The translations under genes and the position numbers were made by a program. This document shows, piece by piece, positions 1 through 36,909 of a stretch of 36,909 bases of DNA. Numbering within the stretch: position 1 is the stretch's first letter; each line of letters starts with the position of its first letter. The stretch is from Anaerolineae bacterium. Its GTDB lineage: Bacteria; Chloroflexota; Anaerolineae; B4-G1; DUEL01. The stretch spans positions 1 through 36,909 of the forward strand of contig JAOZPF010000001.1 in assembly GCA_029932895.1 (NCBI GenBank), written 5' to 3'. A model generated the notes under the pieces. That model had not been told where the DNA came from, made no database searches, and saw only the letters and a list, made by a program, of their open reading frames with translations.

Positions 1-1492
<1,492 letters not shown>

Positions 1493-1535
1493 TTTCTCTT
1501 CTCCTCGCTGATGATTTTCGTGCCAGCGCATGCAC

Positions 1536-1821
1536 CTACAAAAAAGCCCCTTCGTCTCAGGGACGAAGGGGCGCTCCGCGGTACCACCCTGACTTGGAGG
1601 ACGGCCCTGCCTGGCAGGGCGTCTCCCGCTTTCGGCCTGATAACGGAGGCTAACCGTCGCCGCTTACTGACCGTTTCACCGGCGCAACTCCCAGGCGAGT
1701 TCGGCCTTGGTGAGGGCGCTCCCCCGGGGCGCCATCTGCCGGGCTTTCACCTGGTTTTTCCCGGCTCGCTGAGGGGATGACCTACTACTCCTGTTCGCAG
1801 TGTTTCTCAATGTGATTGTTG
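1536..1821 (-). promoter_or_regulatory. T-box leader (tRNA-sensing riboswitch), probable Leu specifier, controlling leuS
   Basis: The minus strand reads AGUCAGGGUGGUACCGCGGAG (complement of 1575-1595), matching the conserved T-box core GGGUGGUACCGCG. A terminator hairpin follows directly. Upstream there are AGCGAG and GGUGAAA stem-I-like motifs, and a GAA-CUC-G context (CUC = complement of 1697-1699) is a candidate Leu specifier. Confidence 0.85.
1538..1572 (-). terminator. intrinsic terminator of the T-box leader
   Basis: Minus strand GCCCCUUCGUC-CCUGA-GACGAAGGGGC (11-bp stem; arms 1546-1556 and 1562-1572), followed by U6 (1540-1545). Confidence 0.85.
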
Positions 1822-1827
1822 GCTCAC

Positions 1828-1856
1828 ATTCTACCGCAGATTGGCGTAATGGTCAA
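1828..1856 (-). promoter_or_regulatory. sigma-70-type promoter for the T-box/leuS transcript
   Basis: Minus strand TTGACC (1856-1851), 17-nt spacer, TAGAAT (1833-1828). The TAG of the -10 box is the miaA stop codon. Confidence 0.5.
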
Positions 1857-2802
1857 GGGGGGCGAGGTCGAGGTCCTCCAGCCAGCGGGCGATGGCATCA
1901 CCGATCTCGGCCGGCCCGTGCTCCGTCACGTCGAACCAGCGGATGCGGGGGTCGCGGAGGCGGAACCAGTTGTACTGGCGGCGGATAAAGCGGTGGGTGG
2001 CCCGCTTGATCTCGGCGCTCACGTCGGCCAGCGTCGCTTGGCCCTCAAAGTAGGGGCGGAACTGGATGTAGCCCAGCCCAGACATTGCCGGTAGCTCCCA
2101 CCCATACCCCGCCGCCACCAGCCCCCGCACCTCCTCCTCCAACCCCGCCGCCATCATCGTCTCCACCCGGTCGTCGGCGCGGGCGTAGAGGGCGGCTCGC
2201 TCCATCGTGAGGCCCACCTGCAGGACGTGGTAGGGCGGGGGAGTGCGAGTGCGCTGGGCGGAAAAGGGCCGGCCGGTGAGCAGGCAGACCTCCATGGCGC
2301 GGACGACGCGGCGGATGTTGCGGGGGTCGATCCGCGCCGCTGCCTCTGGATCGAGGGCCGCCAGGCGGGCGTGGAGGGCCTGGGGCCCTTCTTGTTGCGC
2401 CTGCGTCTCCAGCCGGGCCCGCAGGGCGGGGTCCGGTGGGACGGCGGGAGGAGCCCAGCCCTCGACCACGGCGCGGACGTACTGACCGGTCCCGCCCACT
2501 AGCAGTGGCAGTCGCCCGCGACTGTGTATGGCAGCGATGGCCTGTTGTGCCAGTTGCTTGAACTGGGCCAGTCCCACCGTCTCGTCGGGGGCGGCGATGT
2601 CGATGAGGTGATGCGGGACGCGGGCTCGCTCCTGCGTCGTGGGTTTGGCTGTGCCGATGTCCATCCCCCGGTAAAAGAGGCGGGAGTCGGCCGAGACCAC
2701 CTCTCCCCCAAACCGCTCGGCCAAGGCGAGGGAGAAGACAGTCTTGCCCACCGCCGTCGGGCCGACGATGACCAGCAGGGGATGTGACTTTGTCATAGCC
2801 AT
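1831..2802 (-). CDS. miaA: tRNA dimethylallyltransferase
   Basis: 323-aa ORF. N-terminal P-loop LLVIVGPTAVGKT, then SADSRLFYRGMDIGTAKPT and HHLIDI, all typical of MiaA. Confidence 0.93.
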   Translation of the reverse strand: MAMTKSHPLLVIVGPTAVGKTVFSLALAERFGGEVVSADSRLFYRGMDIGTAKPTTQERARVPHHLIDIAAPDETVGLAQFKQLAQQAIAAIHSRGRLPLLVGGTGQYVRAVVEGWAPPAVPPDPALRARLETQAQQEGPQALHARLAALDPEAAARIDPRNIRRVVRAMEVCLLTGRPFSAQRTRTPPPYHVLQVGLTMERAALYARADDRVETMMAAGLEEEVRGLVAAGYGWELPAMSGLGYIQFRPYFEGQATLADVSAEIKRATHRFIRRQYNWFRLRDPRIRWFDVTEHGPAEIGDAIARWLEDLDLAPLDHYANLR

Positions 2803-2826
2803 CTCTTCTCAAGGCGCGGTGCCGTT

Positions 2827-3195
2827 TCAGCGTTCGACCGCGCTCTCCAGTACCTCCACTCGCAACAGTCTCCCGGCCCGGTCCATCTCCACTGCCACCA
2901 GGTCCAGCCGCCAGGCCACATCGTCTATTTCGTGCGCGGCGAGGTAGCATTCGGCCACAGCGACCATTCGCGCTTGCTTGGCGGGGGTGAGAGATTCCTC
3001 CGGCGTGCCAAAGTCGCGGCCACGGCGGGTGCGGACCTCCACAAAGACCCACGCGCCGTCGTGGCGGGCGACGATGTCCACCTCGCCGGCCTGGCAGCGC
3101 CAATTCCGCGCGACGATCTCGTAGCCGCGGCGGGCCAGCTCACGGGCGGCCAGTTCCTCACCCTGACGGCCCAGTCCCACGCGATTGCGGTTCAC
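2827..3195 (-). CDS. yraN: YraN-family (UPF0102) predicted endonuclease
   Basis: 122 aa. GRQGEELAARELARRGYEIVARNWRCQAGEVDIVA...VFVEVRTRR matches the YraN/UPF0102 pattern. The GTG start overlaps the upstream stop (GTGA, 3192-3195). Confidence 0.85.
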   Translation of the reverse strand: MNRNRVGLGRQGEELAARELARRGYEIVARNWRCQAGEVDIVARHDGAWVFVEVRTRRGRDFGTPEESLTPAKQARMVAVAECYLAAHEIDDVAWRLDLVAVEMDRAGRLLRVEVLESAVER

Positions 3196-4346
3196 CGTTT
3201 CCTCCGGCGTCGTTCCTCCACCAGTCGCTCGTAGTGGGCCAGAAGCTGGGCGGAGGTGCGGCGGATGTCGAACCGGGCCCGAATCCGTCGTGCTCCCACG
3301 GCCAGCCGGGCTCGCAGTTCGGCATCTGTCGCCAGGCGTGTCATCCGATCGGCGAAGGCGTCCACATCCCTGGGGCTCAACAGGCCGTTTTTCTCTTCCT
3401 CAATGGTATCTTCGATGCCTGGAGATAGGATGCCCAGGGTTGGCAGGCCTGCCGCGAGTGCCTCAAGCAGGGCCAGCGGGTGCACTTCGGAGACGGAGGC
3501 GGTGACAAAAAAGTCCGCCATCACCAGCCAATTGGGAACCTGCTCATACGGCACAGCTCCTACCAGGTGGACTCGCTGAGCCAGGCCGGTCCAGGAGATC
3601 AGCTCCCGAATGTGTTCACTCTGTGGACCATCGCCGATGATGGCGAGGTGGAGGTCAGGGGCCTTTGTGGCGGCCCGGCTGAAAGCGCGCAGGAGAAAGA
3701 CCACGTTCTTCTCTGCCGCCACTCTTCCCACAAAGACAGCCACGCAGGCTTCCTCTGGTAGCCCTAGAGCAGCTTTGGTGAGGGGGGCGGTGGGGTTGGC
3801 GATGCGTTTCACTTCCACCCCGTTGGGTATGACCTCGATGGGAGTGTTGACCCCCATCACTTTCAGCCGCTTGGCGATGTGGCGGCATGGGGCCACGACC
3901 AAGTCGCACTGGTTGGCGAAACGGGGCAGATAGGTTTCGAGCACGTTCTCGGAGAGAGGGGCGGGCACAAAGGGGAGGTAGTAGCGAGCATAGAGGTCAT
4001 ACCTAGTGTGGTTGGTAAAGACAATGGGAACATTGACCTTGCGAGAGATGCGGAGTGCCTGGCGGCCGGCCAGGAAGGGGTGGTGGACGTGAAGGACGTC
4101 CATCTGCTCAGCCAGTCGTCGGGCCCGAGGGGAATAACGGAAGCTCAGGTTGTAGCCGGTATCCGAGAGGGGGACCGCCGGGGAGCGAATGACGTTGGGT
4201 TCGAGGTCCTGGTATTCCTCGTGACCGATGGTAAAGACATAGACCTCATGCCCCCACGATTCCAGGGTCTTTTTGTGGAGAGCGATAAAGTTGGTCACGC
4301 CGTTGATGACCGGCTTGTAGCAGTCGGTCAGTTGTCCAATACGCAA
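3192..4346 (-). CDS. GT4-family (group 1) glycosyltransferase, possibly a lipid glycosyltransferase
   Basis: 384 aa. N-terminus MRIGQLTDCYKPVINGVTNF resembles the alMGS/SqdX type. The C-terminal half has GRVAAEKN and the E..P.ALLEALAAG.P motif of GT-B retaining enzymes. Confidence 0.8.
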   Translation of the reverse strand: MRIGQLTDCYKPVINGVTNFIALHKKTLESWGHEVYVFTIGHEEYQDLEPNVIRSPAVPLSDTGYNLSFRYSPRARRLAEQMDVLHVHHPFLAGRQALRISRKVNVPIVFTNHTRYDLYARYYLPFVPAPLSENVLETYLPRFANQCDLVVAPCRHIAKRLKVMGVNTPIEVIPNGVEVKRIANPTAPLTKAALGLPEEACVAVFVGRVAAEKNVVFLLRAFSRAATKAPDLHLAIIGDGPQSEHIRELISWTGLAQRVHLVGAVPYEQVPNWLVMADFFVTASVSEVHPLALLEALAAGLPTLGILSPGIEDTIEEEKNGLLSPRDVDAFADRMTRLATDAELRARLAVGARRIRARFDIRRTSAQLLAHYERLVEERRRRKR

Positions 4347-4356
4347 GAGCTACCCC

Positions 4357-4863
4357 CTAGCGGTCGAAATAGATCGACTTGCCGGTGGCGGAGAGGGGGA
4401 TGGCCATCACGATGTCGGCGTCGATCAGGCCCAGCTCCCGTGCTACGACCGCCGCGCGGTACATGACGCGGTTGTCCACGTTGAGCATCCCGGCGGTCTT
4501 GACCGCCGAGCCGATAGCGATGCCCAGATCTATGAGCCGGATCGCGCACTGCGGGCCGCGGAACTCGCCATCCACTGTGTTGAGCTCGACGCAGGTCTCA
4601 CTGCCACAGGCAGCGCAGTCCAGCCCCAGCACGTCGGCGTCCTTCAGGCCGATAAGCACCATCGCCTCCGAGTCGAGCACGTTCTGTCCGTCGCGGTCAA
4701 AGTTGCCCTTGCCGCTGCGTTCGCCGTAGGCGAACATCGCCTCGCCGAGACGGTGCAACTCTTGCCCCTCTATGATCTTGACCACGACAAAATCGCGCCC
4801 CGCCGCCTTGGGCGCGGTGCGGGCAGAGATCTCCATCAGTTCGGCCACTGTCCGCAGGTTCAT
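4357..4863 (-). CDS. DUF2148 ferredoxin-domain protein
   Basis: Start chosen at MNLRTVAELMEISARTAPKAAG (ATG 4863-4861). The upstream part of track ORF 4357..5256 overlaps the OsmC gene in another frame. Contains a C..C....C cluster (LDCAACGSETC). ATGA overlap with the OsmC stop. Confidence 0.75.
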   Translation of the reverse strand: MNLRTVAELMEISARTAPKAAGRDFVVVKIIEGQELHRLGEAMFAYGERSGKGNFDRDGQNVLDSEAMVLIGLKDADVLGLDCAACGSETCVELNTVDGEFRGPQCAIRLIDLGIAIGSAVKTAGMLNVDNRVMYRAAVVARELGLIDADIVMAIPLSATGKSIYFDR

Positions 4864-5276
4864 GCTTCCTCCTTTATGGTGTAGTCGTAGGTGATCTCGG
4901 CCGCAGCCTCGAGGGTGGTTCCTACAGAGCAGTACTTGTTCTTGGAAAGCTCGATGGCGTCCTGCACCGCCTTCTCGCTCAACCCCCGCCCGCGCAGCCG
5001 GTAGGAGAGGTGGATGTGGCGGTAGGTCCAGGGTGGGTCCGGTTCCTGTTCCCCGGTGACAGAGACCTCCAGCCCGGTGAGCTGTTGCCGTTTCTTGGTC
5101 AGGATGTTGACCACGTCGTAGGCGGTACAGCCGCCCAGTGCCACCAGCAACAACTGAGTGGGGCTCATCCCGGTGCCGTTCTCCCTGTTCTGGCTTGACA
5201 TCACCACCGAGTGTTTGGTGGCGTCGGTTCCCACAAATTGGAGTTTTTCCAGCCATTTCACGTGTACTGTAGCCAT
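4860..5276 (-). CDS. OsmC/Ohr-family peroxiredoxin-like protein
   Basis: 138 aa. LLLVALGGCTAYDV and NKYCSVGTTL carry the two conserved Cys of the OsmC family. Confidence 0.85.
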   Translation of the reverse strand: MATVHVKWLEKLQFVGTDATKHSVVMSSQNRENGTGMSPTQLLLVALGGCTAYDVVNILTKKRQQLTGLEVSVTGEQEPDPPWTYRHIHLSYRLRGRGLSEKAVQDAIELSKNKYCSVGTTLEAAAEITYDYTIKEEA

Positions 5277-5301
5277 AGAGCCCTCCTTCAGGTGTTGCGT
5301 A

Positions 5302-6078
5302 TTACATATTGCGTAGTAACCGTTGTAGCTGTCGCGCTGTCCCCACCGCTTGCCCCTGCCAGTGGTTGTTCATATAGACGAGAGTGAGAGAGGCCGCTTC
5401 ATCCAATTGGTGGATCTTGGGCACCCACTCTGCCAATTCCTCGTCGGTGTAGCTATAGTTGTACCGTTCCCAGGCCTCGTCGTGTTGCCACCACTTGGCG
5501 GCGTTGCGGCCGTGGAAACGGACATAGGCGATGGGGCCGGTCGCTATGGCTAGCGGGGGGACCAATCCCTTGAGTCGGGGCTGGTCGACGCAGCAAAAGC
5601 CCAGCCCCAACTCGCGCAGCATATCAAAGGTTCGCTCCGTGATCCAGTCCGTCCCACGGAACTCGACCACCAGTGGCAGATCGCCGAACCCGTCCCGCAG
5701 GCGGCGCAGGTAGGCGCGGTTCTCCTCGTTGGCGTGGAAAGAGTGGGGGAACTGGGCGAGCACGCAGGCGAACTTGGCGCGCTCCCGGAGCGGGGCCAGG
5801 CTGTTGGTGAACTGGCGGATGAGCGGGTCCGGCTCCTCCCGTTCGTGGGTGATCCCCTTGTATGCCTTGAGGGCGAACAGGAACCCCTGCGGCACCTTGT
5901 CCGCCATCCGCTCCAGGGTGCGCGGATTGGGGATGCGGTAATAGGAAAAGTTGAGCTCACAGGTGGGGAACTCGGCCGCGTAAAAGCGGAGCCAGTCCGC
6001 CTTGGGCAGGTCCGGCGGGTAGACCGGGCCGACCCAGTCTTTATAACTGAAACCGCTGGTGCCGAGCAGAATGGTCAA
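5302..6078 (-). CDS. DUF72 (YecE-like) protein
   Basis: 258 aa. LGTSGFSYKDWVGPVYP...FYAAEFPTCELNFSYYR is the characteristic DUF72 N-terminus. Confidence 0.85.
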   Translation of the reverse strand: MTILLGTSGFSYKDWVGPVYPPDLPKADWLRFYAAEFPTCELNFSYYRIPNPRTLERMADKVPQGFLFALKAYKGITHEREEPDPLIRQFTNSLAPLRERAKFACVLAQFPHSFHANEENRAYLRRLRDGFGDLPLVVEFRGTDWITERTFDMLRELGLGFCCVDQPRLKGLVPPLAIATGPIAYVRFHGRNAAKWWQHDEAWERYNYSYTDEELAEWVPKIHQLDEAASLTLVYMNNHWQGQAVGTARQLQRLLRNM

Positions 6079-6090
6079 AGGGTGGTTCTC

Positions 6091-8109
6091 CTACTCGCTG
6101 CCCGTCAGGCTGGCTTTGAAAGCCTCTTCCTGGTCCTCGGTGGTGAGGGCGATGATGACGTCATCCGCCTCCAGGCGCGTCTGACCACGGGGGATGAGGA
6201 TGTGGTGGCCCCGGCGGAGGGAGGCGACGATGCACTTGGGTGGAATACACAACTCTTGCAGCGTCTTGCCGACCGCGCCGTCCCCATCCCGCAGCCGGAT
6301 CTCCACCAGGCGGGTGCCGAGCTGGTGTTCCAGGCGGGCCCGTTCCGCCTGGGCCAACCGGCTCTGCTTGTCCATATAGGCGTGGGAGTAGGCGCGGATG
6401 ATGTCGCCCCGGCGCAGCATCCCAATCACGCGCTTGGGATTGGCCCGGTCCACAACCGGGATACGGCCCACGTCCAGCGAGCCAAAGTGGCGCAGCGCGT
6501 CCTCCAATGTCTCATCAGGGAAAGCGGTCCGCACGCGCGTAGTACAGACATCGCGCACGTGCCCGCTCATCAGCCGTTCTGACCCCGCCCGTTCCAGGTC
6601 CGCTAGAGTGACCACGCCAAAGAGGTTCTTGTTCTCGTCCAGCACCACCAGGCCGTGGTGGTGGGTCTCGTTAAAGATGCGGGCCAACTCTCGCAGTGGC
6701 GTATCGGCGGTGACGGTGGCCATCTGGTCGATAGGCGTCATCGCCTCGGCCACCATGATGGCCTGCATCAGGTTGAGGTCTTTGCCGGCAAAGACGTCAA
6801 TGCCACGTCGCTTGAGCTTGAGGGTGTAGATGCTCTCGCGGTCCAGCCACCGCGCGACAACGGCGCTGAGGACAGTAGCCAGCATCAGGGGCAGGATGAT
6901 GCGATAGTCCTGGGTCATTTCAAAGAGGATGAGGATGGAGGTGATGGGGGCGCGGGCGGCGGCGGCAAAGACGGCCGACATACCCACCAGCGCGTAGGCG
7001 GCTGGCGTGGCGGTCCCTGCCGGCATCCAGCGGTGGACTATCAGCCCGAAGAGGCCGCCGAGCATCGAACCGACAAAGAGGGAGGGGGCAAAGACCCCGC
7101 CGGAGCCGCCGGAGCCGATGGTGGCCGAGGTAGCCAGGATTTTGAGCAGGATGAGGAGGGCGACAGCGCCGACCAGTAGCTGGTTGTGGAGGACGGCGGT
7201 GATAGCCCCGTACCCCACGCCGAACAACTGAGGAAACCAGAATCCGAGCAGTCCCATCAGCACGCCGCCCACCGCTGGTTTGAGGTACTCGGGAAAGTGC
7301 CAGGCATCGAACAGGTCCTCGAACCAGTAGAGGCAGCGGGTGAACCCCACGCCGACGAAAGCGGCGACGACGCCGAGGAGAGCGTAGACAGGCAGTTCCC
7401 AGGCGCTGACAGGAGCGTAGGGAGGGATGGGGAATGCCGGCACGTCGCCCAGAAAGATGCGCCCGATGACGCTAGAGGCGACGGAGGCGACCACGACCGT
7501 GGTGAACTGCATCAGGCCGAACTCGGCCAGAATGATCTCCAGAGCGAACATCACCCCGGCGATGGGGGCATTGAAGGTGGCTGCGATCCCCGCCGCTGCG
7601 CCGCAGGCGACCAGGTTCTTGGTTCGCTCGTCGGAGAGGTGGAGGAGGCGGCCAAAGGTGGAGCCGAGGGCGGAGCCGATCTGGACGATGGGTCCCTCCC
7701 GTCCGGCTGACCCGCCGCTGCCGATGCAGATGGAGGAGGCCAGGGATTTGACCACGACGACGATGGGGCGGATGTGACCGCCGTGCAGGACGACGGCCTC
7801 CATCACCTCCGGCACGCCGTGTCCCTTGGCCTCGCGGGCCAGGAAATAGATCATCGGCCCGACCAACAACCCGCCGAGGGCCGGGACGATGATGACATAA
7901 TAAGGCCCCATAAAGGCCAGCCACTCCCCCAGTGTGTCAAAGTAGAAATGGTGAAAGGAGCCGATGAGCCAACGGAAGATGACCGCGCCGAACCCGCCTC
8001 CAATTCCGACCAGGAGAGCCAGCAGCACCATCACGGCGCTCTCCGAGGTCCAGAAGCGGTTGTAGGCAGTCGAGACGCGGTCCTGCAAGCGAGCTGCGTT
8101 GTGGGTCAT
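6091..8109 (-). CDS. ClC-family chloride channel/antiporter with C-terminal CBS pair and TrkA_C (RCK_C) domain
   Basis: ClC motifs GHGVPEV, GREGPIVQIG and GGVFAPS, followed by two CBS-like repeats and a TrkA_C-like tail (RLVEIRLRDGDGAVGKTLQEL...EADDVIIALT). Start set at ATG 8109 (MTHNAARL), which has AGAGGAGAA upstream. GTG 8130 is an alternative. Confidence 0.88.
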   Translation of the reverse strand: MTHNAARLQDRVSTAYNRFWTSESAVMVLLALLVGIGGGFGAVIFRWLIGSFHHFYFDTLGEWLAFMGPYYVIIVPALGGLLVGPMIYFLAREAKGHGVPEVMEAVVLHGGHIRPIVVVVKSLASSICIGSGGSAGREGPIVQIGSALGSTFGRLLHLSDERTKNLVACGAAAGIAATFNAPIAGVMFALEIILAEFGLMQFTTVVVASVASSVIGRIFLGDVPAFPIPPYAPVSAWELPVYALLGVVAAFVGVGFTRCLYWFEDLFDAWHFPEYLKPAVGGVLMGLLGFWFPQLFGVGYGAITAVLHNQLLVGAVALLILLKILATSATIGSGGSGGVFAPSLFVGSMLGGLFGLIVHRWMPAGTATPAAYALVGMSAVFAAAARAPITSILILFEMTQDYRIILPLMLATVLSAVVARWLDRESIYTLKLKRRGIDVFAGKDLNLMQAIMVAEAMTPIDQMATVTADTPLRELARIFNETHHHGLVVLDENKNLFGVVTLADLERAGSERLMSGHVRDVCTTRVRTAFPDETLEDALRHFGSLDVGRIPVVDRANPKRVIGMLRRGDIIRAYSHAYMDKQSRLAQAERARLEHQLGTRLVEIRLRDGDGAVGKTLQELCIPPKCIVASLRRGHHILIPRGQTRLEADDVIIALTTEDQEEAFKASLTGSE

Positions 8110-8202
8110 AGTTCTCCTCTGTACCTCCACAAGTATGGCCAGCGGAGGGGGCGCGGACGGGACAGTTGCCTGCCCCGTCCGTCTCCGCCCGCTGCGTGCG
8201 GA

Positions 8203-8745
8203 TCACTCAACCAGGTTGAAGTAGATGTCGGTGGGCTTAAATTTGGAGTTGCGCAGGAACCGCCCGCGCACTTTTTTGCCGATCCAGTGGGTGCCGGCCT
8301 CTGCGGGGTCTACCCCAAAGAGCCGTCCCAGGAACAGCGTGTCGCACTCGTCGAATTTGACCATTATCAGCACGTAGGGACATTGGGGCAGGAATTCTTC
8401 CGAGCCAAAGTGGCAGACGGTGAAGGCGTGGATGTGTCCCTCCGGCTCGATCTCGACCCACTCGGTCTCTTTGCCGCTGTACATATCGTGGCCGCGCGGG
8501 GTGGCGTAGGTGTAGCCGCTCTCTGGTTCGCGGGAGACGATAAAGCGCTTGTTGGCCAGCGCGGCGAAAAAGGGCGAGTCCTGCCCGTAGGAATAGTTGT
8601 ATATGGCGGTGTAGGGCTGCTTGATCACGATGGGCGACATCTGTTTCAGCGCCGAGAGGTCGTCGCCGGTGGGGAAGGGGACGTTAAAGATGGTGGTTCC
8701 CTCCAGGTTCTCCTCGATCTGCTTGGGAAACTCTTTTTCTGACAT
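8203..8745 (-). CDS. DUF35/OB-fold acyl-CoA-associated protein (thiolase partner), Cys-less zinc-ribbon region
   Basis: Start at MSEKEFPKQ (ATG 8745-8743; GGAGG upstream). The longer track ORF overlaps the thiolase 3' end. The C-terminal OB-fold-like segment (GHIHAFTVCHF...YVLIMVKFDE...LFGRL) and the position directly after a thiolase-like gene fit DUF35. Confidence 0.7.
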   Translation of the reverse strand: MSEKEFPKQIEENLEGTTIFNVPFPTGDDLSALKQMSPIVIKQPYTAIYNYSYGQDSPFFAALANKRFIVSREPESGYTYATPRGHDMYSGKETEWVEIEPEGHIHAFTVCHFGSEEFLPQCPYVLIMVKFDECDTLFLGRLFGVDPAEAGTHWIGKKVRGRFLRNSKFKPTDIYFNLVE

Positions 8746-8755
8746 CGCTCGCCTC

Positions 8756-10114
8756 CTACTCTTCCCGTTCCAGGATGCTGACAGTGACATAGGTACCGGT
8801 GCCGGCGTGGGAGTGGATGGCACCCCGATGGGCGTCTGGCACCTGAAGGGTGGGGTCACCAAAGTGCTTTTCGATGGTGTGTTGCAACTGCCAGATGGCA
8901 AAGACCGCCTGCATCAGGCCGGTCGCGCCGACAGGGTGACCGCAGGCGATCAGCCCGCCGGAGGGGTTGACCGGGCATACCGGTTCCTCTGGCAGGTCAA
9001 GCCCATAGTCGATGCCGGGCATGAACGCCTTGCCGCTGGCGGCAAATGCACCCCCCTCCCCATAGCGGCACAATCCCATGTCCTCATAGGTCTGGATCTC
9101 GGAAGAGGTGTAGGCATCGTGTAGCTCCACAAAGTCGATCTCGTGGAGCGGGTCGGTGATGCCGGCATTCTTGTACGCCTCTTTGCTGCCCATTCGCCCA
9201 GCGCGGAAGGAGTGAACGCCGGGGTAACGGAAGCCGTGGTCCCACAGCTCTTTGTAGTAGGCGCGGGAGTCGTCGTCCATCTCGTTGGGCAGGGCGTTGT
9301 AGCGGTAAAAGTCGTCGTAGGACTGGTGGGGCCGGTCGGCGAGGCGCATGGCATCGGTGCCGCGGCCGATGCCGCTGACGCGCACTTTGGGCAGCGAGCG
9401 TCCGGCCGCTTTCTCCAGCTTGGTCAGCCCGTCTTCGGAGCAGAGGACAGTGCAGGCCGCGCCGTCGCTCATCACGCAGATGTCGAGGCGGGTCAGCGGC
9501 CAGGCCACCATCGGCGCCGAGCGCACGTCCTCGATGGTCAGCCGCATCCGTTTCTGGGCATAGGGGTTGTGGTAGGCGTTGATGTGGTTCTTGACCGAGA
9601 CGTGGGCCAGTTGCTCCGGTGTGGTGCCGAACTCGGCCATGTGGCGGCTGACCATCATGGCATAGTAACCGGAGTAGAAACCGCCCACCGGGTAGTCGAA
9701 CGAGACGTCGGAGGCCAGGGCGATGAACTCGTTCCCCTTCCAGGTTTCGACATGGCTCATTTGCTCGAACCCGTAGCAGAGGACGACGTCGGCGTAGCCG
9801 GAGGCGACCGACTTCCAACCCTCCTGGAAGCAGATGCCGCCGGTAGCCCCGCCTCCTTCGACGCGGTGGGATGGCTTGGGCAGCATGCCGATATAGTCCT
9901 GGGCCATGATGGCGGCCATCAACTGGCGGGTGAAGTGGTCGGAAAAATACGAGGCCACTGTTGCATCTACCAGCTCCCAGAACTTGGGGTGCTCGATCCC
10001 CAGGTCGGCGATGGCGTAATCGTAGGCTTCCTTCACCAATGCCGGGAAGGTCTTGTCGGGCCGGGCCTTGGCGAACTTGGAGACCCCGCCCGAGACGGCA
10101 TATACTGGACGCAT
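8756..10114 (-). CDS. thiolase-like (SCP-x/archaeal-type) acetyl-CoA C-acyltransferase family protein
   Basis: 452 aa. MRPVYAVSGGVSKF..., GGGATGGICFQEG and a C-terminal NPSGGLIACGHPVGATG thiolase signature. AAGGAGG SD upstream. Confidence 0.85.
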   Translation of the reverse strand: MRPVYAVSGGVSKFAKARPDKTFPALVKEAYDYAIADLGIEHPKFWELVDATVASYFSDHFTRQLMAAIMAQDYIGMLPKPSHRVEGGGATGGICFQEGWKSVASGYADVVLCYGFEQMSHVETWKGNEFIALASDVSFDYPVGGFYSGYYAMMVSRHMAEFGTTPEQLAHVSVKNHINAYHNPYAQKRMRLTIEDVRSAPMVAWPLTRLDICVMSDGAACTVLCSEDGLTKLEKAAGRSLPKVRVSGIGRGTDAMRLADRPHQSYDDFYRYNALPNEMDDDSRAYYKELWDHGFRYPGVHSFRAGRMGSKEAYKNAGITDPLHEIDFVELHDAYTSSEIQTYEDMGLCRYGEGGAFAASGKAFMPGIDYGLDLPEEPVCPVNPSGGLIACGHPVGATGLMQAVFAIWQLQHTIEKHFGDPTLQVPDAHRGAIHSHAGTGTYVTVSILEREE

Positions 10115-10130
10115 AAAAGCACCTCCTTGA

Positions 10131-10178
10131 TGGTTAGTTTGCTGGTCAGTTGGCTAGTTGGCTGATTGGCAGATTTGT
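10131..10178. repeat. degenerate 8-nt tandem repeat (YAGTTGGC on the plus strand)
   Basis: tggttagt ttgctggt CAGTTGGC TAGTTGGC TGATTGGC agatttgt. The three good copies are at 10147-10170. The array spans the hydrolase stop codon (10146-10148) and its last codons. Confidence 0.6.
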
Positions 10179-11105
10179 CGGTATCACCTCCTTGTCGAGG
10201 AAGGCGTTGTCAAAGAACGTCACCACGCGCTGTTCCCACTCCTCTGGAGCCACGTCCAGGTACCCGCCGTGCCAGCAGCCAGGGACGATCCACAACTCTT
10301 TGGGCTCTCCCGCTCGCGCCAATTGCTCGCCGGGGTGCGCGTTTTCTGCTTCCAGCTCTCCGTAGATGAGGAGCAGTGGACGCGGGCTGATGCGGTCGAT
10401 GACCGCGATGGGACTGATCTCGCGGGCGTCCACGCCGGTCTCGATTCGGAAGGCCAGCATGACGGTCCAATAGACCAGGTTTTCCCACGGGGAGTTGCGC
10501 TTTCCCTTGTTGCAGATGTCCGCTGCCAAGTCGTAAAATCCTCCCTCGGCGATCACGGCCTCGATGCGGTCGTCCTGCGCTGCGCCAAGCGTGGCGGTCA
10601 CTCCGCCCAGGGAATAGCCCAGCACGCCCACGTGAGCCACCTCCGACCGTGCCCGCAACCACGTCACCATTTCCACCAGGTCGGCTGCTTCCTCGTAGCC
10701 CAGGGTGGACAGCCCCTCTGGGTGAGCGCAGGAGCGCGTCTCGGTCAAGAGCAGACCGTAGCCGTGGCGGGCCAGGATCGCCCCGGCCCGCAGCATCCCG
10801 TCCCGTCCCCCACCCAGGCCGGGCAGCAGGATGATCACAACGCCGTTCTGCGGCAGGACGTACCAGGCGCGGAGGGTCAGCCCATCATGGCCGTGGTAAG
10901 TTACGTCCTGCGCTCCTGTGATGCCCATGTCGCTGGGTGTGCTGCCCGTCTCCTGGCAGCCGGGATGGGTGAGGTTGTGGGCGTAGATGGCTCCGGACAT
11001 CACGCCGGAGCCAACCAGCGTGCCCGCAACGCCCGCGGTCACGGCCACAAGCGCCAGCCTTGCCAGGCGCAACCAGTATGAACGGTCCCGCTGCACGAAG
11101 CTCAT
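10146..11105 (-). CDS. membrane-anchored alpha/beta hydrolase
   Basis: Start at MSFVQRDRSYW (ATG 11105). N-terminal hydrophobic helix LALVAVTAGVAGTLVGSGV, nucleophile elbow GYSLGG, C-terminal CWHGGY (His). Confidence 0.8.
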   Translation of the reverse strand: MSFVQRDRSYWLRLARLALVAVTAGVAGTLVGSGVMSGAIYAHNLTHPGCQETGSTPSDMGITGAQDVTYHGHDGLTLRAWYVLPQNGVVIILLPGLGGGRDGMLRAGAILARHGYGLLLTETRSCAHPEGLSTLGYEEAADLVEMVTWLRARSEVAHVGVLGYSLGGVTATLGAAQDDRIEAVIAEGGFYDLAADICNKGKRNSPWENLVYWTVMLAFRIETGVDAREISPIAVIDRISPRPLLLIYGELEAENAHPGEQLARAGEPKELWIVPGCWHGGYLDVAPEEWEQRVVTFFDNAFLDKEVIPTNLPISQLAN

Positions 11106-11143
11106 TTTACTCCAAAGAGGGGAAATCGAAAAGGGGCAGAGTG

Positions 11144-11176
11144 GGGCTGCGCCAGCGTCACGGGCCGGCGCAGCCC
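11144..11176 (-). terminator. intergenic 10-bp GC hairpin after the COG2403 gene (possible operon terminator)
   Basis: GGGCTGCGCC (11144-11153) pairs with GGCGCAGCCC (11167-11176); 13-nt loop. On the minus strand only a weak, delayed T-run follows (cactctgcccctttt). Confidence 0.35.
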
Positions 11177-11208
11177 GGTTTTGCGTCGAGATGTGTGCGG
11201 TCGGAGGG

Positions 11209-12522
11209 CTACCCGAACCGCTCCCGTACAATTTCCTCCAGCGTCGGCTGGCCGATCACCTCCAGCTCGTACCGCACCCGGTCCATCGGGTGGCGGATGT
11301 CGATGACCCGCCGCAGGTCGATGGGCGTGGCTGCCAGGACCAGGTCGCAGTCGACGGCGTTGATCGTCTCCTCCAGGTCCTTTACCTGCGCCTCGCCATA
11401 CCCCATTGCCGGTAGCAGCGTGCCGGTGTGGGGATACTTGGCAAAGGTGGCGGCGATGGAGCGGACGGCGTAAGGGCGCGGGTCGACCAGCTCGGCTGCG
11501 CCGAACCGCCGCGCGGCTACCACGCCAGCCCCGTAGGTCATCTCGCCGTGGGTCAGCGTCGGGCCGTCCTCGATCACCAGTACTCGCTTGCCCCGCACCG
11601 CCGCCGGATCCTCCACAAAGATGGGGGAGGCGGCATCCACTATGACGGCCTGTGGGTTGACGGAGCGGGTGTTGTCGCGCACCTCGGCCACTTTCTCATA
11701 GTCGGCGGTATCCACCTTGTTGATCACCACCACATCGGCGGCGCGCAGGTTGGCCTCGCCGGGGTGGTAGCGTAGCTCGTGCCCGGCCCGGTGCGGGTCC
11801 GCTACGGTGATGAACAGATCGGGCTTGTAGAACGGCAGATCGTTGTTCCCGCCGTCCCACACCACCACGTCGGCCTCCTCCTCCGCCTGGCGCAGGATCG
11901 CCTCATAGTCCACCCCAGCATAGACTACTACCCCGCGGTCGATGTGTGGCTCGTACTCCTCCCGCTCCTCAATGGTACACTTGTGCCGGTCTAGGTCGGC
12001 ATAGGTGGCGAACCGCTGCACTGCCTGAGCGACCAGGTCGCCATAGGGCATCGGGTGGCGAACCACGACCACCTTTTTGCCCATTGCCTGCAACACGTCA
12101 CACACGTGCCGCGTGGTCTGGCTCTTGCCACAGCCGGTGCGCACGGCGCAGACCGCCAGCACTGGCTTGGTGCTCTTGAGCATTGTCGAAGCGGCTCCCA
12201 TCAGCCGAAAGTCCGCCCCGGCTACCAGGACCTGAGAGGCCTTGTGCATCACCACCTCGTGGGGGACGTCGGAGTAGGCAAAGATCACCTGGTTGACCTC
12301 ATAGCGGCGGATCAGGTCGGATAATTCCTCCTCGGCATAGATGGGGATGCCCTGGGGGTATAATTTACCCGCCAGTTGCGGCGGGTAGCGGCGGCCCTCA
12401 ATGTTGGGAATCTGGGTGGCAGTAAAAGCGACCACCTCGTAATCTTGGTTGTCGCGGAAGTAGACGTTAAAGTTATGAAAGTCGCGCCCGGCGGCGCCCA
12501 TGATGATCACTCGGTTTTTCAT
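11209..12522 (-). CDS. COG2403-type P-loop protein (family annotated as predicted GTPase / cyclic 2,3-diphosphoglycerate synthetase-like)
   Basis: 437 aa. MKNRVIIMGAAGRDFHNFN N-terminus, Walker A AVRTGCGKSQT, NKVD-like INKVD motif. ATGA overlap with the nusB stop (12519-12522). Confidence 0.75.
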   Translation of the reverse strand: MKNRVIIMGAAGRDFHNFNVYFRDNQDYEVVAFTATQIPNIEGRRYPPQLAGKLYPQGIPIYAEEELSDLIRRYEVNQVIFAYSDVPHEVVMHKASQVLVAGADFRLMGAASTMLKSTKPVLAVCAVRTGCGKSQTTRHVCDVLQAMGKKVVVVRHPMPYGDLVAQAVQRFATYADLDRHKCTIEEREEYEPHIDRGVVVYAGVDYEAILRQAEEEADVVVWDGGNNDLPFYKPDLFITVADPHRAGHELRYHPGEANLRAADVVVINKVDTADYEKVAEVRDNTRSVNPQAVIVDAASPIFVEDPAAVRGKRVLVIEDGPTLTHGEMTYGAGVVAARRFGAAELVDPRPYAVRSIAATFAKYPHTGTLLPAMGYGEAQVKDLEETINAVDCDLVLAATPIDLRRVIDIRHPMDRVRYELEVIGQPTLEEIVRERFG

Positions 12523-13019
12523 TTTCCCTCCGTTTTCCGTGATTTCGGCGCACGTGCGGGGTGTGTGCCCGGTTCGTCTTGCTCGGCCGCGCGCGCCCGC
12601 GTGCGGCGGACGATCTCGTCCTTCACCGGCACCAGCGCCCCCAGCACGCCGTTGACAAAGCGGGAGCTGCTATCCGACCCGAACTGCTTGGCTAGTTCCA
12701 CCGCCTCATTGATGACGACCTTGACAGGGGTCTCCTGGGTCACAGCGAATTCGTAGAGGGCCATGCGGAGGATGTTGCGGTCGATGTAGGCCATCTGCTC
12801 CAGTGGCCATTCGGGGGCGTATCGCTGGATGAACGGGTCCAGCAGATCCTGATATTGGAGGACGCCCAGGGTGAGGTGGCGGGCGAAATTGGCGGTCGCC
12901 TCCGATATCTCGTTCTCCTCCAGCCGTTGTTGGAGCACCAGCTCGGGAGGGTGGTGGGCGCAGTCGATCTCGTAGAGTGCCTGGATAGCGATGGTGCGAG
13001 CGCGGCGGCGAGCTTTCAC
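12519..13019 (-). CDS. nusB: transcription antitermination factor NusB
   Basis: ARRRARTIAIQALYEID...IDRNILRMALYEF...PVKVVINEAVELAKQFG...FVNGVLG is a NusB signature. No ATG is available after the upstream stop, so the start is set at GTG 13019-13017, 4 nt after the asp23 stop. Confidence 0.88.
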   Translation of the reverse strand: MKARRRARTIAIQALYEIDCAHHPPELVLQQRLEENEISEATANFARHLTLGVLQYQDLLDPFIQRYAPEWPLEQMAYIDRNILRMALYEFAVTQETPVKVVINEAVELAKQFGSDSSSRFVNGVLGALVPVKDEIVRRTRARAAEQDEPGTHPARAPKSRKTEGK

Positions 13020-13023
13020 AGCT

Positions 13024-13374
13024 TTACTCGGTGCGTTCCGTTTCCGGGGCGGGGACAATGTCCTCGATGGTGACGTTGACGGCCTCGACCTGTAAGCCGA
13101 CCAGGTCCTCAATGGCTCGGGCGACCTCATCCTGAATCTGGTGGGCCAGCGCCAACATGCTCCGTCCCGCCTCGGCGACAATGTGCAGGTCCACCCGCAC
13201 GTTGCCGTCTTGGACCGTGATCTGGAACCCGTCCTGAAGCCCCAATACTCGCTTCAGGCCGAGGGGTGGGGTCAAGCGAGCCACCCCCGGCACGGCCAAC
13301 GCCGTGAGGCGCACGATGGTTCCCAGGGCATCGGGGGAGACCGTGATCATGCCGTATGATGGGACCTTTTCCAT
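13024..13374 (-). CDS. Asp23/Gls24-family envelope stress protein
   Basis: 116 aa. ITVSPDALGTIVRLTALAVPGV...VDLHIVAEAG.S...A..IQDEVARAIEDLVGL.V.AVNV is typical Asp23 (DUF322). The position before nusB mirrors B. subtilis yqhY-nusB. Confidence 0.85.
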   Translation of the reverse strand: MEKVPSYGMITVSPDALGTIVRLTALAVPGVARLTPPLGLKRVLGLQDGFQITVQDGNVRVDLHIVAEAGRSMLALAHQIQDEVARAIEDLVGLQVEAVNVTIEDIVPAPETERTE

Positions 13375-13398
13375 ACCAATCCTTCCGCCCGTTATCTT

Positions 13399-14154
13399 TT
13401 AGCCGGACATTACCAATCCGCCGTCTACTGGCAGCACTGCGCCGGTGATAAAGGCGGCCTCGTCGGAGGCCAGGAATGCCACGGCGTAGGCGATCTCTTC
13501 CGGCCTGCCGGCTCGCCCAAGCGGCGTCGTCTCGATGGCCTTTTGGCGCAGCTCTTCTGGCAGGTCTGCTGTCAGGTCGGTGGGGACAAGGCCGGGGGCG
13601 ACGACGTTGACGGTGATGCCACGCGCTCCCAGTTCCTTGGCCAAGCTCTTGGAAAAGCCAATGACGCCGGCTTTGGCCGCGCCATAGTTGGTCTGGCCGC
13701 CCTGCCCGGCGATGCCGACCACGGAGGAGATGTTGATGATGCGTCCATATCGCTGGCGCACCATCGTGCGCGCCGCTGACTTGCAGGTGTTGAACAGGCT
13801 CTTCAGGTCCACCCGGATGACCGTGTCCCAATCCTCTTCCTTCATCATCATTATGACCTGGTCGCGGGTGACGCCAGCGTTGTTGACCAGAATATCCAAT
13901 CGCCCATAGGTGTCCAGCGCGGTCCGCACGAGTGCTTTGGCCTGGTCGAACTCGGCGACGTCTGCCTGTGCGACTATTGCCTCGCCGCCCGCGGCCTCGA
14001 TGGCGGCGACGGTCTCGGCGGCGGCGGCATCGTTGCGGTTGTAGTTGACCACCACTTTGGCGCCCCGGCGGCCTAGTTCCTGGGCGATGGCCCGGCCGAT
14101 GCCGCGCGAGCCGCCGGTCACGATGGCGACCTTTCCTTCTAGGGATTTGCTCAT
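13399..14154 (-). CDS. fabG: 3-oxoacyl-[ACP] reductase
   Basis: 251 aa. LEGKVAIVTGGSRGIGRAIA, NNAG, S...YGAAKAG catalytic triad context. Confidence 0.92.
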   Translation of the reverse strand: MSKSLEGKVAIVTGGSRGIGRAIAQELGRRGAKVVVNYNRNDAAAAETVAAIEAAGGEAIVAQADVAEFDQAKALVRTALDTYGRLDILVNNAGVTRDQVIMMMKEEDWDTVIRVDLKSLFNTCKSAARTMVRQRYGRIINISSVVGIAGQGGQTNYGAAKAGVIGFSKSLAKELGARGITVNVVAPGLVPTDLTADLPEELRQKAIETTPLGRAGRPEEIAYAVAFLASDEAAFITGAVLPVDGGLVMSG

Positions 14155-14173
14155 GCCGATTTACCCTCGTACG

Positions 14174-15097
14174 CTATGCAGTCCTGCCCAGCAATTGGGC
14201 AGTGGTCAGCCGTTCCACCGTCCGGTCGATGCGACGCAAAAGGCTGGTGAGCACGTTGCCCGGCCCAACCTCGATGAGGCGGGTGACGCCGTGGCTGGTG
14301 ATCCAGCGGATCGAGTCGGTCCAGTGAACGGGGGAGGTGAGTTGCCGGGCCAGGGCCTGGCGGATCTGGTCGGGGTCGGTCAGTGGCGTGCCGGTGGTGT
14401 TGGAGACGAAGGGGACCTGCGGTGGGCGGAGGACGACACGCTCCAGAGCTTCCTTGAAGGCAGCGGCGGCCTCGGCCATCAGTGGGGAGTGGGCGGCGAT
14501 GCTGACGGCCAGCCGCAGCACCCGTTTCGCTCCGCTCCTCTCCAGTGCTGCTATTCCCTCCTCCAGGCTGCTCTTGTCGCCCGAGATCACCACCTGGCCC
14601 GGGCAGTTGTCGTTGGCGATGCCCACGTACCCGCCGGTCACCTCGCAGGTTTGGGCGCAGACAGCCTCGACGGTGGAGCGGTCCAGGCCGATGACGGCGG
14701 CCATGCCGCCGGGCTGTCGCTTCCCGGCCTGGCTCATCAAGCGGCCGCGCTCGCGAACCAGGAGCAGTGCCTCTTCGAAAGACAGCGCCCCGGCCGCTAC
14801 CAGGGCGCTGAATTCGCCCAGACTGTGTCCGGCCACAAAGGCGAGTTGTTCCAGATCCGTCCCCAGTGCTCGCAGCGCCGCGATGCTTGTCGTCAGGATG
14901 GCGGGCTGCGTGTTCGCTGTCTCGTTCAGTTCCTCCGCCGGCCCCTCGAAACAGAGACGAGAGAGGCCAAAGCCCAGGATCTGGTCTGCCTGGGCATAGA
15001 CAGCGGCTGCGGCAGGGATGTGAGCGTATAGTTCTTTCCCCATCCCAACGTATTGGGACCCCTGCCCTGGGAATTGGAGTGCCAGAGGCTGGCTCAT
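14174..15097 (-). CDS. fabD: malonyl-CoA:ACP transacylase
   Basis: Start at MSQPLALQFPGQGSQYVGMG (ATG 15097). Active site GHSLGEFSA. The track ORF start at 15154 would overlap rpmF. Confidence 0.92.
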   Translation of the reverse strand: MSQPLALQFPGQGSQYVGMGKELYAHIPAAAAVYAQADQILGFGLSRLCFEGPAEELNETANTQPAILTTSIAALRALGTDLEQLAFVAGHSLGEFSALVAAGALSFEEALLLVRERGRLMSQAGKRQPGGMAAVIGLDRSTVEAVCAQTCEVTGGYVGIANDNCPGQVVISGDKSSLEEGIAALERSGAKRVLRLAVSIAAHSPLMAEAAAAFKEALERVVLRPPQVPFVSNTTGTPLTDPDQIRQALARQLTSPVHWTDSIRWITSHGVTRLIEVGPGNVLTSLLRRIDRTVERLTTAQLLGRTA

Positions 15098-15107
15098 TTT
15101 CAAAATG

Positions 15108-15293
15108 CTACTTCTCTTCGATCTTGATGACCTCTCGACCCTGGTAGGTGCCACAGTTCGGACAGGCCCGATGTGGGAGCATAGGCTGCTTACACTGCGG
15201 GCATAGTACCAGTTGAGGAGGCCTCAAGGCGCTGTGGGCCCGGCGTCGCTTGCGCCGTCCGTTGGAAATCCTGCGCTTGGGAACGGCTCCCAT
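15108..15293 (-). CDS. rpmF: 50S ribosomal protein L32 (Zn-ribbon, C+ form)
   Basis: 61 aa. MGAVPKRRISNGRRKRRRAH...CPQC...CPNCG. Confidence 0.95.
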   Translation of the reverse strand: MGAVPKRRISNGRRKRRRAHSALRPPQLVLCPQCKQPMLPHRACPNCGTYQGREVIKIEEK

Positions 15294-15343
15294 ATGATCC
15301 TCTCCTTCATTAGAATTCCCGCCGGGAGGGCGGGCGTGGCGGT

Positions 15344-15372
15344 ATTATAGATGCAAGCGGGCAACCTGTCAA
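15344..15372 (-). promoter_or_regulatory. perfect-consensus sigma-70 promoter for the rpmF-fabD-fabG-asp23-nusB-COG2403 unit
   Basis: Minus strand TTGACA (15372-15367), 17-nt spacer, TATAAT (15349-15344), about 50 nt upstream of the rpmF start. Confidence 0.7.
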
Positions 15373-15439
15373 GGCTACTGGTTGGGCGGATTGCGCCACC
15401 GCTCTGGTACGGTATGGTGATTCTTTTTCTCCTCACCGG

Positions 15440-15467
15440 TTGACTTTTCCATCGCGTCCATTACAAT
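15440..15467 (+). promoter_or_regulatory. sigma-70-type promoter for the glyA-gcvT fusion gene
   Basis: TTGACT (15440-15445), 16-nt spacer, TACAAT (15462-15467), 35 nt upstream of the GTG start. Divergent from the rpmF promoter. Confidence 0.55.
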
Positions 15468-15501
15468 ACGGCCGCGGTGGAGACCCTGTGGGAGGTGTGC
15501 G

Positions 15502-18500
15502 GTGGACGATTTTCTGTTTCGGGATGACCTGGGGACTCTGGACCCAGCCATCGAACGGTTGATTGAGCTGGAGGCGGAGCGACAGGCGCGCAAGCTGATC
15601 ATGATTCCCTCGGAGAGCAGCACCCCCCGCGCCGTCCGCCAGGCGCTGGGCTCTGTCTTTACCAACATCTATGCCGAGGGATACCCGCTGCCGGAAACAC
15701 GTTGGATGGCGGAGGAGCAGCTCCTGGACTATGAGGCTCAGTTGGTCGCCCATCGGCGCTATGGCGACCTGCGTTACTATATGGGCGTGGAGTATGCCGA
15801 CATCGCAGAGGCGCTGGCCAGACGGCGCTGCGCTGATGCTTTTGCCACAGATAATATCCCCGCCGACCGTATCTATGTCAACGTCCAGCCTCTATCTGGC
15901 GCTCCGGCCAACATCGCCGTCTACGAGGCGCTGCTCAAGCCGGGCGATACGATCCTGGGGATGGAGCTGACCCACGGCGGTCATCTCTCCCACGGTAGCC
16001 CGGCCAACGTCTCCGGTCAGCGGTACCATGCGGTCCATTACCGCGTCGATCCCCGCACCGAGCTGCTGGATTATGAGCAGATCGAGGAGATGGCGCTGGA
16101 GCATCGGCCCAAGATCATTGTCGCCGGCTATACCTCCTACCCCCGTCTGCCCAATTGGGCCAAGTTCCGCCGTATCGCCGACCGGGTGGGGGCCTATCTG
16201 TTGGCCGACATCGCCCACGTGGCGGGGATGGTCATCGCCGGAGCTTATCCCACCCCCCTCGGCCATGCCCACGTCATCACTTTTACCACTCACAAGACCC
16301 TGGCTGGCCCGCGGGGCGCCTGTATCCTCACCACCGATCCTCTCATTGCCCGCCGCGTCGACCACGCTGTCTTCCCCGGGCTGCAGGGTGGACCGCATGT
16401 CAACAAGTTCGTGGCGATGGCTGTCGCTTTCCGCTTGGCCCGCACCGAGTCCTTTCACGCTCTCCAGCACCAGATCGTCGCCAATGCCAAAGCGTTAGCC
16501 CAGGCACTCCAGGAAGAGGGGATGCGCATTCCCCACGGCGGCACCGACACACACCTGCTCCTGGTCGATTGCAAGACCGTCGTTGGCCCCTTTGGCGAAC
16601 CGCTGCTGGGCGATACGGCAGCCCGCATTCTCGACCAGGTGGGCATTGTCTGTAATCGCAATACCATCCCCGGCGATCCCTCGCCGGCCCTCGCCAGCGG
16701 CATCCGCCTGGGCACTCCCTGGGTCACCCAGCGCGGCCTGCGAGAGCCCGAGATGGTGGAATTGGCCCACCTGATTGCCGGGACGCTCAAGGCGATCCGG
16801 CCCACCACCTATCCCGGTCGGCACGGCCTGGTCCACCGGGGCCGGGTAGATTTTGATACCCTGGAGGAGGCCAGGCTGGCGGTCGCGGAACTGGCCGACA
16901 AGGCCGGCATCGACTGGGAGGTCCGCTGCTCTGGCTATCCTCACCATTGCCTCATCACCGACATCCGACCATTGGAACGGGAGTGGGGATTGATCGAACT
17001 GGAGGGCAACAGTGTGGCTCCGTTCCTCGACCTGGCGCTGGTGGAGCCGGTGGACGGCCTGGAGCCGGGTCAGTACCGGCCAGCCACGCTCCTGGGGGCC
17101 GACGGGCGACCGATGGCACGCGGCTTTCTCTCCCGCCCCACTTTCCGCTACCAGCGGTACCGGCTGGTCGTGCCATCTGACCGCATGCGGCGGGTGCTGA
17201 CCTGGCTGCGCGATCTCTCGGATGGCTATGTCCTCTTCGATCCGCACGACCTGCAGGCCAAGCTGCCCGGCCCGGTGGTGGTGCGCAACTTGGGAGGGAC
17301 CGACGCGCCAGGGGAATTGCCCGCGGACGAGGGTTTCGAGCCGCCCCTCTCGTTCAAGCCGGCCTACATCGGACTTTCGGTCCATCGCCAAGCCGAACCG
17401 GCAGGCGACCCGCTTCCTCCTTTCGAGTGGCAACCGGGCGAGCAGCCCCTGCGCCGGACAGTGCTCTACCAGGCCCACAAGGAGCTGGGTGCCCACTTTG
17501 TCTCCTTTGGCGGCTGGGAGATGCCGGTTCGGTACGGCCCTGTGCTGGACGAGCACCGGGCGGTGCGCGGGGCGGCCGGCCTGTTCGATGTGGGCCACAT
17601 GGGTATCTTTGAGGTCTCTGGTCCCTTTGCCACCGCCTTCCTCGACCTGGTGACGACCAACGACGTCAACCTGCTGCGGCCAGGACATTCCCACTATGGC
17701 TTCCTGCTCGACCCGGAGGGGCATGTCTTGGATGACCTGCTGATCTATATGCGCGACCCCGACCAGTATATGCTGGTCGTCAATGCCGCCAACACCGAGA
17801 AGGACTGGGCGTGGCTGAACGCGGTCAATGAGGGTCGGGTGCGCATCGATCCGGACCGGCCCTGGGTCCGCCCCTCTTTCCGCGCCGAGCTCGTGGATAT
17901 GAACGCGCCAGGCCAGGAACACAACTGGCGGGTGGACCTGGCCCTGCAAGGGCCGCGGGCGCGTGACATCCTGTTGGATTGGCTGGATGCCAGCCCTCAG
18001 GGCCCGGCCGCGGCCGAGATTCGAGGCCGGTTGCTGGGACTGCGGCGAACAGAGCTGGTCGCGCTCCAGTGGCCGTGGCCCGATGCCCCCGGCGGTGTCT
18101 TTGACCTGCTCGTCGCGCGCACCGGCTACACCGGTGAGCAGATGGGGTTCGAGCTCTATGTCCACCCCGATTGGGCCGTGCAGCTCTGGAACTTGCTTCT
18201 GGAGATCGGCGCTCCCTCCGGCCTGCGTCCCGTGGGGCTGGCGGCCCGCGACTCGCTGCGTATCGAGGCAGGGCTGCCCCTCTACGGCCACGAGTTGGCC
18301 GGCCCGCTCGACCTGCGACCGGATGACGCCGGGCTGGAGGGGTATGTCAAGGTATACAAGCCATTCTTTGTGGGGCGGGAATCCCACCGCCGCCACCTCG
18401 CGGAGCACAAGATGCAGGTGGTCCGTTTCCGCATCGAGGAATCGGGTGTACCTATGCCCAACCAGGGCGACCGGGTGGTTGAGCGGCGAGGGCGCGTGAT

Positions 18501-18711
18501 CGGCGAGGTGACCTCATGCGCGCTGGACACGGAGGGAACTCTGGTGGGCATGGCCTGTGTGGACCGGCGGTTCGCGGAACCAGGTGAGGAGCTAAATATC
18601 TTTGCCCCGGCGCGCAAGCCCACTGGAAAGCCGCTGGACGAGTTGGAGATAGGGGACCGAGTCCCCCTTGCCGTGGAGGGCGTTGTGCTGGAGCGGTTTC
18701 CTCGTTGGTAG
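15502..18711 (+). CDS. glyA/gcvT: fusion protein: divergent serine hydroxymethyltransferase (aa 1-~475) + T-protein-like middle module (~476-649) + aminomethyltransferase GcvT (~650-1069)
   Basis: One uninterrupted 1069-codon frame with GTG start and GGGAGG SD. SHMT motifs: SGAPANIAVY, HGGHLSHG, DIAHVAGMV, TTHKTLAGPRG (PLP Lys), GLQGGPH, NRNTIPGD. GcvT motifs: FDVGHMG, VVNAANTEKDWAWL, RTGYTGEQMGFEL, ARDSLRIEAGLPLYGHEL. Confidence 0.9.
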   Translation: MDDFLFRDDLGTLDPAIERLIELEAERQARKLIMIPSESSTPRAVRQALGSVFTNIYAEGYPLPETRWMAEEQLLDYEAQLVAHRRYGDLRYYMGVEYADIAEALARRRCADAFATDNIPADRIYVNVQPLSGAPANIAVYEALLKPGDTILGMELTHGGHLSHGSPANVSGQRYHAVHYRVDPRTELLDYEQIEEMALEHRPKIIVAGYTSYPRLPNWAKFRRIADRVGAYLLADIAHVAGMVIAGAYPTPLGHAHVITFTTHKTLAGPRGACILTTDPLIARRVDHAVFPGLQGGPHVNKFVAMAVAFRLARTESFHALQHQIVANAKALAQALQEEGMRIPHGGTDTHLLLVDCKTVVGPFGEPLLGDTAARILDQVGIVCNRNTIPGDPSPALASGIRLGTPWVTQRGLREPEMVELAHLIAGTLKAIRPTTYPGRHGLVHRGRVDFDTLEEARLAVAELADKAGIDWEVRCSGYPHHCLITDIRPLEREWGLIELEGNSVAPFLDLALVEPVDGLEPGQYRPATLLGADGRPMARGFLSRPTFRYQRYRLVVPSDRMRRVLTWLRDLSDGYVLFDPHDLQAKLPGPVVVRNLGGTDAPGELPADEGFEPPLSFKPAYIGLSVHRQAEPAGDPLPPFEWQPGEQPLRRTVLYQAHKELGAHFVSFGGWEMPVRYGPVLDEHRAVRGAAGLFDVGHMGIFEVSGPFATAFLDLVTTNDVNLLRPGHSHYGFLLDPEGHVLDDLLIYMRDPDQYMLVVNAANTEKDWAWLNAVNEGRVRIDPDRPWVRPSFRAELVDMNAPGQEHNWRVDLALQGPRARDILLDWLDASPQGPAAAEIRGRLLGLRRTELVALQWPWPDAPGGVFDLLVARTGYTGEQMGFELYVHPDWAVQLWNLLLEIGAPSGLRPVGLAARDSLRIEAGLPLYGHELAGPLDLRPDDAGLEGYVKVYKPFFVGRESHRRHLAEHKMQVVRFRIEESGVPMPNQGDRVVERRGRVIGEVTSCALDTEGTLVGMACVDRRFAEPGEELNIFAPARKPTGKPLDELEIGDRVPLAVEGVVLERFPRW

Positions 18712-18874
18712 GGGTAGGGCAATCGCAGGTCTCGCGCCCCTCCGGACCGCCCGCCGCCTGGGTTTGGCTCCCAGGGCTTGGCTGTTCGGTCGCGCTGCAA
18801 GCGTGATCTCGGTCGTCAGCTCCTGGATTGCTAGTTTGGCCTACTTTGGCCAAGCCCTGCGAGGCGAATCAGGA

Positions 18875-18902
18875 TTGACTTCCCCAGAAAAACAGGTATG
18901 AT
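18875..18902 (+). promoter_or_regulatory. candidate promoter for tRNA-Val
   Basis: TTGACT (18875-18880), 16-nt spacer, TATGAT (18897-18902), 17 nt before the tRNA 5' end. Confidence 0.5.
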
Positions 18903-18919
18903 TGAAACGGTTGACCCGT

Positions 18920-18996
18920 GGGCGGTTAGCTCAGTTGGTTAGAGCGCTTCCCTTACAAGGAAGAGGTCACAGGTTCGAGTCCTGTACCGCCCACCA
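18920..18996 (+). tRNA. tRNA-Val (anticodon UAC), CCA encoded
   Basis: Hand-folded cloverleaf. Acceptor GGGCGGT/ACCGCCC, D stem GCTC/GAGC, anticodon stem CTTCC/GGAAG with loop CT-TAC-AA, T arm ACAGG-TTCGAGT-CCTGT, discriminator A, then CCA. 77 nt in total. Confidence 0.95.
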
Positions 18997-19049
18997 CACC
19001 GGTGCCGGGCGTTCCTGGAGCGTCCGGCGCTGACGGTCGGAGGTCCTGG

Positions 19050-20003
19050 TTGAAGCTCTTGCTGCCTGATCATTTGCTCGAGTCGTTGGGCCAGCGGATA
19101 TGCCGTGTCGCCCCCGAGTGCCAGATCGTCCCTGTCGATGATAAGGGGAAGGTGGAGGGCGATCCGAGCGATAGCGAGGTTCTCTTTCTGCGCTGGGGGC
19201 TTGACCGCGAGTCCTTTGAGCGGCTGGTGAACGATACTCCCAACCTGCGCTGGATTCACTCCATCAGCGCCGGTGTGGAACACATTCTCTTCCCCGCCCT
19301 AGCCGGGTCCGACGTGATTCTGACCAATGCCAGCGGGGTCTTTAGCGTCCCCATCGCCGAGACGGTCCTGGGCTATATGCTGGCGGTAGCCAAGCGGTTC
19401 CCCGCCTTTTTTGCACAGCAGCAGGCGCGTTGCTGGCGCAAACTCCCCCTGCGCGAGCTGCGCGGCCTGACGGTGGGCATTATCGGGTTAGGTGGCATCG
19501 GCTCGGAGGTGGCCCGCCTTTGTCGTGCATTTGGCATGCAGGTCCTGGGGCTACAACGGACCCCCCGCCCCAACGCCTACGCCGACGAGGTGCTGGATGG
19601 TACCCATCTCCACGACCTGCTGGCCCGCTCCGACTTTGTGCTCATTTCCATACCGCTCACCGCGGCGACCCGTGGGCTGATCGGCGCGGCCGAGCTGGCA
19701 GCGATGAGACCGGACGGCTGGTTGATCAACGTCGCCCGCGGCCCCATCGTGGACGAACGGGCACTGGTCGAGGCGCTGCAAGAGAGGCGCATCGGCGGGG
19801 CTTGCCTGGACGTCTTTGCCGAGGAGCCACTGCCGGAGGACAGCCCTCTCTGGGACCTACCCAACGTCATCATCACCCCTCACGATTCGTGGAGCAGCCC
19901 GCACCTGGAGGAGAGGGAGGCCGAGTTGTTCTTGGAAAACCTGCGCCGTTACGTGGCTGGTCAGGTCCTTCTCAATGTGGTGGACAAGGAAGCAGGTTAC
20001 TAG
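19050..20003 (+). CDS. D-isomer-specific 2-hydroxyacid dehydrogenase family (glyoxylate/hydroxypyruvate reductase or PGDH-like)
   Basis: NAD-binding site GIIGLGGIGSEVA, then NVARGPIVDE, LDVF..EPLP and ITPH (catalytic His). The track ORF starts at GTG 19002, only 6 nt after the tRNA. I prefer the in-frame TTG at 19050, which has GGAGG at 19039-19043. The start is uncertain. Confidence 0.82.
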   Translation: MKLLLPDHLLESLGQRICRVAPECQIVPVDDKGKVEGDPSDSEVLFLRWGLDRESFERLVNDTPNLRWIHSISAGVEHILFPALAGSDVILTNASGVFSVPIAETVLGYMLAVAKRFPAFFAQQQARCWRKLPLRELRGLTVGIIGLGGIGSEVARLCRAFGMQVLGLQRTPRPNAYADEVLDGTHLHDLLARSDFVLISIPLTAATRGLIGAAELAAMRPDGWLINVARGPIVDERALVEALQERRIGGACLDVFAEEPLPEDSPLWDLPNVIITPHDSWSSPHLEEREAELFLENLRRYVAGQVLLNVVDKEAGY

Positions 20004-20014
20004 AGCGCTCCGAG

Positions 20015-22573
20015 ATGATCTACCTGAACGACCTGCTTGCAGCCACCGGGGGGAAACGCGTCGGCCCCGTGACGCCACGACAGTTTCCTGCCTTTTGCTA
20101 CGATGCGCGCCGTGTCCAGCCAGGTGACCTCTTTGTGGCGGTCAAGACCGAGGATGGGGACGGACACGACCGCATTGGGGAGGCCGTGACGAACGGAGCC
20201 AGCGGGGTGTTGTGCCAGTTCCCGCCCGATAGGCCGACCGTACCCTGCATCGTCGTCCCGGACACGCAACTGGCCCTCACCGAGTGGGCTGCTTATGTCC
20301 TGCACAAGGTCAACCCGCAGGTCGTGGGGGTTACCGGCTCCACAGGCAAGACCGATGCCACCCGGGCCATCGCCGCCGTTCTCTCGGTTCGCTACCGGGT
20401 GTTCACCAACCCGCCAGACCTGAGCAACCGTTTTGGGCTGCCCATCTCTCTGGCCGGCCTCTCCAGCGAGCACGAGGCGTCCGTCCTGGAGCTGGCCTCC
20501 CATGCCTTTGACGACATCGCGCATTTGGCCGAGCTGATCCATCCGCGCGTCGCCGTCGTCACCGCCGTCAACGAAGCGCACCTGGCCTACCTGGGCAGCC
20601 TGGAGGCCATCGCTCAGGAGAAGGGTTCGCTGGTCGAGGCGCTCCCACCCGACGGCGTGGCGGTGCTGAACTATGATGACCCGTGGGTGCGCGGGATGCG
20701 GGAGCGGACCCGTGCCCACGTTGTCACCTACGGGCTTGGTCCCGATGCCGACATCGTTGCCTCTGACCTCCGCCCCGACCCGGAGGGGCTTCAGTTCGTC
20801 GTTCACTTTCCCGGCGTCAGCGGGCTGGGCACCCCTGGCTATCCGGCCAAGGCCGAGGTGCGCACCCGCCTTCTGGGCCGCCACCAAGCCCACACTGTCC
20901 TCGCTGCCATCGCCGTTGGCCTGGCCTACCACGTTCCGTGGGACGATATTCTGGACGTAGTGGAGGAACTGCGCCCTGCCCCCGGTCGCCTGCAGGCCCT
21001 GCCGGGGGTGGGTGGGTCGCTCCTTCTGGACGGCTCGGCCAGTTGCAGCCCCGTCACTGCCTTGCAGGCCCTTGTCGCCCTGGCTGATTATCCTGCCCAC
21101 CGCCGCATCGCCGTCATGGGCGATATGGCCCAGTTGGGTGGCTACGCGGTGGAGGGTCATCGCCGGGTGGGGCGAGCTGCTGCTGCCTTTGTCGATCTCC
21201 TGGTTGTAAAGGGGGAGCGCGCCGTCTGGATCGCCGACGCGGCCGAGGAGGCCGGCCTCTCGGGCGAACGAACCCTGGTCACTTATACCGCCCGCGATGT
21301 CGTGCGCCACCTCCACTCGCAACTGGGACCGGGCGATGTCGTGCTGATCAAGGGGGATGTCGAGACGCAGATGGAGGAGGTGGTGAAAGGGCTTCTCGCC
21401 CGCCCTGAGGATACCGACAATCTGGTGCGGCGGGTGGACGGCATGGCGGTCCGTACCGCTCGCCCGGCCCGTCCCACCTGGGTGGAGGTCGATCTGGAGG
21501 CGGTAGCGTTCAACGTCCGCCAGGTGAAGCAGATCGTCGGGCCGGAGGTGGATGTGCTGGCGGTGCTCAAGGCGGATGCGTACGGGCATGGCGCTCTCAC
21601 CGTCGCTCGCACCGCTTTCAACAACGGCGCTTCCTACGGCGGAGTGGCCTCGGTCAACGAGGCGATCAAGCTCCGAGAGGGCGGGGTGGATGCCCCTCTC
21701 CTGGTTCTGGGGTACACTCCTGCCTGGCTGGCGCGGGACGCGCTGCTCCACGATGTCACCCTGACCCTCTACGACACGGAGCTGGCGTGGGCCTTTAGCC
21801 GCGCTGCCATCGACCTGCGCCGCATCGCCCACGTGCACATCAAGGTGGATACCGGCATGGGACGGCTGGGGTTGCTGCCCGACCAGGTCGTTCCCTTTGT
21901 GGCCGAGATTCGCGATCTACCCAACCTCGACCTGGAGGGCATCTTTACCCACTTTTCCATCGCCGACGATGAGGACCTAAGCTACACCCGTTACCAGCTT
22001 GCTCGCTTCGAGAGGGTGTTGGAGCAGTTGGAGGCCATCGGCGTCACTTTCCGCCGCGTTCACTGCGCCAATTCGGCCGGTCTCCTGCGGTTGCCCCAGG
22101 CGCGGTTCAACATGGTCCGTCTGGGCCTGGCGATGTACGGCTTGCAGCCTTCCCCTTATGTTCCCCTGCCCCCCGGTTTCCGGCCCGCACTGACCTGGCA
22201 CACGACCGTCGCCCAGGTAAAGAGATTGCCGCCGGGCAGCTATGTCAGCTATGGCAATACCTACCGCACCGCGGGAGAGGAGACCATCGCTGTCATCCCG
22301 GTGGGCTATGCCGATGGTTTCCGCCGTGCTCCCACCCGCTGGCAGGCCGTCCTGGTTCGCGGGCAGCGCGCGCCGATCGTGGGCCGCGTCTGTATGGACC
22401 AGACGATGATCAATGTCAGCCACATTCCCAACGTCCGTGTGGGGGACGAGGTCGTGCTCATTGGCCCTCAGGGTGATGACGAGATCACCGCCGAGGAGGT
22501 GGCGGACTGGCTGGGGACGATCAACTATGAAGTGGTCTCCGAGATATTGGCCCGGGTGCCACGGGTGGTGTAA
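20015..22573 (+). CDS. murF/alr: bifunctional UDP-MurNAc-tripeptide--D-Ala-D-Ala ligase (MurF, aa 1-~465) / alanine racemase (Alr, aa ~485-852)
   Basis: Start at MIYLNDLLAATGG (ATG 20015). The upstream 195 codons of track ORF 19430..22573 overlap the dehydrogenase gene in another frame. MurF: VGVTGSTGKT P-loop. Alr: TWVEVDLEAV..., LKADAYGHG (PLP Lys), YGNTY, VCMDQ. Confidence 0.9.
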   Translation: MIYLNDLLAATGGKRVGPVTPRQFPAFCYDARRVQPGDLFVAVKTEDGDGHDRIGEAVTNGASGVLCQFPPDRPTVPCIVVPDTQLALTEWAAYVLHKVNPQVVGVTGSTGKTDATRAIAAVLSVRYRVFTNPPDLSNRFGLPISLAGLSSEHEASVLELASHAFDDIAHLAELIHPRVAVVTAVNEAHLAYLGSLEAIAQEKGSLVEALPPDGVAVLNYDDPWVRGMRERTRAHVVTYGLGPDADIVASDLRPDPEGLQFVVHFPGVSGLGTPGYPAKAEVRTRLLGRHQAHTVLAAIAVGLAYHVPWDDILDVVEELRPAPGRLQALPGVGGSLLLDGSASCSPVTALQALVALADYPAHRRIAVMGDMAQLGGYAVEGHRRVGRAAAAFVDLLVVKGERAVWIADAAEEAGLSGERTLVTYTARDVVRHLHSQLGPGDVVLIKGDVETQMEEVVKGLLARPEDTDNLVRRVDGMAVRTARPARPTWVEVDLEAVAFNVRQVKQIVGPEVDVLAVLKADAYGHGALTVARTAFNNGASYGGVASVNEAIKLREGGVDAPLLVLGYTPAWLARDALLHDVTLTLYDTELAWAFSRAAIDLRRIAHVHIKVDTGMGRLGLLPDQVVPFVAEIRDLPNLDLEGIFTHFSIADDEDLSYTRYQLARFERVLEQLEAIGVTFRRVHCANSAGLLRLPQARFNMVRLGLAMYGLQPSPYVPLPPGFRPALTWHTTVAQVKRLPPGSYVSYGNTYRTAGEETIAVIPVGYADGFRRAPTRWQAVLVRGQRAPIVGRVCMDQTMINVSHIPNVRVGDEVVLIGPQGDDEITAEEVADWLGTINYEVVSEILARVPRVV

Positions 22574-22580
22574 AGCGGCT

Positions 22581-22609
22581 TTGACCACACAGTTGGTATT
22601 GGGTATAAT
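22581..22609 (+). promoter_or_regulatory. sigma-70-type promoter for gcvH-gcvPA-gcvPB
   Basis: TTGACC (22581-22586), 17-nt spacer, TATAAT (22604-22609), about 95 nt upstream of the gcvH ATG. Confidence 0.6.
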
Positions 22610-22703
22610 GAGGGTGTGCACTGGATGTCGGCCCGATCGCCCGGCCGCAACCAGGATTTAGCCCCAAGAGGGCAATCCGTGACCAGCAGAAGGAGGTTTG
22701 GCG

Positions 22704-23093
22704 ATGAAACTGGATGCGAACGCGCGGTACACCGAAGAGCACGAGTGGGCGCGGCCGGACGACGCCGAATTCGTCTGTGGCATCACCGACCATGCCCAAG
22801 ACTCGCTCGGCGATATCGTCTACGTGGAACTGCCGGAGGTGGGAGATACTTTCGAGCAGGGAGAGACGTTCGGTGTCGTCGAGTCGGTAAAGGCTGCCTC
22901 CGACCTCTATATGCCGCTGGGCGGGGAGATCACCGCCGTCAACGAGGTGCTGGAGGACACGCCAGAGCTGGTCAACCAGGACCCCTATGGCGAGGGCTGG
23001 ATGATCCGCATCAGCCCCTCCGACCCCGCCGAGTTCGATGACCTGCTGGACGCCGACGCCTACGAGACTTTTGTGGCGGAGGAAGAGGTATAA
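22704..23093 (+). CDS. gcvH: glycine cleavage system H protein
   Basis: MKLDANARYTEEHEWA...; lipoyl-lysine motif VESVKAASDLY. ATG 22704 lies 7 nt after AGGAGG (22691-22696). The track start TTG 22698 is less likely. Confidence 0.93.
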   Translation: MKLDANARYTEEHEWARPDDAEFVCGITDHAQDSLGDIVYVELPEVGDTFEQGETFGVVESVKAASDLYMPLGGEITAVNEVLEDTPELVNQDPYGEGWMIRISPSDPAEFDDLLDADAYETFVAEEEV

Positions 23094-23140
23094 CTCGCAA
23101 CTCGCAATTTGCCACTCGCAATTCGCAATTCGCAACTCGC
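23092..23140. repeat. heptanucleotide tandem repeat (AAYTCGC, ~7 units) filling the gcvH-gcvPA spacer
   Basis: AACTCGC AACTCGC AATTTGCC ACTCGC AATTCGC AATTCGC AACTCGC. It begins inside the gcvH stop codon and ends 4 nt before the GAGGTG SD of gcvPA. Confidence 0.85.
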
Positions 23141-23156
23141 CACACGAGGTGTCTCT

Positions 23157-24500
23157 ATGCCCTATATCCCGCACAGTGACCAAGACCGGGACGCGATGCT
23201 CAAAGCCATCGGCGTCCGCTCCATAGAGGAGCTTTTTCAGGATGTGCCGCAGCGCGTCCGCTTTCCACCGCTCGACCTGCCCCCTGCTCTTTCTGAATTG
23301 GAGGCGAGGTGGGAGCTGGAGGCGCTGGCTGGGGTGAATTTCACCGCCGGCGATGGCCCTTGCTTCCTGGGAGCGGGAGCATACCATCATTTCGTCCCCG
23401 CCGTGGTGGACGCGGTGCTGCGCCGGGGTGAGTTCACTACTGCTTACACCCCCTATCAGCCCGAGATCAGCCAGGGAACCCTGCAGGCCATTTTCGAGTA
23501 CCAGACGATGATCTGTGAACTGACGGGGATGGAGGTCGCCAATGCCTCCCACTATGACGGCGCTACCGCCACCGCCGAGGCAGTCATCACCGCTGTCAAT
23601 GTGCAGCGAATGAAGCGGCGCAAGGCGATCATCTCTCCCCTGGTCCACCCGGAGTATCGGGCGGTGACGCGCACCTACACTCAGGGGATGGGGCTGACCA
23701 TCGTGGGCGATGAGGAGCCGCAGGCAAGCCTGGCGGACCTGGTGGCGCGGGTGGACGAAGAGACTGCCTGCCTGGTCGTCCAGACCCCCAATTTCTTGGG
23801 GCAGATCGAGGAACTGGAGGGGCTGGCAGACGCTGTCCACGCGAAGAAGGCACTTTTGATCGTCGTGGTCAACCCCATCAGTTTGGGGCTGCTCAAGCCG
23901 CCCGGCGCTTTTGGGGCCGATATCGTGGTGGGCGAGGGACAGGGGATGGGTGTCGGCCTGAACTTTGGCGGCCCGTACCTGGGGTTTTTCGCCACACGGA
24001 CCAAATACGTGCGCAAGATGTCCGGCCGGCTGGTCGGCCAGACGGTGGACGCGGAGGGAGAACGGGGGTTTGTCCTCACCCTCTCCACCCGCGAACAGCA
24101 TATCCGCCGCGAAAAGGCCACGTCCAACATCTGCTCCAACCAGGGGCTGGTGGCGCTGGCGGCGGCGGTCTACATGTCCGCGTTGGGCCGCCACGGGATG
24201 CGCCGCGTGGCCGAGCTGTGCTACCACCGTGCCCACTATGCCGCCGCGCGGATTGAGGCGCTGGATGGGTTCGCTGTCCTGCGGGAGAGACCGTTCTTCG
24301 ACGAGTTTGTGGTCCGCTGCCCCCGCCCGGTGTCAGAGATCAATGACATCCTGCTGGACGAGTGGGGCATCATCGGCGGTTACGATCTGGGGCAAGAGTA
24401 TGCTCACTTGCAGGATCACATGCTCCTGTGTGTGACCGAGATGAACCCCAGGAGCGAGATCAACCTGCTGGTGGAGGCGCTGGAGGAGGTCGTTTCATGA
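23157..24500 (+). CDS. gcvPA: glycine dehydrogenase (decarboxylating) subunit 1
   Basis: Start [20 protein letters not shown] (ATG 23157; GAGGTG SD). The track ORF start at 23109 lies inside the repeat array. Typical GcvPA N-terminus, and [13 protein letters not shown]. Confidence 0.92.
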
Positions 24501-25960
24501 TAGAGCCCTTGATCTTTGAGATCTCCCGCCCTGGACGTTGCGCCACGTCGCTGCCAGAGCTGGATGTGGAGCCGGCCGAACTGCCCGCCGGATTGGTGCG
24601 CGAGGAGTTGAGCCTGCCGGAGGTGAGCGAGGCCGACCTGATTCGCCACTACACCCGCCTCTCCCAGTTGAACTATGCGGTTGATACCGGCTTTTATCCT
24701 CTTGGCTCCTGTACGATGAAGTACAACCCCAAGATCAACGAGGAGGTGGCCCGTCTGCCTGGCTTTGCCCGCCTCCATCCCTATCAAGACGTGGAGACAG
24801 TGCAGGGGGCGCTTTTCCTGATGTACTCTTTGCAGGCGTTCCTGCAAGAGATCGGCGGGTTCGCCGGGGTCAGCCTCCAGCCAGCGGCGGGGGCTCACGG
24901 CGAGCTGACCGGCGTGCTGATGATGCGCGCCTATCACCTGGACCGGGGGGATGTGGCGCGGGACGTGGTCTTGGTACCCGACTCGGCCCACGGCACCAAC
25001 CCCGCCAGCATATCGATGAGTGGCCTCAGAGCGGTGGAGGTTCCTTCAGATGAGCGGGGCAACGTGGACCTGGAAACGCTGGCGGCGGCCTGCCGGGAGC
25101 ATAGCGACCACCTGGTCGGGATGATGCTCACCAATCCCAACACGTTGGGGCTGTTCGATGAGCACCTGGCAGAGATAGTCGCTCTGGTCCACGAGCATGG
25201 CGGGCTGATGTACGGCGACGGGGCCAACATGAACGCGCTGCTGGGGATCACCCGACCGGGCGATCTGGGATTCGACGTCCTGCACTACAACCTGCACAAG
25301 ACCTTTAGCACCCCTCACGGCGGCGGCGGCCCTGGTTCTGGGCCGGTTGGCGCTTCATCGGCGTTGGTCGATTTCCTGCCCGGGCCTATCGTGGCGATTG
25401 ACCCTGAGCGGTCGGAGGGGGACGATCCTTTCTTTGCCCTGATCAATCCGCCCAAGTCGATTGGCCGTGTCAAGAGTTTTTACGGCCATTTTGGCGTGAT
25501 GGTGCGGGCCTACACCTACATTCGGATGTTGGGGGCGGAGGGGTTGCGCCGGGTGGCGGAGTATGCTGTGCTCAATGGCAACTACCTGATGAGCCAGATC
25601 AAGGATGTCTACCACGTTCCTTACGACCGCACCTGCATGCACGAGTTTGTCTGCGAGGGGCGCTTTCCCGATGCTCCGGGCGTGCGGGCCCTGGATATTG
25701 CCAAGCGGCTGATCGATTACGGCTTCCACCCGCCGACCAACTATTTTCCCCTCATCGTCCACGAGGCACTGATGATTGAGCCCACCGAGACAGAGAGCAA
25801 AGAAACGCTGGACCGGTTTGCCGAGGCGCTGCTCAAGATCGCCCAGGAGGCACGCACCGATCCCGCTCTCTTGCATCAGGCACCACACAACGCTCCGCTG
25901 CGGCGGCTGGATGAGGTGCGGGCGGCCAAAGAGTTGATCCTGCGCTGGCAGCCCGAGTAA
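24497..25960 (+). CDS. gcvPB: glycine dehydrogenase (decarboxylating) subunit 2
   Basis: Start [14 protein letters not shown] (ATG 24497), ATGA overlap with the gcvPA stop. SCTMKYNP and PLP-Lys motif [16 protein letters not shown]. Confidence 0.92.
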
Positions 25961-25983
25961 GGACCCGGCGGAGGTCACCGATT

Positions 25984-26508
25984 GTGGGCGATCAAGTTAT
26001 CCTGGTAGACGGGGACGACCGAGAGACCGGTGTCGGCGACAAGATGGCTGTGCACCGCGAAGGCGCACTCCATCGCGCCTTTTCGGTCTTTGTCTTTGAT
26101 TCGCAGGGGTTGATGCTTCTCCAGCGGCGGGCGGAGGCCAAGTACCATTCCGGCGGCCTCTGGAGCAACGCCTGTTGCAGCCATCCGCGGCCTGGAGAGT
26201 CGACCCTGGCGGCGGCCCACCGCAGGTTGCAGGAGGAGATGGGCTTTGACTGTCCCCTGGAGGAGGCTTTCAGCTTCACCTACCGCGTCCGGCTGGATAA
26301 CGACCTCTTTGAGCACGAGTTCGATCACGTCCTGGTGGGGACGTTCGATGGCGAGCCTGTCCCCAACTCGGAGGAGGTCGCCGGGTGGAGATGGGTCGAT
26401 GTGGAGGAGCTAGAGCGGGACGTTAGGGAGAACCCGAAGCGGTACACCCACTGGTTCAGGATCGTCCTCAGCAGGGTGGTCGACTGGCTGAGGGCAGAGC
26501 GGGCCTGA
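25984..26508 (+). CDS. idi: isopentenyl-diphosphate delta-isomerase, type 1 (Nudix)
   Basis: 174 aa. HREGALHRAFSVFVFD..G.MLLQRRA..K.HSGGLWSNACCSHP and EHEFDHV resemble E. coli Idi. GTG start. Confidence 0.85.
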   Translation: MGDQVILVDGDDRETGVGDKMAVHREGALHRAFSVFVFDSQGLMLLQRRAEAKYHSGGLWSNACCSHPRPGESTLAAAHRRLQEEMGFDCPLEEAFSFTYRVRLDNDLFEHEFDHVLVGTFDGEPVPNSEEVAGWRWVDVEELERDVRENPKRYTHWFRIVLSRVVDWLRAERA

Positions 26509-26522
26509 CCGCCCCGGTCAGG
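26504..26522. other. 8-bp hairpin containing both convergent stop codons (idi TGA and PAP2 TGA)
   Basis: CCTGACCG (26504-26511), loop CCC, CGGTCAGG (26515-22). The idi stop (26506-26508) and the PAP2 stop (complement of 26518-26520) lie in opposite arms. No U-tract on either strand. Confidence 0.45.
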
Positions 26523-27405
26523 CGCTCGTCTCGACCAAGCGCAGCCGGGCAAAGAACCACGGCGCGCCAAACGAACCCCACAGCCCCACGAGGGCATAAC
26601 GGATGGCGCGGAGCAGCAATGCTGGCTCCGCATCGCCAAAGATGGTCTTTAGCCCCAGCCAGAGGCCGGCGAGGACCACTGCGCCCAGCAGGAACCGCAC
26701 CAATCGCTTCCACCACACTCCGCCGCTCTCGAACCTCACCCACCGCCGCTCCAGGACGAACCCCACCCCCATCCCCAGCAGGGTCGCCGCCGGGGTGACT
26801 GGTTCCGGCGCGGGCACCGCCACCATCATCAGCACGGGTACCACCAGTGCCACGCCAAGTTGCCAGGCCAGACCGCTTGCCCTCAGCCACGGCTCCACCT
26901 TCGGCTCCAGCCAGAGATAGGCCAGGAGCAGGAGCACGCCAAAGAGCAGCCCACCCAGGACATCGGTGGGGAAGTGGACCCCCAGGTAGATGCGCGAGAG
27001 GGCGATCAGCAGAATCAGCGTCAGTGCCACCACCCAGAACCAGGTGCGGCGCAGTTGCGTAGCCAGATAGCCCCAGATTGCGACCGCGTCCTGCGAGTGA
27101 CCGCTAGGGAACCCATAACCACTGGCTGGAGAGAGGGGGTGCACCTGTTGTGGCGCGTACTCGAAAGGGCGCGGTTGGGCCAGCAGTGTCTTGGCCGTTT
27201 TGTTGGTATAGTCGCAGCAGAGGAAAAATACCGTCAACCTGGCACCTAGCTCCCTGTCAAAGCACCAGTAGATGAAAGGGAGGAGGAGCAGAATGGAAGG
27301 TTCCTCCCCCAGGAAAGTAAAGAACCTGAAGGGCGCGTCCAGCGCCGGGCTGAACTGCTGGAACCAGAGGATGATGTTGATACCCCAATCTAGGACATGT
27401 TCCAC
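26518..27405 (-). CDS. PAP2-family lipid phosphatase (membrane protein)
   Basis: 295 aa. PAP2 tripartite motif KTLLAQPRP ... PSGH ... SRIYLGVHFPTD. Multiple hydrophobic helices. GTG start with GAGGAGG SD. Confidence 0.85.
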   Translation of the reverse strand: MEHVLDWGINIILWFQQFSPALDAPFRFFTFLGEEPSILLLLPFIYWCFDRELGARLTVFFLCCDYTNKTAKTLLAQPRPFEYAPQQVHPLSPASGYGFPSGHSQDAVAIWGYLATQLRRTWFWVVALTLILLIALSRIYLGVHFPTDVLGGLLFGVLLLLAYLWLEPKVEPWLRASGLAWQLGVALVVPVLMMVAVPAPEPVTPAATLLGMGVGFVLERRWVRFESGGVWWKRLVRFLLGAVVLAGLWLGLKTIFGDAEPALLLRAIRYALVGLWGSFGAPWFFARLRLVETSA

Positions 27406-27463
27406 GGCTGTTTCCTCCTCTACAGACTGTTGGGCGGCCCGGCAATGGGCCGTGGCCCACGCG

Positions 27464-27946
27464 CTATGTTCCCGCCGGGCTTTCGGGCGTGGTCTCCTCT
27501 GCCTGTTCCACCTGGATGCGCCTCAGGCCGTTTTCCACCACGCGCAGCGTCCGCTGGAGTTCTTCCTCCAGTTGGCAGAGGGCATTGAAGGCATACTCCT
27601 GGGCATCGCGGCGGAGGGTGGCTGCCTCCCGTTCCGCCTTCTGACGGATGGCGGCGGCGCGTGCCTCGGCGGCCTGGGCGATGGCGTGCTCACCGGAAAG
27701 CTCGCCGGCCCGCGCTTCGGCCTCGCGGACGAGTTGCTCTGCTCTTTCCCGCGCCTCGGCCATGATCTTGTCCCGCTCCCGGCCGATCCGTTGTGCGCGC
27801 CGCACCTCGTCGGGAATCGAGATGCGCATCTGATCGATGAGCGTTCGGATGGACCGTTCGTCCACCAGCCGGATCGTGGTGAAGGGGATGCGCACGCCCT
27901 TTTTTATACTCTCTTCGAGACGGTCTACCAGGTATAGAATATCCAT
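27464..27946 (-). CDS. hypothetical Ala/Arg/Glu-rich coiled-coil protein
   Basis: Start MDILYLVDRLEESIKKG (ATG 27946; GGAGG 7 nt upstream). The rest of track ORF 27464..28219 overlaps coaD. Long AEARERAEQLVREAEARA-type heptad-like stretch. I could not assign a family. Confidence 0.55.
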   Translation of the reverse strand: MDILYLVDRLEESIKKGVRIPFTTIRLVDERSIRTLIDQMRISIPDEVRRAQRIGRERDKIMAEARERAEQLVREAEARAGELSGEHAIAQAAEARAAAIRQKAEREAATLRRDAQEYAFNALCQLEEELQRTLRVVENGLRRIQVEQAEETTPESPAGT

Positions 27947-27981
27947 CGCCATCCTCCGGCCGGTTCGGTGTACGAGACCGG

Positions 27982-28506
27982 CTAGTCCCGCAACGACACG
28001 AGGGGCACGGCCCCTTGCTGTTGGTCCAACTCCCTGCGCTTTTCCTCCAGCGCGGCTATCACGCTCGGCGAGGCCATCCTGGTGATGTCGCCGCCCAGCA
28101 TGGCGACCTCTTTGACGATGCTCGAACTCAGGAAAGCATACTCCTGTCGGGTCATCAGGCAGACGAATTCGATCTCTGGTGCCAGTTGTCGGTTGGTGAG
28201 GGCCATCTGGTATTCCCACTCAAAGTCGCTTATCACCCGCAGCCCACGGACGATGGCGTGGGCACCGACCTGGCGCGCGAGGTCGACGGTGAGGCCATCA
28301 TAGGCCATCACCTCGATGTTGTCCATCCCCTTGAGCGCCTCGCGGGCCATAGTGACCCGTTCCTCGGTGGTGAACAGGAGGTGTTTGGCCGGGCGGTCAT
28401 AGATGGCGACGACGAGGTGGTCAAAGATAGCCGCAGAGCGGACAGCGATGTCAATGTGACCGAGGTGGATGGGGTCGAATGTGCCGGGATAGACGGCGCG
28501 GTTCAT
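27982..28506 (-). CDS. coaD: phosphopantetheine adenylyltransferase
   Basis: MNRAVYPGTFDPIHLGHIDI (T/HxGH motif) ... ISDFEWEYQMALTNR ... SSSIVKEV. The track ORF 27982..29586 is extended by frame read-through into recG. Confidence 0.93.
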   Translation of the reverse strand: MNRAVYPGTFDPIHLGHIDIAVRSAAIFDHLVVAIYDRPAKHLLFTTEERVTMAREALKGMDNIEVMAYDGLTVDLARQVGAHAIVRGLRVISDFEWEYQMALTNRQLAPEIEFVCLMTRQEYAFLSSSIVKEVAMLGGDITRMASPSVIAALEEKRRELDQQQGAVPLVSLRD

Positions 28507-30917
28507 CAGCTCGCCTCTCCCTCTCCTGCTTCCCACATCTCTGCTACCCGGCGGGCCAGCAGGTGGTGTTCCGGCTGCTCCAGTTCCGCGTCCTCCTGGA
28601 GCAGCTCCCGTGCCGCTTGCCGTGCCTCCTCCAGCAGGCGCAGGTCTGTCAGAGAGACCATCCTCAGGTCGGGGAAACCCGACTGACGTGTGCCCAAGAA
28701 CTCGCCTGGCCCGCGCAGGTCCAGGTCCTTTTGTGCCAGGGCGAAACCGTCGCTGGTGGTCTCCACCGCCGCCAGTCGTTCCATAGCCTCGGGCGAGTTC
28801 GAATCGGAAACGAGGAGGCAGTAGGAGGGATGTTCCCCCCGCCCGACCCGGCCGCGGAACTGGTGGAGCTGGGCCAGACCGAACCGCTCCGCTCCTTCGA
28901 TCAGCATCACGGTGGCGTTGGGCACGTCGATGCCCACCTCCACCACCGATGTCGCCACCAGGATGTCCAATTCGCCGGCGGCGAAGGCGACCATCGTCGT
29001 CTCCTTCTCCTCCGAGCGCATCCGACCGTGGAGCAGGCCCAGCCGCAGGTCGGCAAAGACCTCCTCTTGGAGGCGGCGGTACTCTTCGACGGCAGCTTTG
29101 GCCTCGATCTTGTCCGATTCCTCCACCAAGGGGCAGATGATGAACCCTTGGTGTCCCTTGGCGACCTGGTTGCGAAGGAAGGCATAAGCCCGCTCCCGTT
29201 CTCGGGGCAGGATCACGCGCGTGGTGATTGGCTGGCGGCCTGGCGGCATCTCGTCGATGACCGAGACATCGAGGTGGCCCCAGATGGTCAGTTGGAGGGA
29301 GCGGGGTATGGGGGTGGCAGTCATGACCAGCAGGTGGGGATTGTACTCCTCCCTGCCATCGCGTCCTTTCTGGCGCAGGGCGGCCCGTTGTCGCACCCCA
29401 AAGCGGTGCTGTTCGTCGATCACCACCAGCGCCAGGTTGTGAAAGGTGACGTTCTCCTGGATGAGGGCCTGGGTGCCGACGACGATGTCGATACTGCCGT
29501 CGGCGAGCCCGGCATAGACCGCCTCCCGCTCCTGACCGGTGACGCGATTGGTGAGGAGGCGGATGACCGGCGCGCGACCGGGCCACGCGGCAAAGAGCTG
29601 GGTCAGTGTGTTGATATGCTGTTCGGCCAGAATCTCGGTGGGGGCCATCATCGCCGTCTGGGCACCGGCGTTCACTGCCAGCGCCATCGCCGCTGCCGCC
29701 ACCGCCGTCTTGCCCGATCCCACATCTCCTTGCAGGAGTCGGTTCATCGGCGCGGTGGAGCGCAAATCGGAGACGATCTCGGCCAATGCCCGTTGCTGGG
29801 CGGAGGTGAGCTGAAACGGCAGGCTGAGCACAAAGCTCTGCAACGTCTCGTCGCTCACGTTCAGTTGGGGGCCAGAGGTGGAGCGGTAAAGGAGCCGCTG
29901 GCGCAGCAACCCCAGTTGGAAAATGAACATCTCGTCAAAGGCCAGCCGGCGGCGGGATTGTTTCAGAAGTTGGGGGTTGTCGGGGAAATGGACCTGCCGG
30001 AGAGCGGTGGGCAGGTCCAGCAGGTTGTGCCGCTCCAGGATGGATGGTGGCATGGGGTCCGGTATGCGCGGGGCCCAATAGTCCACTGTGCGTTTGACCA
30101 GTTGCCGTACCCAGCGCCCGTTGATCCCGGCGGTGAGGGGATAGACCGGGACGAGTCGTCCGGTGTGGAGGAGTTCGCGCTGCAGCGGCTCCCACTGGGG
30201 GGAGGTGAAACAGGGCCGGCCGAGGTACTCGTCCACCTTGCCGCTGACGACGATCTGTTGACCAGAGTGGATGCGTTCGGCCAGGTAGGGTTGGTTGAAC
30301 CAGGTCGCTTCGATAAAGCCTGTGCCGTCGGAGAGGACGGCTTTGAAGAGAGTGGTCCCGCCACGTGTCCTGCGGCTTCCCGCGTCCCAGACCTTGGCGA
30401 CGACGGTGACTTCCTCCCCGTACTCCACCCGGTTGATCGGTTTGAGGTGGGAAAAGTCGTCATAGCGGCGGGGAAGGAAAGTGAGGAGGTCGCCGATAGT
30501 GTGCAACCCCAGGCGGGCCAGCCTTTTGGCCTGCTGCGGCCCCACGCCCCGCAGGGCGGTGAGAGGGGCGTGGAGGCCAGAGGGCTCCTTCGCCGGCACC
30601 GTTGGGCGGGGGCGAGGCTGGCGGGACTTGGGCACTTTCGGAGAGGAGGGTGGGGCATCCGCCGGCCCCGCTTCCAACAGCGTGACCAGCCCGCGCAGGG
30701 CGGGGCCCCGCTCCTCGGGCGTGGAGAGGTCACTGTAGGCGCGCAGCCGGTCGGCCACTGCCTGAGCCCAGCCGGCTGCTGTCGGGCCGAAAGCGTCGTT
30801 CGCCTCGCGGAGCCAGGTGTCGGCAAAGCGTCCCAGGCCGCCAAAGACGGCCTTGTCCTGGAGCTTTTCCGCCTCCAGTTGAAGAATCTTGGATAGTTTC
30901 TCGATGGGTGTTGTCAT
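28506..30917 (-). CDS. recG: ATP-dependent DNA helicase RecG
   Basis: 803 aa. Wedge/OB N-terminal region, helicase motifs GDVGSGKT, DEQHRFG, TATPIPR, QLHQFRGRVGRG. The stop shares 1 nt with the coaD start (TGATG). Confidence 0.95.
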   Translation of the reverse strand: MTTPIEKLSKILQLEAEKLQDKAVFGGLGRFADTWLREANDAFGPTAAGWAQAVADRLRAYSDLSTPEERGPALRGLVTLLEAGPADAPPSSPKVPKSRQPRPRPTVPAKEPSGLHAPLTALRGVGPQQAKRLARLGLHTIGDLLTFLPRRYDDFSHLKPINRVEYGEEVTVVAKVWDAGSRRTRGGTTLFKAVLSDGTGFIEATWFNQPYLAERIHSGQQIVVSGKVDEYLGRPCFTSPQWEPLQRELLHTGRLVPVYPLTAGINGRWVRQLVKRTVDYWAPRIPDPMPPSILERHNLLDLPTALRQVHFPDNPQLLKQSRRRLAFDEMFIFQLGLLRQRLLYRSTSGPQLNVSDETLQSFVLSLPFQLTSAQQRALAEIVSDLRSTAPMNRLLQGDVGSGKTAVAAAAMALAVNAGAQTAMMAPTEILAEQHINTLTQLFAAWPGRAPVIRLLTNRVTGQEREAVYAGLADGSIDIVVGTQALIQENVTFHNLALVVIDEQHRFGVRQRAALRQKGRDGREEYNPHLLVMTATPIPRSLQLTIWGHLDVSVIDEMPPGRQPITTRVILPRERERAYAFLRNQVAKGHQGFIICPLVEESDKIEAKAAVEEYRRLQEEVFADLRLGLLHGRMRSEEKETTMVAFAAGELDILVATSVVEVGIDVPNATVMLIEGAERFGLAQLHQFRGRVGRGEHPSYCLLVSDSNSPEAMERLAAVETTSDGFALAQKDLDLRGPGEFLGTRQSGFPDLRMVSLTDLRLLEEARQAARELLQEDAELEQPEHHLLARRVAEMWEAGEGEAS

Positions 30918-30925
30918 AATGCTCC

Positions 30926-31759
30926 TCAGGCGGCTGTGATAGCTGCAATGCCCAGTGCGCGGGGGCCGAGGTGTGTACCCACCACCGGCCCGACCTCGCT
31001 GACCGGGATTGGACCTGAAAAAAGAGCGCGGAGGCGGCTGTGAAAGAGGTCCACGTCGGGAGCGGCAGTGTGGATCAGGACCAGCCGCTCCAGCCGGCCC
31101 AGGCCGGCGATCATTTCCAATAACTTGTCGATGGCCCGGTGGCGGGTGCGAACCTGCCCGATCAGGGACGCCTCGCCCTGGTATAATTCGATGAGCGGTT
31201 TGATGCGCAGGAGGCGGGCGGCGACGGCCTGGGCCCAGGCCACGCGCCCGCTGCGGTGCAGATAGGTCAGTGTGTCCAGCACCCCCAGGATGCGGATGCG
31301 TGGCTGGATATCCTGGATGTGGGCCAGAATCTCGCTGACGCTCTTGCCAGCGGCAGCGTCCTCCGCCGCGACGATCGCTTGCAACCCCAACCCCATCAGC
31401 ACCTGCTTCGAATCTACCAGGTGGACCTCTAGTTCGGGTACTTCCATGCTTCCCAGGCGAGCTACGTTGAGCATCCCGCTGAGAGTGGTCGATACCAGGA
31501 TGGCGATGACCTGGTCTACCTGGCTGGACAGTTGGCGGAAGGCGGCGGCAAAGTCGTAGGCGGGTGGCACGGCGGTGGTGGGGGTCTCTTTCAGCGCGGG
31601 CAGGCGGCGGTAGAACTCGGCGCGGGTGATCTGTTCCCCGTCGCGCAGGCTCTGGCCATCCATCTGGACGTAGGCCGGGACTATGGTGATGCCCAGGCGA
31701 CGGGCAATGTCCCCCGGTATGTCCGAAGTGCTGTCGGTCAGGATAGAAATCCGGCTCAT
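30926..31759 (-). CDS. DegV-family fatty-acid-binding protein (FakB-like), copy 2
   Basis: Start MSRISILTDSTSDIP (ATG 31759). DegV N-terminal signature I.TDS.SD.P. The track ORF upstream extension overlaps the preceding degV. Confidence 0.88.
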   Translation of the reverse strand: MSRISILTDSTSDIPGDIARRLGITIVPAYVQMDGQSLRDGEQITRAEFYRRLPALKETPTTAVPPAYDFAAAFRQLSSQVDQVIAILVSTTLSGMLNVARLGSMEVPELEVHLVDSKQVLMGLGLQAIVAAEDAAAGKSVSEILAHIQDIQPRIRILGVLDTLTYLHRSGRVAWAQAVAARLLRIKPLIELYQGEASLIGQVRTRHRAIDKLLEMIAGLGRLERLVLIHTAAPDVDLFHSRLRALFSGPIPVSEVGPVVGTHLGPRALGIAAITAA

Positions 31760-32625
31760 TATGGGATTCGACGTTTCTGCAGGCTCTCGTAGGTCACCAG
31801 GCCGAGCCCGTCGGGGCCGATGTGGGAGGCGAGCACCGCCCCATAGACCAGGATGGGAAAGGAAGTGTCCGGGAAGAACCCTGCCAATCGTTCCCGGAGC
31901 AGCGATGTCTCGTCGGTGGGATAGGAGACGCTTTGCAGGATCGCCATCTCTTTGATATCGGTGAACTCGCCTGCGAACTCGACCAGCTTGTCCAGCCCTT
32001 TTTCCCGGCTGCGGACCTTTTCCATAGGGATGATCTCGCCACCCTCTATAGCCAGGAACGGCTTGATGCCCAGCATAGTCCCGAGGATGCACTGGGACTT
32101 GGTGATATGTCCACTCCGCTCCAAATAGTCCAGCGAATCAGTGAACATGACGACATAGATATGGGAGATCATTCCCCGAATGTCACGGACGACCTCACCC
32201 AGGCCGAGGCCGGTCTGGGCGAGTTTGGCCGCCTCGCGAGCCAGGATACCCAGTCCGATCGAGGTGGATTGCGAGTCCATCACCTCGATATCGCAGCGGC
32301 CGAGGAAAGTGTCGGCAGCAGCGCGGGCGTTGCGCCAGATCGGGCTGAGCGGCGCGGAGGAGTGGATAGAGAGGATATAGTCCGTCGTGCGGGTGAGTTT
32401 TTGGTACACCTTCTTAAAGTCGGCCACGGTTGGGCCGACGATGACGGGGCGCTCCCTTTCCCGCTCCATCCGGGCCAACAGTTCCTCGTTCCGCGAGCCA
32501 TCGGTGTCCTGATAGACCTCGTCCCCTATCTGCACGCTGAGGGGAACGACGGTGATATCTAGTTCCTGGGCTAATTTGTGGTTCAGTTGGGCGTTACCAT
32601 CGGTGACGACGTGCACTCTGGACAC
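31759..32625 (-). CDS. DegV-family fatty-acid-binding protein (FakB-like), copy 1
   Basis: 288 aa, GTG start with AGGAGG SD. VHVVTDGNAQL..., SIHSSAPLS and GLGILA fit the DegV pattern. The stop shares 1 nt with the next start (TAATG). Confidence 0.85.
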   Translation of the reverse strand: MSRVHVVTDGNAQLNHKLAQELDITVVPLSVQIGDEVYQDTDGSRNEELLARMERERERPVIVGPTVADFKKVYQKLTRTTDYILSIHSSAPLSPIWRNARAAADTFLGRCDIEVMDSQSTSIGLGILAREAAKLAQTGLGLGEVVRDIRGMISHIYVVMFTDSLDYLERSGHITKSQCILGTMLGIKPFLAIEGGEIIPMEKVRSREKGLDKLVEFAGEFTDIKEMAILQSVSYPTDETSLLRERLAGFFPDTSFPILVYGAVLASHIGPDGLGLVTYESLQKRRIP

Positions 32626-32778
32626 AGAGCCTCCTTGTGGCTGTTTGGAGTATTTTGGCTAGATATCTCTGGATACCCGGCGATGTGGTCGAAGCTCCTT
32701 TCACTATCATCTGGCGCTAGGTGAAATTCGTGACCTGATGTGCAGAATCAGTGCTTCTTTTGTCCTGTATGTGAGCAG

Positions 32779-34416
32779 TTACTCCACGGAAATGATATAG
32801 AAATAGTGAGGTTGTCCTCCCTCAACCACCTCAAACTTCTGGTCGGGGTACTTTTCCTGCAGCGTTTCGGCCAGGGCTTCGGCGCTGGCCTGCGAGATGC
32901 CATCCCCAAAGTAGAGGGTGACGATCTCTAGCTCCTTTGTGCCCATCCGTTCCAGCAGCTTTTCCACGGCCTCCTCAGGCGAGTCGGCGACGATGTCGAG
33001 CTCGCCGTCGTGGATGCCGATGATTTGCCCCTGGTGAATCTCGACAGAGTTGAGGACGACGTCGCGGGTGGCGGTGGTGACCTCGCCGGTATGGACCTCC
33101 TGCGCTGCCTCCCACATTTCCTCGGCATTCTCCTCCAGGTCGGCCTGGTAGTTAAAGGCCAGCAGGGCTCCGATGCCCTGGGGGATGGTACGGGTGGGGA
33201 CGACGGTGGCCCGCTTTTCACTCACTTCGGCAGCCTGCCGGGCGGCCATGATGATGTTTTTGTTGTTGGGCAGGATGATGACCCGGTTGTGGGGTACGCT
33301 AGCCACGGCCTGGAGGATCTCCTCCGTGCTAGGGTTCATCGTCTGCCCGCCCTGGACGACGGCGGCTGCGCCGAGGCTGGCAAAAACGCGGGCCAGCCCC
33401 TCTCCGGCTGCGACGACGACGACGCCGATCTCGGTGGCCGACATCGGCGGGCTGACGACCGGAGGGCGCTCCCGCCCGGCGACGAACTCCTGGTACTGGG
33501 CCTGCATGTCCTCCACCACCACGTCCTGGAGCGAGCCCAGCCTGACCGCATAGCTGATGGGCACACCGGGGTCGGGGACGTGGACGTGGACCTTGACGGC
33601 GGTTGGCTCTCCCACCACCAGTGCGCACTCCCCCATAGCATCTATATCCTGACGAATTGTCTCCACCTTCAGGTCCTGCCCGACGATGATGAACTGCACG
33701 TCGTAGCCATACTCCGCCTCGGCCGCGGCGGGCCCGGCGGAGAGGTCCACCGCTCGCAGCAATCGCAGGTCCTCGGCCACACTCTCCCCGTTCATGCCGC
33801 GCAGCATTCCTTCAAAGATGACATAGAGCCCCTGTCCCCCAGCGTCCACCACCCCTGCCTCGGCCAGTACCGGCAGTAGGTCCGGTGTGTGGGCGACGGC
33901 CTCGCGGGCCCGCTGTACCATTCGCTCCAGCACCAACGCCGTGTCCTCCGTCTCCGCGGCGGTCTGCTCGGCCTCCTCAGCCACCTCCCGGATCACAGTG
34001 AGGATGGTCCCCTCTACGGGGTGGACGACGCCTTTGTAGGCGGTTCTAGCGGCCTCGGCGACAGAGGTGGCCAGTTTCTTGGCTGTCAGCACCGCCTCCT
34101 CTTCCAACCCCCGCGCCACGCCCCGCCAGATCTGGGAGAGGATCACCCCAGAATTGCCCCGCGCGCCCATCAGCGCACCGTGAGCTACCTGGCGGGCAAT
34201 TTTACCCACGTGCCGTTCGGGCGAATCCGCCACCTCGTTCCAGGCTGACTGCATCGTCAGCACCATATTGGTGCCGGTATCGCCGTCGGGGACGGGAAAG
34301 ACGTTGAGGGCGTTGATGGTCTCCTGGTGGTGCCGTAGCCATGCCAGCCCCGCGCCGACCAATTGTTTGAACTCTTGCCCATCTACAACCAGTTGTATCT
34401 CTCGTTCACCAGCCAC
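32779..34416 (-). CDS. fakA: DAK2-domain protein YloV / fatty acid kinase catalytic subunit FakA-like
   Basis: 545 aa. N-terminal Dak2 motif NVFPVPDGDTGTNM, and GARGNSGVILSQ. Size and position (after asp23, divergent from rpmB) match yloV/fakA. Confidence 0.88.
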   Translation of the reverse strand: MAGEREIQLVVDGQEFKQLVGAGLAWLRHHQETINALNVFPVPDGDTGTNMVLTMQSAWNEVADSPERHVGKIARQVAHGALMGARGNSGVILSQIWRGVARGLEEEAVLTAKKLATSVAEAARTAYKGVVHPVEGTILTVIREVAEEAEQTAAETEDTALVLERMVQRAREAVAHTPDLLPVLAEAGVVDAGGQGLYVIFEGMLRGMNGESVAEDLRLLRAVDLSAGPAAAEAEYGYDVQFIIVGQDLKVETIRQDIDAMGECALVVGEPTAVKVHVHVPDPGVPISYAVRLGSLQDVVVEDMQAQYQEFVAGRERPPVVSPPMSATEIGVVVVAAGEGLARVFASLGAAAVVQGGQTMNPSTEEILQAVASVPHNRVIILPNNKNIIMAARQAAEVSEKRATVVPTRTIPQGIGALLAFNYQADLEENAEEMWEAAQEVHTGEVTTATRDVVLNSVEIHQGQIIGIHDGELDIVADSPEEAVEKLLERMGTKELEIVTLYFGDGISQASAEALAETLQEKYPDQKFEVVEGGQPHYFYIISVE

Positions 34417-34429
34417 GTGATATTCCTAT

Positions 34430-34786
34430 CTAGTCGGGGTCGGATATCCTCAGCCCCTCGACATGGACGTTGACTTCGGCGACCGGAACGCCGAGGTTCT
34501 TTTCGACTGTGTACTTGACCACGTTCATAGCGCTTCGTGCTACCGAGGCAATGCGGGTGCCATATTCGATGATGACGTACAGGTCGATATAGATCTGGCC
34601 GTCCTTGACCCGGACCACGACGCCGCGTCTGCTCTCCGAGGAAAGGACGTTGGCAATGCCTGTCGGCAGGTCCTTGGGCACTGTCCCGACGATGCCGTAG
34701 GAACGTATCACGGCTTTGTGGGCCAGGCTGGCGATGGCTATAGGGGAGACCTCGATTCGTCCTTGTGGCCTGATTTTCTCTTTCAT
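34430..34786 (-). CDS. Asp23/Gls24-family protein (YloU-like)
   Basis: Start MKEKIRPQGRIEVSPIAIASLA (ATG 34786). IYIDLYVIIEYG..I..VA......V...V....G..V..VNVHVEGL is typical Asp23. Confidence 0.85.
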   Translation of the reverse strand: MKEKIRPQGRIEVSPIAIASLAHKAVIRSYGIVGTVPKDLPTGIANVLSSESRRGVVVRVKDGQIYIDLYVIIEYGTRIASVARSAMNVVKYTVEKNLGVPVAEVNVHVEGLRISDPD

Positions 34787-34805
34787 TCCGACTCCATTCG
34801 CCTGT

Positions 34806-34834
34806 TTGCGAAAAATGTATTCCTGTGGTATGAT
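34806..34834 (+). promoter_or_regulatory. extended -10 promoter for rpmB
   Basis: TTGCGA (34806-34811), 17-nt spacer, TATGAT (34829-34834), preceded by TGG (TGn extended -10). Confidence 0.55.
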
Positions 34835-34867
34835 GTCGCCCGTTAGCAAGAACCAGGGGAGTACAAG

Positions 34868-35050
34868 ATGGCCAAGTGTGAGATGTGTGGTAAAGGCCCC
34901 CAGTTTGGGCACAATGTGAGCCACTCCAAGCGAGCGACTAACCGCCGTTTCAATCCCAACATCCAGCGGGTGCGGGTGATGGTGGACGGCAAGGTGCGCC
35001 GCATGCGGCTCTGCACCCGTTGTCTGCGCACGTTGAACAAGGGTGCATAG
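34868..35050 (+). CDS. rpmB: 50S ribosomal protein L28 (Zn-ribbon, C+ form)
   Basis: 60 aa. [33 protein letters not shown]...CTRCLR. Confidence 0.95.
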
Positions 35051-35077
35051 ACAGGCGACTGACCGTTTTCTTCATCG

Positions 35078-35110
35078 CGCCGGCCCATACAGGGGCCGGC
35101 GTTTGGTTTT
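35078..35110 (+). terminator. intrinsic terminator after rpmB
   Basis: CGCCGGCCC (35078-35086), loop ATACAG, GGGCCGGCG (35093-35101), then TTTGGTTTT. Confidence 0.8.
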
Positions 35111-35205
35111 AAAGGCCGATGTCCAATCAGGACAGTATGATACAACGGAATGGGCAGAAAATCAAGGGTTGAGGGCGGCCTGTTTCGCGACCCCTCACAG
35201 TTGAC

Positions 35206-35979
35206 TCACCCCAGGGCGTTGTCGAGAAACATCATGACCAGGAAGCCGAGGATCACGCCCCACGTTCCCTCCTGTTCGAACCCCCGGCTGTGAGTCTCGG
35301 GGATGATCTCATCGGAGACGACATAGAGCATCGCGCCAGCGGCAAAGGCGAGCCCCCACGGCAGGAGTGGTTTCATCAGCGTGACCGCCGCCACGCCGAA
35401 AACGCCGGCGATGGGCTCCGCCATGCCGGAACCGAGGGCGTACAGCAGCGCCTTGCCGCGAGGCCACTTTTCCCGCACCAGCGGCAGCGCCACAGCCAGT
35501 CCCTCCGGCATGTTCTGCAGGCCGATGGCGATCATCAGGGCGATGGCGTCGGAGAGTCGCTCCGTGCCGAACCCCACCCCCACGGCCAGTCCCTCTGGAA
35601 AGTTGTGCAGGGTGATGGCGATGATGAGCAGCCACACTCGCCGTAGGTGGGAGGATGGCCCTTCCGCTCCCTTGATAAAGTGGGTGTGGGGCAGGGCGTG
35701 ATCGAGGATGGCGAGGAAGAAGGCGCCGATCAGGATGCCCAGGGTCGCTGGCCAGATGCCTCCCAGTTCGATGGCGGGCACGATCAGGCTGAATGCGGTG
35801 GCAGCCAGCATGACCCCAGCGGCGAATCCCAGCAGTCCGTCCAGCAGCCGTTCCGAGATGTGCGTGGTAAAGAGGATGGGCAGTGCGCCGACACCGGTTG
35901 CGAATCCTGTCAGGAGGGTGCCGCAGATGCCCATCAGGATGTGGTTGTTGCCAAAGAGCTGGAGGAACAGGTTCTCCAT
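35206..35979 (-). CDS. ZIP-family divalent metal (zinc) transporter, ZupT-like
   Basis: 257 aa, polytopic. HNFPEGLAVGVGF and LQNMPEGLAVALPL are signature ZIP helices. Confidence 0.9.
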   Translation of the reverse strand: MENLFLQLFGNNHILMGICGTLLTGFATGVGALPILFTTHISERLLDGLLGFAAGVMLAATAFSLIVPAIELGGIWPATLGILIGAFFLAILDHALPHTHFIKGAEGPSSHLRRVWLLIIAITLHNFPEGLAVGVGFGTERLSDAIALMIAIGLQNMPEGLAVALPLVREKWPRGKALLYALGSGMAEPIAGVFGVAAVTLMKPLLPWGLAFAAGAMLYVVSDEIIPETHSRGFEQEGTWGVILGFLVMMFLDNALG

Positions 35980-36014
35980 AAATGTGTTCTCCCCTCGACT
36001 GGGCAGGTGGTTGT

Positions 36015-36043
36015 AGTATGGCAGGGGACATCGTTCCTGTCAA
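36015..36043 (-). promoter_or_regulatory. candidate promoter for the ZIP transporter gene
   Basis: Minus strand TTGACA (36043-36038), 17-nt spacer, CATACT (36020-36015). Confidence 0.4.
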
Positions 36044-36075
36044 GTGGGGCCGGATCGAGCGGGATCGATCTTGCT

Positions 36076-36129
36076 GGCGGCGGACCGGCTAAAGCCTCCA
36101 TTCCATTCGGCGTGTTTCTATGAACAGGC
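36076..36129. repeat. 54-bp direct repeat, copy A
   Basis: GGCGGCGGACCGGCTAAAGCCTCCATTCCATTCGGCGTGTTTCTATGAACAGGC. 48/54 identical to copy B, which starts 79 bp downstream. Confidence 0.9.
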
Positions 36130-36154
36130 TGTCGCCGAGGGTTGGGCCGAGGTC

Positions 36155-36208
36155 GGCGGCGGACCGGCTAAAGTCTCCATTCCATTCGGTGCGCTTTTAT
36201 GAGCAGGC
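36155..36208. repeat. 54-bp direct repeat, copy B
   Basis: GGCGGCGGACCGGCTAAAGTCTCCATTCCATTCGGTGCGCTTTTATGAGCAGGC. All 6 differences from copy A are transitions, and the first 35 nt differ at only one position. Confidence 0.9.
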
Positions 36209-36233
36209 CGCAACTGGCGTGCTCGTTGCTGCT

Positions 36234-36242
36234 TGGTATAAT
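36234..36242 (+). promoter_or_regulatory. extended -10 promoter element (TGGTATAAT) upstream of the ThiF/MoeB-like gene
   Basis: TGGTATAAT at 36234-36242. The -35 is weak (CTGGCG). The same GGTATAATGAG string occurs at the gcvH promoter. Confidence 0.45.
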
Positions 36243-36246
36243 GAGC

Positions 36247-36311
36247 CAGCGGATTGTAAGCGGATGAAGCGGATGAAGCGGATGAAGCGGATGGAGCGGA
36301 TGAGGCGGGGG
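36247..36311. repeat. 9-nt tandem repeat (AAGCGGATG; 4 perfect + 1 one-mismatch unit + degenerate flanks)
   Basis: Perfect units at 36258-36293, GAGCGGATG at 36294-36302, degenerate units on both sides. Read in frame, it gives a 16-codon ORF, MKRMKRMKRMERMRRG (36264-36314). Confidence 0.85.
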
Positions 36312-36369
36312 TAGGGGCGAACCTGTGTGTTCGCCCGGACTGGGCGGATGCGCAGTGGGAGGTTGCATT

Positions 36370-36909
36370 ATGCTGAGCCAAGGGGAACAGGAGCGTTTCG
36401 CACGGCAGTTGGTGCTGGAGGGGGTGGGAGAGGAGGGGCAGGAGCGGCTCAAAGCTGCCCGCGTGCTGGTCGTGGGCGCGGGGGGACTGGGCTCTGCAGC
36501 CTGTGCCTACCTGGCCGCCGCCGGGGTCGGCACGCTGGGGGTGGTGGACTCGGACCTGGTCTCGCTCTCTAACCTCAATCGGCAGGTGCTCTACGCCACC
36601 GCTGACCTGGGCCAGCCCAAGGCGGTCCTGGCAGCGCGGCGGCTCCAAGCCCTCAACCCCGCCCTGCAGGTGGTCCCTTATGCCGAGCGGCTGGTGGCGG
36701 CCAGGGCGGAGGAACTGGCAGCCTCGTACGACCTGGTGGTGGAGTGTTCAGATACCTTCGAGACCAAGTTCATGGTCAATGCGGCCTGCGTGCGGGTAGG
36801 CACGACGCTGGTATGGGCCTCGGTACTGGCCTGGGAGGGGCAGATGTCGGTGGTAGTGCCGGGCCAGGGGCCTTGCTACCGCTGTCTTTTTTCCCCCACT
36901 GTTGATCTG
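36370..36909 (+). CDS. ThiF/MoeB/HesA-family sulfur-carrier adenylyltransferase, N-terminal 180 aa (continues past window end)
   Basis: My own translation from ATG 36370 (GGGAGG SD) gives MLSQGEQERFARQLVLEGVGEEGQERLKAARVLVVGAGGLGSAACAYLAAAGVG.LGVVDSD.V.LSNLNRQ ... PCYRCLF. Absent from the track because it is open at the window edge. Confidence 0.88.
   Translation, partial: MLSQGEQERFARQLVLEGVGEEGQERLKAARVLVVGAGGLGSAACAYLAAAGVGTLGVVDSDLVSLSNLNRQVLYATADLGQPKAVLAARRLQALNPALQVVPYAERLVAARAEELAASYDLVVECSDTFETKFMVNAACVRVGTTLVWASVLAWEGQMSVVVPGQGPCYRCLFSPTVDL

Follow-up and report, generated by a model that had tools for sequence, protein, structure and literature searches.

A 1069-residue open reading frame in the genome of an Anaerolineae bacterium carries motifs of two folate enzymes, serine hydroxymethyltransferase (SHMT) and the T-protein of the glycine cleavage system (GcvT). 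We asked whether this gene encodes one bifunctional enzyme and what such a fusion would offer the cell. The window, meaning the whole stretch of DNA that was analysed, is 36,909 nucleotides long (contig JAOZPF010000001.1). The ORF list and the translation agreed on one frame from a GTG start codon at 15502 to a stop codon at 18709-18711, and the SD sequence GGGAGG lies at 15490-15495, 6 nt before the GTG. The single unbroken frame described in an earlier, sequence-only reading was thus confirmed, and all SHMT and GcvT motifs listed there were found in the translation. An identical protein was present in a public protein collection (P0001), and a homology search of the window detected no other SHMT or GcvT homologue. 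An antisense ORF of 637 aa overlaps the gene. From the N- to the C-terminus, the protein consists of an SHMT, a C-terminal extension of the SHMT, a coil, a middle module, a linker, and a complete GcvT (Table 1), and 243 distinct full-length fusions with this same collinear order were available for comparison. We assign a probability of about 0.72 to the reading that the protein is a bifunctional SHMT/T-protein that couples the cleavage of glycine to the interconversion of serine and glycine.

Table 1. Positions of the fusion gene, its parts, and neighbouring genes in the window.
Feature	Position	Strand	Evidence
Whole fusion gene (1069 aa)	15502..18711	+	ORF list, translation, upstream sequence
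SHMT catalytic domain (aa 1-432), PLP lysine K265	15502..16797	+	PF00464, NF000586, PDB, Foldseek
28-aa insertion after EGYP (aa 63-90)	15688..15771	+	Gap in alignments to solved SHMTs
SHMT C-terminal extension (aa 433-467), beta-hairpin and helix	16798..16902	+	AF2 secondary structure
Coil with CSGYPHHC motif (aa 468-493)	16903..16980	+	pLDDT ~60
Middle module (aa 494-603), non-catalytic GcvT domain 2 homologue	16981..17310	+	hhalign, 1yx2, fold search
Variable linker (aa 604-648), conserved KP[YF]F[IV]G motif	17311..17445	+	Entropy, hhalign
Complete GcvT / T-protein (aa 649-1069)	17446..18708	+	PF01571, TIGR00528, PDB T-proteins
tRNA-Val(UAC) gene, between fusion and downstream genes	18920..18996	+	Rfam tRNA 77.3 bits; ARAGORN
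D-2-hydroxyacid dehydrogenase family gene	19002..20003	+	PF02826 2.6e-61
gcvH (H-protein), lipoyl-lysine motif ESVKA	22698..23093	+	PF01597 2.3e-42; sequence
gcvPA (P-protein subunit 1)	23109..24500	+	PF02347 4e-132
gcvPB (P-protein subunit 2)	24497..25960	+	PF21478 and PF02347; translation

The Pfam scan proposed in the sequence-only reading recovered the SHMT half with PF00464 (417.6 bits, cut-off 27, E 5e-125) and the GcvT half with PF01571 (GCV_T; 244.9 bits, cut-off 25.6, E 1e-72). The GcvT half fell slightly short with PF08669 (GCV_T_C; 25.0 bits, cut-off 25.9), and the middle module alone gave 13.6 bits with PF01571.

The N-terminal half is most probably a PLP-dependent serine hydroxymethyltransferase. 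It matched the NCBIfam model NF000586 (439.4 bits, cut-off 335), its best PDB sequence match was 2vmv (2.7e-111), and Foldseek superimposed it on 1kkj with a TMt of 0.91. Over the Foldseek structural alignments, its identity to solved bacterial SHMTs was 42-46%, and its catalytic residues (the PLP Asp and His, the carboxylate Arg, and the folate Asn) aligned with those of the solved enzymes. K265 (in TTHKT), D236, H161, H239, R402, and N387 were kept in 237 to 243 of the 243 fusions. With every catalytic residue present at this level of identity, this half is not an especially divergent SHMT, in contrast to the earlier description. The fold and the PLP, substrate-carboxylate, and folate residues are therefore those of stand-alone GlyA (Geobacillus stearothermophilus 1KKJ/2VMV, E. 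coli 1DFO); in contrast to GlyA, the fusion carries an insertion after EGYP, a 35-aa hairpin-helix extension at the C-terminus, and a covalently attached T-protein. The insertion had been put at about 24 aa; alignment to solved SHMTs showed that it exists and is 28 aa long. It was found in 241 of the 243 fusions, across three phyla, and formed short helices of low confidence in the AF2 monomer model (pLDDT 55-66). Spacing across the insertion site equals that in NF010094, a family of long stand-alone SHMTs, and the C-terminal extension matches NF010094 profile positions 416-484, to which canonical SHMT has no match. Although these extras look common to NF010094, the fusion scored 313.8 bits against the cut-off of 735 for this equivalog (PRK13580), indicating that it is not a member. 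In the following coil, Y479, P480, and H481 of the CSGYPHHC motif are widely conserved; both cysteines occur in only about 140 of 243 sequences, and a family-wide metal site was rejected for this reason.

Between the two enzymes, the sequence-only reading had placed a degenerate GcvT segment of about 170 aa. The GcvT homology stood, whereas the homologous core was narrowed to about 110 aa (approximately residues 494-603), the rest of the interval being the SHMT extension, the coil, and the linker. hhalign matched the middle module to the fusion's own GcvT part (Prob 97.9, E 4e-13), and a profile-profile comparison with the broad family profile gave Prob 99.5 and E 2.9e-23. A profile match to residues 55-143 of PDB 1yx2 was also obtained (E 1.1e-8), and the best 49 matches of a Foldseek search were all GcvT-fold proteins. 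The module reads ARG where GcvT reads DDL, so that the catalytic Asp pair is absent, and it has no folate-binding domain 1. Judged by these alignments, the best explanation is that it is left over from a second copy of GcvT, as a non-catalytic piece made up of domain 2 and the hinge motif. W568, D574-G575, K587, and G590 of the module, together with K619 of the linker, were strongly conserved over three phyla. The linker showed the highest entropy and gap content of the protein in the family alignment, and its length differed between lineages (46-200 aa); K619 was near-invariant among the 243 fusions. The linker motif, which reads KPAYIG here (nt 17356-17373), resembles the GcvT hinge KPFFVGR at aa 951-966 (Prob 84, E 7e-6, 16 columns). 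Extra tandem middle modules in variants of about 1200 aa were considered and rejected: every variant contains a single module in addition to the domain 2 of its GcvT, and linker accounts for the surplus length. A middle-module-like tblastn match at 26015-26269 was spurious, as it contained a stop codon, lay out of frame with a NUDIX gene, and had an E value of 0.55 at a realistic database size.

The C-terminal half passed the gcvT equivalog TIGR00528 (243.9 bits, cut-off 235.85) and missed the subfamily model NF001567 (280.9 bits, cut-off 300). Its closest solved relatives were the T-proteins 1yx2 (2.6e-62) and 1woo (3e-53), whose alignments each fell into two blocks and which ranked well above demethylases and oxidases. 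As in stand-alone GcvT (B. subtilis 1YX2, T. maritima 1WOO, and E. coli 3A8I with H-protein), three domains, the DD motif with the catalytic Asp, RTGYTGE, and ARDSLRxEAG are retained, and D744/D745, R873, Y876, E884, R916, and R920 were conserved in the 243 fusions. Unlike stand-alone GcvT, this half is tethered to the linker by its N-terminus, carries about 39 extra residues in domain 1 (aa ~785-865), and does not lie in a gcvH/P operon. The C-terminal barrel was modelled with a pLDDT of about 90. Profile, PDB, and fold comparisons together upheld the proposed make-up: SHMT and GcvT are both complete, and the middle between them is T-protein-like and degenerate. Across the alignment (n=243), K265, D236, R402, and H161 of the SHMT half and D696, D745, E884, and R916 of the GcvT half were invariant or nearly so, indicating that both sites are under selection and that both halves are probably active. 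A pseudoenzyme half, considered because of weak Pfam SHMT scores in two sequences (P0225 and P0258), was rejected on the same grounds. The AF2 monomer model of the full chain reached a pTM of 0.83 and a pLDDT of 85.4, values that are hardly attainable unless the three modules are positioned confidently relative to each other. A Foldseek search with the whole model for a solved two-domain relative returned SHMTs only (TMq <= 0.37), and none of the solved structures covers both halves.

The gcvH, gcvPA, and gcvPB genes begin 4 kb 3' of the fusion, and the gcvPB ATG overlaps the gcvPA stop codon. The sequence-only reading correctly stated that this cluster contains no T gene and that the fusion is the only T-protein in the window, whereas the cluster, which it called downstream, is not directly adjacent: a tRNA-Val gene, a 2-hydroxyacid dehydrogenase gene (for which no NCBIfam model attained its cut-off), and a MurF-Alr fusion gene lie in between. 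Co-transcription is therefore unlikely, and the gcv genes probably form a separate transcription unit. Among 85 related loci, three (L001, L011, and L051) had loosely linked gcvH-PA-PB clusters and, within the reach of the locus, no T gene besides the fusion, and in L084 a P-protein gene was located 9 kb from the fusion; about 80 of the 85 lacked gcv genes within 10 kb. In 13 of the 85 loci, a divergent cluster encoding a class-V aminotransferase, a short PGDH-like dehydrogenase, and DUF1015 was found upstream, which ties the fusion to serine metabolism. No glycine or THF riboswitch was found 5' of the fusion or of gcvH, even at E <= 1.

SHMT and the T-protein share the THF/5,10-methylene-THF pair, and local hand-over of the labile methylene-THF would for this reason be what the cell most likely gains from the fusion. 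The C-terminal 420 residues would act as an aminomethyltransferase that depends on the separately encoded gcvH, gcvPA, and gcvPB products. In the reaction 2 Gly -> Ser + CO2 + NH3, the T site would produce methylene-THF and the SHMT site would use it and give back THF, with both activities set at 1:1. Because stand-alone SHMTs are obligate dimers, the protein is expected, by analogy, to form an SHMT dimer core bearing two T-protein arms. Direct channelling of methylene-THF between the halves is plausible, and it would be meaningful only for the conversion of two glycines to serine, since both enzymes drive the folate pool the same way when the pathway runs in the reductive-glycine direction or when serine is fully broken down, so that nothing can be handed over. 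This pathway logic also favours a rival explanation, in which the fusion provides co-expression and a fixed stoichiometry only: both halves would be active, methylene-THF would be free in the pool, and the middle module would be an inert leftover of a duplication. The wide range of linker lengths, unexpected of a precise tunnel, fits this explanation, as does the serine-gene linkage, which suggests that the fusion probably serves as a housekeeping SHMT too. In contrast, an inert spacer would hardly keep the middle-module residues and K619 conserved in three phyla, and the predicted pTM points to a defined, compact arrangement. We consider stoichiometry as the sole benefit possible and clearly less probable than coupling. 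A further version of coupling, which we regard as rather unlikely, is a self-contained Gly-to-Ser machine. One bound, probably polyglutamylated folate would swing from the T site to the SHMT site of the dimer core and back. An enclosed path, an H-protein docking surface, or both would be formed by the SHMT insertion at the folate entrance together with the KPYFIG hinge and the conserved, vestigial domain 2 of GcvT. If true, the enzyme would amount to a covalent, naturally occurring GDC-SHMT metabolon in which cofactor channelling is directly measurable.

The NF001567 miss and the extra residues in domain 1 imply that the substrate of the GcvT half could differ from H-protein-bound aminomethyl-lipoate. 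Taken further, the C-terminal domain might be another THF-dependent GcvT-fold enzyme, such as a demethylase or an aminomethyl-transferase with a different donor, that supplies methylene-THF to the SHMT half. The marginal GCV_T_C score and the lack of nearby gcvH/P genes in most loci agree with this idea, and GcvT folds are often joined to C1-generating enzymes. Proteins of this kind, namely dimethylglycine oxidase/dehydrogenase (DMGDH), sarcosine oxidase alpha (SoxA), and TMAO demethylase, were structural matches of both the middle module and the GcvT part; they likewise couple a GcvT fold that binds THF to a second catalytic domain, so that a reactive C1 intermediate is captured locally. In those enzymes, however, the partner makes an iminium or formaldehyde that the GcvT fold traps, whereas the SHMT-GcvT fusion pairs the GcvT fold with another folate enzyme, and the folate cofactor itself would be shared; a vestigial extra GcvT domain 2 is present only in the fusion. 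The protein has no partner oxidase or demethylase domain, TIGR00528 was passed, the nearest solved relatives are genuine T-proteins, and both the window and three other loci have T-less gcvH-PA-PB clusters in the vicinity of the fusion. A different GcvT-fold activity is therefore improbable, and the bifunctional SHMT/T-protein remains the preferred reading.

The proposed architecture search showed that the fusion is widespread. The module was carried by at least 577 species-representative genomes, its sources were Chloroflexota, Planctomycetota, and Kiritimatiellia, and the same uninterrupted architecture was present in more than 120 protein clusters (58-82% identity) and, collinearly, in 85 of 85 loci examined. 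The sequence-only reading had named a stop or frameshift in orthologues as a sign of two separate genes; the orthologues, from independent assemblies, keep one frame. High-GC DNA yields long spurious ORFs, the 637-aa antisense ORF being an example here, and this prior worry is all that favours an assembly or frameshift artefact joining two neighbouring genes, a reading we rejected because the architecture recurs over hundreds of independent assemblies and the junction region between the halves is conserved in the 243-sequence alignment.

DHFR-TS, formiminotransferase-cyclodeaminase, and FolD also carry out two consecutive folate steps on one polypeptide with a proposed hand-over of the cofactor; their folds and chemistry are unrelated to those of the fusion, for which the path of hand-over is hypothetical. 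During photorespiration in plant mitochondria, the glycine decarboxylase complex (GDC) and SHMT run the same reaction pair, 2 Gly -> Ser. The plant enzymes are distinct proteins whose coupling runs through the folate pool of the matrix, in contrast to the single polypeptide described here, and strict channelling was reportedly not found. One-carbon units enter folate metabolism mainly through SHMT and the glycine cleavage system, and direct exchange of methylene-THF between these two has been debated in the case of plant mitochondria. A natural single-chain SHMT/T-protein, present in hundreds of species of three phyla, is a tractable object for testing such exchange.

Description of an SHMT-GcvT fusion was not found in the literature searched, which left most subscription journals outside its coverage and gives absence of evidence only. 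Database entries name the fusion for one enzyme, either "SHMT" or "GcvT". As a consequence of such one-sided names, one of the two enzymes, T-protein or SHMT, can seem to be missing from genomes of Anaerolineae, Planctomycetota, and Kiritimatiellia that encode both in one protein. A compact bifunctional enzyme could serve engineered reductive-glycine or serine pathways. Some versions of the fusion come from thermophiles.

A single unbroken frame on the + strand, running from a GTG at 15502 to the stop codon at 18709-18711 in the ORF list and translation, encodes 1069 aa; GGGAGG lies 6 nt 5' of the GTG. Because long ORFs arise by chance in high-GC DNA (window GC ~64%), as the 637-aa antisense ORF overlapping this gene illustrates, the length of the frame is by itself no proof. 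The matter was settled by domain scores: Pfam detected SHMT (serine hydroxymethyltransferase) at 5.2e-125 and GCV_T at 1e-72, and the protein exceeded the cut-offs of the NCBIfam SHMT subfamily NF000586 (439 versus 335 bits) and of the gcvT equivalog TIGR00528 (243.9 versus 235.85), with GCV_T_C falling slightly below its own (25.0 versus 25.9 bits). The fusion of SHMT with GcvT, the T-protein (aminomethyltransferase) of the glycine cleavage system, proposed in the sequence-only reading was therefore confirmed, and every motif listed there is present in the translation. The insertion after EGYP was also recovered, as the alignment to solved SHMTs splits at 62/91, but it comprises 28 residues rather than ~24.

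Features of the fusion protein (residue numbers), the window and related locus L002 (nucleotide positions)
Feature	Position	Strand	Remarks
SHMT fold	1-432		Foldseek TMt 0.91 to 1KKJ
Insertion after EGYP	63-90		short helices predicted, low confidence in monomer model (pLDDT 55-66)
Beta-hairpin and helix	433-467		absent from canonical SHMTs
Coil carrying CSGYPHHC	468-493		motif at aa 476-483, nt 16927-16950
Middle-module core	494-603
Linker	604-648		variable length
Complete T-protein	649-1069
tRNA-Val(UAC)	18920-18996	+	between fusion stop codon and 2-hydroxyacid dehydrogenase gene
D-2-hydroxyacid dehydrogenase	19002-20003	+	start only 6 nt past tRNA end
MurF-alanine racemase fusion	about 20018-22573	+	~852 aa; between SHMT-GcvT gene and gcvH
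gcvH, gcvPA, gcvPB	22698-25960	+	after MurF-alanine racemase gene
NUDIX-family gene	25984-26508	+	directly after gcvPB
Divergent serine-type cluster	L002 6166-9597	-	also e.g. L016, L022, L027, L029-L031, L033, L038, L041, L067
Paralogous fusion pair	L002 685-3963 and 10001-13288		also L008, L030, L031, L041, L046

The fusion is widespread. Among the matches listed from a large protein collection, more than 120 clusters of 1063-1138 aa carried both Pfam domains at 58-82% identity. Their named members came from Anaerolineae/Chloroflexota MAGs and were called "serine hydroxymethyltransferase" or "GcvT", never both; the sequences are already public, each under a single-enzyme name, and recognizing the fusion closes a systematic gap in their annotation. 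Patterns specific to the middle module, the degenerate GcvT-like segment between the two halves, identified at least 577 confirmed loci in species-representative genomes. Nearly all of the 80 listed were titled Chloroflexota (Anaerolineae, Anaerolineales, Thermoflexales/Thermoflexus, Ardenticatenales, and Phototrophicaceae). In related loci, the order SHMT-middle-GcvT was collinear in 85/85, as far as the contig shows. When 1.84 billion cluster representatives were searched by profile, the module was detected in 336 clusters, 210 of them at E <= 1e-10; among the matches listed it lay mid-chain in clusters of ~1000 aa or longer, and the shorter ones are most simply contig fragments. Pfam found SHMT...GCV_T in all eight unusual clusters checked. 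An assembly or frameshift artefact is ruled out by this recurrence of one architecture across clusters, genomes, and loci. Exact look-ups assigned ~1200-aa variants to Planctomycetota and a 1027-aa variant to Kiritimatiellia. Distant members keep the insertion and the WLRxLSDG...KxxGP and KP[YF]F[IV]G motifs, indicating that the tripartite architecture arose once.

To assess conservation, 243 non-identical full-length fusions were aligned. K265 (the PLP lysine), D236, H239, R271, and R402 of the SHMT half and D696, D745, and E884 of the GcvT half were found in all 243, and H161, H164, G133, M700, D744, N761, N764, Y876, and R916 in 242, suggesting that both halves are very probably active. The protein falls outside the long stand-alone SHMT family NF010094 (314 bits versus a cut-off of 735). 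The C-terminal end of that family aligns to the hairpin-helix and its profile has the same spacing across the insertion site; from these profile coordinates, both extras probably go back to a long SHMT lineage rather than having arisen with the fusion. In CSGYPHHC, Y, P, and H are widely conserved, and the two Cys, about equally frequent, are limited to ~140/243 members and could form a clade-specific metal or disulfide site. The GcvT half aligned in two blocks to the T-proteins of B. subtilis (2.6e-62) and T. maritima (3e-53). It carries ~39 extra residues at aa ~785-865 (nt ~17854-18096), between the end of domain 2 and RTGYTGE, which are absent from solved T-proteins.

The isolated middle region scored below threshold against Pfam GCV_T (E 0.039). 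Three independent tests nevertheless agree with the earlier impression that it is GcvT-like and show that the part present is GcvT domain 2. Profile-profile comparison with the fusion's own GcvT part gave Prob 97.9 and E 4e-13 with close homologues and Prob 99.5 and E 2.9e-23 with a broad family profile, versus Prob 0.6 for the SHMT part as control. A profile built from 17 middle modules matched residues 55-143 of the B. subtilis aminomethyltransferase 1YX2 (1.1e-8). An AF2 model of the module alone (core pLDDT 82-92) retrieved only GcvT-fold proteins from the PDB (T-proteins, SoxA, DMGDH, Iba57/YgfZ, and LigM; ~104 aligned columns, rmsd 2.5-3 A). The module's beta-alpha-beta-beta-beta-alpha-beta order is that of GcvT-part residues 701-799. 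The module cannot be catalytic, because it lacks the Asp pair (ARG opposite DDL) and the entire folate-binding domain 1. Near-invariant W568, D574, G575, K587, and G590, together with K619, imply constraint unexpected for an inert spacer. The linker motif S-x-K-P-Y-F-I-G aligned to the K-P-F-F-V-G-R hinge opening GcvT domain 3 (Prob 84, E 7e-6, over 16 columns only). We infer that the region is a decayed leftover of a second GcvT copy from an internal duplication, with domain 2 and the hinge presumably retained for a structural role. The start of the GcvT-part extension, VRIDPDRPW..., has a counterpart in the module, VLFDPHDLQAKLPGP..., which suggests that the duplication postdates the extension.

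No further SHMT or GcvT homologue was found in the window, so the fusion is its sole T protein, as had been proposed. The downstream gcvH-PA-PB genes indeed lack a T gene, but they lie 4 kb from the fusion and probably form a separate transcript. No glycine riboswitch was detected upstream of the fusion or of gcvH. Among the 85 related loci, T-less gcvH-PA-PB clusters occurred within 10 kb of the fusion in L001, L011, and L051, a P-protein gene lay 9 kb away in L084, and ~80 had no gcv genes nearby. In L001, a caspase-like Peptidase_C14 gene (20089-21453, - strand) sits between gcvPA and gcvPB. A divergent cluster of class-V aminotransferase, short PGDH-like dehydrogenase, and DUF1015 genes lies directly upstream of the fusion in 13/85 loci, linking it to serine metabolism. 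The aminotransferase is more AGXT/BhcA-like than SerC-like, and the 2-hydroxyacid dehydrogenase scored 339 bits against TIGR01327, below the 454 cut-off; the pathway is either phosphoserine-type or hydroxypyruvate-type.

We consider it fairly likely (probability about 0.7) that the fusion is bifunctional, serving both as SHMT and as the T-protein for H and P proteins encoded by separate genes. It would probably form an SHMT-type dimer core bearing two T arms, and the whole-chain AF2 model (pTM 0.83) points to a compact, defined packing of the modules and not to a beads-on-a-string chain. Hand-over of the cofactor is chemically sensible only if the two sites run opposite with respect to folate. 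This would hold for 2 Gly -> Ser + CO2 + NH3 and its reverse. Methylene-THF would be made at both sites in full serine oxidation and consumed at both in reductive glycine/serine synthesis; the reductive-glycine link drawn in the sequence-only reading is therefore weaker than its photorespiration-type one. True channelling seems rather doubtful, and the main rival, that fusion merely fixes stoichiometry, is favored by the highly variable linker (46-200 aa). With this protein, the long-standing question of whether GDC and SHMT channel the cofactor could be put to a direct test.

Each half falls clearly within, or close to, a well-known family, and the joining of neighbouring enzymes will not surprise a specialist. 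In DMGDH/DMGO, SoxA, and TMAO demethylase, all familiar cases, the GcvT fold is likewise joined to another C1-generating domain; unlike in those proteins, the partner here is a second folate enzyme. New here are this partner, the presence of a vestigial GcvT domain 2, and how widely the fusion is distributed. Solved structures matched at most the SHMT third of the model (Foldseek, TMq <= 0.37), and a full-text literature search, whose coverage excludes most subscription journals, found no paper on the fusion.

Some Anaerolineae genomes encode two diverged fusions a few kb apart, belonging to different clades. The one farther from the window protein shares ~60% (SHMT), 35% (middle), and 50% (GcvT) identity with it. 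Both retain intact catalytic residues, suggesting an old duplication with divided roles.

Upstream of the window fusion, on the opposite strand, lie a small ORF, which we read as putatively L32-like, fabD, and fabG. The MurF-alanine racemase also joins consecutive-pathway enzymes, making it the window's second such fusion (D-Ala supply and D-Ala-D-Ala addition in peptidoglycan synthesis), with both parts complete (Mur_ligase, Mur_ligase_M, and Mur_ligase_C; Ala_racemase_N and Ala_racemase_C). The NUDIX-family gene is suspected to be a candidate type-1 isopentenyl-diphosphate isomerase.
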